This document shows positions 1 to 64,000 of a DNA stretch of 64,000 nucleotides, piece after piece; within the stretch, counting starts at the first letter, position 1; every line of letters starts with the position of its first letter. Source of the DNA: Acidobacteriota bacterium (GTDB taxonomy: Bacteria > Acidobacteriota > UBA890 > WLXD01). The notes under the pieces are model-generated. The model saw nothing but the letters and a program-made list of their open reading frames with translations, searched no databases and had not been told where the DNA came from. Location of the stretch: contig CAXWPL010000005.1 of NCBI GenBank assembly GCA_963666215.2, forward strand, positions 512,001 through 576,000, read 5' to 3'. A program made the position numbers and the translations under genes.

Positions 1-2
1 AC

Positions 3-1736
3 GCTTCGGGTCATCCGCGGCCGGAAGTCGATGCCGTGGGCGGTGGCGAGAGCGACACCACCGCCGGCCGGATGAGCCCAATCAGTCACGGATCGAGCTC
101 GACAATGATCCGCGCGGCGATCGACGCCGAGGACGCCGCCGGCCTCTACTACGCCTCCACAACAGCCATATCTCGCCTGACTCGCCACTATCTGCACGAA
201 GCCGAGTCCGCGCTGGCGCTCCCGGGGGCTGCTCAGGAGCCCCTCGAGCGTGCACGGCGCATCTATCGGGCTCTCGAGCAGGACTTTCTGCGCAACTACG
301 ATCCAGGCGGCAACGCACGACTGGGCCTGAGCTGGCTGACGCTCTCGTCGACGGTCGGCACGGCCGGGGTGGCGGGGACCTCCGCGCGTGGCGCCAATAC
401 CGAAGCTTTCGTAGGGGCTCGTGAAGAGATCTCGCGCTATCTCATCGATAACTACGAGATCTCCGCGGGCCGCGCCGCGCCGCGCCAAACCTTCCTGCCG
501 CTGCCCGAAAGTGCTGTCGCAGCTGAGGCTGACCTCCGCCCCTTGAATTGGCTGCCGCCGGGCGCCGACCTCAACGATCAGGATCCGTTGCCTCGACTGG
601 TACTCAACTTCGAGGAGCGCGGCATTGATGAGAAAGACCTCTTTCTGGTGGCCTACGGCGACATGCTGTTCGACTCGCCCCAGGTGTTTGGCGACCCGGC
701 ACGCGGTCTCGGCCTGACCTGCTCACGGTGCCACAACCGCAGCGACATCAACCGGCGGCTGTTCATCCCGGGTGTGAGCGCCCGACCGGGCGGCCTCGAC
801 ATAGACGGGCACTTCTTCAACCCGCGCTTCAACGATCGCCGCAACGACCCGCTCGACATACCGAGCCTGCGCGGCATCCGCTTTACCGGCCCCTACGGAC
901 GCGACGGACGCGACGGTAGCCTGCGCGACTTCACCCGCAACGTGGTGGTGAACGAGTTCGCCGGCGACGAGCCCACGCCGTTGATGCTCGACGCCCTGGT
1001 GGCTTACATGCAGGAATTCGACTGGCTGCCGGCGCCCTACCTCGAGCCCGACGGAAGGCTCAAGCCCTCGGCTCCAGCCGGCGCCGGGCGCGGCGAAGTG
1101 CTCTTCAACAAGGAATTCGATGGCATGGGCGGGCGCTCCTGCAGCACCTGCCATATCGCCAGCGCCAACTTCGTAGACACCCTTCGCCACGACATCGGCA
1201 GCGGCGATCCGTCGAGCCCGAACGCCCGCGACAGTGCCTTCGAAACCCCGACGCTGCTCGGCGTCGCCCACACCGGCCCGTATTTCCACGACGGCTCGCA
1301 GGAAACGCTTGCCGACGTGGTGAGCTGGTTCAACGAGCACCATTCGCTTGGTCTCAGCGCTCCAGAGCGAAGCGACCTCACGGCCTACATCGAGGCGATC
1401 GGCACCGGCGAAGATCCGTACGAGATCTTCGACGAAGAGAACACTCAGTTCGGGATGTTCTTCGGCGAGCTCACCACCTTCGCCAGCACCCTCAGCACCC
1501 TGCTGCCAGCGCGCGACACGTTCCACGCCGATCTGCTCATCCGCACCGTCGCCGAAGACATGCGGCTCGACGCCAGCGCATTGATTGACAGATCGCAGGC
1601 GCCCCTGGTTTACGAGCTGGCGGACAAGCTCGAGGAAATCGGCACCGCGATCAACGCCGACGATTGGGCCACGGCCGAGTCGCGCTGGATCGAGTACCAA
1701 CAGCTCGAGGCCGAGTACGGGCCTGACTTCAGGTGA
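3..1736 (+). CDS. Di-heme cytochrome c peroxidase/MauG-like protein with helical N- and C-terminal extensions (5' partial)
   Basis: Two CxxCH motifs (CSRCH, CSTCH), IPSLRG and FETPTLLGVAHTGPYFHDGS motifs; frame is open to the window edge. Confidence 0.8.
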   Translation, partial: ASGHPRPEVDAVGGGESDTTAGRMSPISHGSSSTMIRAAIDAEDAAGLYYASTTAISRLTRHYLHEAESALALPGAAQEPLERARRIYRALEQDFLRNYDPGGNARLGLSWLTLSSTVGTAGVAGTSARGANTEAFVGAREEISRYLIDNYEISAGRAAPRQTFLPLPESAVAAEADLRPLNWLPPGADLNDQDPLPRLVLNFEERGIDEKDLFLVAYGDMLFDSPQVFGDPARGLGLTCSRCHNRSDINRRLFIPGVSARPGGLDIDGHFFNPRFNDRRNDPLDIPSLRGIRFTGPYGRDGRDGSLRDFTRNVVVNEFAGDEPTPLMLDALVAYMQEFDWLPAPYLEPDGRLKPSAPAGAGRGEVLFNKEFDGMGGRSCSTCHIASANFVDTLRHDIGSGDPSSPNARDSAFETPTLLGVAHTGPYFHDGSQETLADVVSWFNEHHSLGLSAPERSDLTAYIEAIGTGEDPYEIFDEENTQFGMFFGELTTFASTLSTLLPARDTFHADLLIRTVAEDMRLDASALIDRSQAPLVYELADKLEEIGTAINADDWATAESRWIEYQQLEAEYGPDFR

Positions 1737-1740
1737 TCGC

Positions 1741-2769
1741 ATGAGCCAAGAAACTCAATTGCAGGCGCGCCGACCCACCGCTACATCTCGTCCGAGTCAC
1801 CGTTGGCGTTGCGACGGAGGTGTGAACGACACGAGTCGGCCGAATCGGCAAGCTCCGCGGCGCTCTCGGCTCGGCCTTTTGGTGGCCGCGCTCGTGCTCA
1901 GCTCTTCGGCAATGCCTTCTCGGCCGGCCCTCGCGGCGCTGTGGGGCCCGGCAACGGGTCAGACAGGCGGCGGCCCGGGTGCCCCGCTTGTCCTGGCGTT
2001 TATCCCGCAGGAGAACCCCGAGAAGCTGCTTGGCGACATCGATGCGTTCACCAGCTACCTCGCCGCTGAGCTCGGCCAGCCCGTGCGCGGCTTCGTGACG
2101 CTCGATCACGCCGCCGCCGTCGAGGCGTTGCGCCACGGTGATGCCGACATCTCGTTCATGGGCGCCCTGCCCTACGTGATTGCCCACGAGCTCATTGGCG
2201 CGCGCGTGCTGCTCTCGGAGATCTATCGTGGCCGACCTGTCTACCGCGGTCGCATTTTTGTGCGTCGCGACGGTGGCATCCGCACACTGGCCGACCTACG
2301 CGGCAAAACAATCGCTTTCCCCGACCCGATCTCCGAGTCAGGCTACTTGTACCCGCTCGACCTGTTCGCACGCGCCAACCTGCTCGAGCGCGGCGCCGAT
2401 CCTCAGAGCTTCTTCGGCACGGTCTACTTCGCAGGCGGCTACCAGCAGGCCATCGCCGCGGTGGCCAACGGCTACGTGGACGCGGCGGGCGCGAGTCAGT
2501 TCGCCGACCTGTTGCTAACGCCCGAGCAGCTGCGAGATGTGACGTGGATCGCCGAAACCGACGAGATTCCTTCACACGCCGTCATCGCGCGCGGCGACTT
2601 GCCGGAACCCCGCGCCGCGGCGTTCGTTGCCGCCATGCTGAAGCTCAACGAGCCCGAGTATCAGCACCTGCTGCAGTACGTCTACGGCCCCGACGGCTAT
2701 GTGACGACGACTCACGAAGCCTACGCCGGTGTGGCCGATGTCGCGCGGCTCTACGGACTGCTCGAATAA
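1741..2769 (+). CDS. PhnD/PtxB-fold ABC substrate-binding protein (ligand uncertain)
   Basis: Signal peptide; AVEALRHGDADISFMGALPYV; LADLRGKTIAFPDPISESGYLYP; precedes ATPase and permease. Confidence 0.85.
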   Translation: MSQETQLQARRPTATSRPSHRWRCDGGVNDTSRPNRQAPRRSRLGLLVAALVLSSSAMPSRPALAALWGPATGQTGGGPGAPLVLAFIPQENPEKLLGDIDAFTSYLAAELGQPVRGFVTLDHAAAVEALRHGDADISFMGALPYVIAHELIGARVLLSEIYRGRPVYRGRIFVRRDGGIRTLADLRGKTIAFPDPISESGYLYPLDLFARANLLERGADPQSFFGTVYFAGGYQQAIAAVANGYVDAAGASQFADLLLTPEQLRDVTWIAETDEIPSHAVIARGDLPEPRAAAFVAAMLKLNEPEYQHLLQYVYGPDGYVTTTHEAYAGVADVARLYGLLE

Positions 2770-2776
2770 CAGCCAC

Positions 2777-3592
2777 GTGCCCGCAGCCGCCGAATCCACC
2801 GAGGTGTCGCCGCACGCCCTACAGCTGACGGGTGTCCGCGCGCGCTACGGCGACGGACCCTGGGTGGTCGACGTCGAGCAGCTGACCGTCAATCGCGGCG
2901 AGCGCGTGGCCATCATCGGGCCCAGCGGTTCAGGCAAGACGAGCCTGTTACGGCTCATCAACGGTTATGTTCCGGCGGTAGAAGGGCAACTGCAGATTCT
3001 TGGAAGGACCCCTCGGGATCAGGGTCGCCGCCGCTCTGCGCGCACCGCCGTGGCGTTCATCTTTCAGGAATTCCACCTCGTCGACCGGGCCAGCGTCTTC
3101 GACAACGTGCTGTGGGGTCGCCTCGGGCACGTCCACCCGCTCTCGAGCCTGCTCGGCCGCTTCCCGCTGGCCGACAAGCGGGCCGCCATGGAGGCGATCG
3201 CGGAGGTGGATCTCACTCCTCAGGCAACCCAGCGGGCCGACACACTGAGCGGCGGCCAGAAGCAAAGGGTGGGTGTGGCGCGAGCGCTCGCGCAGGAGCC
3301 ACAGATCCTGCTGGCCGACGAGCCCGTCAGCAATCTCGACCCTGCGCTCGCGGACGACATCCTCGAGCTCCTGGTGCGATCAGCAGAACGACGCAACGCG
3401 ACGCTGCTGCTGACGCTGCATCAACCCGAGCTGGCGCGACGCCATGCCGATCGCATCGTTGGCATGCGCGAAGGCCATGTTGTCCACGACGGCCGCAGCG
3501 GCGACCTGACGGACGCCGACCTGAAGCGCATCTATGGTCGCGAGGGCATTCCGCAGCTCGAACCTCGTGAAAGCTCTGCTCGACGGGCATGA
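2777..3592 (+). CDS. phnC: PhnC-like ABC ATPase
   Basis: Walker A GPSGSGKT, LSGGQKQRV, ILLADEPVSNLDP. Confidence 0.85.
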   Translation: MPAAAESTEVSPHALQLTGVRARYGDGPWVVDVEQLTVNRGERVAIIGPSGSGKTSLLRLINGYVPAVEGQLQILGRTPRDQGRRRSARTAVAFIFQEFHLVDRASVFDNVLWGRLGHVHPLSSLLGRFPLADKRAAMEAIAEVDLTPQATQRADTLSGGQKQRVGVARALAQEPQILLADEPVSNLDPALADDILELLVRSAERRNATLLLTLHQPELARRHADRIVGMREGHVVHDGRSGDLTDADLKRIYGREGIPQLEPRESSARRA

Positions 3593-4392
3593 TGAGCCCG
3601 TCGAGCGACATCGACGCGCGTATTCCGCGCCCCTCGCCGATGCAGAGCTTCGGCCGCGTGGCCGCCATCCTGGGCGTGGTGGCGGCGATTGCCTGGGGAT
3701 GGCACGGCACGAGCTTCGACCCGGCGCGCTTCGTGGCAGGGCTGCCACGGCTGCGCGAGTTCGTGGGACGCATGCTGCCACCCGACGCCGACGTGGCGTC
3801 GACCGTTCTGCGATCAACGGTTGAAACGCTGCAAATAGCTCTGTTCGGCACACTCTTGAGCGCCATCGCGTCGGTGGTCCTGGGCGTGGCGGCAGCACGA
3901 ACGCTGGCGCCGGCGTGGCTGGCAATCCCACTGAAGTGGATGCTCAGCGCGCTGCGCGCGATCCCGATGCTGCTGCTGGCGCTGTTGTTCGTGTCGACGG
4001 TCGGCCTCGGCCCCTTCCCGGGAGTGCTCGCGGTTGCGGTGCATTCCACCGGGATGCTCGGCAAGTTCTACGCCGAGGCTTTCGACGGCGCCCGATCGGG
4101 TCCGTTGGAGGCGCTCGACTCGGCAGGAGCCTCGTGGCTGCAGCGGGTCCGATTCGGCGTGCTGCCGCAGGTGGCGCCCGTACTGGCACGCGACACACTT
4201 TTCCGTTTCGAGCTCAACCTCCGCGAATCACTCGCCCTGGGCCTCGTCGGCGCCGGTGGTATCGGCCTCTACATCCAGATGTACACCCGAGCGTTCCAGT
4301 ACGACAAAGTTGCTACTCTGACGATCGTCGTGCTCCTCATGGTGGTGCTCGTCGAACAGGCCAGCGTCGCGGTCCGGCAGCGTCTCCGCTAG
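3589..4392 (+). CDS. phnE: PhnE-like ABC permease
   Basis: ETLQIA, GMLGKFYAEAF, RFELNLRES..LGLVGAGGIG; overlaps the ATPase stop codon. Confidence 0.85.
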   Translation: MMSPSSDIDARIPRPSPMQSFGRVAAILGVVAAIAWGWHGTSFDPARFVAGLPRLREFVGRMLPPDADVASTVLRSTVETLQIALFGTLLSAIASVVLGVAAARTLAPAWLAIPLKWMLSALRAIPMLLLALLFVSTVGLGPFPGVLAVAVHSTGMLGKFYAEAFDGARSGPLEALDSAGASWLQRVRFGVLPQVAPVLARDTLFRFELNLRESLALGLVGAGGIGLYIQMYTRAFQYDKVATLTIVVLLMVVLVEQASVAVRQRLR

Positions 4393-4419
4393 CTCGCCCC
4401 AAGCTCGGCTCGGAGTGAG

Positions 4420-7400
4420 ATGAAGCTAGCCTCAGGCACAGCCAAGCCGGCACCCAGATCGCTCCTACGGGTCGGGCTGCTCGGCCTCGGGCTGATCTCC
4501 CTTGCGGCGGTTCTTTGGGCCTGGAGCTTCACCCACTCCGGCCTACCGCGACGCCGAGGCGCGGCCGCCATCCCCGGCTTGTCGGCGCCGGTCCGCGTTC
4601 GATTCGACGACTGGGGCGTGCCGCACCTCGACGGCGCGAGCTTCGCCGATTTGGCGCGTGGCATGGGCTACGTCCACGCCAACGATCGATTCTTGCAGCT
4701 CGAGCTCGGCCGGCGACAGGCCGCCGGCCGGCTCGCCGAGGTTCTCGGGGAGCGGGCCGTGGGCGCCGATCGTTACTACCGCGGCCTCGGGCTGACCCGG
4801 ATCGCTCGAGCGCAGGTAGAGGCTGCCGGAGCCGAAACTTCCCGTCTTCTCGACGCCTATGCCGATGGCGTCAACGCCTGGCTCGCTGAGCGGCGCGGCG
4901 ATCTGCCGCCCGACGTGCGGTTGCTGTTGCGCGGCCGAGAGCACTCGCAACCGGACCCCTGGAAGCCGATCGACAGCGTCTATTTCCAGCTGCTCATGGC
5001 ACACGACCTGGGTTTCTGGCAGGGCCGACCCGAGGAAACGCGCTTCGAGTTGCTTGCCAGTCTGGGCAGAGAGCGCTTCGCCGACCTCATGGGAGACAAT
5101 CCGCACGTGCCGCGCGAAATCGCCGACCTCGCAGCCGAGCTCTCCAGCCAGCTCGCAACCCGGGAGGCCGACCGCCTGGCCGGGTTCCGGCCGGACCCCG
5201 TGGCCGCCGCGTTCGCCGCGCGGCGCACCTCGTCAGCCGTCGCCAGCGAACAACGCGTCGCGATCGGCAGCAACAACTGGGCGGTCGACGGCAACCACGC
5301 GGCAAGCGGATTGCCGCTGCTGGCGAGCGACCCCCATCTCGCATTGCGACTGCCGTCGATTTGGTATCAGGCCCTGCTACGGGCGCCCGACTACGAGGCC
5401 GCCGGGATGACGCTGATTGGTTTCCCGTTCGTTGTCATCGGCCGTGGGCCGGATCTCGCCTGGGGCTTCACCAATACCATGCTCGACGATCACGACCTGT
5501 TCTTCGAAGAGGTCGAAAACGGTCGCGTTCGTCGCGGCGACCGCTGGGTCGAGCTCGAGCAGGTCGAGGAGCGGATCCTCGTGCGCGGCGCCGACCCGAT
5601 TGCGATCACCGTCAGCTACGGCGATCGAGGCGTGGTTCTGCCACCCGATGAAGAGAGAGGCTTGCCGGCACGCAGCCTCAGCTGGACGGCCGCGGTACCG
5701 AGCGATCCTTCCACAGCGTTGCTGAATCTGGCTCGCGCACGATCGATCGACGACGTCCGCGAGATCGGTGAGATGGGGGGCGGCCTCGAGGGCTACGCCG
5801 CCCCGGCGCAGAATCTGGTCGCCGCCGATCGGGCGGGCGGCATTCTGCAGACGGTCATCGGACGCGTTCCGCTGCGGCGCCGCGGGGACGGGCGACTGCC
5901 GTCGCCGGGGTGGGACGAGCGCTACGGCTGGTCCGGACTGCGTCCGCAACACGCCAATCCTACGATCGAGCGGCCTGGACGCGGTTTCTTGACCAGCGCC
6001 AACAACGACGTTCGCGGAAGTCCTGGCAACGATACCGGCACGGCAACCACCGCAGATGAAGGTGTTTCTGTCCCGCGCAACGCATCTGGCGGTCCGACGG
6101 TTTCCGACGACGACGACGTCGAGCTCGACGCGGCCTTAGACGTCGCTCTCGTCGGCAACTTCGACACCGACCATCGGGTGCGACGCATCGAAGAGCTCCT
6201 GGCGGCCCGCGGCGATTGGACCCCGACAGGTTTCGCCGAGCTGCAGAGCGACACCCGCTCGCTCTACGCCAGCGAGGTGATCGCCGCGACGCGCGCGCAC
6301 TTCAAGGTGCCTAACGGTGGTGGGGACGCCCAACGGAATTACGCGCCCGAAGATCCGAGAGCGACGCGAGCTCTCGATCTGCTGGCGGCCTGGGACGGCG
6401 ACATGCGCACCGAGGCCGGCCCGGCGGCAGCTCTTTTCGTCCCGTTCGATCAGGAGCTTCACCGAGCGGTCTTCGCCGACGAGGTGCACGAGGCCGCGCG
6501 CAGGTCTGGCTTCAACCGCCGCCGACAGCTCACTCGATTGCTTCGGGGAGACATGACGGACAGCTGGTACGACGACGTCTCGACGACCCAGACAGAGGGC
6601 GCGCGCGACATTTTCGAGCGCGCGCTGGCCGTTGCATGGCAGCGAGCCAGCGAGGCTTGGGGTGAGGACTCGGAACGCTGGAACTACGAGACGATCCACA
6701 CGCTCACGTTGACGCATCCGCTCGGATCGCTGCCCGTCGTCGGCAGCTGGTTGAACCGCGGCCCCATGCCCATCCCCGGATCGGCTACCAGCGTCGCCGC
6801 CTTCGGTGGCGGCTTGAGCGACCGACGGGTAGTCGTGACCGCTGGGCCCTCGATGCGTTGGATCGCCGACCTTTCCGAAGCCGACTCCGGACTCGTCTCC
6901 CTACCCGGCGGTCAATCCGGCCATCCGCTCGACCCGCACTACACCGATCAGCTGCAGCCGTATCTGCAGAACCAGGGACGGCCGCTGCGCTTCACCGAGG
7001 CTGCGATCGCCGCCAACACCGTCAGCACCATGGCGCTGCTACCGACCGTGAGTCGCTCGCTTGGGGCTGGAGGCGGCGAGAGCGGAGACGAGATCGACCT
7101 GCTCCTGGTCAGCGAGCGCGTGGTCGATGGCAGCGGTGCCGCGGCCGGGCCCGCGGCGATCGGATCGTCTACGTCGGGCCGGTGGAGCGCGCGCCGCGGG
7201 CCACCGAAACGCTCGACGTCGGAAGCTCGATCATCGCGCCCGGATTCATCGACACGCACACGCATGCGCTCTCGGCAGCAAACGATCCGCGCCGCTCACT
7301 GGCGGAAAACTACCTGTGCCAGGGTGTCACGACACTCGTGGCAGGCAACGACGGCGGCGGCCCGTTCACAGTGCAGGCCACGTTCGAGGCCATGGAGCGG

Positions 7401-7842
7401 AATGGGCTCGGACCGAACGTCGGCCTTCTCGTTGGCCACGACCCGATACGGCGCGCGGTGGTCGGCGCCGACGACCGGCACGCCACCGACGTCGAAATCG
7501 CACGCATGCGTGAGCTGGTCGAAGACGCGATGCGAGAAGGTGCTCTGGGGTTCTCGACTGGGCTCTTCTATCCCACGGGCTTCTACGCCGAGACCAGCGG
7601 GGTCATCGAGCTGGCTCGGGGCGCGGCTGCACATGGCGGCATCTACGACAGCCACATGCGTGACGAAGGCTCGTTCTCCATCGGAGTGCTGGAAGCGGTT
7701 CGCGAGACTGTGCGAATTGGAGAGGAGGCCGGCCTACCGGTGCACATCGCGCACATCAAGGCCCTGGGCCCCGACAACTGGGGGCTTTCCGAAGAGATCG
7801 TCGCGATCATCGCCGCGGCGCGAGCCCGCGGGCTCCGAGTGA
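4420..7842 (+). CDS. Penicillin acylase family Ntn-hydrolase (domain ends near 7050; remainder is the start of a D-aminoacylase domain, then out-of-frame tail)
   Basis: FDDWGVPH, GYVHANDR, GSNNWAV nucleophile, SDPHL, PGGQSGHP..PHYTDQ. Confidence 0.85.
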   Translation: MKLASGTAKPAPRSLLRVGLLGLGLISLAAVLWAWSFTHSGLPRRRGAAAIPGLSAPVRVRFDDWGVPHLDGASFADLARGMGYVHANDRFLQLELGRRQAAGRLAEVLGERAVGADRYYRGLGLTRIARAQVEAAGAETSRLLDAYADGVNAWLAERRGDLPPDVRLLLRGREHSQPDPWKPIDSVYFQLLMAHDLGFWQGRPEETRFELLASLGRERFADLMGDNPHVPREIADLAAELSSQLATREADRLAGFRPDPVAAAFAARRTSSAVASEQRVAIGSNNWAVDGNHAASGLPLLASDPHLALRLPSIWYQALLRAPDYEAAGMTLIGFPFVVIGRGPDLAWGFTNTMLDDHDLFFEEVENGRVRRGDRWVELEQVEERILVRGADPIAITVSYGDRGVVLPPDEERGLPARSLSWTAAVPSDPSTALLNLARARSIDDVREIGEMGGGLEGYAAPAQNLVAADRAGGILQTVIGRVPLRRRGDGRLPSPGWDERYGWSGLRPQHANPTIERPGRGFLTSANNDVRGSPGNDTGTATTADEGVSVPRNASGGPTVSDDDDVELDAALDVALVGNFDTDHRVRRIEELLAARGDWTPTGFAELQSDTRSLYASEVIAATRAHFKVPNGGGDAQRNYAPEDPRATRALDLLAAWDGDMRTEAGPAAALFVPFDQELHRAVFADEVHEAARRSGFNRRRQLTRLLRGDMTDSWYDDVSTTQTEGARDIFERALAVAWQRASEAWGEDSERWNYETIHTLTLTHPLGSLPVVGSWLNRGPMPIPGSATSVAAFGGGLSDRRVVVTAGPSMRWIADLSEADSGLVSLPGGQSGHPLDPHYTDQLQPYLQNQGRPLRFTEAAIAANTVSTMALLPTVSRSLGAGGGESGDEIDLLLVSERVVDGSGAAAGPAAIGSSTSGRWSARRGPPKRSTSEARSSRPDSSTRTRMRSRQQTIRAAHWRKTTCARVSRHSWQATTAAARSQCRPRSRPWSGMGSDRTSAFSLATTRYGARWSAPTTGTPPTSKSHACVSWSKTRCEKVLWGSRLGSSIPRASTPRPAGSSSWLGARLHMAASTTATCVTKARSPSECWKRFARLCELERRPAYRCTSRTSRPWAPTTGGFPKRSSRSSPRREPAGSE

Positions 7843-8633
7843 CGGCCGATCAGTACCCCTACGCGGCCTCCAGCACGACGATCGCCGGTGCCGTGCTGCC
7901 GCGCTGGGCCCTGGCCGGCGGCGACGAGGCGTTCGCGGAACGCTACGGCTCGGGAAATTCGAATGATCCCGAGACGGCCGCAAGCCGCATGCTGACCGAG
8001 ATCGAGGCCAATATCGCGCTACGCGCCGGGCCGCAGGCATTGCAGTTTTCCAGCGGTCCGGAGTTGCTCGGCCGCGGTGGCAACTCGATTGCCATCGCCG
8101 GTCGGACTCTCGCCGATGTGGCCGCGGCACTCGGCGTCTCACCTGCCGAAGCGTCGGTACGCGTGCAGCTCGGCGGCGGCGCCAGCGTTGTGTCGTTCGA
8201 TATGTCGGACGCCGACGTGAAACGCTTTCGAGGCCTGCGCTGGGTCATGACCTCGTCGGACGGCTCACTCGTTCTTCCCGGTGAGGGTGTTCCCCACCCG
8301 CGCTCCTACGGCAGCTTCGCGCGGGTGATCTCACATTTCGTCCGCGACACCGAGCAGCTGACACTGCCCGAGGCGATTCGCAGCGCCACCAGCCTACCAG
8401 CGGCGACGTTCGGGCTCGGCGATCGCGGGCTGCTGCGTGCAGGAGCCACCGCCGACGTCATCGTGTTCGATGCCCAGGCGATCGACGACCGCGCGACCTT
8501 CGCGGCGCCTCACGCTCATGCGGCAGGCGTCGCGCAGGTCATCGTTAACGGCCGCTTCGTTATTCGCGACGGAGAACTCACCGGCGCGCGCCCAGGTCGA
8601 GGCCTGCGGCGTGGGGAACACAATCCGCGTTGA
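7081..8633 (+). pseudogene. N-acyl-D-amino-acid deacylase (amidohydrolase) domain, frameshifted near 7155
   Basis: DLLLVSERVVDGSG in the acylase frame; RGDRIVYVG, APGFIDTHTH, SHMRDE, HIAHIK, PHPRSYGSF in another frame. Confidence 0.75.
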
Positions 8634-9590
8634 CTAGTTGCCGGCGGCGCCCTTCCCCTTGGCGGTGCTCCCACCGCCGACTCCATTGCGTCCGTTGCCC
8701 CCGTTCCCCGAGCTCCGAAGCGCGCCCGCGATGCGCTCCGTGGCAGCCGCCAAGCCAGCCGGCAGCTGCACGCCGGGAATGGTTGGCATGTCTTTCGGAG
8801 CCAGCGACGGGGCGTACAGAGACAACTGCGCCGGCACACGGCTAACAACGAGCGTACGCGCCGCTCGGTTGAGGCCGGCAAGCTGAGCCCGAGTCGCCAC
8901 GTGCAAGCACACCGCCGACGGCTTGGCCTGCCGAACCGCGGTCACGAGATCCTCCGGCCGAACGTCAGGGCCGAGGTAGAGGACGCCGAGATCGCGCTGA
9001 CGAAGCATCACCGACAGGGCGAGCAAACCCAGGTCGTGCGACTCTCCCTCGGGACAACCAAGCAGCACCTGCGGCTGATGGCCGCCGTGTCCGTTGAGCT
9101 GAGCGAGCTGGGCGCCCACTTCGCAACGAATCACCTCCGCGGCGAATGCGATGTTCGCCGCCGACACCGACGCCTCGCCCCAGCCGGCCGACAGCTGCTC
9201 GAGTGCCGGGAAGGCGATACGCTCCATGGTTGGCGCCCATCCGGTGGAGTACACCGAGTCGCGGAGTATTCGCAGCAGCCACCCCTGATCGAAAGCAAGG
9301 GTCTTCTGCACGAACAGCTCCACCAGCGGATGGGGCCGTGAGCTGGCCTCGTGCAGCTCGGCCTCGCTCGTGCCTTCCATGCGCACTGCATCGGCGGCAT
9401 TGGAGGCCGACACACCCGACAAGATCAGGGCCGCCATCCGCCGAACGACGGCGATGTCGCCATCACTATAGCGACGCTGCCCGGAGTCGGTACGTTCCGG
9501 AGCCGGCACCCCGTAACGGCGCTCCCAGGTGCGCAGTCGACTCTCCGACACGCCGGTAGCTGTGGCTGTTCCCTTGACGGTGTAGTGCAT
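8634..9590 (-). CDS. MerR-family regulator with cobalamin-binding domain (CarH/LitR-like)
   Basis: LRTWERRYGVPAPERTDSGQRRY HTH; CPEGESHDLG (ExHxxG) and YLGPDV B12 Rossmann motifs. Confidence 0.85.
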   Translation of the reverse strand: MHYTVKGTATATGVSESRLRTWERRYGVPAPERTDSGQRRYSDGDIAVVRRMAALILSGVSASNAADAVRMEGTSEAELHEASSRPHPLVELFVQKTLAFDQGWLLRILRDSVYSTGWAPTMERIAFPALEQLSAGWGEASVSAANIAFAAEVIRCEVGAQLAQLNGHGGHQPQVLLGCPEGESHDLGLLALSVMLRQRDLGVLYLGPDVRPEDLVTAVRQAKPSAVCLHVATRAQLAGLNRAARTLVVSRVPAQLSLYAPSLAPKDMPTIPGVQLPAGLAAATERIAGALRSSGNGGNGRNGVGGGSTAKGKGAAGN

Positions 9591-9596
9591 GGCTAC

Positions 9597-9711
9597 GACA
9601 AAGTTATTTCTTTGTCAGAAGTTGTGCAACGGGGGGTATTCTTTTTTGCAGAAAGCTTGTATAAGTACACTCGCAGCTTTGACTAACTATTGAAGCAGAC
9701 TTGACGCAGCC
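9597..9711. promoter_or_regulatory. Divergent promoter/operator: 7-bp palindrome plus 11-bp-phased TTG direct repeats
   Basis: GACAAAG-N6-CTTTGTC at 9597-9616; TTGCA/TTGTA/TTGAC/TTGAA/TTGAC at 9646, 9657, 9679, 9690, 9701; AT-rich. Confidence 0.6.
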
Positions 9712-9730
9712 CGTAACAAGGACGACAGAG

Positions 9731-10075
9731 ATGAACCTTACGCCTGAGTACACCGACACGTATTTGGAGCGGCTCGCCTCTCCGATCGAGAAGTTCGATC
9801 TCGATTCGTGCCGGCAGTTGTACCTATCGATCATCGAACTGGCCGTGCACGACTACCGCTTCCTGCAGCGCATGAAGAGCCAAGAGCAGACCTCTCGCTA
9901 CGATCGCAAGAAATTGCGTCAGATGACCGAGGACGGCGATCCGCGTGAGTTCTTCACCGGTCGCTGGTTCGAGCAGGTATGCGACTACATCGGCGTCAAG
10001 CCCGACCTGATCCGCGAGCGCCTGGCGCACGAGGATGAGGATCTGCCGATGAGCACAGAGGCGCTGGTCGCCTAG
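9731..10075 (+). CDS. Small hypothetical helical protein (114 aa)
   Basis: ATG at 9731, coding-like codon usage, followed by a terminator. Confidence 0.75.
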   Translation: MNLTPEYTDTYLERLASPIEKFDLDSCRQLYLSIIELAVHDYRFLQRMKSQEQTSRYDRKKLRQMTEDGDPREFFTGRWFEQVCDYIGVKPDLIRERLAHEDEDLPMSTEALVA

Positions 10076-10126
10076 GTAAGACCTGCGGACTGGCTCGCTG
10101 GAGCCGGCACGGAGCACGCAAATTCG

Positions 10127-10163
10127 AAGAGCCCGGCGGGAACCCTCCCGCCGGGCTCTTTCG
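10127..10163. terminator. Intrinsic, probably bidirectional, terminator
   Basis: 15-bp perfect stem AAGAGCCCGGCGGGA / TCCCGCCGGGCTCTT between convergent genes. Confidence 0.8.
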
Positions 10164-10189
10164 CGGCCCCTGGCAGACCGCAGCGAGCA

Positions 10190-11554
10190 CTACTGCTCGA
10201 TCATGCGGATCAGAAAGTCGATCGTCTCTTCGGAGTCGCTCATCGCCAAAGCCTGAACGATCCGCTTGCGCATCTCGGGGTCAGACTCGCGCTCGAATAG
10301 CTGGATGAGCGTCGAGGCCTCACCACGGCTCCAGAACACATGCAGGATCTGCGACCGCAGCTCCGTGTCGGTCTCGGTGCCGTAGAGCTCTAGAAGTTGC
10401 TCGGCGACGTCGGCTGTGGCCGCATCGTCGCCATGCGCAGCCATCGTCAATCCGCGCAACGCCGCGAGCCGCAACCGAGGCTCCGACTCCGTGCGAACAA
10501 TCTGCAACAGGCGGGTGGTGGCGCCACGAGAAAACATCGATTGCAGGATGACTTCCTTCACCTCGATGGAGCTCTCGCTCTCGTAGAGCGCCCAAAGATC
10601 CGACATCGCGTTGTCGGCGTCGCCCATCATCGCCATGGCGCGAATCGCCGCTGTGCGCAGCTCCACGTCGGTATCGTCGCGGGCAACCGCGAGAACTCGG
10701 TCCGGCGCGCCGGCCATCATGAAGCCCTGCAGAATCGCGCCCTTGATCTCTGCATCGCCACTAGCGGCGTAGATCTCCGCCATCACCTCAACGCCACGAT
10801 CCTGCCGAAACATGCCCAGATGGCGCAGCGCCCGCAGCTGCAGCTCTCGATTGTCGCCATTGCGCGCGATGTCGGCGGCGATGTCGAAGGCGCGCTCGGA
10901 GTTGCTCTGCATGAGCACGAACAGCGCGCGTTCCTTGAGCTCCACGGGATTGTCTTCGGAGAGCAAGCGCTCGAGCAGCGGCAGCGCCCGATCGCTGTCG
11001 ACGTGCATGAGCGTGTTGATAGCGTAGAGCCGCAGGTCGTCATCGTCCTCCTCGGCAACACCACCGGCCGCGCCAATGGTCTGCTCGATCTCCGCGCGCA
11101 GGTAGCGTGCGTCGTCGAGCCACCGACTCGCCGGGAAGCGTTGCTCGAGCTCGCGCAACGACGCAACGGCATCGGTTGGGCTGCCATTCTTCGAGTGCGC
11201 GAACGCGATCCAATAGAGCGCACCATCGGCACGCTCGTCCCCCTCCTCGAAGGCCGCACGAAACAACTCGATGGCCTCCTCCCAACGTTCGGCGTCGAGC
11301 TGGGAGGTGGCGAGCTCGTACGTAGTTTGAACCGCGCGCAGAGCCTCCCCTCCGCCCAACCAGGTACTACCCGTCGCCATGCCGGTGACGGCCATCGAGG
11401 ACGTGGCAGCTAGCAGGACGCCGACCAGCGCCAGCGCTAAAGTCCTGAGCGCCGTGGCCGACTTCGGGGCCTCTCGGGACTTTCGGAGCTGCCACGGCTT
11501 CAGGGTCATGGGTATCTGTCCTTTGTTCTCGGTCGACTCTGAGTTGAGCGTCAT
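10190..11554 (-). CDS. Exported TPR + HEAT-repeat protein
   Basis: Signal peptide; ADGALYWIAFA..FPASRWLDDA TPR; repeated LKERALFVL / LRTAAIRAM HEAT units. Confidence 0.8.
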   Translation of the reverse strand: MTLNSESTENKGQIPMTLKPWQLRKSREAPKSATALRTLALALVGVLLAATSSMAVTGMATGSTWLGGGEALRAVQTTYELATSQLDAERWEEAIELFRAAFEEGDERADGALYWIAFAHSKNGSPTDAVASLRELEQRFPASRWLDDARYLRAEIEQTIGAAGGVAEEDDDDLRLYAINTLMHVDSDRALPLLERLLSEDNPVELKERALFVLMQSNSERAFDIAADIARNGDNRELQLRALRHLGMFRQDRGVEVMAEIYAASGDAEIKGAILQGFMMAGAPDRVLAVARDDTDVELRTAAIRAMAMMGDADNAMSDLWALYESESSIEVKEVILQSMFSRGATTRLLQIVRTESEPRLRLAALRGLTMAAHGDDAATADVAEQLLELYGTETDTELRSQILHVFWSRGEASTLIQLFERESDPEMRKRIVQALAMSDSEETIDFLIRMIEQ

Positions 11555-11682
11555 GGCGTCGTCTCGTCCTGTTGTTGAAGAAGCAAGGCTTCGGCGCCGA
11601 GTCTTCGACGGCGTGGTGAGTTGGTCGATTCAGGCGTGGGTGATTCGGTCGATTCCGTTGAGGGGGAAAGGGAGTTGGGTCA

Positions 11683-12567
11683 TCACATCGGCCCCGTTGG
11701 CGCTCGAGCACCAGCAGCGCCGACGGTTTGGCGATCGGCCCCGGCGCGCGCGACGCGCACCTTGAAGAGCAGGTCGCCCGATTCGATGCGCTGCTGCAAC
11801 CACGCCAGCCGCGACGGCCCCATCGCGGCAGGAGGCATGCGCGCCACCTCGAGGAGCACCAACTCGAGCTCCCCGAGCAGCTTCTCCAGAGCCTGGTGCT
11901 GCCCCAGTCGCGCGCTCTGCCGGTAAACGCGGTTATCAGCGACGAGCTCGGCGGCACGATCGACGAAGCGATTCAACGATTTGTCGGGAACGCCGTTGAC
12001 CAGCTCGGCGAGGACCACCTGTGAGCGATCGAGGTGCGCGGCCACCGTTTGCAGCAACACCGATGGCCCACCCTCGTCGGCAGGACGCCCGATCGGCGAA
12101 GGCAGCAGCCAACCCAGCACGAACGCTACCGCCACAACGGCGGCAGCCGCCGCGAGTGGCATGAGCGTCCGTCGGCGGAGCCAGTCCAGTTGTCGCCCAC
12201 GCCCGCCTCCCCGACTCAACGGTGGCGTTGGCCTCGGCCCCGGCCGGTTGGAATTGGCCGCTCGCGCGACGATCCCCCTCTGCAGCAGGTTGGAACGCTG
12301 TCGCTGCCAAATGCGGTCTTGCAAACCGACGTCGACCTCCGGGATCCCCTCGCTGGAGATCGTGGCGATCCACTCGAGTTGTCGATCGAGGCCAAGCGCG
12401 CGTTCTTGGCACCTCTCGCATTCCTGTAGATGCTCGGCCACGACTTGCCGATCGTCGGCGTCGCCAAGCCGGCTGAGCACCAGCTGGCGCTCGCTCAGAT
12501 GCCCGGCCGGCGCCTCACCGAGCCCGACCCGGTCGTCCTCGACCTGCTCACGAATACGATCACTCAT
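11683..12567 (-). CDS. Zinc-finger anti-sigma factor
   Basis: HLQECERC (HxxxCxxC), single TM helix, overlaps the sigma gene stop. Confidence 0.8.
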   Translation of the reverse strand: MSDRIREQVEDDRVGLGEAPAGHLSERQLVLSRLGDADDRQVVAEHLQECERCQERALGLDRQLEWIATISSEGIPEVDVGLQDRIWQRQRSNLLQRGIVARAANSNRPGPRPTPPLSRGGGRGRQLDWLRRRTLMPLAAAAAVVAVAFVLGWLLPSPIGRPADEGGPSVLLQTVAAHLDRSQVVLAELVNGVPDKSLNRFVDRAAELVADNRVYRQSARLGQHQALEKLLGELELVLLEVARMPPAAMGPSRLAWLQQRIESGDLLFKVRVARAGADRQTVGAAGARAPTGPM

Positions 12568-13170
12568 CGGGCTTCTGTCGCCAGCGGCTGCAACCGTTCG
12601 CGGAGCTTGCGCACGGCTCGGAAAATCGTGTTCTTCACCGCGTTGTCGCTGCTCTCGAGCACGGCGCCAATTTCGCGAATCGACATCCCCTGCTGATGGC
12701 GCAGCACAAAGGCGGTCCTCTCGGTGGGGCTCAGGAGTTCCATGGCATGCAGAACCCGGTCACCGACCTCGGTGCCAAAGGGCAACCCGTTCGGGGCCGG
12801 CCGCCGGGCTTGGGACGCTTTGCAGGAGCCCCAGCGCTGTCGGAAGGCCACCCTTCTCATCGCCGGCCGACACCTCGCGCACTCGACGGGGCCCTTCGTG
12901 GCGGTCACGCCGGCGCAGAAAATCGATGGCGCAGTTGCTAGTGACCCGGTGCAGCCAGGTGCCGAACCGTGCCTCCGCGCGGAACTCGGGCAACTTCTGA
13001 AAGGCTCGCAGAAAGGCTTCTTGCACCACTTCCTCCGCGTCTTCCGGACGCCGTGTGATTCGAAACGCGAGCGCGTAGACACGTCGTGCGTGCCGCTCCA
13101 CGAGCAGCCGAAACGCCTCTTCGTCGCCGGCCTGAGCACGAACAACGATGTCGGTTTCATTCGCGTCCAT
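12564..13170 (-). pseudogene. ECF sigma-70 factor, 1-nt frameshift near 12780 (possibly a sequencing error)
   Basis: Region 2 (DAEEVVQEAFLRAF, FGTWLHRV) and region 4 (LSPTERTAFVLRH..SIREIG..VKNTIFRA) lie in different frames. Confidence 0.8.
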
Positions 13171-13267
13171 CGCTACCTTCTACGACGAAGCTCATCGATC
13201 CACGGTTAGCCGAGCGTCGCACGGTTCTATCCCGGAGCGCCATCTCGCAATCTGATAGCGAGATCTC

Positions 13268-13293
13268 TGAAACCTCCGCTGCGTCGCCGCGTA
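13268..13293 (+). promoter_or_regulatory. ECF (SigW-like) promoter
   Basis: TGAAAC-N16-CGTA upstream of the gene at 13410. Confidence 0.6.
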
Positions 13294-13409
13294 CTAACCA
13301 TTCAGACGTTGCCAAGCCCGCGAGGACAACAAACAATGGCCTTGGCGCAGGCGGCGTACGAAGACAGCGTTTCTATTTCATGCATCAGCGTCCCAACCGG
13401 GAGAGAACC

Positions 13410-13976
13410 ATGCGCAAATCCCTCGCTGCAGCCGCACTCGTCGCAACCCTGCTGTGGTCCGGCGCCGCCGCCGCCCAGACGTCATGGATCCATGTTCGAG
13501 TGATGCAAGACGACGGTGCCAAGGTCAACGTCAACCTGCCGATGTCGCTGATCGAGGTCGCGCTCGACATCGCCGGCAAGGAGATCATGAAAGAGGGCCA
13601 TCACATGCGGTTCGGCGATCACTCCGACGTCGACCTCGAAGACATCCGCCGCATCTGGAGCGAGCTGCGCGAATCGGGTGATGCCGAGTACGTCAACGCC
13701 GTCGACGGCGACGACCACGTGCGCATCTTCCGCGAGGGCGATCGGGTTTCGATTCACGTCGACGACACCGGCAGCGACGCGGCGGACAATGCGAAGGTTC
13801 GCATCGAAGTGCCCTTCTCCATTGTCGACGTGCTCCTGCAGGGCGAAGGTGACGAGCTCAATCTCGGCGGTGCGATCCGCGAGCTCGCCAACGCCGATTT
13901 GGGTAGCCTGGTCAGCATCCGCGACGACGAGACCGAGGTCGATGTCTGGATCGACAACAACAGCAGCCAGAACTGA
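13410..13976 (+). CDS. Exported hypothetical protein
   Basis: GGGAG RBS, signal peptide ending AAA|Q, internal repeat KVNVNLPMSL / KVRIEVPFSI. Confidence 0.75.
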   Translation: MRKSLAAAALVATLLWSGAAAAQTSWIHVRVMQDDGAKVNVNLPMSLIEVALDIAGKEIMKEGHHMRFGDHSDVDLEDIRRIWSELRESGDAEYVNAVDGDDHVRIFREGDRVSIHVDDTGSDAADNAKVRIEVPFSIVDVLLQGEGDELNLGGAIRELANADLGSLVSIRDDETEVDVWIDNNSSQN

Positions 13977-13985
13977 GGCGGCATC

Positions 13986-14504
13986 ATGATGAAGCTTCTT
14001 GCACTCACGCTGATCCCGGTCGCGCTGGTTGGCGGTGTCGTGGCGAACTCCTCGGTGCTGCTGGTCGATGTCAACGACGGTGACACGCACATCTTCGTGC
14101 CGGTACCCTTGTCACTGGCGCAGGTGGCCCTGGCTTTCGCTCCCGACGCGGTTAAGCGGATCCAGGTACCCGAGCTTGCGGAGTACATTCCGCATCTCGA
14201 GCGCGTGATCCAGGAACTGCGGGACGCACCCGACGCAGTGTTCGTTACGGTGGAAGACGGCAACGACTTCGTCACCGTCACCAAAGTAGGCGACCTGCTC
14301 AAGGTCAGCGTCATCGGCGGACGCAACGAGAAGGTCGATGTCTCGATCCCGATGGCGGCCCTGACCGCGATGCTGAATGCCTATGACGCCGAAGAGGGCT
14401 ACTTCCGCACCTCCAAGCTGGTCGGCGCCCTGCGCGCCGCTCCCAGCGGCCAGTTGGTGCACGTGCTCGATGGCAACGAGGAGGTCAGCGTCCGCATGTG
14501 GTAG
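13986..14504 (+). CDS. Membrane-anchored hypothetical protein, likely paralog of the upstream gene
   Basis: GAGG RBS, hydrophobic N-terminus, IFVPVPLSL / KVDVSIPMAAL repeats. Confidence 0.7.
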   Translation: MMKLLALTLIPVALVGGVVANSSVLLVDVNDGDTHIFVPVPLSLAQVALAFAPDAVKRIQVPELAEYIPHLERVIQELRDAPDAVFVTVEDGNDFVTVTKVGDLLKVSVIGGRNEKVDVSIPMAALTAMLNAYDAEEGYFRTSKLVGALRAAPSGQLVHVLDGNEEVSVRMW

Positions 14505-14552
14505 GCGCCGGCAGCTCGGAGATGAGCTGCTGAGACCGAAGAGCGGCTATTT

Positions 14553-14583
14553 CGGGCCCCGGGAAGAGCCTTCCCGGGGCCCG
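14553..14583 (+). terminator. GC-rich hairpin, probable terminator
   Basis: 14-bp perfect stem CGGGCCCCGGGAAG / CTTCCCGGGGCCCG. Confidence 0.6.
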
Positions 14584-14624
14584 TTGTACGTTGTGCCGCC
14601 GCCCATCCGTTATACGTTAGGGCC

Positions 14625-17033
14625 ATGTTGAATCCGAGGCTCACCGTCCGCGCCGCCGCGTCGCTCGCCACACTCCTGGTGGTGGCCGGTTGCGCCGCCA
14701 ACAACGACGTCGCATTCGACTTCGCGGCCTCGTTCGATCTGGCCGAAGCGTCGATCGAGACCGAGCTCATCGATATCGGCTCCGCGGCGGCGCGCCCCTA
14801 CATGCCGATCGGATGGACATCCGATGACGAACGCTGGGCCGGACGAGCCGATCGCACCTTTGTGTGGAACAGCGGCGAGTATTCGGTGGTCCGTTTCTTC
14901 GTCTTCGAGCCGCGCGACGTGCCCGTCGAGATGGTCGGCTGGCCCAACCCCCAAAGCCCGCCGCTGCAGCAGATCCAACTGGTGGTCAACGGTTCGCCGC
15001 TGACGCGCATCGAGCCGCTGCCGGGGAGTCAGACCTACCACACGACGATCCCCTCCCGCATTCTTCGCGCCGGCGAGAACACGCTGGCGTTCGAGTACAC
15101 GCAAGGAGCGTCACGCGGCCGTATCGAGGGCCCCGGCCGTGGAAGCCGGCGCTTCGCCTGGGATCGTGTCGCCTTCTCCGACGCCGTCGCCACCGCGCTG
15201 CCGCGCGCCGATCTCGGAACCCAACCTGCGCTCCTGCTGCCGCGATCATCCGAGGCCAACTACTTTCTGCGCTGGCCACGGGGCGCGCATCTGACAATCG
15301 ACTCGGTGCGACCATTCGGGCCTCCGCTGAGCGGCTCGAGCGGACGTCTGACGATCGTCGCCGACCTCGTTGGCGGCGACTTCCGATCGATCAAGCTGGC
15401 AGAAGTTGACGTCGCCGTCAACCACGGGTCGCTCGAGCTCCAGCTGCCCGCGGACGCCTGGGATTCCGATGGCGACCCTACAGATCACGCCGAGGCTCGC
15501 ATCACGTTTCGCCTCGAGCCCCCGGCAGATCTCGATGCGCGTGCCCGCATGAATGAGGAGTCGGGCGGGGTCCTGCTCGAGCGGCCGATGTTGAACGGCG
15601 CCGCCGCGCCGATCCTGGACCGCAGCGCTCCGTCACTGCCGTGGGCGGACGGGGATGGAAGCACGCCTCCCAACATCATTGTCTATCTGGTGGACACGCT
15701 ACGCGCCGACCACCTGGGTGCCTACGGCTATCCCGTTCCGACCTCGCCGAACATCGATGCGTTTGCCGCCGACGCCGTGCTGTTCGAGCGCGCGATGGCG
15801 CAGTCCGCCTGGACCCGTACCTCGATTGCGTCGATCTTCACAGGGCTGTACCCACGCTCGCACGACATCAACGGGCGTAACGACTCTCTTCCCGACAACA
15901 CCGCCACGATGGCGCAGCGGCTGCGCGACGCCGGCTATGTGACGGCTGGATTCACCACCAACGGCAATGTGTCGTCGCACTTCGGGTTCGATATCGGCTT
16001 CGACGACTACGTCCACCTGCGCGAAACCAAGACCGCGGAGATCCATCAGCTCTCCGACGCCCTCAACGAGCAGGCCTTCGATTGGCTGCGGCGACGGCCG
16101 CCCGACACACCCTTCTTTCTGTATCTACATGCCACCGACCCGCACGCGCCGTACGAACCGCGGGAGCCGTTCCGTGAGCGCTTCGCGTCGAATCTGAACT
16201 TCCCCGGCCTGTCGAAACCGCGCGAGATCGGCGGGCGCGTTGCGGCCGGAGAGCGCGAGGACGCCCGGCTTCTGGTCCGCGACGACTTCGTCAAGCTCTA
16301 CGACGCGGAGATCGCCTTCAACGACATGCACTTCGGCCGCCTGCTCGACCATCTTCGCGCCGAGGGCCTCTACGACAACACGATCATCGTGCTCGTCTCG
16401 GATCACGGCGAGGAGTTCTACGACCACCGCAACTGGGAACACGGCAAGTCGCTCTACGAAGAACAGTTGCACGTGCCTCTGATCGTCCGGTTTCCCGGTA
16501 GCTGGGAAGCCGGGCGACGAGTCTCGGAGCTCGCCGAGCACATCGACATCCTGCCGACCCTGCTCGAAGCGATCGGGCGCGCTGACGCGACCACGCAGGC
16601 CGACTTCGACCCAGCAACAGGCCTCGACGGCACGATGAGGCTACCTGGTAAGAGCTTGCTCGCGGCGGCCGTGCGGGCGGGCGCAAACGGGCAGACCACG
16701 GACAGCCGACCCGCGCTTCCCTACCTCGATCTGGATGGGCGCAACTTCGACGCCATCGTGACCGACCGCTTCACGCTGGTCCGCCACTACCCGATCCGAG
16801 GAGCGGGGAACCTAGAGCTCTACGACCTGGTGGCAGACCCGTCGCAGCAGCACAACTTGGCGATTGCGCGCCCTGCGCTTCGCGGCTACCTGCTGAACCT
16901 ACTGCGCGACGCGACGGAGCTGCAAAGCCACCTGATGACCGCCGGTGAAGGGCGCGCCGACCCGGAGCTTCGAGAACGACTGCGCCCTCTCTGCCAACGT
17001 GGGGTGAGACGATGGAGGTTGGATAATTACTGA
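14625..17033 (+). CDS. Sulfatase-family lipoprotein; native C-terminus (ALGYVQ*) displaced to 18600-18620 by an IS
   Basis: Lipobox VAGC; PNIIVYLVDTLRADHLG, DPHAPY, SDHGEEF, HVPLIV. Confidence 0.88.
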   Translation: MLNPRLTVRAAASLATLLVVAGCAANNDVAFDFAASFDLAEASIETELIDIGSAAARPYMPIGWTSDDERWAGRADRTFVWNSGEYSVVRFFVFEPRDVPVEMVGWPNPQSPPLQQIQLVVNGSPLTRIEPLPGSQTYHTTIPSRILRAGENTLAFEYTQGASRGRIEGPGRGSRRFAWDRVAFSDAVATALPRADLGTQPALLLPRSSEANYFLRWPRGAHLTIDSVRPFGPPLSGSSGRLTIVADLVGGDFRSIKLAEVDVAVNHGSLELQLPADAWDSDGDPTDHAEARITFRLEPPADLDARARMNEESGGVLLERPMLNGAAAPILDRSAPSLPWADGDGSTPPNIIVYLVDTLRADHLGAYGYPVPTSPNIDAFAADAVLFERAMAQSAWTRTSIASIFTGLYPRSHDINGRNDSLPDNTATMAQRLRDAGYVTAGFTTNGNVSSHFGFDIGFDDYVHLRETKTAEIHQLSDALNEQAFDWLRRRPPDTPFFLYLHATDPHAPYEPREPFRERFASNLNFPGLSKPREIGGRVAAGEREDARLLVRDDFVKLYDAEIAFNDMHFGRLLDHLRAEGLYDNTIIVLVSDHGEEFYDHRNWEHGKSLYEEQLHVPLIVRFPGSWEAGRRVSELAEHIDILPTLLEAIGRADATTQADFDPATGLDGTMRLPGKSLLAAAVRAGANGQTTDSRPALPYLDLDGRNFDAIVTDRFTLVRHYPIRGAGNLELYDLVADPSQQHNLAIARPALRGYLLNLLRDATELQSHLMTAGEGRADPELRERLRPLCQRGVRRWRLDNY

Positions 17034-18595
17034 GGAAGAGGGCGAGGTCGGAGACACAAGAATGTCGGAGTTGAGCAACAACGGTGCAGGAGACCACGAG
17101 GCCACCGGACGTCCGGTGCAGGGAGCCGGAGGCGACCGAAAGCGGACGTCGCGCGAGCCCGCGGTCCCGGCCCCCGACCCCCAGTTGGTCGAGCGATCAC
17201 GGCGCCGCAAGTTCACCGCCGAGTACAAGGTCCGGGTGGTGCGCGAGGCGGACGGGTGCTCGAAGCCCGGCGAGGTCGGCGCGCTGCTGCGGCGCGAGGG
17301 GCTGTACTCGTCGCATCTGTCGGTGTGGCGCAAGCAGCGTGACGCCGGGGCATTGGTGGCGCTGGCTAAGCTACGCGGCCGGCCGGCGCCCGATCCCCGA
17401 GACGCGCAGCTTGCCAACCTGCGTCGCCGAGCCGAGCGGGCCGAGGCGGAGCTCGAGAAGGCACGGCGAGTAATCGAGGTGCAGGGAAACGTCTCCGCGC
17501 TTCTGGGAGAGCTGCTCGAGCCCAGGGGCGCCAACGCGACTACCAAGCGATGATCGAGCAGACCGTCGAACAACTCACTCCCATCATCGGGACTCGCCCG
17601 GCGTGCCGGACGCTGGGCGCCTCGCACGCGACGATCTACCGCCGCCGTCGGCCGCCTGCGCGCCGACCGAGCCGTCCGCGGCCCAAGCCGGCGAGGGCGC
17701 TGTCGGAGCCTGAACGTCACGAGGTGCTCGCCGAGTTGCATAGTGAGCGCTTCGTCGACTGCGCTCCTGCCCAGGTATGGGCGACGCTGCTGGACGAAGG
17801 CCGCTACCTGGCATCGGAGCGCACGATGTACCGGATCCTCGCCGCCCAGGGCGAGGGCGGCGAGCGGCGCAACCAGCTCGTGCACCCGCCCTACAACAAG
17901 CCCGAGCTGCTCGCCGAGCGAGTCAATGAGGTGTGGTCGTGGGACATATCCAAACTGCGAGGCCCTGCCAAGTGGACCTACTTCTACCTGTACGTCATCC
18001 TCGACGTGTTCAGCCGCTACGTGGTGGGCTGGACTCTCCAGCACCGCGAGAGCGGTCCCTTGGCCGAGCAGCTCATCGACCAGGCGCTGCTCCAGCAACG
18101 CATCGGACCTGATCAGCTCACCATCCACGCCGACCGCGGCAGCTCGATGACCTCCAAGCCGGTCGCCTTCCTGCTCGCCGATCTCGGGGTCACCAAGACA
18201 CACTCGCGGCCCTACACCTCGTCGGACAATCCCTACTCGGAGGCCCACTTCAGGACGCTCAAGTACCGACCCGAGTTCCCTGCTCGCTTCGAGTCGATCG
18301 AACACGCCCGTCTCTTTTGCCGCATGTTCTTCCACTGGTACAACCACCAGCATCGCCACTCGGGCATCGGCCTGATGACTCCGGCGACGGTGCAGTATGG
18401 GCTCGCCCAGCAGACCCGCGACCGGCGTGCCGAAGTCCTGCTGGCCGCCTACCGGGCGCGACCTGAGCGCTTCGTCAACCACCCAACCCAGCCCGCCGGC
18501 GATCCCCACCGCCGTCTGGATCAACAAGCCTGCCACCCTCGAGAATGCTCACTAATTACTCGTGACCACCGTCTCATCCGCGTTGACAGGCACCG
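16986..18595 (+). mobile_element. IS3-family insertion sequence with 4-bp target duplication GCGC
   Basis: Imperfect 30-bp IRs; GCGC at 16982-16985 and 18596-18599; removing it restores LRERLRALGYVQ*. Confidence 0.88.
17062..17553 (+). CDS. IS3 transposase OrfA
   Basis: RRKFTAEYKVRVVREAD..LLRREGLYSSHL HTH. Confidence 0.85.
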   Translation: MSELSNNGAGDHEATGRPVQGAGGDRKRTSREPAVPAPDPQLVERSRRRKFTAEYKVRVVREADGCSKPGEVGALLRREGLYSSHLSVWRKQRDAGALVALAKLRGRPAPDPRDAQLANLRRRAERAEAELEKARRVIEVQGNVSALLGELLEPRGANATTKR

Positions 18596-18620
18596 GCGCG
18601 CTCTGGGTTACGTGCAGTAA
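17550..18620 (+). CDS. IS3 transposase OrfB (rve DDE); tail frameshifted near 18485
   Basis: WSWDI, LDVFSRYVVGW, HADRG, DNPYSEA; canonical AVWINKP tail is in the +1 frame. Confidence 0.88.
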   Translation: MIEQTVEQLTPIIGTRPACRTLGASHATIYRRRRPPARRPSRPRPKPARALSEPERHEVLAELHSERFVDCAPAQVWATLLDEGRYLASERTMYRILAAQGEGGERRNQLVHPPYNKPELLAERVNEVWSWDISKLRGPAKWTYFYLYVILDVFSRYVVGWTLQHRESGPLAEQLIDQALLQQRIGPDQLTIHADRGSSMTSKPVAFLLADLGVTKTHSRPYTSSDNPYSEAHFRTLKYRPEFPARFESIEHARLFCRMFFHWYNHQHRHSGIGLMTPATVQYGLAQQTRDRRAEVLLAAYRARPERFVNHPTQPAGDPHRRLDQQACHPRECSLITRDHRLIRVDRHRRALGYVQ

Positions 18621-18639
18621 CAATCGCCTGCGGCTGCCG

Positions 18640-20046
18640 GGGATGTCACAGGCTCCGTTGAAAAAGGGTGACGGTGATCCGACCTCGATAGTGTGTCGGG
18701 GTCAATCCACTGGCATGGAGGATCACCGTCATGAGCAAGAGTCGCAGAACAGAGACAAGTAGGAAAGCGGAGCGCCAAGAGAACCCGCTCCTGGAGGCAG
18801 TGGTAGCGGCGCGATCGGATCTACGAGCGCTGGTCATGGACGCGGGCTTCGGGGTGTTGGGTTCGCTGCTGGAAGAAGACCGGGCGGAGCTCTGCGGAGA
18901 GCGCTACGCGCGGTCACAGCAGCGGCGGGCGTACCGACACGGCTACGACGAGGGCTCGCTGGTGATGGGCGGCCGGCGGGTCAAGGTACGCAAGCCGCGG
19001 GCTCGGAGCGTCGATGGCCAAGAGCTGCCGCTGCCGCACTGGGAGAGGTTCAAGGCAACAGATCCGCTCGAAGAGCGCGCCGTAGAGCAGATCCTGTGCG
19101 GCGTCACGACGCGCAAGTACGAGCGCTCGTTAGAGCGGCTCGACGACGGGCGAGCTTCGTCGGGAACGAGTCGCTCGAGTGTGTCGCGGCGGTTCGTAGC
19201 GCGTACAGCCAAGCAGGTGCAGCAGTACCTGGCCCAACCGCTCAATGAAGTGGACCTGCCGGTGCTGGTGATCGACGGCACGCACATGGGCAAGCACTTG
19301 TTGGTGATCGCCATGGGCATCGACGCGGACGGCGTCAAGCATGTGCTGGGTGTCGTAGAGGGCACCACGGAGAGCTCCCACGTGTGCCGGTCGCTGCTGC
19401 GGCAGTTGATCGAGCGCGGCATGCCCGTCGAACGGGCGCGGTTGGTGGTAATCGATGGCTCCAAGGGCCTCCGTAAAGCAGTGCGCGACACGTTCGGCGA
19501 GTGGGCCCTGATCCAGCGCTGCCGTGTCCACAAGATCAAGAATGTATTGGAGCATCTGCCAGGGCATATCCGGCCCTGGTTCGCAGCCAAGATCCGCAAG
19601 GCGTGGAAGGCGGAGACGGCCACGGCAGCGACCAAGCAGCTCGACGCCGTGGTCAAGGAGCTGGAGACCGATCACCCCGGTGCAGCGGCCTCGCTCAGAG
19701 AAGGAATGCAAGAGACGCTCACCGTCACTCGGCTCCGAGTTCAGGGGCCGCTGCTTCGGACGTTACGTTCAACGAATACGATCGAGAACCTGAACGGGAC
19801 GATCAAACACGTCAGCCGCAACGTAAAGCGGTGGCGCTCCGGGAGCATGATCGTTCGATGGGCGGTTACTGCACTCATCGAGGCCGAGAGCAAGTTCCGG
19901 AGGGTTCGTGGCTACCGCGACATCGCCAAGCTCGATGCCGCACTCAACACCGCCGTCGACGTTCCCCTTGAGCAGGAGCGCCGTACTGCGTAACAATCCC
20001 CAACCACTTCACCGTCGCCTTAGTTCAACGGACGGTGGGACATCCC
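18640..20046 (+). mobile_element. IS256-family insertion sequence (no target duplication seen)
   Basis: IRs GGGATGTCnCAnnnTCCGTTGAA at both ends. Confidence 0.8.
18731..19993 (+). CDS. IS256 (Mutator) transposase
   Basis: GVTTRKY, VIDG, IDGSKGL, QRCRVHK, RSTNTIENLN. Confidence 0.92.
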   Translation: MSKSRRTETSRKAERQENPLLEAVVAARSDLRALVMDAGFGVLGSLLEEDRAELCGERYARSQQRRAYRHGYDEGSLVMGGRRVKVRKPRARSVDGQELPLPHWERFKATDPLEERAVEQILCGVTTRKYERSLERLDDGRASSGTSRSSVSRRFVARTAKQVQQYLAQPLNEVDLPVLVIDGTHMGKHLLVIAMGIDADGVKHVLGVVEGTTESSHVCRSLLRQLIERGMPVERARLVVIDGSKGLRKAVRDTFGEWALIQRCRVHKIKNVLEHLPGHIRPWFAAKIRKAWKAETATAATKQLDAVVKELETDHPGAAASLREGMQETLTVTRLRVQGPLLRTLRSTNTIENLNGTIKHVSRNVKRWRSGSMIVRWAVTALIEAESKFRRVRGYRDIAKLDAALNTAVDVPLEQERRTA

Positions 20047-20156
20047 CCCCGTGGGAGGGTCCCGGTAACCCACTGAAACAGCAGGAGTTACCCATTTACC
20101 CCTAGATCCCGCTGCCGGCGTTAGGGGTGTAACGCGAGCCATACGCGAGCGGATGC

Positions 20157-20611
20157 TCATTTCTTGGGCTGCTTGATGTGGTGCCGAGCGCTGCCAACCT
20201 GGAACCGGGCGCGGCGCTTCTTGCCCGTGTCGTTGGCAAAGACCCGGTACATCACCTCGCTGTCGCCGCTGCCCTTCTTGGGCGCAGCAACTTCACCCAT
20301 GAGGTGTCGCCGGGTCCAGGTACCCTGGCCTTCCAGGCGCAGCCGTCCGGAGCCATCACCATCGCCTCGAACTTGCCTCCGGCCTTGTCGGTCTTCTGGG
20401 CCCCAGGCGCCAGCGCAAACGTGCAGGGGCTAAACACGTACGCCGAGCCGGAGTTGGAACCACCGTCATCGTTGCCAAGGGCCCCCACCGCAGCCATGTC
20501 GCCAGAAATCGACACCGAGGAGCCGAGGGCGTCGCCGCCCGCCGCGTCCGAGGCCGTGAGCTTTTCCACCTCACCCCAGTTGTCCGCTCCACCCTCATTG
20601 CGGTCGAACAC
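20157..20611 (-). pseudogene. 5'-truncated FG-GAP repeat + BACON-like surface protein remnant
   Basis: KLTASDAAGGDALGSSVSISGD..GSAYVF; CAWKA..SWV, then after a frameshift near 20283 GSGDSEVMYRVFANDTGKKRRARFQVG. Confidence 0.65.
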
Positions 20612-20632
20612 AAACCGGCAGCATCGGCTTGC

Positions 20633-20932
20633 GTGAAGATCTCGCTTGCTAGCGAAGACGGCTCACGGAGCGACCCCATCTGGTATTTCTCCTACGGATG
20701 GGACAAGAACCCCCGGCAGCGCGGTGTCCGTTGCACGATTACACTGAAATGCCCGGATGGCGGGCTCGACGCTGAGGTTTACGTCGTCCGGAAGCCGCGA
20801 AGGTCTAAGGTCTATAGAGCACCGTCCTAGAGATATCTCCGCCATGTCATCGAGGGCTTGCGTTCGCCCGGTTATTCCGAGTCGGTGATCGACGAGGTGC
20901 GAGCGGTTGAGGCAAGCGAGCCCGTTGGCTAG
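20633..20932 (+). pseudogene. Gamma-glutamylcyclotransferase-like remnant
   Basis: WYFSYG..AEVYV..APS*RYLRHVIEGLR with in-frame TAG at 20828; middle of the domain missing. Confidence 0.5.
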
Positions 20933-20961
20933 CTTCGCGCGCCATCCAGAGGATCATCGCA

Positions 20962-21963
20962 GTGGATGTACGAGACGGCTTCGCCGCTACGGTGGGAAAC
21001 ACGCCACTCATCAAGCTCCGCATGGCGTCGGAGTTGACGGGCTGCGAGATCTACGGCAAGGCCGAGTTCCTGAATCCGGGAGGCTCGGTGAAGGACCGTG
21101 CGGCCCTCTACATGGTGCTGGACGCCGAGGAGGAAGGAAGGCTCGAGCCTGGCGGCGTCATCGTCGAGGGCACGGCGGGCAACACCGGGATCGGCCTGGC
21201 GCTGGTCGGAAACGCGCGCGGCTACCGGACCGTGATCACGATGCCCGAGACCCAGAGCCAGGAAAAGAAGGACATGCTGCTGCTGTGCGGCGTCGAGCTG
21301 CGCTGCGTGCCCGCGGTCCCGTTCAAGAATCCCGATCACTACGTCCACCAAGCGGAGCGACTCGCCAAGAACCTCGCCGGCGCCGAGCCGCACGGCGTCC
21401 TGTATGCCAACCAGTGGGACAACCTGTCGAACCGCAACGGGCACGCCCGCACCACGGGCCCCGAGATCTGGAGGCAGACCGACGGCAAGGTCGACGGCTT
21501 CACCTGCGCGATCGGCACCGGCGGGACTCTCGCAGGTGTCGGGATCTTCCTCAAGGAGCAGAATCCCGACATCAAGATCGTCGCCGCCGACCCGATGGGT
21601 GCGAGCATGTACCACTGGATCAAGCACGGAGAGCTCAAGAGCGAGGGATCCTCGATCACGGAGGGAATCGGGCAGGGGCGCGTCACCGGCAACATCGAAG
21701 GCGCTCCCATCGACGACGCCGTCCAGATCCCGGACGAGGAGATGCTGCCGATCGTCTTCGACCTGCTGAAGCACGAGGGCCTCTGCCTGGGTGGCTCGAG
21801 CGGCATCAACGTGGCCGGCGCCATCCGGCTCGCGAAGCAGCTGGGCCCCGGCCACACGATCGTGACCGTGCTGTGCGACTACGGGACCCGCTACCAGTCG
21901 AAGCTCTTCAACCCCACGTTCCTGAAGGAAAAGGGCCTGCCGGTTCCGAGCTGGCTCGATTGA
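20962..21963 (+). CDS. cysK: Cysteine synthase (PLP)
   Basis: VGNTPL, KAEFLNPGGSVKDR, GNTG, GTGGT, EGIG. Confidence 0.9.
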   Translation: MDVRDGFAATVGNTPLIKLRMASELTGCEIYGKAEFLNPGGSVKDRAALYMVLDAEEEGRLEPGGVIVEGTAGNTGIGLALVGNARGYRTVITMPETQSQEKKDMLLLCGVELRCVPAVPFKNPDHYVHQAERLAKNLAGAEPHGVLYANQWDNLSNRNGHARTTGPEIWRQTDGKVDGFTCAIGTGGTLAGVGIFLKEQNPDIKIVAADPMGASMYHWIKHGELKSEGSSITEGIGQGRVTGNIEGAPIDDAVQIPDEEMLPIVFDLLKHEGLCLGGSSGINVAGAIRLAKQLGPGHTIVTVLCDYGTRYQSKLFNPTFLKEKGLPVPSWLD

Positions 21964-22268
21964 CGCATTGGAACGTCGGCTGACCTTTGGTCACACAGCA
22001 GCCGCCGAGCATCGCAAGCATGCCGCCCGCAGGAGTCCATGTAATGAGTGGCGAAAGAAACTCGTTGGCTCGCGCACAAGTGCACAGACGGCCAACATGT
22101 ACAGCCCCGTGCTCGGCGAGGACTAGCGTCGCATCACCAACGAAGGCGACAGCGAGAGGGCCGCTGACGCCGATGGCAGCGCAAGCGACGCAAGCAGACG
22201 AATAACCAGCAAAACGAAAGCTGCCGACCTCGTAGGCGTAAAGCCTTCAAGATCAGCGGCTTACGGAG

Positions 22269-22314
22269 TGGCGGGGGCCAGATTCGAACTGGCGACCTTC
22301 GGGTTATGAGCCCG
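22269..22314 (-). tRNA. 3' half of initiator tRNA-Met(CAT)
   Basis: CGGGCTCATAACCCGAAGGTCGCCAGTTCGAATCTGGCCCCCGCCA: anticodon arm with GGG/CCC, T arm and acceptor strand. Confidence 0.88.
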
Positions 22315-22890
22315 TGATCGAGAGATCCCGTCCATACCCATTGCCCGCACCAGCTTATCGACCTTTCGGGTCGACACACCCAGTACGTACGCCTCAGCTA
22401 CGGCTGAGACCACCGCGTGCTCGGCACGGCGTCGCGGCTCGATCAGGAAGTCCGGGAAGTACGCCCCTTCCCGCACCTTCGGGATCGCCAGTTGGATGGT
22501 CCCGGCCCGCGTGTCCCAGGGCCGCGTGCGGTAACCGTTGCCGGCTGTTGGTGCGCTCGGTCGTCCGGGTCCCGTACGCGGCACCGCAGTGAGCATCGAC
22601 GTCCTCGCTCATCAGCACCTGGGCGAACGCCTCCACCATTTCACGTAGTTGATCGCCGTCATGTTCGGCGAGTCCCTTGCCAACCCACTGTGCGGCGGGC
22701 ATCTTGGTATCGGTCACTGGTTGTTCTCCTTGGTAGGAAGTTCTTCTGTGCAAACCAAGGATCGATCAGTGACCACCTTTTCTTCAAGGGTGCCGCTCGC
22801 CGTGGAAACTGTGCAAAACGCTCCGCGTTTCACACAAGTTCCCACCGCCCTGCTGCTACTGCTTCATACACCACGTCCCCGGGACTCTAC
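22315..22890 (-). mobile_element. Truncated IS256-family element (left end plus 5' part of transposase, frameshifted)
   Basis: RNGYRTRPWDTRAGTIQLAIPKVREG..GVSTRKV; cut exactly at the tRNA half. Confidence 0.85.
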
Positions 22891-22903
22891 TGCGCTCCTC
22901 CTA

Positions 22904-24420
22904 TCAAGTTCCGCAGAAGGTCCGATAACGTCCGAAGCTGGCTGGCGCCGGCGCTGCGTAGGCTTCCAGCCCCTCCTTCTCGTCGAAGGGATTCTCGAGA
23001 ACCTCGAGTAGATTCTCGAAGGGCAAGAGGTCCTGAGATTCGGCTGCGGCGGTCAAGGCCTCCTCGACCTTGTGGTTGCGCGGGATGTAGATCGGGTTCA
23101 CCCGGTCCATTTCGGCATGGGTTTCCGCACGAGCTTGGGCACGAGCTTCGCCGCTCACGCTCTCACTGCACATCCTCGTCCGCCAACGAGCCGCCCAAAG
23201 ATCGTAGGCGGAAGCATCGTCTAGAAGTGCCCGTAGCGGGGCATCGTTGCCTCGGACCGCGTCTGACAGACGCCGGAAGGCAAGCGTGTAGTCGGCGTTT
23301 TTGGCCTTCCAGCGCGGCAAGGAAACCGTTCGCCAGCTCGAGATCGTCATCCTCCGAACCCGAGAGTCCCAGCTTGGTCCGCATTCCGTCGAGCCAGTAC
23401 GCGGCATATTGATCGAGGAAGCCGTTGACGGCCTCGCTGGCGAGCTCGAGTGCCCGATCGGTGTCGGCATCGATCAGTGGGAGGAGCGTCTCGGCGAGCC
23501 TGGCGAGGTTCCAGCCCGCGATCAATGGCTGCTGGCTGTAGGCATAGCGGCCTTGCGCGTCCGATCGAACTGAAGACCGCGTTCGGATCGTACGTATCGA
23601 CGAACGCGCACGGCCCGTAGTCGATCGTCTCTCCCGAGATCGTCATGTTGTCGGTGTTCATGACGCCGTGGACGAAGCCAACGTGCATCCAGCGCGCGAT
23701 CAGTTGAGCCTGGGCGTCGCACACTGCCACCAGGAATCCGAGGTACAGGCTATCGGATCCATCGGGTCTATCGGATCCGCGAAGCTCTGGATAGTGGCGC
23801 GCGATGCTGTAGTCGGCGAGCTGCCGTACCTTTCCGACCTCGCCGCGCGCGGCGAAGAACTGGAAGGTACCGATTCGGATGTGGCTGGCCGCGACGCGCG
23901 TCAGCACAGCTCCCGGGAGCTCCTTTTCTCGAGCGATCCGCTCCCCGGTCGTCACGGCGGCGAGCGCTCGGGTGGTAGGGATCCGTAGGGCGTGCATCGC
24001 TTCACTGACCAGGTACTCTCGCAACACCGGACCGATTGTGGCCTTGCCATCTCCTCCACGCGAGAATGCGGTGCGACCTGAGCCCTTGAGCTGGATATCG
24101 CGACGCCTGCCGCTACGGTCAACCACTTCGCCCAGAAGCAGCGCGCGACCATCGCCGAGCCGCGGCACAAAACCGCCAAATTGGTGCCCGGCATATGCCT
24201 GGGCCAACGGGCTGGCGCTTTCGGGCGTTTCGTTGCCCGCGAAGACCGCGGCACCATGGTCGGAAGTGAGCACGTCCGGATCGAGGCCGAGCTCTAGAGC
24301 AAGAGGGCGGTTCAGCTTCATGAGGCGCGGATGCGGCACCTCGGCCGCCTCCGAAGGCACATAGAAACCGGGAAGCTCACGCGCGTACGTGTTGTCGAAG
24401 TCGAACCCGGCGGTCGGCAT
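22904..24420 (-). pseudogene. selO: Protein adenylyltransferase SelO/YdiU with two 1-nt frameshifts (near 23560 and 23300)
   Basis: [45 protein letters not shown]-terminal TFCGT. Confidence 0.88.
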
Positions 24421-24699
24421 CTGACGCTCCTCGATTTCGGCACTGCGAACGGCATGGTGAAGTCGGCCACGAGCGGGCGTATCTCGAATCTCGAGATCCG
24501 GGTAGATCGCCCTGAGTTGTTCGGCGGTCAGCGGTCCCTAGCTGTCCACCGCGGCTCGCTTGAGGACTGCATTGCGGGGAGGGCGACGACAATACCGCCG
24601 ATGTAGCTCGGGCGGACGCACCCTCTCCGTAGCGATGCCCTGCGCAACAAAGAACCGCCGTGGGCGAAGGTCGGTTGTTGACCTGATCAGCTCGGCTCC

Positions 24700-24737
<38 letters not shown>

Positions 24738-24750
24738 ACCAAGAGCGCAA

Positions 24751-24779
24751 ACACTACGACGGCGCCTAGTGCCGGTCAA
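24751..24779 (-). promoter_or_regulatory. Sigma70 promoter of the tRNA
   Basis: TTGACC-N17-TAGTGT ending 13 nt before the tRNA 5' end. Confidence 0.7.
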
Positions 24780-24821
24780 GAGGCACCGAACGCCGTCGAG
24801 GTGCTGTATCGCGATGTTGTG

Positions 24822-25010
24822 TTACATCGAGATGAAGTCGTGACCACGGACAGTCTTGCGGCCATTGGACTTGGCGCGCTTGCTGGCCTGCTCGAGGTAC
24901 CAGTGGACGACCATGTTGAGTGCGTCGAGCGCGTCGCCGGCCACGTTACAGCCGTGTGCCTTGAGAGCGCTCTTGGTCTTGCTGCCCACGAGAAGCATCT
25001 CACCGTTCAT
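24822..25010 (-). CDS. Bacterial histone-fold protein (62 aa)
   Basis: LLVGSKTK..GDALDALN..AKSNGRKTVRGHDF matches the prokaryotic histone RxTVxxxD signature. Confidence 0.85.
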   Translation of the reverse strand: MNGEMLLVGSKTKSALKAHGCNVAGDALDALNMVVHWYLEQASKRAKSNGRKTVRGHDFISM

Positions 25011-25177
25011 GCTCTATCCCCCGTTGCGAGTGGTCGACCCGCGATCGTCGAGATCGTTCGCCAACGGCCACCCGTCGGCTCGAGTCGCCGACCACCCCAT
25101 GATGAAACCCCACAACCTGAGGCGTATTCTGCCAGAAAATACGCTGTAGGCTAGCCCTCCGGGCGTTTTCCGACGTT

Positions 25178-27913
25178 TTAGCTTCCGCCGCTCTCGCCGG
25201 CCGCCGCCGCTCCCAGCTCCTCGAGACGTCGCCGGGCGTCGGTAAATCGCTGCCGCAGGCGGGGGATTTCGGCCTCGCCGTAGGCCTGCAGCAGCCGGCG
25301 CTCAGCCACGTCGAGCGCCGCGCGCAGCTCGGTCGCAGCGCGCTGCCGCGCGCCCGGCTCGGTGCTGGCGCGCTCGCCGATCCAGATTGGCGCGGTGTGC
25401 GCGAACGGGTAGCTGTCCATCGCCGGCCACATCACCTCGCCACCGTGAGCCCTGACCGCAATCCAGCCTCCTGCTGGAAGTTCCAGATCGCCGGTGATGA
25501 TCCGACTCCCAGACGCTGCCAAGCCCGACTCGGTGTGCACAACCGCGCCGTTGACGACGATCTCCACGCGCTCGACGGGCAGAGCGCTGAACAGCCGCAG
25601 CTCGTAGCGAGCTCGTTGGAAAGAGCCGGGCCGCGGGCCAACTCGGGAGGCGGAAGCCGAGGCCGAAGTCGAAGCCGCCGGGGAGCCTGCCGCGAGAACG
25701 TCACCGGGCTGGACTCCCTCGCCTGCTGAAGAGCCCGCGGCGAACAGGCGCAGGTCGAGCAGCGGTCCGTTGGTCACGAAGCTGCGACCGGCGCGTAGCG
25801 CGTCGAGGTAGCTCTCGAAGCTGAGCTCACCGTCGGGGCGTGTGTAGACGCGCGTCGTCCCGATGGCCATCGTGCGATAGAAGTTCGCCATGATGTCGGT
25901 GCCGGCGCTCAGCGCCACGGGCATGCCGATATTCAAGAAGCGATACCACAGCTCGGCCGTACCGAGCTCGTCGCTCCACAGGCAAGCAACTTCGAGCGCG
26001 TCGAGGTCACCGAGAACGGCGTCGGGAATGATGCCGACGGGAATCGACGCCAGACGCGCCGCGCCGGCAGGGGTGCCGAGATCAGCCGCCTCGGGGAACG
26101 GGTCGGGGCGGCTCACCGGGTGCACGTACATGCCGACGCCGCCCTCATCACGTCCGTGCTGCAGCGCCACGGCGTTAGGGCGGTCGTCATCGCCGTACAC
26201 CGAATAGCCGGGGCCCCAGATCCACGGCCAGAACAGCGTCTTGGTGCCCACAAGGCCGAGGTGACCGAGGAAGTGAGAGCGGATCTCCTGGGCGAAGCGA
26301 AGAATCGGAGCGCGGTCACCGTTCTCCCAGCCCCACCATTCGACATCCTCGAAGCGGTTGTGCAGGTTGGCCAGCAGCGGCGTCGCAACATCTATCGACT
26401 CGGCACGTAGCGGCAGCAGCAGGTCGTTCGGCCGTAGCGAGTATGGACCGCCGTAATTGAGGTGGAAGTGGTGGTCGCCGGAGTACCAGCCCTCGGTGCG
26501 CGGATCCCAAACCTCCTCGAGCTCGATATCGACAACCGTGGTCTGGTCGGCAACAACGTCGATCGGGCGCTCCACGGCTGGCGTCGTCAAGCCACGCACC
26601 GCGAGCACGCGCGCCTGCCCGGCGGGAAGTGTCATTTCAATCGAGCCGTCGGAGTAGAAGTACGCTAGGCCGTTCTGCCCGTCGAAACGGATCGGCGTGC
26701 GGTCGGGGACCACGGGATGGCCCTGGGCGTCGGCGACGTGCAAGCGTGACGCGCTGTATCCGGGCTGTCCCCGCAGCCGGGTGCGAACACGAAGGCGACC
26801 GGTGGGCACACCCCAGTCCCAGCGGTCGATCGAGATCGTCGTGGCCTCACCGCCTTCAATGCCGATCCGCTTGAGCTCGAAGCGCTGCTGCGCGTCGGGC
26901 TCCACGAACAGCACGGCGTCGCCGGAGGCGCTCCAGGTTGGCGTTTGGGGTAGCCCAACAGCGGCGCCGGGAGCGTTCGGCAGCAGCCGAATCATTGTCT
27001 GCGGCTCGTTGGTGTCGAGCAGCGAGAGCTCCCAGCCACGCTCCCCCGGGTGTCCGAGGGCAACGAGGCCGCCCGAACTGAGCGCCGGGCGCGTTTGCGC
27101 GGCGATCCGCTCACTCCACAGCACAGTCTCTGAACCCTCGGCGTCGCGGGCGCGCAGCTCATCGATGCCACCGCGGGTCTTGGCCAGGTAAACAACGCCG
27201 CCATTCGGGCCGGGGCGGGGCGCCAGCTCGAGCCCGGGGTCGCTGGTGATCCGCAGCTGTTCCTCGCCGGGACGCTGGCGCCACAGATCGATCGTCCCGG
27301 CCTCCGCCGACGAGTACCACAGCGTGCCGTCGGGCGCGAAGGCCGGATCGAGGTCGAGAGCCTTCGTATCAACGAGAACGTCCTCGCTGCCACTCGCCAG
27401 ATCGAGCGCGACGATGGACGTATCGGACGTGTCGTCGCGAACAAACACCAAGCGGTCGCCAGACGGCGACCAGGCCACCCGCGCGTCCACTCCCCCGGCG
27501 CTCGTAACCCGACGTGCAACGCGTGGTGAAACATCCTCCGCCAGCGGCATCACCCAAATCCAGCCGGCCGAGGCGAACGCCACGCTCTGCCCATCGGGCG
27601 ATACCGCGGGGTCGATGGGGCCCTGCGTCAGCGTGGGTAGGTTGTAGCCCTCGAGATAAACATGGTGGTTGTAGCCTTCGACCTTCGGATAGCGGTTCGT
27701 CCACTGCGCCGCTGCTGGCCGCGTGCCCGCCGCCGATATCAAGCCCGCCAGCGCGAGGATGGCCGCAACACCGATGCGCGCCCCGCGCTTCGTGGCGCTC
27801 GAGCAACCAGGATCGGGGTTGGGGCTGGGTGTGACGCTCGTTCGCCAGAACCTCATGTCGGACCTCATCATGTCGGACCTCATCGAGTTTTCGACACCTG
27901 CGCTCGGCTCCAC
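25178..27913 (-). CDS. PD40/TolB propeller + CehA/McbA (PHP-like) metallohydrolase, exported (start uncertain)
   Basis: PAVSPDGQSVAF, WSPSGD repeats; WYSGDHHFH, HLGL, SAGTD, GRSFVTNGP. Confidence 0.82.
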   Translation of the reverse strand: MEPSAGVENSMRSDMMRSDMRFWRTSVTPSPNPDPGCSSATKRGARIGVAAILALAGLISAAGTRPAAAQWTNRYPKVEGYNHHVYLEGYNLPTLTQGPIDPAVSPDGQSVAFASAGWIWVMPLAEDVSPRVARRVTSAGGVDARVAWSPSGDRLVFVRDDTSDTSIVALDLASGSEDVLVDTKALDLDPAFAPDGTLWYSSAEAGTIDLWRQRPGEEQLRITSDPGLELAPRPGPNGGVVYLAKTRGGIDELRARDAEGSETVLWSERIAAQTRPALSSGGLVALGHPGERGWELSLLDTNEPQTMIRLLPNAPGAAVGLPQTPTWSASGDAVLFVEPDAQQRFELKRIGIEGGEATTISIDRWDWGVPTGRLRVRTRLRGQPGYSASRLHVADAQGHPVVPDRTPIRFDGQNGLAYFYSDGSIEMTLPAGQARVLAVRGLTTPAVERPIDVVADQTTVVDIELEEVWDPRTEGWYSGDHHFHLNYGGPYSLRPNDLLLPLRAESIDVATPLLANLHNRFEDVEWWGWENGDRAPILRFAQEIRSHFLGHLGLVGTKTLFWPWIWGPGYSVYGDDDRPNAVALQHGRDEGGVGMYVHPVSRPDPFPEAADLGTPAGAARLASIPVGIIPDAVLGDLDALEVACLWSDELGTAELWYRFLNIGMPVALSAGTDIMANFYRTMAIGTTRVYTRPDGELSFESYLDALRAGRSFVTNGPLLDLRLFAAGSSAGEGVQPGDVLAAGSPAASTSASASASRVGPRPGSFQRARYELRLFSALPVERVEIVVNGAVVHTESGLAASGSRIITGDLELPAGGWIAVRAHGGEVMWPAMDSYPFAHTAPIWIGERASTEPGARQRAATELRAALDVAERRLLQAYGEAEIPRLRQRFTDARRRLEELGAAAAGESGGS

Positions 27914-28107
27914 GATCGAAGCCAGGGGGACAGCGCCGCTCCCGAAGTAACCGGCGCTCTACGGCATACTACGGGTGGCGTCGCCGGATTGCGGCATCGG
28001 CCTCTCGGAGATCCTTCGGGAGAATCGACGGGAATCACTGGCCAATCGGCCGTCTCACTCCTCGACGCTCCGGCAGCCTCAGAGCACCCGCACCAGGAGC
28101 TGAAACC

Positions 28108-28893
28108 ATGGACGACGTACCCGTCAAGCCGAAGCGATCGCCAATGTTCTATGTAGGCATCGGCTGCGCGGTCATCGCCGCGATCATGGTGGTGATGATG
28201 GGGGCCTGCGGGGTCTGGATCTTCAGCGAAGTCCGCCAGTTGGAGCAGGACATGAACGACCCCGAGGCGCGCGCCGACGCCGTGCTCGACATCCTCGGCA
28301 CCGACGAGCTGCCCGACGGCTACTACCCCATGGTCGGGATGTCGGTGCCGTTCGTCATGCGCACGGCCATATTAACGAGCCGCGAACCTGACGCCGACGG
28401 TGGCCCGCCCGAAACTTTCGGCGAGCGTGGCTTCATCTTCGCCGAGATGATCCGCTTCGGCCGCCGAGACGAAGCGCGGCTACGCGACTACTTCGAGGGC
28501 CGCATTGAAGACTCCGACGTGCTGAGCAGCAGCGGCATCAACATCGACGTCGACGAGGTGATCGGGCGCGGCACCTTCGACCTTGCCGCGGGCAGGGCGA
28601 TGTACGTCACCCAGCGCGGCAGCATCAGCGCCCAGGGCCACGATTCCGATGGACTCACGGCCCTGACCCTCGTCGACTGCCCCGACGACGACCGCTTGCG
28701 GCTGGCGATCTGGTTCGCCCAGGAGGAATCGGCAGCGTCCACCGCCGACGACGCCAGCGCCGCTGCTGCGGAGACTTCGGCGGCTCCTGAGTCGCCGGCC
28801 AACACACCCGCAGGCGACCTCGCCGGCACCCCGGCCGACGAGGCAGCGCTGGCCGCGTTTCTCGGCAACTTCCGCCTGTGCCCGGCTCCCTAG
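28108..28893 (+). CDS. Membrane-anchored hypothetical protein
   Basis: AGGAG RBS, N-terminal TM helix, acidic soluble domain. Confidence 0.7.
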   Translation: MDDVPVKPKRSPMFYVGIGCAVIAAIMVVMMGACGVWIFSEVRQLEQDMNDPEARADAVLDILGTDELPDGYYPMVGMSVPFVMRTAILTSREPDADGGPPETFGERGFIFAEMIRFGRRDEARLRDYFEGRIEDSDVLSSSGINIDVDEVIGRGTFDLAAGRAMYVTQRGSISAQGHDSDGLTALTLVDCPDDDRLRLAIWFAQEESAASTADDASAAAAETSAAPESPANTPAGDLAGTPADEAALAAFLGNFRLCPAP

Positions 28894-29478
28894 CTCGGCC
28901 CAACCGCGCCCACGCAGCGTGGCGCCGGGATCAGTCGCGCGTCAGCCCGCGGTACACCAATCGCATGAACCGCTCGTTGTCGATGACGGTCGAGCGCGGC
29001 CAGCCAGACCTTCGGCTGATCTGCCAGGCCGTCAGTCGCCGCCGACGTAGCTTGTCGATCTGCCTCACAACTCCAGCGCTTGTTGCGTGCGGACAGCACG
29101 TCGGCCGGCTTGATCGATCGAGCAGCCCGGCCTCACCTTCTCGCTCGTATCTATCCAGCCACTTGTAAACCGTTCGGCCGACACGCCGAGCGCCGCCGCC
29201 GTTTCCGTCACGGGCTCCGCCCGCTCCCGGCTCGGCGGACCATCTCTCGGCGTATATACGGCATCGTGCGGGCGTTACCATGCAGCTGCATCGGGCGCTC
29301 CTTCTGAGGTCGTGGAGTCTTTTGAACAACCCCATTGATCTCAGAAGTGAGTCGATGTGAACAACCTACTTAGAAAACACACCTAGCTCGGCCCAACCGC
29401 GCCCACGCAGCGTGGCGCCGGGATCAGTCGCGCGTCAACCGCGGTACACCAATCGCATGAACCGCTCGTTGTCGATGA
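28889..29478. repeat. About 98-bp direct repeat (28889-28986 and 29382-29478) around an IS481 fragment
   Basis: Near-identical copies, both starting at CCTAGC. Confidence 0.9.
28987..29381 (-). mobile_element. IS481 5' fragment, near-identical to 53718-54116
   Basis: Same IR and RTVYKWLDRYEREGEAGLLDRSSRP coding sequence, with small indels. Confidence 0.88.
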
Positions 29479-30412
29479 AGCCGCCCTCCGGCCAGCCCCA
29501 ATCGGAGTGCAACTCGGCGAAGGGATCCGCTGCCACGACCTCGTCTTCCGACTTGCCGTCGTCGATCATCGACTGAACGCGCTCGCGCGCCGTAACCAGC
29601 ATGTCGTGGTACGCGCTGAGGCCGGCGCTATCGCTGAGGTCGCCGTGCCCGGGAATAATCTTCGTCGCCTCGTCCGTGTGAGCGAGGACGGTCGCGGCTG
29701 CCGCGATCATTCCGTTGATCGAGCCGCCACTGTCGACATCGATGAACGGATACAGCCCGGCGAAGTAATTGTCGCCCATGTGCACGACATTGGCCTCGGT
29801 GAACATCACAATCGAGTCGCCGTCGGTGTGCCCCGGCTCGGTGTGAAAGACGTGGATCTTGTCGCCGTTCCAGTAGAAGTTGACGGCGTCGGTGAAGGTC
29901 ACCACGGGCAGTGCGTCGGGCGGCGCCTGGTTGCTGTTGCCGACGATGTCGCGGAACTCCTCCGGATTCATCCGCGCGCGAACGTTCTCGTGCGCCACGA
30001 TCATGGCTCCGGCCTTGCCCAGGTTCTCGTTGCCGCCGGTGTGGTCACCGTGCCAGTGCGTGTTCACGACGAACTTCACCGGCTGGTCGGTAACCGCGGC
30101 GATGGCGGCGAGGATCTTCTCGGTGAGCGGCGCGAACTTGTCGTCGATGACGAAGGCACCGTCGTCGCCAACAGAAACGCCGACGTTGCCGCCGGGTCCC
30201 ACGAGCATGTAGATACCGTCGGTCACCTGTACGGTCGTGATCTCCTCTTCCTGGGAAGGCCGTGACACGGCTCCAGCGGCTACGGGAGCCAGTCCGGCAA
30301 CGGCGAAGATTCCGCAGACCGCGAGGGCGACGGTGAGTGGCACCGTTATGCGCGGCGGGGAGTCTGGGGTTCTGTTCGAGCAGCGGCGAGCAAGCGCGGG
30401 CATGTGGGTCAC
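29435..30412 (-). CDS. MBL-fold metallo-hydrolase (cyclase-like), exported
   Basis: NTHWHGDHTGGN, GHTDGD, HMGD, IPGHG. Confidence 0.9.
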   Translation of the reverse strand: MTHMPALARRCSNRTPDSPPRITVPLTVALAVCGIFAVAGLAPVAAGAVSRPSQEEEITTVQVTDGIYMLVGPGGNVGVSVGDDGAFVIDDKFAPLTEKILAAIAAVTDQPVKFVVNTHWHGDHTGGNENLGKAGAMIVAHENVRARMNPEEFRDIVGNSNQAPPDALPVVTFTDAVNFYWNGDKIHVFHTEPGHTDGDSIVMFTEANVVHMGDNYFAGLYPFIDVDSGGSINGMIAAAATVLAHTDEATKIIPGHGDLSDSAGLSAYHDMLVTARERVQSMIDDGKSEDEVVAADPFAELHSDWGWPEGGFIDNERFMRLVYRG

Positions 30413-30514
30413 TCCGTAGACAAGGCCAGGGCCCGGAAGGTTCTGATCGCCCGCAAGGATACACGGGGCGCTTCAGCCGGCGGCCGCCACCCGTTTAACC
30501 GCGGTGGAGGGAAG

Positions 30515-30582
30515 AGGAGCGACGAGAAGCGACGGCGAGCGACGGGAGCGACGGGAGCGAGGAGAGCGACGGGGAGCGATGG
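30515..30582. repeat. Degenerate 9-10 bp tandem repeat (GAGCGACGG), about 7 units, intergenic
   Basis: gagcgacgagaagcgacggcgagcgacgggagcgacgggagcgaggagagcgacggggagcgat. Confidence 0.7.
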
Positions 30583-30622
30583 AGGTCGATGGGCTCGCGT
30601 CGAGATGTCGCGCCAGCGTGCC

Positions 30623-31348
30623 TTACCGCTGGCACGCGGCGAGCTGCAGCACCAGCAGCCGGCCGGCCCAAACGATTGCCCCCAGCATCATGGCGAAGCC
30701 CGCCCAGTGAACCGACAGCGCGATGGTGTGATCCCACGCGAGCAAGCCGGTCCAGCCGAGCAGGTTGTGCCAGTCGTGGTAGCCGGGGGCGTCCTGTCCA
30801 ATCACGCCGCCGAGCAGCGGCAGCACCTGCTCGCTTGCATCGTTGATGTAGGGCGCCAGGCCGAGCATGGCCTCGCCGCTCCACCACAACATCATCGCGG
30901 CGGCGAAGGCGTCGAGATGAGGGCCCAGGAACGCGGCCAGGCAGGCGAGTGGTATCAGCACCTCGAAAGCAGAGCCCCCGAGGACACCGATGAACCGACC
31001 GAAGATTCCGCTGATCCAGTGGCCAGCCTCGCGAAAGATGAGGTTGATGCCGTGGATAAAGTTGAACAGATCGCCGCGCGGCTGCAGGCCGTCGACGGAA
31101 TAGGCGGCGAAGCTGACGCTACAGACGAGCAACCAGAACACGACGCCGGTACGCAGCGCCACGCCTGGCAACGAGACTCCCGACGGAACGTGCATCGCCC
31201 TGCGGCCGAACTCCGCGACCAGACGGTCGGCGCCGGGAAGACCGACCCAAAACGACGGAGGCGCGGCGATCTCGTCTCCGTCGCCGGAGCGTGAGCGAAC
31301 CGCGGTATCAGGAGAGGCATAGGCCCGGGTGTAGCTACCCATACCCAC
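30623..31348 (-). CDS. Integral membrane protein, M50-like motif degenerate (start uncertain)
   Basis: HGINLIFREAGH, APYINDA, HDWHNLL; several TM helices. Confidence 0.65.
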   Translation of the reverse strand: MGMGSYTRAYASPDTAVRSRSGDGDEIAAPPSFWVGLPGADRLVAEFGRRAMHVPSGVSLPGVALRTGVVFWLLVCSVSFAAYSVDGLQPRGDLFNFIHGINLIFREAGHWISGIFGRFIGVLGGSAFEVLIPLACLAAFLGPHLDAFAAAMMLWWSGEAMLGLAPYINDASEQVLPLLGGVIGQDAPGYHDWHNLLGWTGLLAWDHTIALSVHWAGFAMMLGAIVWAGRLLVLQLAACQR

Positions 31349-31444
31349 GAGCTTAGCGAGCCGAAAGGCGCAGTCCCTAGCCGCTTCTGCCGACGCCCGA
31401 AATTCGACTGCCAGGGCAAGCCACAGCGTTGACGAGTTGGCTGG

Positions 31445-31966
31445 TTACTCGACCGTGATGGTGATGGCCTCGCTGAACCCTGGCCCATCGAGCGTGCGGT
31501 GCTCGCCGTCGCCAACCTGCACACAAAAACGATGCTCGCCGGGCTCGAGCGGCACTTCGATCTCGTTCGAGCCGTCACCGAAGTGGATCCAAGGGGCCGC
31601 AGAGGGAATCACGATCCCCGGCTCGAGGCAGTCACCGTCGACAGCAACGTGGAAGTGACCGGCGCCTGTGTGGATAGCCCCGTCGCCAACCGGCTCCACC
31701 ATGAAGTTCTCGCTACCGAAGGTGAACGTCACGGGGCTGCTGACGGTGCTGCCGTCGAGCGGCTGGACGAAGAACACCCGCGGCTCGCCCATCGTCGGCT
31801 CGGGCTCTTCCGCTTCCGGCTCCGGAGCCTCCTCCGGCGTACGTGCACAGGCCGGCGCATGCGCCACCATCGCCGCCAGCAGCACACACGTTGCCGCTCG
31901 CGCGAGCGCCGGAGATGCAAAATTCCACAGCCTAGGGTCGATTGTCATCATGTCCATCCTTGGCAA
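31445..31966 (-). CDS. DUF4399-domain exported protein
   Basis: VFFVQPLDGSTVSSPV, GHFHVAVD, IHFGDG, LEPGEH..GDGEH. Confidence 0.85.
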   Translation of the reverse strand: MPRMDMMTIDPRLWNFASPALARAATCVLLAAMVAHAPACARTPEEAPEPEAEEPEPTMGEPRVFFVQPLDGSTVSSPVTFTFGSENFMVEPVGDGAIHTGAGHFHVAVDGDCLEPGIVIPSAAPWIHFGDGSNEIEVPLEPGEHRFCVQVGDGEHRTLDGPGFSEAITITVE

Positions 31967-31979
31967 GCCGCGATGGCTC

Positions 31980-32690
31980 TCAATCGGCGCGGCGGGCGTC
32001 CGCCCGCAGATTGATCATCTCGACGAACACCGAGAAACCCATCGCGAAGTAGATGTATCCCTTGGGGATGTGCTGCCCAACGCCGTCGGCGACCAGCGAC
32101 ATCCCAATCAACAGCAAGAAAGCCAGCGCCAGCACCTTCACGGTGGGCTGGCGTTGCACGAAGTCGCCGATCGACTTGGCCGACACCATCATCACACCTA
32201 CGGCCAGCATCACGGCTGCCACCATCACGGCGATATCGTCGGCCATGCCCACGGCCGTAATCACCGAGTCTAGCGAGAACACGATGTCGAGCACCAGAAT
32301 CTGCGCGATCACGGCAGTCATCGTGGACACCGTGCGCGCGCCCGGGTCGCGATCGTGCTGCCCGAGCTCCTCGTGGATGTCGTACGTCGCCTTGGCGAGC
32401 AGAAACAGCCCACCGCCGAGCAGAATCAGGTCGCGGCCCGACACCTCGTGATCGCCCACGGAAAACAGCGGCGCCGTGAGCCCGATGAGCCAGGCAATCG
32501 ACATCAGCAGCGCTACCCTCATGAGCATCGCGACCGCGAGCCCGAGCATGCGAGCTTTGCTCTGCTGCTCCGGCGGCAACTTGCCGGCGAGCACGGCGAT
32601 GAAGATGACGTTGTCGACGCCAAGAACAATCTCGAGCGCCGTGAGGGTGCCCAGCGCGATCCAGATCTGAGGGTCGGTCAGCCAAGTCAT
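31980..32690 (-). CDS. TerC-family membrane protein
   Basis: LEIVLGVDN, DIVFSLDSVITAVG, IPKGYIYFAMGFS. Confidence 0.93.
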   Translation of the reverse strand: MTWLTDPQIWIALGTLTALEIVLGVDNVIFIAVLAGKLPPEQQSKARMLGLAVAMLMRVALLMSIAWLIGLTAPLFSVGDHEVSGRDLILLGGGLFLLAKATYDIHEELGQHDRDPGARTVSTMTAVIAQILVLDIVFSLDSVITAVGMADDIAVMVAAVMLAVGVMMVSAKSIGDFVQRQPTVKVLALAFLLLIGMSLVADGVGQHIPKGYIYFAMGFSVFVEMINLRADARRAD

Positions 32691-32803
32691 TCATCGTCGC
32701 GCGCTGTCGAACGCGCCCCATTTCGGTCCAAGATCGACCCGAATTCGATTCGATGTCGATGCGATTTCGTCCGCGTTCTACTCGGTTGGCGGGCGCGGCG
32801 AAG

Positions 32804-35083
32804 CTACCACATTTCTCGAATTTTGGAGGCGACGTCTACAACCTGAGAAGGTGCGGCGACCTCCGCAACAGACGGCGCAGCACCCACAACCGGCGATCTC
32901 GCGGGCGCCGGCGCGCGGCGCGAAACCAGGTCGAAGCACTGCGTCACAGGATCCCCCAGAAACCGCGAGCGCGGCGCATATAGATGCCGGTCGCCAAGCG
33001 GGCGCTGCTCGGTCACGTAGAAACGCAGCGGCTGAATCAGATGCAGCTCGTTGCGGGCGCGTGTCATGGCTACGTAGAGCAGCCGGCGCTCCTCCTCCAC
33101 CTGTGAGGCGTTGGCGACGGCCATGTCGGAGGGAATGCAGCCGTCCACCACGTTGAGCACGTGGACGCTGTGCCACTCCTGGCCCTTGGCCGAATGAATC
33201 GTCGACAGAATCAAATAGTCCTCGTCGAGGTGCGTGTCGGCGGCCCAGTCGCCGGTGGCTCCCGGAGGATCGAGCGTCAGCTCGGCGAGAAACCGCGCGC
33301 GGGTCGAGTAGCCGGCGGCAACACGTTCGATTTGCTCCAGGTCGCCGGCGCGTAGAACCGCCTGCTCGGCCGGAAACAGGCGCTCGAGCTGTTCCTCGTA
33401 CCAGCCACGAAGCCGCCGCACGTCGTCGGGCCAGGCGGCATCCTGAGCGACGGCGAGATCGGTCAGCAGGGCGGCAAACTCGGGCCAGCGAGCGAGCGGG
33501 TGCTCGACCACGGGTCCCCCCGGAGCGCTCGATGCGGCGCCCCCCGTTGAACCCGACCCGATCGCGCCCAGCCCTCCCATCTGCTCAATCTGTTGCTGCA
33601 CGCGCCGGGCTCCACGCGGCCCTACCTCGGGCAGCAGCTGCAGCGCGCGGAACGAGGCCAGGCCATCGAGCGGGTTCTCTAGCCAACGAAGCAGGCACAG
33701 CAGGTCCTTGACGTGCGCCGCCTCGAGGAACCGCAGCCCACCGTACTTCACGAACGGGATATTCAGTCGCGTGAGCTCGAGCTCGAGCACATCGCTGTGG
33801 TGCGCGGTGCGGAACAGCACCGCCTGGCGGCGTAGATCCACGCCCGACTCTCGCGCTGCCAGAACACGATCGGCAACGTAGGCCGCCTGTGCGGCATCGT
33901 CCTCCACCTCGACGAGGCGCGGTAGGGCCGACGCCGTGGCCGTGGCCGGGTCTTCCGAGTGCGAGTGCAAGCGCGAGTGCGACCGCAGCTCCTTGACGAT
34001 GCCCTCGGTCGCCTGCCGTGATACCGCGTTGGCGGCATCGAGAATCGGCTGCACCGACCGGTAGTTGTCCTCCAGCTTCACCACAGCGGCCGCTGGATCG
34101 AAGCGTTCGGCAAACGTCAGGATGTTGCGAACGCTCGAGCCGCGGAATGAATAGATCGCCTGAGCGTCGTCGCCGACCACCGTGATGCCGTCGCGACGCG
34201 GCCGCAGCGCCATGAGGATCTCGGCCTGCAGAGCGTTGGTGTCCTGGTACTCGTCCACGAGAACGTGATCGAAAAGGTCCGCAATTCGCGCCACGGCCGC
34301 CGGCTGTTCCATCAAGTGCGCCCAGTAAAGAAGCAGGTCGTCGTAGTCGAGCACGCAGCGTCGCTGCTTGGCCTCGACGTAGGCACGGAACAGCCGGCGC
34401 AGTGCCGGCTCGTGGTCGGCGCACCAGGGATAAGCCTCATCCAGACAGGCATCGAGCGACAGCCGCGCGTTGACGCAGCGCGAATAGATCGACAGACAGG
34501 TCCCCTTACGCGGCACCCGGCGACGTTGATTGGCGAGCCCGAGGCGCTGGCGCTCGAGATCCATCAGATCCTCGGCATCACCGCGATCGAGCACGGTGAA
34601 GGTGGGCACCAAGCCGATGGCGCCGCCGAAGTGTCGCAGCAAGCGAGCGCCCACCGAATGGAACGTGCCCGACCACGGCAGGTAGGCGTCGGCGGGCACG
34701 CTGCCGGTACGCACCACGCTCCCGAGACGCTGGCCCGCGGAGGCGGTCGAGCTTGGCCCGCCAGAGCCGGCAACGCCACTCAGCGCCAGGATCCGACTGG
34801 CGCGACGGCCCATCTCTCGCGCCGCCCGGCGGGTGAACGTCAGCAGCAGCAACCGACGCGGATCGAGGCCGTAGCGCGCCAGCTCGGCGGCGCGATGCGC
34901 AAGGGTCAGCGTCTTGCCGGTACCGGCGCCCGCGAGTATCAGCAGAGGGTCGACGCGGCGCACATCACCCCCGGAGCCCAGGCCGTAGGTGGCGGCGCGC
35001 AGCTGCGAGGCGTTGAGGCGCGCTGTCGCCCTGGAGGCGGAGGCGGATGACAGCGAGCTCATGGTGGGTCGATCGTACACCAC
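32804..35083 (-). CDS. UvrD/REP-family ATP-dependent helicase
   Basis: AGAGTGKT, VDEYQDTN, VGDDAQAIYSFRG, NYRS, STIHSAKGQEW, EERRLLYVAMTRA. Confidence 0.93.
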   Translation of the reverse strand: MVYDRPTMSSLSSASASRATARLNASQLRAATYGLGSGGDVRRVDPLLILAGAGTGKTLTLAHRAAELARYGLDPRRLLLLTFTRRAAREMGRRASRILALSGVAGSGGPSSTASAGQRLGSVVRTGSVPADAYLPWSGTFHSVGARLLRHFGGAIGLVPTFTVLDRGDAEDLMDLERQRLGLANQRRRVPRKGTCLSIYSRCVNARLSLDACLDEAYPWCADHEPALRRLFRAYVEAKQRRCVLDYDDLLLYWAHLMEQPAAVARIADLFDHVLVDEYQDTNALQAEILMALRPRRDGITVVGDDAQAIYSFRGSSVRNILTFAERFDPAAAVVKLEDNYRSVQPILDAANAVSRQATEGIVKELRSHSRLHSHSEDPATATASALPRLVEVEDDAAQAAYVADRVLAARESGVDLRRQAVLFRTAHHSDVLELELTRLNIPFVKYGGLRFLEAAHVKDLLCLLRWLENPLDGLASFRALQLLPEVGPRGARRVQQQIEQMGGLGAIGSGSTGGAASSAPGGPVVEHPLARWPEFAALLTDLAVAQDAAWPDDVRRLRGWYEEQLERLFPAEQAVLRAGDLEQIERVAAGYSTRARFLAELTLDPPGATGDWAADTHLDEDYLILSTIHSAKGQEWHSVHVLNVVDGCIPSDMAVANASQVEEERRLLYVAMTRARNELHLIQPLRFYVTEQRPLGDRHLYAPRSRFLGDPVTQCFDLVSRRAPAPARSPVVGAAPSVAEVAAPSQVVDVASKIREMW

Positions 35084-35118
35084 GCCCTGTTGAGCGCTTG
35101 GAGAGCGGGTGAGAAGCC

Positions 35119-36696
35119 TTGTCGAACGGGATAGAAACGGAGTCTCTCAGCGGCGAGCGCAACTCCTTCCTGATTGGTACCGTTCTGTTCTGCCAAGGCT
35201 TCGACTTCGATCGTCGGCAGCGCGGCTTGTGGCTCGTCCGTGGGCGGAGCTTGGCCAGCTCAGTGGAGCCTGGCCAGTTTCATAGGGTTGTTTACGTATG
35301 TTCAGCGGCAGCTCGAGTGTCTCCGACTACTGAACACGCAGGCGCGCGCGATGCCACCCTCGGCGATGTTGTCGAGATCTGGTGGCCGCTATCTGCCAGC
35401 TGGCTGCTGATGGCTCTCGAGGTGCCACTCGTCAGCGCCATGATGGCGCGCCTCGCCGACCCCACCGTGCAGCTGGCGGCGTTCGGCGGCCTCGTTTTCC
35501 CGCTCATGATGATCATCGAGTCCCCGGTGATCATGCTGCTGGCGGCGTCGACAGCGCTGGCGCGCACACGCACCTCGTACTCGCGGCTCCTCGGCTACGC
35601 CAATCGGCTGGCCGCCATCTTGACGGTGCTGCACCTGCTGCTGACGCTCACGCCGGCCTACCACTGGATCGCTCGGGAAGTCATCGGAGCACCGGAAGCC
35701 ATTATTGGTCCGGCGCGCTGGGCGCTTGTTGTTGTGGTGCCCTGGACTTGGGCAATTGCCTACCGGCGGTTCAACCAAGGGGTACTCATCCGCCTTGGAC
35801 AAACGCGTACTATCGGCGCCGGAACTCTGGTGCGGCTGCTCTCGCAGCTCGCGGTAATTCTGCTGATCTTGGGACAACGCGAAATCTTGACCCGACTGGG
35901 AATTGCCGGCGTCGTTGCCGGTACATCGGTCATCATCGTCGGCGTCCTCTCCGAGGCGTTTTTCATTCATATCCGCACGCGGCCGCGCCTCGATTCGCTG
36001 GCCACGACCGGAGACGACGAGCGCGCCCTGGGCGGACGCGCTTTCGCGCGCTTCTATGTGCCGCTCGCGCTCACCTCGTTGATCGGGCTGCTGGCGCCAC
36101 CGGTCGGTGCCGCCGCGATGAGCCGCATGCCGATGACAATGGAGTCGCTGGCAATCTGGCCGATCGTCTTCGGTTTGGTGTTCCTGCTTCGCAGCTCGGC
36201 GGTGGCCTACAAGGAAGTGGTGGTGGCGATGCTCGAGCGACCCAACGGCCACGAGCCGCTGCGCCGTTTCGCGCTGATCCTCTCGGGCTGCACGTTCGCG
36301 ATCACGCTTGCCGTCATTGCCTCGCCACTGGGGCGTATCTGGTTCGAGCGGCTGTCTGGACTCGAGCCTCGACTGGCCGCGTTCGCCACCACCGCCCTGG
36401 CTTTCGGAGCATTGATGCCGGTCGTTGGTGTAGCGCAGAACTACTTCGTCGGCTACCTGGTGCATTCGCGCCAGACCCGTCGCATCACCGAGTCGATGGT
36501 CATCTACCTCGCGACTTGCGGCGGCCTGCTGTTCGTTGGCGCGAGCTGGGACGGTGCTCCAGGGGCCTACATGGCGATGATCGCGTTCACGATCGCGAAC
36601 TTGGCCCAAATTGGCTGGGTGTGGCGCCACTCGCACCCAGGGCTAACGGCCATGCGGAACGCGCCCGAGAAGGCGCGCGAGCCGGTGCTAGAGTAG
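35119..36696 (+). CDS. MATE/MOP-superfamily transporter (real start probably near 35318)
   Basis: About 12 TM helices in two halves; WWPLSASWLLM / FYVPLALTSLI internal repeat. Confidence 0.7.
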   Translation: MSNGIETESLSGERNSFLIGTVLFCQGFDFDRRQRGLWLVRGRSLASSVEPGQFHRVVYVCSAAARVSPTTEHAGARDATLGDVVEIWWPLSASWLLMALEVPLVSAMMARLADPTVQLAAFGGLVFPLMMIIESPVIMLLAASTALARTRTSYSRLLGYANRLAAILTVLHLLLTLTPAYHWIAREVIGAPEAIIGPARWALVVVVPWTWAIAYRRFNQGVLIRLGQTRTIGAGTLVRLLSQLAVILLILGQREILTRLGIAGVVAGTSVIIVGVLSEAFFIHIRTRPRLDSLATTGDDERALGGRAFARFYVPLALTSLIGLLAPPVGAAAMSRMPMTMESLAIWPIVFGLVFLLRSSAVAYKEVVVAMLERPNGHEPLRRFALILSGCTFAITLAVIASPLGRIWFERLSGLEPRLAAFATTALAFGALMPVVGVAQNYFVGYLVHSRQTRRITESMVIYLATCGGLLFVGASWDGAPGAYMAMIAFTIANLAQIGWVWRHSHPGLTAMRNAPEKAREPVLE

Positions 36697-36783
36697 CGAG
36701 AGTCGCAGCACCGCATTCAGCGCGGTTGGCCGGACGGGCCGAGCGCGCACCCGAAGCGCCCAGAACCTTCGAGCCTGTACACC

Positions 36784-38205
36784 ATGAAGAAGACCCCGTT
36801 TGCTGTTGCCGCGTTGCTTGTCGCCGCGGCTCTCGGCCTCGCCCTGTCAGTGAATGGCACCCGCGCCGCGAGCTCGGCCCACGAAACCGCCGTCATGGCT
36901 GCCGCCGCCACCGAGGCCACCCAGATCGACTCGTCGGAGTCCGCCCACAATTGGCCACAGTGGCGTGGTCCGGGCGGCAACGGCGTGGCGCCTCACGGCG
37001 ACCCGCCTGTTGAGTTCTCCGAGAGCGACAACGTGGCCTGGAAGATCGCGATTCCCGGCACCGGATCGGCCACGCCGATCGTCTGGGGCGATCATCTCTA
37101 CGTGCTGTCGGCGGTTCCGGCCGCCGCGTCGGCGCAAGCCGCCGCCGCTGTCGCTCCTACGGGGCACGGAGGGCGCAACGACGCGCCGGACCGCGCGCAC
37201 CGCTTCACCGTTTCAGCGATCGACCGCATGAGCGGCGAGGTGGCTTGGCAGCAAGTAGCCCGTGAGGAGATGCCGCACGAGAGCAAACACCCCACGGGAA
37301 CCTGGGCGTCGACCTCGGCCGTCACCGACGGCGAGCGCCTCTACGCGTTCTTCGGATCGCGCGGCCTCTTCACCTACAATCTCGACGGCGAGCCGCTGTG
37401 GGAACGCGACCTCGGCGACATGTCGATTCGTCTCGGCTTCGGCGAGGGCGCCTCACCGGCCCTGGCCGACGGCAAGGTCGTGGTCCCCTGGGACCACAAG
37501 GGCGACTCCTTCATCGTCGCTCTCGACGCCGCAACGGGCGATGAGGTGTGGCGACAGCCACGCGACGAGATCACGTCGTGGAGCACGCCGCTGATCGTCC
37601 CCAACCCTCGCAACGGCGGCCACCAGGTTGTTACGGGAGCCACCGGGGCGGTGCGCAGCTACGACCTCGAGACCGGCAAGCTGCTGTGGCACGGCCCCGG
37701 CCTGACGCTGAACCCCATCCCCTCGCCCGTGGCCGGCAACGGCATGGTGTTTCTCACCTCCGGCTTCCGCGGCAACGCCCTGATGGCCGTGCGGCTGGCC
37801 GACGCTGCCGGCGACATCGCGGCCGGCTCGGCGATCGCCTGGCGGCACGACCGTGACACACCCTACGTGCCGTCGCCGCTGCTCTACGACGACGAGCTCT
37901 ACTTCTTGAAGAGCAATAGCGGCGTGCTGACGGCGTTGGATGCCAAGAGCGGCGACCTCCTCTACGGCCCCGTCCGCGTGCCCGGCATCCAGAACGTGTA
38001 CGCCTCACCCACCGCTGCGGCCGGTCGCATCTACATCGCCGACCGCGAAGGCAACATCACCGTCATCGAGCGCGGCGCCGAGCTCAAGGTGTTGGCCACC
38101 AACACGCTCGACGACGGCTTCGACGCATCGCCCGTAATCGTGGACGGCGAGCTCTACCTGCGCGGCCGCACGCACCTGTACAGGATTTCTGCCAAGAGCG
38201 ACTAG
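36784..38205 (+). CDS. PQQ-like beta-propeller repeat protein, exported
   Basis: NWPQWRGP, ALDAATGDEVW, SWSTP, PYVPSP, ASP repeats. Confidence 0.88.
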   Translation: MKKTPFAVAALLVAAALGLALSVNGTRAASSAHETAVMAAAATEATQIDSSESAHNWPQWRGPGGNGVAPHGDPPVEFSESDNVAWKIAIPGTGSATPIVWGDHLYVLSAVPAAASAQAAAAVAPTGHGGRNDAPDRAHRFTVSAIDRMSGEVAWQQVAREEMPHESKHPTGTWASTSAVTDGERLYAFFGSRGLFTYNLDGEPLWERDLGDMSIRLGFGEGASPALADGKVVVPWDHKGDSFIVALDAATGDEVWRQPRDEITSWSTPLIVPNPRNGGHQVVTGATGAVRSYDLETGKLLWHGPGLTLNPIPSPVAGNGMVFLTSGFRGNALMAVRLADAAGDIAAGSAIAWRHDRDTPYVPSPLLYDDELYFLKSNSGVLTALDAKSGDLLYGPVRVPGIQNVYASPTAAAGRIYIADREGNITVIERGAELKVLATNTLDDGFDASPVIVDGELYLRGRTHLYRISAKSD

Positions 38206-38231
38206 AAGACCGGGGGGACGGTACTGAACCG

Positions 38232-39146
38232 CTAGCGTCCCAGGCGGCGCTGGCGCTGATTGTAGGTACGTAGCGCGCGCAGCAGGTCGATCTTGCGGAA
38301 GGCCGGCCAGTTGGTGTCGGAGAAGTAGAACTCCGAGTAGGCGCTCTGCCACAGCAGGAATCCCGACATCCGGACTTCCCCGGAAGTGCGTAGGATCAGG
38401 TCGGGCTCGGGCTGGCCATGAGTGTAGAGATAGGGCTCAATCGAGCTGTCTTCGAAGCTGTCGACCAGCTCCTCGATTGATTTGCCCTCGGAAGCGCGAT
38501 CGCGCAGGTAGCGCCGGAACGCCTGGGTGATCTCCTGGCGGCCGCCGTACGCCATGGCGATATTGAGCTCGAAGGCGTCGTAGTGGCTCGTCGCCGCTTC
38601 GGTGGCGCGAATCGCCTCCTGCAGGCTCTCGGGCAGCAGGTCGACGCGGCCGATGTAGCGCACCTTGACGCGGTTGTCGTGCACGTCGCGATGCGAGCCG
38701 AGCTCGATCGTGCGATCCTCGAAGAGCTTCAGAAGATCCTCGACCTCGGCGGTAGAGCGCTGGAAATTCTCCAGCGAAAAGCTCCATACCGTGACCACAG
38801 GAATACCGATTTCGTAGCACCAGGTCAGCATCTCGCGCAGCTTCTCGGCCCCCATCGTGTGGCCGTACAGCACGCGACGACGTCCGGCGCTGCGCGCGAA
38901 GCGACGGTTCCCGTCCATGATGATGCCGATGTGCTTGGGCAAGTCCCACTCGCCAACGTCTGCCTGCAAGCGACGCTCGTACAGCTGATAGAAGGGTCGC
39001 TTGATCAGATCTTTGGCGTGCCGCCAGACGATCGACAGGCCGTCGGCCAGGCCGCTCCCCCGCTTTTCGGGCAGAACCTCGGGCAACACCGCCGCCGACG
39101 TCTTCGCCTGTTCTACCGCCACGATCACCCCCGCTCTGAGCTCCAC
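38232..39146 (-). CDS. uppS: cis-prenyltransferase (UppS family)
   Basis: HIGIIMDGNRR, FSLENFQR, AYGGR, PDLILRTSGEVRMSGFLLWQ. Confidence 0.88.
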   Translation of the reverse strand: MELRAGVIVAVEQAKTSAAVLPEVLPEKRGSGLADGLSIVWRHAKDLIKRPFYQLYERRLQADVGEWDLPKHIGIIMDGNRRFARSAGRRRVLYGHTMGAEKLREMLTWCYEIGIPVVTVWSFSLENFQRSTAEVEDLLKLFEDRTIELGSHRDVHDNRVKVRYIGRVDLLPESLQEAIRATEAATSHYDAFELNIAMAYGGRQEITQAFRRYLRDRASEGKSIEELVDSFEDSSIEPYLYTHGQPEPDLILRTSGEVRMSGFLLWQSAYSEFYFSDTNWPAFRKIDLLRALRTYNQRQRRLGR

Positions 39147-39292
39147 CCCCCGATGGCGTGGAAGAGTCTATGTCGTAGCGAGCGCTCAGTCATGACGATT
39201 CGGCAACGGGCCCGCAACCACCACTGCGCTCTCTGGACCGTTCACGCAGCCGTCGCGGCGCCTTCAACAGCCGCGCGGCGGGCCAGCGCGCC

Positions 39293-60199: not shown

Positions 60200-60239
60200 C
60201 CTCTAGCCCTCTAGCCCTCTAGCCCTCTAGGCTTCTAGG
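60200..60239. repeat. 8-bp tandem repeat (CCTCTAGC) x5
   Basis: CCTCTAGC x3, CCTCTAGG, CTTCTAGG. Confidence 0.85.
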
Positions 60240-60261
60240 CCTCCGAACGGTATCCACGGCG

Positions 60262-61029
60262 ATGTCTGAGTATGCACTGCTCTCCGACGTTCACGGCAAT
60301 CTGCCCGCTCTGGAGACCGTGCTCGCCGACATCGCGGCGCTCAACCCACACGCCGCACGGTTTCACCTGGGTGACCTCGTTGGCTACGCACCGTGGCCAG
60401 ACGAAGTCGTCGACCTGATCAACAGCGCCAACGTTGCCGGCGTCTGTGGAAACTACGATTCCACCGTGGCCGCCAGCTACGAGCATTGCGGCTGCAAGTA
60501 CGAGAGCTCGCGCCAGGAAGCGCTTTCGCTTCTGAGCTTCGAATGGACCTGCGAGCACGTCAGCCAGACCACGCGGCAACGCCTGCGCGCCCTACCCTTC
60601 CGGCTTGACTTGCGGCCTCACGGCGGCCATCGCGGCGGCCCCAAGCTGGTGCTCGTTCACGGCGCTCCCACCGTCAACACCCTCTATTGGACGGAGGACC
60701 GTGACGACGCGTTCTGCCGGCGGATGGTGGAGCTGCTCGGCGCCAAGGCGGGCGACGTCGTCGCGTTCGGTCACACCCATCTGCCGTGGACCCGGCGTAT
60801 CGACGACGTCACGCTGGTGAACACGGGCTCGGTGGGACGGCCCAAGGACGGCGATCCGCGAGCCGGTTATGTGCTACTCGAGCTCGGCGAAGGCACGCCC
60901 GTGGTCGAGTTCCGCCGTGTCGAGTACGACGTGGAGCGCACCGCGCAGGCCATCGAAAAGAGCGCGCTGCCCGACGAGCTCGCCCACTACCTACGCAGCG
61001 GCGGCGCCAGCCTCGATGTGGTCGCTTGA
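60262..61029 (+). CDS. Metallophosphoesterase
   Basis: SDVHGN, LGDLVGY, GNYD, HG, GHTH, NTGSVG. Confidence 0.92.
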   Translation: MSEYALLSDVHGNLPALETVLADIAALNPHAARFHLGDLVGYAPWPDEVVDLINSANVAGVCGNYDSTVAASYEHCGCKYESSRQEALSLLSFEWTCEHVSQTTRQRLRALPFRLDLRPHGGHRGGPKLVLVHGAPTVNTLYWTEDRDDAFCRRMVELLGAKAGDVVAFGHTHLPWTRRIDDVTLVNTGSVGRPKDGDPRAGYVLLELGEGTPVVEFRRVEYDVERTAQAIEKSALPDELAHYLRSGGASLDVVA

Positions 61030-61090
61030 AAGAGCTTGGCTCACCGGCAGCGGCTAGCTCGAGAAGTCGCACCCGTTCCGCCCGGCCGCT

Positions 61091-62362
61091 CTATTCCTCG
61101 ATCTCGCGGAGCACCTCGGCCGTGTGCTCGCCGAGCTTCGGTGCTCGACGCCGCACGCTCGCGGTGGCGTCCGAGAAGTGGATGGGCACACCGAGCGTGC
61201 GGTAGACCTGCGCCGCCGCGCCACGGTCCCAGCTAGCGGCGCGGCCGCCACTGTCCGCACTGTCGCCGCCATCGCCGCCATCGCCGCCATCGCCCAGATC
61301 CACAACCATTCCGCGCGCCAGAGTCTGGGGGTGGGCCAGCATCTGCAAAATATCGAGCACCGGGCCGCACGGAATACGCGCCTCGCGCAGCCGCTCGAGC
61401 CATTCATCGGTGGGCCGTCGAATGAAAGCCGCCTGCAGGGTCTCGACCAGCTCTTCGCGGTGCTCAACGCGTCCGATGTTGTCGGCATAGCGCCTGTCGT
61501 CGGCCAGCTCCGGCAAGCCGATCACCAGCGGCAGCCGCTCCCAGTTGGCCTGGTTCGAGGTGCCGACGTTAATCCAGCCGTCCGCGGTGCGGAACGCTTG
61601 GTACGGCGCGTTCAGCGGGTGGGCGCTGCCCGTGGCTCCAGGCGCCGTGCCGCTGGCCAGAGCGATGGCCGATTGCCAAAAAGTCGTGAAGACGCCGGCC
61701 TCGAAAAGTGAGCTGTCCACCCGCTGGCCGCTGCCGGTGCGCTGGCGCTGGTGAAGCGCCGACAGCACGCCGAGAGCGCCGAGCAGGCCGGCGGTGATGT
61801 CGGCGACCGGCACGCCGCACTTGACCGGCGGCCTGCCTGGGCCCTCGCCGGTGACGCTCATCAGTCCGGAGTACCCCTGCGCGATCAGGTCGAAGCCACC
61901 CTCGGCAGCAAGCGGGCCGGTAAGACCGAAGCCCGTGATCTGGCAATAGATCAGCCGTGGGTAGAGCTCGTGCAGCTTGTCGTAGCCCAGACCGAGTCGC
62001 TCCATGGTGCCAGGCCGGAAATTCTCGATAACAACATCCGTCCGCTCCAGAAGAACGAGCAGCTTGGCGACATCGGGCTCCTTCTTCAAATCGAGAACGA
62101 CGCCGCGCTTGTTTCGGTTGACGATTGCGAAGGCGGCCGATTCGCCATCGCTGCCGGGCATCTCGGGAGGCAGGAAACCGCGTGCCGGGTCCCCGTTGGG
62201 AGGTTCGACCTTTACCACGTCGGCGCCGAGATCGGCCAGCATCAGGCCACAAACGGGGCCCGCCATGACGTGAGCCAGCTCGACCACGCGCAGGCCCTCG
62301 AGCGGGGCTTGCAGCGACGCGCCGGGCGCCGACGCGGGATCGGGCACGTCTGACGAATCCAC
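61091..62362 (-). CDS. Family III CoA-transferase (CaiB/BaiF)
   Basis: LADLGADVVKVE, NRNKR, ENFRPG, GFD, APKLGEHT. Confidence 0.92.
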   Translation of the reverse strand: MDSSDVPDPASAPGASLQAPLEGLRVVELAHVMAGPVCGLMLADLGADVVKVEPPNGDPARGFLPPEMPGSDGESAAFAIVNRNKRGVVLDLKKEPDVAKLLVLLERTDVVIENFRPGTMERLGLGYDKLHELYPRLIYCQITGFGLTGPLAAEGGFDLIAQGYSGLMSVTGEGPGRPPVKCGVPVADITAGLLGALGVLSALHQRQRTGSGQRVDSSLFEAGVFTTFWQSAIALASGTAPGATGSAHPLNAPYQAFRTADGWINVGTSNQANWERLPLVIGLPELADDRRYADNIGRVEHREELVETLQAAFIRRPTDEWLERLREARIPCGPVLDILQMLAHPQTLARGMVVDLGDGGDGGDGGDSADSGGRAASWDRGAAAQVYRTLGVPIHFSDATASVRRRAPKLGEHTAEVLREIEE

Positions 62363-62365
62363 GCG

Positions 62366-63151
62366 CTAGTCGCCCACGAAGCGGGGCTTTTCCTTAAGAA
62401 CGAAGGCTCGGTAGCCGCGGCGATAGTCGCGCGTGTCGAACGCGGCGTAGCCCTCGGCGAGCTCGTCGTCGGTGAGCGGTGCCGGGTCGAGCAAGCGGCG
62501 GATGAACTTCTTGTGCCAGCGATTCACCAGCGGCGCCGCTGTCACAATGCGGCCCACCACGTCGGCCACGGTGGCATCGAGCTCGTGCGATTCGACGACA
62601 CGACTCACCAAACCGAGCCGCAGCGCGCGATCGGCGTCGAACACCTCGCCGGTGAGCAGAACGTCTGCCGCCACGGCCGGGCCGACGAGGTCGAGGAACG
62701 GTCGCAGCTCGCCGTACGACATCGTGAGTCCGAGTCGGTTCACCGGGATCCCGAAACGGCTGTCGCCGCTGCACACGCGCAGGTCGCAACATGCGGCAAG
62801 ATCGAGCCCCCCACCCACGCAGGCGCCCCGAATCGCCGCCACGGTCGGGTGGCGGCAAGCGGCGACGGCCCGCATACCAGCCAGCTCTCGGGCGCCGTAC
62901 GACTTCGCCTGCTCCATATCGGCGCGTTCGGTCTCGAACTCGGCGATGTCGGCGCCGGCACAGAATGCGCGGTCACCTGCCCCGCGCAGCACGACGCAGC
63001 GAAGCGTCTCGTCGGCCGCGAGAGCGTTGAAGGTTTCCTCGAGCTGCTGCCAGCCCGCCAGGTCGAGCGCGTTGAGGCGCTCCGGGCGATTCAACGTGAC
63101 GGTGGCAAGGTGCCGCGTGGGGTTTCGCTCAACGAGCACTCGTTCGGCCAA
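62366..63151 (-). CDS. Enoyl-CoA hydratase/isomerase
   Basis: LNRPERLNAL, FCAGADI, CVGGG, CDLR. Confidence 0.92.
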   Translation of the reverse strand: MAERVLVERNPTRHLATVTLNRPERLNALDLAGWQQLEETFNALAADETLRCVVLRGAGDRAFCAGADIAEFETERADMEQAKSYGARELAGMRAVAACRHPTVAAIRGACVGGGLDLAACCDLRVCSGDSRFGIPVNRLGLTMSYGELRPFLDLVGPAVAADVLLTGEVFDADRALRLGLVSRVVESHELDATVADVVGRIVTAAPLVNRWHKKFIRRLLDPAPLTDDELAEGYAAFDTRDYRRGYRAFVLKEKPRFVGD

Positions 63152-63206
63152 CGTGGATCTCCCCGGGAGTCTCGAGTTGAGGAGCAGGCTGAGGCAGCGG
63201 CGGCGG

Positions 63207-64000
63207 CTACGGATAGAACCAGTGAACCAGCGCCAGCGGAATCACCGGAACATAGGTCACGAGCAGTAGCACGACAACCAACACGGCGACGAACGGGATG
63301 TTCGCGCGACTCACCTCCCAGATGTCGGCACGAGCAACCGAACAGGCGGTAACGAGAACGCTCGCCACCGGTGGGGTCTGCTGGCCGATGCCCAGGTTGA
63401 GCGTCACGATGATGCCGAAATGTACCGGGTCGATGCCGACGGCGCTTACGAGCGGCATGACGATAGGCACCACCAGAATGATCGCCGCTGCCGAATGCAA
63501 GAACAGCCCAATCGCCAGGAACAGCAAGTTGAGCAGCGCCATGATCACCAGCGGACTGTCGGTGAGCCCGGTGATACCGGCGGCGAGCCGCTGCGGCACC
63601 TGCGCCTCGGTGAGGTAGTTGCCGAGCAGCGCCGAGGTCGCAACCAGCAACATCACCACCGCGGTCTGCACACCGCCTTCCAGTATCGCCGTACGCAACC
63701 GAGACAGGTCGAGCTCGCGGTAAATCACACCGCCCACGACGAGAGCGGCCAGCACCGCCAGGCCCGCTCCTTCGGTTGCCGTCACCCATCCCGTGAAGAT
63801 ACCGCCGAGGATAATCACCGGCAGCAGCAGCGCCCACAACGCCTCCCTCGCAGCCGTGAACAGTCGGCTGAGCTCGAAGGCCTGATCCACCGGATAGTCG
63901 TTGCGCACGGCGATCCAGTAGGCGATCACCATCATCAACCCGCCGCCCAGAAGGCCAGGGACAACGCCGGCTACAAACAGCTCGACCACCGAGCTGCCCG
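63207..64000 (-). CDS. dctM: TRAP transporter large permease (5' partial)
   Basis: LFVAGVVPG, TATE, GIDPVHFG, IGQQTPPV. Confidence 0.9.
   Translation of the reverse strand, partial: GSSVVELFVAGVVPGLLGGGLMMVIAYWIAVRNDYPVDQAFELSRLFTAAREALWALLLPVIILGGIFTGWVTATEGAGLAVLAALVVGGVIYRELDLSRLRTAILEGGVQTAVVMLLVATSALLGNYLTEAQVPQRLAAGITGLTDSPLVIMALLNLLFLAIGLFLHSAAAIILVVPIVMPLVSAVGIDPVHFGIIVTLNLGIGQQTPPVASVLVTACSVARADIWEVSRANIPFVAVLVVVLLLVTYVPVIPLALVHWFYP

Follow-up and report, generated by a model that had tools for sequence, protein, structure and literature searches.

The locus examined here lies at the start of a 64,000-nucleotide window (positions 512,001 to 576,000 of contig CAXWPL010000005.1) from an Acidobacteriota bacterium, and comprises a di-heme cytochrome, a periplasmic binding protein (SBP) and the ATPase and permease of an ABC transporter. 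The genes are:

1..1736, + strand: 3' 1736 nt of a di-heme c-type cytochrome gene (open reading frame, translation with signal peptide), read at first as 3-1736, with the stop codon at 1734-1736
1741..2769, + strand: PhnD-family periplasmic SBP, 342 aa from the first ATG (PF12974, TIGR01098)
2777..3592, + strand: PhnC-like ABC ATPase with a GTG start (PF00005, TIGR02315)
3589..4392, + strand: PhnE ABC permease (TIGR01097)

The window begins inside the cytochrome gene. Its full reading frame begins at G000:C5:511763, 238 nt before window base 1, and encodes a 657-aa protein with an N-terminal signal peptide that is predicted to be secreted. The open reading frame coordinates bear out the gene identities, order and tight packing described in the original prediction, with a 4-nt gap between cytochrome and SBP, a 7-nt gap between SBP and ATPase, and a 4-nt overlap between ATPase and permease. 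The first ATG of the SBP, at 1741, lies about 40 residues ahead of the signal peptide in a stretch that does not align with relatives; the real start may be downstream, in which case the cytochrome-SBP gap would exceed 4 nt.

The SBP scores 188.6 bits against PF12974 and 149.6 bits against TIGR01098 (cut-off 112.05), but does not reach the cut-off of the PhnD equivalog TIGR03431 (144.9 against 261.1 bits). The permease is over the PhnE cut-off (TIGR01097, 263.2 against 216.7 bits), while the ATPase scores 114.3 bits against PF00005 and 242.2 bits against PhnC (TIGR02315), under the cut-off of 266.1. The mature SBP domain covers approximately residues 81-342, and the model has pLDDT above 90 across most of residues 80-342. 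Its best Foldseek matches are the PtxB structures 5jvb and 5o2j (E ~1e-23), with transferrins (E ~1e-13) ranking after the PhnD family, and its PDB sequence matches include PtxB 5o2j (7.2e-20) and AioX 8ed5 (3.1e-18). The SBP therefore belongs to the same fold and family as PtxB, HtxB, PhnD, AioX and ArrX (PF12974), and the cassette to the same permease and ATPase families. These memberships, together with the public database label of phosphate/phosphite/phosphonate SBP, favour a reading in which the transporter would import an oxyanion or small neutral molecule (phosphite, phosphonate, arsenite, selenate or similar) and the cytochrome would convert that substrate.

The binding pocket gives a different picture. 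Positions were mapped by HMMER alignment of the SBP to PtxB 5o2j and 5lv1, with residue names from the available text of PMC5700983:

2008..2013, + strand: Q90-E91, with Q90 at the place of PtxB D16 by alignment; at least 98% conserved in 189 sequences
2104..2109, + strand: D122-H123, with H123 for Y49 of the PtxB D-Y motif; D122 in 189/189 and H123 in 184/189 sequences
2242..2244, + strand: Y168, the PtxB Y94 equivalent; 189/189 sequences
2332..2340, + strand: S198-E199-S200 for S-T-S (PtxB S124-T125-S126); 189/189 sequences
2434..2442, + strand: G232-G233-Y234, with Y234 for PtxB H155; 189/189 sequences
2572..2577, + strand: S278-H279, with H279 at the capping Tyr position (PIPQY in PtxB proteins) by alignment to 5lv1; H279 invariant in 40/40 sequences and at least 98% conserved in 189

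In PtxB, D16 holds the capping Tyr and Y94 is a hinge Tyr in contact with the ligand (PMC5700983). Every PtxB ligand position named in that text is substituted in the SBP except for Y94 and the two Ser of the S-T-S motif, with Y49, T125, H155, the capping Tyr and D16 giving way to His, Glu, Tyr, His and Gln, respectively. The substitutions are 97-100% conserved among 189 relatives and mark a discrete subfamily; among 150 cluster representatives, SES is confined to the top-scoring subfamily. The original prediction had called DH, Y, S-E-S and GGY at these places by eye, and the alignment bears out all four. The changes from D16 to Q90 and from the capping Tyr to H279 are two further substitutions that it did not list. 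In a sister cassette (L121 and L122), the same cytochrome accompanies an SBP with Tyr123, Tyr168, Asp234 and His279. Judged from the aligned residues, the carboxylate and one Tyr have swapped positions there, and the set of two Tyr, a His and a carboxylate is preserved.

A carboxylate in the middle of the S-T-S motif, and the loss of Y49, H155 and the capping Tyr, argue against an oxyanion cargo. The anion motif keeps its Ser198, Ser200 and Gly201, and Tyr168 is retained too, so the site may still accept an anion. In AioX, which the title of PDB entry 6eu7 describes as binding neutral arsenite, S-N-S-G-Y aligns with the SES position. The gene neighbourhood points away from phosphorus or arsenic metabolism. 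Among 145 flanking ORFs of related loci we found no C-P lyase families at E<=1e-5 and no phn, ptx, aio or arr genes. A search of the entire host genome (91.7% complete) found no PhnJ (C-P lyase). No Pho-type context was seen at related loci, where regulation is instead of the metal-sensor type described below, and we consider oxyanion or neutral-molecule transport very unlikely. The proposal that a phosphonate-type ABC scaffold has been repurposed for a cation is supported by oxyanion ligands substituted invariantly across the subfamily and by the lack of phn catabolic genes.

The cytochrome gene lies immediately 5' of the SBP gene in all 80 genome loci recovered by an SBP-based search, and a reciprocal search with the cytochrome profile found the SBP adjoining in 9/9 loci that extend beyond the cytochrome gene. 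The SES/GGY-type SBP and the di-heme protein, suggested at the outset as possible co-occurring partners across genomes, are thus confirmed as an obligatory pairing. According to record titles, the 80 loci span at least seven phyla or classes, with carriers in Acidobacteriota, Spirochaetaceae, Dadabacteria, Caldilineaceae, Thermodesulfobacteriota, Alphaproteobacteria and Gammaproteobacteria. The loci are phylogenetically non-independent, and most of them come from Rhodobacterales. The ATPase gene is present downstream in 79/80 loci (the one miss is at a contig edge) and the permease gene in 77/80 (the three misses are at locus edges).

The cytochrome is conserved over its full length at 44-57% identity in 60+ loci, with two CxxCH motifs in each:

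720..734, + strand: heme-binding motif 1, CSRCH, residues 320-324 of the full protein; C320, C323 and H324 invariant in 33/33 sequences
1140..1154, + strand: heme-binding motif 2, CSTCH, residues 460-464; C460, C463 and H464 invariant in 33/33 sequences

It scores 31.5 bits against PF03150, barely over the cut-off of 25.6. In the PDB, its profile aligns with di-heme enzymes only across the second heme domain, which keeps motifs such as PTL...PYFHDGS that are common to these enzymes; the top match is hydrazine synthase gamma (5c2v_C, 1.5e-14), followed by 6e1c, CCPs and MauG. The N-terminal helical domain (~250 aa) and C-terminal four-helix bundle (~100 aa) have no PDB sequence match. MauG, MbnH, BthA and CCPs thus share two c-type hemes and second-domain motifs with the cytochrome, but at ~320-390 aa they are without its additional helical domains.

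MauG/MbnH enzymes modify a protein encoded alongside, and the cassette cytochrome, like MauG, MbnH and BthA, is encoded beside a possible target. It could accordingly be a maturation enzyme that oxidises a Tyr, Trp or His of the SBP and so builds its site or a cofactor, after which the mature SBP would hand over its cargo, whether a metal or something else, to the ABC transporter. The strict gene pairing and the presence of MauG and 6e1c among the PDB matches favour such a role, and among named di-heme families the cytochrome comes closest to MbnH (44.2 bits against TIGR04039), a MauG-like family associated with the His-Xaa-Ser system (39 bits against TIGR03981) and MauG (34.5 bits against TIGR03791), each time with a score far under the cut-off. 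Co-folding of the cytochrome with the SBP, two hemes and Mn also sets the two proteins against one another, with a score of 0.60 (runs of 0.60, 0.57 and 0.60; best of three controls 0.00), at least 64% of contacts shared between runs and partner pLDDT of at least 84. In benchmarking, the mark was attained by 58/80 solved complexes and 2/110 mismatched pairs, and scores of 0.60 or lower among those attaining it came from 7 of the 80 solved complexes and both passing mismatches; these counts apply only approximately here because own alignments and small molecules were used. The model lends weak support to contact between cytochrome and SBP. Set against maturation are the unmet family cut-offs, the restriction of the likeness to the second heme domain, and N- and C-terminal helical domains with no counterpart in MauG or MbnH. 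A pocket with five ligand-type side chains also needs no modification to explain it, and we judge this role improbable.

Regulation of the related loci points to metal. Of the 63 de-duplicated loci that include upstream DNA, 52 have a DtxR/MntR-family gene adjoining the cytochrome gene, and one has a Fur-family gene there. Two arrangements occur: two-domain regulators are encoded divergently and three-domain regulators co-directionally. Adjacent regulators from proteobacteria exceed the cut-off of 153 for the MntR equivalog NF008273 (197.4 bits at L046 and 198.6 bits at L048), and the best PDB match of the adjacent regulator is E. coli MntR (2h09, 2.6e-37). Asp8 and the Glu/Asp100-x-x-Glu103-His104 motif are present in 7/7 aligned regulators, with Asp/Glu where DtxR has Met/Cys. 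By these sequence criteria the cassette regulators are manganese-type and not iron-type. Some members of the DtxR family respond to Fe, and metal selectivity is read imperfectly from residues.

A strict search for TTAG-N6-CTAA found 49 sites in 46/68 loci, and these sites overlie or closely follow the -10 box. With a degenerate operator, the sole perfect match in each of five carrier genomes is the cassette promoter. In Nisaea, one of these five, a copy with two mismatches is flanked by a second MntR gene (182.1 bits) and by the gene of a ZnuA/MntC-family SBP, and in Hoeflea a second box precedes an SBP of ambiguous type (Zn AztC 213.9 against Mn MntC 181.8 bits). No operator was recognised upstream at L004, L009 and L029. 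Where a DtxR-family gene is lacking, the locus has Fur/Mur-like boxes. The choice between Fur and Pho boxes posed in the original prediction falls on the metal side, with metal-regulator operators and adjoining metalloregulator genes in most loci.

In the host genome, the operator is located just outside the window:

G000:C5:511735-511754: TTAG-N6-CTAA operator, ending 9 nt before the cytochrome ATG

It has a PWM score of 15.7 bits and is one of three sites above 12 bits in the 4.65 Mb genome; the two others score higher, one being beside an IS481 transposase/unknown gene and the other beside a PadR-MacB locus. The single DtxR-family gene of the host best matches MntR-type models and structures and is unlinked to the cassette. 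The operator is not shared by the host Nramp and ZnuA-family genes (best PWM scores -9 to -15). Given the unlinked regulator, the unrelated stronger sites and the lack of an Nramp or ZnuA operator, an Mn regulon is not demonstrated in this host.

A cation site of this kind could also serve ferric uptake, with the cytochrome oxidising Fe(II) and the SBP holding Fe(III). FbpA binds Fe3+ through a His/Glu/Tyr/Tyr type set, and in composition a pocket of two Tyr, two His and a Glu comes closest to the Fe3+ sites of FbpA and transferrin, the latter also being among the structural matches. L010, L012, L014, L016 and L020 have classical Fur-like boxes upstream, and L020 also has a neighbouring Fur-family gene; such boxes, in ~7 loci, could be iron-Fur sites. 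In Rhodobacterales and Rhizobiales, however, iron genes are reported to be under RirA, Irr and Iron-Rhodo boxes, and Fur homologues to be Mur, acting on Mn transporters, in the available text of PMC1698941. Since the Fur-like boxes fall in alphaproteobacterial orders with Mur-type Fur homologues (PMC1698941), Mn is likelier than Fe. The MntR-level scores and Asp/Glu sensor ligands of the adjoining regulators, and the occurrence of the sole other operator copy at an mntR and ZnuA/MntC-type locus, likewise argue against iron, and we hold ferric uptake to be unlikely. Of the initial suggestion of an iron/metal uptake system, the metal part is supported by the substituted ligands and metalloregulators, and the iron part is not supported as first put.

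We infer that the cassette is an Mn-repressed metal-cation importer, likelier for Mn than Fe, in which the cytochrome acts on metal redox or on the SBP, and assign this reading a probability of roughly 0.55. With Mn in ample supply, a repressor of the MntR/DtxR family (Mur in some alphaproteobacteria) would occupy TTAG-N6-CTAA over the promoter and switch the operon off, as operator position and regulator identity suggest. At low Mn, the 657-aa di-heme CCP/MauG-type cytochrome and the PhnD-fold SBP would be secreted. The SBP would bind the metal with a hard-cation set (His123, Tyr168, Glu199, Tyr234 and His279) in place of the oxyanion ligands, Ser198/Ser200 might bind a synergistic anion in the manner of FbpA or transferrin, and the PhnE/PhnC-type permease and ATPase, going by family membership, would import the cargo.

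That the cytochrome may set the redox state of the metal was part of the original prediction. The mechanism we prefer, tentatively and as a possibility short of a probable one, is oxidation of Mn(II) to Mn(III), which would be captured tightly by the phenolate-rich site. Heme-peroxidase-coupled Fe uptake by EfeUOB and the loading of transferrin with Mn(III) after oxidation are analogues. The cytochrome might alternatively reduce Mn(III)/Mn(IV) species, freeing Mn, or modify the SBP. Sites with two Tyr are characteristic of M(III) (Fe3+) and, to our knowledge, not of Mn(II) binding proteins; a two-Tyr pocket counts against an Mn(II) reading.

MntR-type repression is also compatible with an Mn-sparing response. 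The cytochrome, a member of the CCP superfamily, might act as a peroxidase when Mn antioxidant enzymes fail, while the ABC transporter takes up no free metal but an organic compound or a chelated metal; a chelate could fit the pocket. That cytochrome and SBP are strictly inherited together across phyla argues instead for a joint biochemical task, the conserved extra domains are missing from detoxifying CCPs, and the cavities of PhnD-family proteins are small (PMC5700983); we give such a stress module only a slim chance.

An Mn importer of this kind would resemble known systems in part. Like MntABC/SitABCD, it would be repressed by MntR or Mur acting at a palindromic operator, and the similar palindrome in Nisaea lies at a ZnuA/MntC-family locus with its own MntR. 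The cassette SBP, however, is not of the ZnuA/cluster A-I type (no PF01297 match), and the cassette has a PhnE/PhnC-type permease and ATPase and needs a cytochrome. MntH and MntABC are the only conserved Mn importers given in the available text of a 2021 review (PMC8632737). The SBP shares the class II periplasmic-binding fold and the chemistry of Tyr, Tyr, His and carboxylate with FbpA and transferrin, and the N-terminus of a helix might be where a synergistic anion sits, but it has no match to their Pfam families at E<=0.01 and carries its ligands at PhnD-pocket positions; Mn-type regulators and a di-heme partner also set the cassette apart. From the PtxB/PhnD group it differs in metal-regulator control, the obligatory cytochrome and the lack of phn/ptx catabolic genes. 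In EfeUOB, a periplasmic heme enzyme thought to alter the oxidation state of the metal before capture is encoded with the importer, but the enzyme there, EfeB, is a DyP peroxidase and the permease EfeU belongs to a different family, in place of a di-heme c-type protein and an ABC importer. Overall, these four genes, widespread and annotated as a phosphonate transporter with a cytochrome c peroxidase, look more like a manganese-repressed metal uptake system, and we found no published description of it in the literature.

A PF13557 outer-membrane beta-barrel gene (74.5 bits) lies between the operators and the cytochrome gene in 6/12 loci of the same phylum. Roseobacter loci also carry SCO1, PCuAC, CtaG, mer and P-type ATPase genes, which could mark a general metal island or relate to copper.

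The cassette lies in a 4.65 Mb genome assembly of 5 contigs (91.7% complete), with the window at positions 512001-576000 of contig C5, and comprises four co-directional genes that span window positions 3-4392 on the plus strand.

Genes of the cassette (window coordinates)
238 nt before the window to 1736 (end of stop codon), plus strand: di-heme cytochrome, 657 aa with a signal peptide
1741-2769, plus strand: PhnD-family periplasmic binding protein (SBP)
2777-3592, plus strand: ATPase
3589-4392, plus strand: permease

The gene coordinates reproduce the intergenic gaps of 4, 7 and -4 nt claimed in the original prediction. SBP residues are numbered from the first ATG; the true start may lie 3' of it, because approximately 40 initial residues precede the signal peptide and cannot be aligned with relatives. 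The SBP belongs to the PhnD family (188.6 bits against PF12974, cut-off 27; 149.6 bits against TIGR01098, cut-off 112.05), yet falls short of the equivalog model for PhnD proper (TIGR03431, 144.9 bits, cut-off 261.1). The permease exceeds the cut-off for PhnE (TIGR01097, 263.2 bits against 216.7), and the ATPase is below that for PhnC (TIGR02315, 242.2 bits against 266.1). The cytochrome passes PF03150 with 31.5 bits (cut-off 25.6), in a match that covers only profile positions 10-78 of 149. In public databases the proteins are named as phosphonate transporter, "cytochrome c peroxidase", "cytochrome C" or "hypothetical".

The best matches to the SBP among solved structures are PtxB (5o2j, 7.2e-20; 5lv1), AioX, HtxB and ArrX, with E. 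coli PhnD more distant. An AlphaFold model of the SBP is confident across residues 80-342, and its structural matches are headed by PtxB-type proteins (E approximately 1e-23), followed by transferrins (approximately 1e-13). Its Pfam matches are PF12974 and NMT1 alone. It differs from the cluster A-I metal binders (ZnuA, MntC and SitA) in lacking a PF01297 match at E<=0.01. We mapped the pocket using HMMER alignments to PtxB, with residue names for the Pseudomonas stutzeri protein taken from an excerpt of PMC5700983, in which the oxyanion ligands are Y49, Y94, S124-T125-S126, H155 and a capping Tyr.

Pocket positions of PtxB and their counterparts in the SBP (HMMER alignment; PtxB residues as named in an excerpt of PMC5700983)
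D16: Q90
Y49: H123
Y94: Y168, Tyr kept
S124-T125-S126: S198-E199-S200, both Ser kept
H155: Y234
Capping Tyr: H279, from the 5lv1 alignment

As judged against the PtxB residues named in that excerpt, the SBP retains only Y94 and the two serines of the ligand set used by the PtxB and PhnD oxyanion binders. The four pocket substitutions originally proposed are real and fall at experimentally defined PtxB ligand positions, and two more are present, Q90 in place of D16 and H279 in place of the capping Tyr. Conservation was assessed across 189 sequences (120 database proteins, 68 locus translations and the window SBP). D122, Y168, S198-E199-S200-G201 and G232-G233-Y234-Q235 are conserved in 189/189, H123 in 184/189, and Q90, E91 and H279 in at least 98%. 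When 1.84 billion cluster representatives were searched exhaustively with HMMER, 6306 matched at E<=0.001, 71 of them at E<=1e-30. In the best 150 of the 6306 matches, only the clusters with the highest scores have the SES signature; the clades that follow show, for instance, DY/SSS/GGY[E/Q]/[S/T]H or DY/DMS/GGDE/SH, and more distant clades the canonical DY/STS/H.

The family assignment and the retained Tyr and serines would be compatible with a cassette that still transports an oxyanion. Against this stand the Glu at the centre of the S-T-S position and the surrounding gene content. No C-P lyase or other phn family was found among 145 flanking ORFs from 20 diverse related loci (E<=1e-5), and PhnJ (PF06007) is unmatched in the window's own genome, itself 91.7% complete. 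We regard an oxyanion cargo as improbable.

A sister version of the pocket is found in two distant loci of the same phylum, L121 and L122, where a cytochrome 42-44% identical to that of the window is paired with an SBP 46-49% identical. The sister pocket consists of Y123, Y168, S-S-S, D234 and H279. Relative to the window protein, Tyr and carboxylate have traded places and the site still has two Tyr, a His and an acid, as would be expected of a conserved metal site. Transferrins bind their metal with Tyr, Tyr, Asp and His, and the sister pocket matches this set. The sister cassette also occurs in L123, a distant genome of the same phylum, with the TTAG-N6-CTAA operator approximately 85 nt upstream of its cytochrome gene.

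We scanned one genome per species and found 231 stretches that encode an SBP relative, of which the best 80 were analysed. A cytochrome homologue (45-65% identity) lies directly upstream of the SBP gene in 80/80 of these loci. The ATPase is present in 79/80 and the permease in 77/80, the misses falling where loci stop at their edges. Carriers among these best 80 of 231 include Acidobacteriota, Spirochaetaceae, Dadabacteria, Caldilineaceae, Thermodesulfobacteriota, many Rhodobacterales and Hyphomicrobiales, Nisaea, Porticoccus and other Gammaproteobacteria; cultured roseobacters and Hoeflea are among them. A reciprocal search of 301 genomes from the window's phylum with a cytochrome profile found the cytochrome in 11, including the window's own genome and 6 of 10 other genomes from its family. 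The 10 other carriers contain 12 loci, and in all 9 that reach beyond the cytochrome gene the SBP gene adjoins it. The cytochrome-SBP linkage is obligatory.

A 13-kb cassette region is common to records named for approximately ten roseobacter genera, among them Shimia, Cognatishimia, Phaeobacter, Tropicibacter, Pelagimonas, Litorivita, Actibacterium, Tritonibacter and Halocynthiibacter (loci L059, L063, L064, L065, L067, L068 and L072-L075), with 12972-12975 of 12975 positions identical in most of these records. This near-identity could be due to very recent horizontal transfer, contamination or a collection artefact.

Co-folding of the mature cytochrome and SBP with two hemes and Mn gave a score of 0.60 (runs 0.60, 0.57 and 0.60), with at least 64% contact agreement between runs and partner pLDDT of at least 84; the best of 3 controls scored 0.00. 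The co-fold mark is reached by 58/80 solved complexes and 2/110 mismatched pairs, and at 0.60 or below by only 7 of the 80 solved complexes along with both passing mismatches, counts that are approximate here because custom alignments and small molecules were used. The models weakly support a contact between the two proteins.

The cytochrome carries CSRCH and CSTCH motifs and, with its two CxxCH sites and PF03150 match, belongs to the di-heme cytochrome c peroxidase/MauG superfamily. Homologues align over their full length (617-682 aa), and all of them contain two CxxCH motifs. All NCBIfam di-heme equivalog cut-offs are far from being reached, including those for MbnH (44.2 bits against 362.85), MauG (34.5 against 443.85) and hydrazine synthase gamma (30.8 against 625). 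When PDB sequences were searched with a profile of 33 homologues, the matches covered the second heme domain only: hydrazine synthase gamma (1.5e-14), then di-heme enzyme 6e1c, CCPs and MauG. Kinship with MauG would be compatible with a cytochrome that serves to mature the SBP by MauG-like modification, a reading that we consider unlikely beside the distant MauG score. AlphaFold models an N-terminal helical domain (approximately residues 30-250) and a C-terminal four-helix bundle (555-657) confidently, and the heme core poorly (pLDDT below 50 over 270-423 and 465-511). For the N-terminal domain, neither the ESM Atlas nor the profile search of PDB sequences gave a usable match. VIA-align matched only the C-terminal bundle, best to PsbQ (1nze_A, Z 13.2, rmsd 2.5, 99 aligned), a similarity that is within the tool's noise for helical bundles generally and from which we draw no conclusion. 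The N-terminal domain of the window protein carries a 22-residue insertion at approximately residues 81-110 (window 1-90) that is lacking in all 32 aligned homologues and is modelled at low confidence. Database protein P0211 (752 aa), in which a FeoA/SH3-like domain (PF04023) is joined to the cytochrome, probably results from a gene call that fuses the cytochrome gene to the last part of a three-domain DtxR-family regulator.

Regulators were counted after dropping 12 near-identical duplicates (L018, L038, L042, L059, L064, L065, L067, L068 and L072-L075) and L001, which left 69 loci including the window's own, 63 of them with upstream DNA. A DtxR/MntR-family gene adjoins the cytochrome gene in 52/63 loci, and a Fur-family gene in 1/63 (L020). 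The regulator is divergent and has two domains in Rhodobacterales, some Hyphomicrobiales, Nisaea and Porticoccus; it is co-directional with three domains, including a FeoA/SH3-like domain, in Dadabacteria, Thermodesulfobacteriota and two Caldilineaceae. The proteobacterial regulators exceed the MntR equivalog cut-off (NF008273, 153 bits) with 197.4 bits in L046 and 198.6 bits in L048, and their best match is E. coli MntR (2h09, 2.6e-37). All metal ligands of B. subtilis MntR are identically aligned in these proteins. Asp8 and Glu/Asp100-x-x-Glu103-His104 are present in 7/7 aligned regulators. Iron-sensing DtxR has Met10 and Cys102, and the cassette regulators differ from it in carrying acidic residues at these positions. 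From their residues, the cassette-linked regulators look like manganese sensors. Ferric iron uptake, which the likeness to transferrins might favour, is unlikely next to regulators of this type.

The TTAG-N6-CTAA palindrome sits between the regulator and cytochrome genes, and the strict pattern gives 49 sites in 46/68 loci. In roseobacter loci it is downstream of a TTGACA-17-TAGATA-like promoter, and in L005 and L007, where the regulator, cytochrome, SBP, ATPase and permease genes form one five-gene operon, the -10 box and the palindrome overlap. A degenerate operator searched in 5 carrier genomes has its sole perfect match in each at the cassette promoter, with 2-mismatch sites no commoner than those of a reversed-pattern control. 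Only one 2-mismatch site was retained, on account of its position in Nisaea between a second MntR gene (182.1 bits) and a ZnuA/MntC-family SBP gene (PF01297, 8e-81; best NCBIfam matches are Mn/Fe SBPs, below cut-offs). In 6/12 loci from the window's family and order (L113-L115, L117, L119 and L120), tandem operators are followed by an outer-membrane beta-barrel gene (PF13557, 74.5 bits in L114) and then the cytochrome gene, an arrangement consistent with a small hydrophilic solute being taken up through both membranes. For the window's own genome, the only beta-barrel copy is a distant one located elsewhere (C2:677208-677881, 33% identity).

A search for Fur versus Pho boxes upstream of the cassette found Fur/Mur-like boxes where a DtxR-family neighbour is absent (L010, L012, L014, L016 and L020), and Mur-like repeats are present upstream in L011 and L015. 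According to Rodionov et al. 2006 (PMC1698941), the Fur homologue of Rhizobiales and Rhodobacterales is Mur, which controls Mn transporters through a Fur-box-like palindrome, and iron genes in these orders use RirA, Irr and Iron-Rhodo boxes. A second Fur/Mur-like box in Hoeflea was discarded as a link to Mn, since it precedes a ZnuA-family SBP for which NCBIfam is ambiguous between Zn and Mn.

The window's own genome lacks a regulator gene next to the cassette. Its single DtxR-family gene (contig C1, 235 aa) is unlinked to it, is closest to MntR-type entries (5zr4, 3.3e-45; NF047407, 178.8 bits against a cut-off of 350) and is under every NCBIfam cut-off, with 101.2 bits for the DtxR models. 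When the 4.65 Mb were scanned with a PWM derived from 41 distinct foreign sites, only three sites scored above 12 bits. One is the cassette operator, which scores 15.7 bits and whose 3' end lies 9 nt before the cytochrome ATG. No Shine-Dalgarno-like sequence is present in this interval, so that the cassette transcript may be leaderless, and a sigma-70 consensus scan upstream of the cytochrome gene returned 0 sites. The other two PWM sites are stronger and lie beside an IS481-type transposase/unknown ORF and beside a PadR-MacB/FtsX locus; the operator is absent at the two Nramp genes, the ZnuA-family gene and the regulator gene. Both results argue against a clean Mn regulon here, and with stronger sites at unrelated genes a wider one is unsupported in this genome. 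MntR-type repression would also suit a module that responds to low Mn and imports some other cargo, which seems improbable. Just outside the window, on its upstream side, the gene divergent from the cassette (L002:13323-14705, minus strand) has a weak match to LTXXQ, a Spy/CpxP/ZraP-type periplasmic protein (E 1.3e-4, 23.1 bits against a cut-off of 24.3).

The analysis establishes the gene content, the exchanged pocket residues with their conservation, the obligatory linkage of cytochrome and SBP, and the adjoining Mn-type regulators and operators. We read the cassette as a Mn-repressed metal-cation importer, with a probability of roughly 55%. Mn would repress its expression. His123, Tyr168, Glu199, Tyr234 and His279 would hold the metal, Ser198 and Ser200 might bind a synergistic anion, and the PhnE and PhnC proteins would carry out import. 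The cytochrome would have a redox or maturation role. Our favoured but tentative proposal is that it oxidises Mn(II) to Mn(III) ahead of capture, given the preference of two-Tyr sites for trivalent ions and the Mn-type regulators; it might alternatively reduce Mn(III)/Mn(IV) species or modify the SBP as MauG would.

In its fullest form, equally speculative and taken as a whole, the Mn importer would represent a third, redox-coupled class, in which a secreted di-heme enzyme oxidises periplasmic Mn(II) and Mn(III) passes to a transferrin-like SBP for import by PhnE/PhnC. The phenolate-rich SBP would have evolved from a phosphite/phosphonate binder, as a bacterial counterpart of oxidase-dependent transferrin loading. 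Both pockets, His/Tyr/Glu/Tyr/His and Tyr/Tyr/Asp/His, would serve Mn(III) chemistry, and the module would have spread by horizontal transfer among marine and soil bacteria of many phyla.

In oxic and suboxic waters, Mn(III) is one of the major forms of dissolved Mn, and the proposal, if true, raises the question of whether bacteria import it. An anion-binding pocket would have been turned into a cation site, with sister pockets swapping the places of Tyr and carboxylate. More than 1000 proteins in at least 231 species genomes would be misannotated, and marine phosphonate/phosphite uptake potential would be overestimated from phnD counts. Its presence in cultured roseobacters and Hoeflea makes the cassette testable. 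A 2021 Mn review (PMC8632737) states that only MntH and MntABC are conserved as Mn importers; the cytochrome-coupled ABC system would be a new route beyond these two. It would be a metal ABC importer under MntR/Mur control that uses another binding-protein family and an obligatory di-heme partner. Full-text searches outside subscription journals found no PhnD-type, cytochrome-linked, Mn-regulated transporter described, and targeted look-ups in the 2021 review and in a 2024 metallostasis review (PMC11672702, up to character 300,000) were likewise negative; its genes might be listed among the Mur and MntR regulon members in Tables S4 and S5 of PMC1698941.

In roseobacter, Hyphomicrobiales and Porticoccus loci (for example L011, L016, L019, L023, L046, L048 and L063), the cassette is often found amid copper, heavy-metal and oxidase-assembly genes, including SCO1, PCuAC, Caa3_CtaG, DsbB, thioredoxin, a mer operon, a CPC-type P-type ATPase, L,D-transpeptidases and signal peptidase II. 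A role in copper or cytochrome-oxidase assembly was rejected, as SCO1, PCuAC and CtaG are neighbours in roseobacter, Hyphomicrobiales and Porticoccus loci (L011, L016, L019 and L046) and were not seen in the scanned Caldilineaceae, Dadabacteria, Thermodesulfobacteriota and Spirochaetaceae loci or by the window's cassette.

Downstream of the cassette, in window 4420-8633 on the plus strand, a penicillin-amidase ORF has its domain end near nt 7011 and continues in frame into a typical amidohydrolase N-terminus, with the remaining amidohydrolase (PF07969) in another frame at 6858-8633. The arrangement suggests a fusion together with a frameshift or an assembly indel around nt 7150. Penicillin-amidase genes are also near the cassette in L046, with weaker matches in L030, L032, L052 and L079. 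On the minus strand at 8634-9590 is a regulator with a MerR HTH and a B12-binding domain, an architecture seen in CarH-type regulators that respond to light or B12.

Follow-up and report, generated by a model that had tools for sequence, protein, structure and literature searches.

A face-to-face-type histone beside a split initiator tRNA gene in an acidobacterium that also encodes HU

The characterization of bacterial histones is recent and has to date been confined to Bdellovibrio and Leptospira. Among them, histones of the face-to-face (FtF) type are described as forming a ring-like tetramer in which two dimers contact each other through a conserved arginine and a conserved asparagine at the end of the α2 helix (R48 and N52 of the HMM; R49 and N53 of HLp, where R55 acts together with them), and they harbor an RxTxxxxD motif whose arginine and aspartic acid form an intramolecular clamp (PMC11390915, PMC12701072). 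In the sections of PMC12701072 that treat HLp of Leptospira perolatii (Hu et al. 2025; structures 9QT0-9QT2), R49, N53 and R55 are given as conserved in tetrameric FtF histones, the archaeal HTkC is presented as tetrameric, and HLp is proposed to be the principal nucleoid protein of a genome stated to lack HU and Dps. HBb (Bd0055) of Bdellovibrio bacteriovorus (8CMP, 8FVX, 9EZZ) is described as a DNA-bending dimer (PMC10627809), and the account in PMC11390915 has bacterial dimer histones such as HBb lack R48 and N52. The DUF1931 pseudodimers of Thermus (1WWI) and Aquifex (1R4V) also adopt the histone fold but are, as PMC12701072 describes them, fused doublets devoid of the DNA-binding residues.

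Here we analyzed a small open reading frame (ORF) in a 64-kb stretch of acidobacterial DNA, referred to below as the window, whose features are collected in Table 1. A reading of the letters alone (the sequence-only reading) had taken it for a basic singlet histone, and the gene bears this out: the product has a calculated mass of 6.7 kDa and pI of 9.65, with LLVGSK at residues 6-11, GDA..LN at 25-32 and NGRKTVRGHDF at 49-59. Because a TAG stands in frame at 25014-25016, two codons upstream of the ATG, the histone has no N-terminal tail and is a tail-less singlet. Its GC3 is 0.825, compared with 0.69-0.81 in four measured neighbors, and its codon usage resembles that of the neighbors. A genome search showed it to be the sole histone gene of its genome, in which two PF00216 (HU/IHF) genes are also present. 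Between the stop codon of the preceding gene, which encodes a 911-aa PD40 protein, and the histone gene lies an AT-rich palindrome (25122-25144, minus strand) with 7-nt arms, GCGTATT and AATACGC, and a 9-nt loop; it sits just upstream of the point, 25092, at which an RNA-library contig ends, and could be a terminator or an operator.

Table 1. Features at the histone locus, in window coordinates
Feature	Position	Strand	Basis or content
Histone gene, 62 aa, α3-truncated FtF-type fold	24822..25010, stop codon included	-	ORF list, structure matches, models
Shine-Dalgarno-like GGGGGA, 6 nt before the histone ATG	25017..25022 (25022->25017)	-	Direct reading
5' tRNA-Met(CAT) fragment, 38 nt, initiator-type	24700..24737 (24737->24700)	-	Sequence reading and in-silico completion
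Intervening segment, 2,386 nt	22314..24699	-	SelO in two frames and N-terminal third of an IS256-family transposase (Pfam SelO, Transposase_mut)
3' tRNA-fMet fragment, 9-nt repeat plus 37 nt	22268..22313	-	Anticodon stem 3' strand, T arm, acceptor 3' strand

An AlphaFold2 model of the protein, built on an alignment of 87 homologues (alignment A1), has a mean pLDDT of 94.3 and contains helices at residues 9-17 and 27-48, the latter being the long central helix anticipated from the letters, and a third helix of one turn at 57-60, which together make up a histone fold with a one-turn α3. When the protein was compared with the PDB using phmmer, HLp (9QT0) ranked first, with an E value of 1.6e-8 and an ungapped alignment over residues 4-59, and HBb and HTkC (9F2C) were found with E values of 1.6e-4 and 0.007. 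The profile of the 87 homologues matched HLp at E 2.1e-24 (88.5 bits), HBb at 2.1e-15 (59.7 bits), HTkC 9F2C at 6.1e-14 and the archaeal histone HMfA at 1.6e-4. Foldseek likewise returned HLp as the top match of the model (TM 0.88/0.97, rmsd 0.5 Å, 43% identity), with HBb second at a TM of about 0.85 and HTkC at 0.83; nucleosomal, NF-Y and eukaryotic histones scored lower, at TM 0.56-0.74, and the best structural matches are all α3-truncated histones. The likeness to Bd0055 and the Leptospira histones that the sequence-only reading had pointed to is thus found in sequence and in structure. On the single protein, the only Pfam match was a sub-threshold one to CENP-T_C (15.5 bits, cut-off 28.1), and the NCBIfam match to archaea_histone NF043032 was also sub-threshold (15.6 bits, cut-off 50). 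DUF1931 (PF09123), which had been put forward as a family to search, gave no match to the histone at E<=10 and matches only 5 of the 87 homologues at E<=0.01, and PF00808 (CBFD_NFYB_HMF) matches 12 of the 87 and not the window histone; NCBI nevertheless often labels relatives of the window histone "DUF1931 domain-containing protein." The ORF at 24822..25010 encodes a histone-fold protein.

HLp was used as the reference for residue-by-residue comparison. The solved HLp chain is two residues longer than the native protein, and position q of the window histone corresponds to q+4 of native HLp, a register obtained by setting the chain numbers of the phmmer alignment against the residue numbers of PMC12701072. 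R49, N53 and R55 of HLp align without gaps to R45, N49 and R51. At the tetramer contacts described for HLp, R49, S52, N53, R55, T61 and F63, the window histone has R45, S48, N49, R51, H57 and F59, five of the six being identical. The HLp clamp, R55-D62, corresponds to R51-D58, and the RxTxxxxD motif is present as R51-K-T53-V-R-G-H-D58. The nine HLp residues described as contacting DNA phosphates, A13, S14, K15, K17, K21, T27, G29, T56 and T57, are matched by G9, S10, K11, K13, K17, V23, G25, K52 and T53, of which six are identical to their HLp counterparts (S10, K11, K13, K17, G25 and T53); A13->G9, T27->V23 and T56->K52 are the changed DNA-contact positions, and T61->H57 is the changed tetramer contact. 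Among the 87 homologues, D58 is invariant, and L31, A42, R45, N49, R51, T53 and V54 are each kept in at least 90%.

These correspondences add to a wider resemblance between the two proteins as HLp is described in PMC12701072: they align over 56 residues and share the one-turn α3, the R/S/N/R/F tetramer residues, the RD clamp, the S-K "paired ends of helices" motif, the α1 lysines and the GDA..LN segment, and a dimer-of-dimers was modeled here (see below). In contrast to HLp, the window histone carries, besides the four substitutions, a three-residue C-terminal extension, its genome encodes the two HU/IHF proteins, and its locus has none of the SMC, MAP or DUF350 neighbors described for the HLp locus. 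HBb is alike in its truncated fold, as described in PMC10627809, in its similar size, and in its GRKTV loop and S-K motif. However, HBb is only 33% identical, lacks the dimer-dimer arginine and asparagine, with serine and aspartic acid at the positions of R45 and N49 in the phmmer alignment, and also lacks the GDA..LN and terminal DF features, both of which HLp has. The earlier judgment, based on these two features, that the protein stands closer to the Leptospira FtF type is therefore sustained. HTkC of Thermococcus kodakarensis belongs to the FtF class as well, but differs from the window histone in that it is archaeal, is 35% identical, and comes from a genome that also encodes nucleosomal histones.

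Modeling of four copies produced an assembly of the expected kind. The four-copy model scored 0.91 in three of three runs, the best of three controls reaching 0.09; among proteins of solved structure, 20 of 30 one-chain pairs and 1 of 23 single chains attain this mark, counts that serve only as a rough guide here, as this model used its own alignment and four copies instead of two. Agreement between the runs extends to at least 97% of the contacts, and the partner pLDDT is at least 92. In the model, the scored copy packs along its full length against one mate, which corresponds to the histone dimer, and is predicted to contact a third copy through residues 41, 44-45, 48-49, 55, 57-58 and 60-62. 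This modeled third-copy contact region is the FtF interface region of HLp, giving a dimer-of-dimers through residues 41-62, and the model places the three extra C-terminal residues (ISM) in the interface. As the modeling tool itself warns, so high a score may arise because tetramers of HLp and HTkC have already been solved; the model therefore indicates likeness rather than binding.

Collectively, the protein carries the diagnostic R/N/R residues and the RxTxxxxD motif, together with a predicted homotetramer, and the α3 of the model is as short as the 3-4 residues by which Schwab et al. 2024 (PMC11390915) delimit the α3-truncated histones. Three other classes were considered and rejected. The HBb-type dimer class does not fit a protein in which both the arginine and the asparagine are present and a tetramer is modeled; the DUF1931 pseudodimer class does not fit a 62-aa singlet, rather than a doublet, that has no PF09123 match; and the archaeal nucleosomal class does not fit a protein that falls below the NF043032 cut-off, has no PF00808 match and ends in a one-turn α3. 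The window histone therefore displays all the FtF features that are open to sequence analysis and modeling and departs from the dimer, DUF1931 and nucleosomal ones. It belongs to the FtF class already described, of which HLp was structurally and biophysically characterized before.

The histone has many relatives. A word-indexed protein search recovered 280 homologues at E<=0.01, the best 120 of which, with the window protein itself left out, are 73-86% identical to it, and when cluster representatives were searched exhaustively, 244 matched at E<=1e-3 and 57 of these at E<=1e-10. The source names among the best 120 listed homologues include Acidobacteriota, Planctomycetota and Deltaproteobacteria, and loci of relatives with 58-85% identity also bear the labels Myxococcota, Nitrospirales and others. 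Named records with the closest histones are MAGs labeled Acidobacteriota (85% identity at best) and Planctomycetota, and the same genes occur in genomes assigned to the window's own order; both point to Acidobacteriota as the phylum of the window. One homologue with a tail, P0106, is attributed by one source to "Acidobacteria bacterium Mor1" and lies on a 5.99-Mb contig. The patchy distribution that had been supposed is evident within the phylum, where 25 of the 401 sampled genomes, the window's own included, have a match. With the own genome left out, 1 of 10 family members and 9 of 15 genomes of the sister family have a match. At least 10 residues precede the fold in 44 of the 87 aligned homologues, whereas the window histone has no such extension; the longest extensions, of up to 46 residues, are rich in K and R and recall histone tails. 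The highest-scoring cluster representatives (P0121-P0131 and others) are 118-132 aa long and match in two stretches; these are fused doublets of the FtF-like unit, distinct from the DUF1931 label as far as tested.

The gene neighborhood is not shared. No tRNA-CAT gene lies beside the histone in any of 77 related loci, taken with up to 3 kb of flanking sequence (about 69 are distinct, since eight or more seem to be duplicates of contigs already counted), and the synteny with tRNA-fMet that had been proposed as a check is accordingly not found. In four genomes from the family, orthologues of the upstream PD40 protein likewise lack a tRNA in their vicinity, and ten window proteins (a sulfatase, SelO, PD40, a metallo-beta-lactamase, UvrD and others) have no tblastn match in the 77 loci. 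In seven distinct acidobacterial loci (L003, L006, L007, L011, L012, L028 and L075), the histone gene is followed by a gene for a VTC-domain protein (PF09359) and one for a DUF4956 membrane protein, and in most of the seven it is preceded by a gene for a 930-aa Sortilin/BNR protein. The window does not have this conserved VTC/DUF4956 neighborhood, by which the histone is linked to a module of the polyphosphate type. A histone tree of 68 rows has too few columns, with 3 of its 64 inner branches starred, and supports no claim of transfer. Phage records contained no histone match. Among plasmid records, only eight haloarchaeal megaplasmids (H1-H8) match, at 44-52% identity and with DUF1931 or DNA-binding protein as the annotation; large archaeal replicons are thus further carriers of FtF-type histones.

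The window itself is rich in mobile elements. An rve integrase gene at 17550-18620 (Pfam) and an IS256-type element at 18731-19993 (plus strand; Transposase_mut, E 4.7e-46) lie on one side of the histone locus, together with a truncated IS256 transposase (22261-22596), and an IS481-like HTH fragment lies at 28931-29335. About 30 genomic sites match window positions 19000-20049 along 1,000 nt or more, and identity is 97-100% at most of them and about 93% at seven; the matching part of the IS256-type element is its last 1,049 nt, and these copies point to a recent burst of one insertion sequence. The SelO gene (protein adenylyltransferase; 22904-24420, minus strand) falls into two frames that overlap (23347-24420 and 22904-23470). 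Relative to the window, run X1 contigs are one base short at each of 22541, 22877, 23298 and 23561, and some of the frameshifts in the SelO region may be assembly indels or differences between two copies of the segment. Further away, a UvrD-like helicase gene (32804-35083, minus strand) has its closest named relatives mostly in Burkholderiales and other proteobacteria, at 45-54% identity across most of its length, and not in Acidobacteriota; it is uninformative as a marker of the phylum and may be an acquisition from another source.

The sequence-only reading had placed the histone gene directly upstream of tRNA-fMet. A 38-nt fragment of such a tRNA does begin 84 nt after the histone stop codon, but an intact gene is absent, ARAGORN reporting 0 tRNA genes in the 64-kb window. 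The fragment comprises the acceptor 5' strand, the D arm and the anticodon stem with its GGG and ends within the anticodon loop (...CTCATA), where at 24699 the sequence switches abruptly to unrelated DNA; positions 24700-24737 are the only copy of the tRNA-fMet 5' half in the assembly. The tRNA continues 2.39 kb beyond the 5' part, where its other 37 nt (22304->22268) belong to a 3' fragment that abuts the truncated transposase ORF. A 9-nt direct repeat (24700-24708 and 22305-22313) brackets the intervening DNA, and in-silico removal of 22305-24699 gives a 75-nt tRNA-Met(CAT) by ARAGORN. ARAGORN with intron or pseudogene options reported no tRNA in 24480-24800, and neither a tRNA nor a group I/II intron was matched when 23800-25400 was scanned against Rfam by E value. 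An intron reading of the split tRNA was dropped on account of these two null results, and inserted or rearranged DNA is favored.

A 6.07-kb segment, 18635-24699, recurs 94 kb away on the same contig (C5:436340-442411) with 99.65% identity, and the right edge of this duplication falls exactly within the anticodon loop of the tRNA fragment; in the second copy, 110 nt separate this edge from a further partial tRNA-fMet 3' part that precedes it. In all, the assembly contains three tRNA-fMet 3' parts, one in the window (22313->22268) and two on C5, near 440028 and near 442631. These last two, along with a copy of just the anticodon arm, are located within or next to the segment's second copy, a pattern of the kind left by serial integrations at a tRNA gene. 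Across the whole assembly (5 contigs, 4.65 Mb, 91.7% complete), ARAGORN found 50 tRNAs, with no intact initiator tRNA and no tRNA-Trp, and the only two CAT tRNA genes are elongator-like and Ile2-like by sequence reading. A missing copy or a misjoin is the likeliest reason for the lack of an intact initiator tRNA. A bolder reading would have the split gene serve, in two pieces, as the only initiator tRNA of the cell; in an assembly that is about 92% complete and also lacks tRNA-Trp, this is much less likely. With respect to the histone, the tRNA-fMet fragment is an accidental neighbor brought there by genome rearrangements and not a functional partner.

Contigs assembled from sequencing runs provide a further view of the locus. 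A 367-nt contig from an RNA library (run X15) equals 24727-25092 without a difference and takes in the whole histone ORF together with 82 nt of upstream sequence and, at its other end, 11 nt of the tRNA fragment. Contigs do not reveal where a transcript begins or stops, and this one is a weak hint of histone expression and of read-through into the tRNA fragment. RNA runs X17-X20 have smaller shares, that of X20, labeled sponge metagenome, being 0.12, and they do not enter into any reading of habitat. Among the contigs of four runs, none listed bridges the junction of 24699 and 24700, because contigs break inside the tRNA, a sequence common to many organisms. Runs X6 and X8 cover the flanks, 21500-22310 and 24710-25600, at similar depth and leave most of 22322-24470 without cover, which is no proof of absence; the same holds for RNA run X15, in which 25199-25600 and 22322-23554 are without cover. 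One X8 contig joins 22314 to 24722 via 10 other letters. It differs from the D-arm letters common to the window and another X8 contig (24710-25600) and may derive from another organism or another copy.

Taken together, we consider it quite likely that the protein is a bacterial histone of the α3-truncated FtF class that forms an HLp-like tetramer and acts as a probable accessory nucleoid protein beside HU. By homology to HLp, at 43% identity, two head-to-tail dimers would close into a ring-like tetramer; the basic rim of this tetramer would, as in HLp, bind DNA without sequence preference and wrap roughly 60 bp of it; and such wrapping would compact the nucleoid. Because the genome has two HU/IHF genes and most genomes searched in its own family have no match, the histone is probably accessory to HU rather than the sole organizer. 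With HU present, a global chromatin role of the histone is not required.

The readings that compete with this one differ in what they take from the same data. That the ORF arose by chance, or is a decayed gene in a degenerating region, would accord with the broken SelO and transposase genes and the split tRNA around it, but the frame is intact and preceded by a ribosome-binding site, every nearly invariant family residue is retained, and the identical sequence occurs in runs of 10 studies, as it does without difference in the RNA-library contig; the homologue searches and the 87-sequence conservation refute this reading in practice, and we give it next to no weight. It is also unlikely that the protein works in the cell as a dimer that bends DNA in the manner of HBb/Bd0055, with no wrapping tetramer. 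The GRKTV loop and SK motif common to HBb, and the rank of HBb as second-best structural match (TM about 0.85), are in line with such a dimer, as are the T61->H57 change at an HLp contact and the three-residue extension at the modeled interface. R45 and N49, however, are present as in HLp and in at least 90% of the 87 homologues, where HBb has S and D, and it is the lack of this arginine and asparagine that marks bacterial dimers in the account of PMC11390915. The homologue profile also scores 88.5 bits to HLp against 59.7 to HBb, and the four-copy model 0.91 against 0.09 for the best control, possibly through memory of solved complexes.

A further reading is a specialized histone-fold protein that coats or silences insertion sequences and other foreign DNA, or has a local role with neighbors such as the VTC/DUF4956 genes found in relatives. 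Given the IS-rich site without synteny to relatives, a specialized role is conceivable, and several observations lean toward it: the patchy spread (1/10 in the own family, 9/15 in the sister family, 25/401 in the phylum including the own genome), the HU/IHF genes in the genome, the IS256, rve and IS481 remnants around the locus with the roughly 30 genomic matches to the IS256-type element, the lack of any neighbor common to the 77 related loci, the seven distinct acidobacterial loci in which VTC and DUF4956 genes follow the histone, and the position of the window copy, in a poorly resolved tree, outside the clade of its own family's copy. We nonetheless regard this reading as improbable. A core that is 73-86% identical among the best 120 listed homologues, from several phyla, speaks for a constrained, generic DNA-binding surface; the codon usage of the histone resembles that of its neighbors; there are no phage matches, and the plasmid matches are confined to haloarchaeal megaplasmids; and nothing links the histone to a particular partner in its own genome. 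A broader idea would make FtF histones a mobile accessory chromatin module, held in Acidobacteriota beside HU, in some lineages only, and relocatable, which in this genome stands at an initiator-tRNA integration hot spot and is maybe read through into the tRNA; this we think very unlikely.

The advance made by the accessory FtF reading is incremental, as the class is known. It is mildly new in its setting: "acidobacteri" has 0 occurrences in the main texts of PMC11390915 and PMC10627809 (their taxon-listing supplements lie outside this search), the searched sections of PMC12701072 do not mention Acidobacteriota, and a literature search for "FtF histone" with "Acidobacteri" returned no papers. 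The phylum is thus one that the searched main texts do not cover, and the coexistence of such a histone with HU, its high conservation across phylum labels, and the N-terminal extensions carried by half of the homologues and missing in the window copy are likewise mildly new. The locus shows an intact and probably expressed gene of the tetrameric FtF type in an acidobacterium, free-living or host-associated, that has retained HU. If Mor1 is culturable, what the histone adds to an HU-based nucleoid could be tested.
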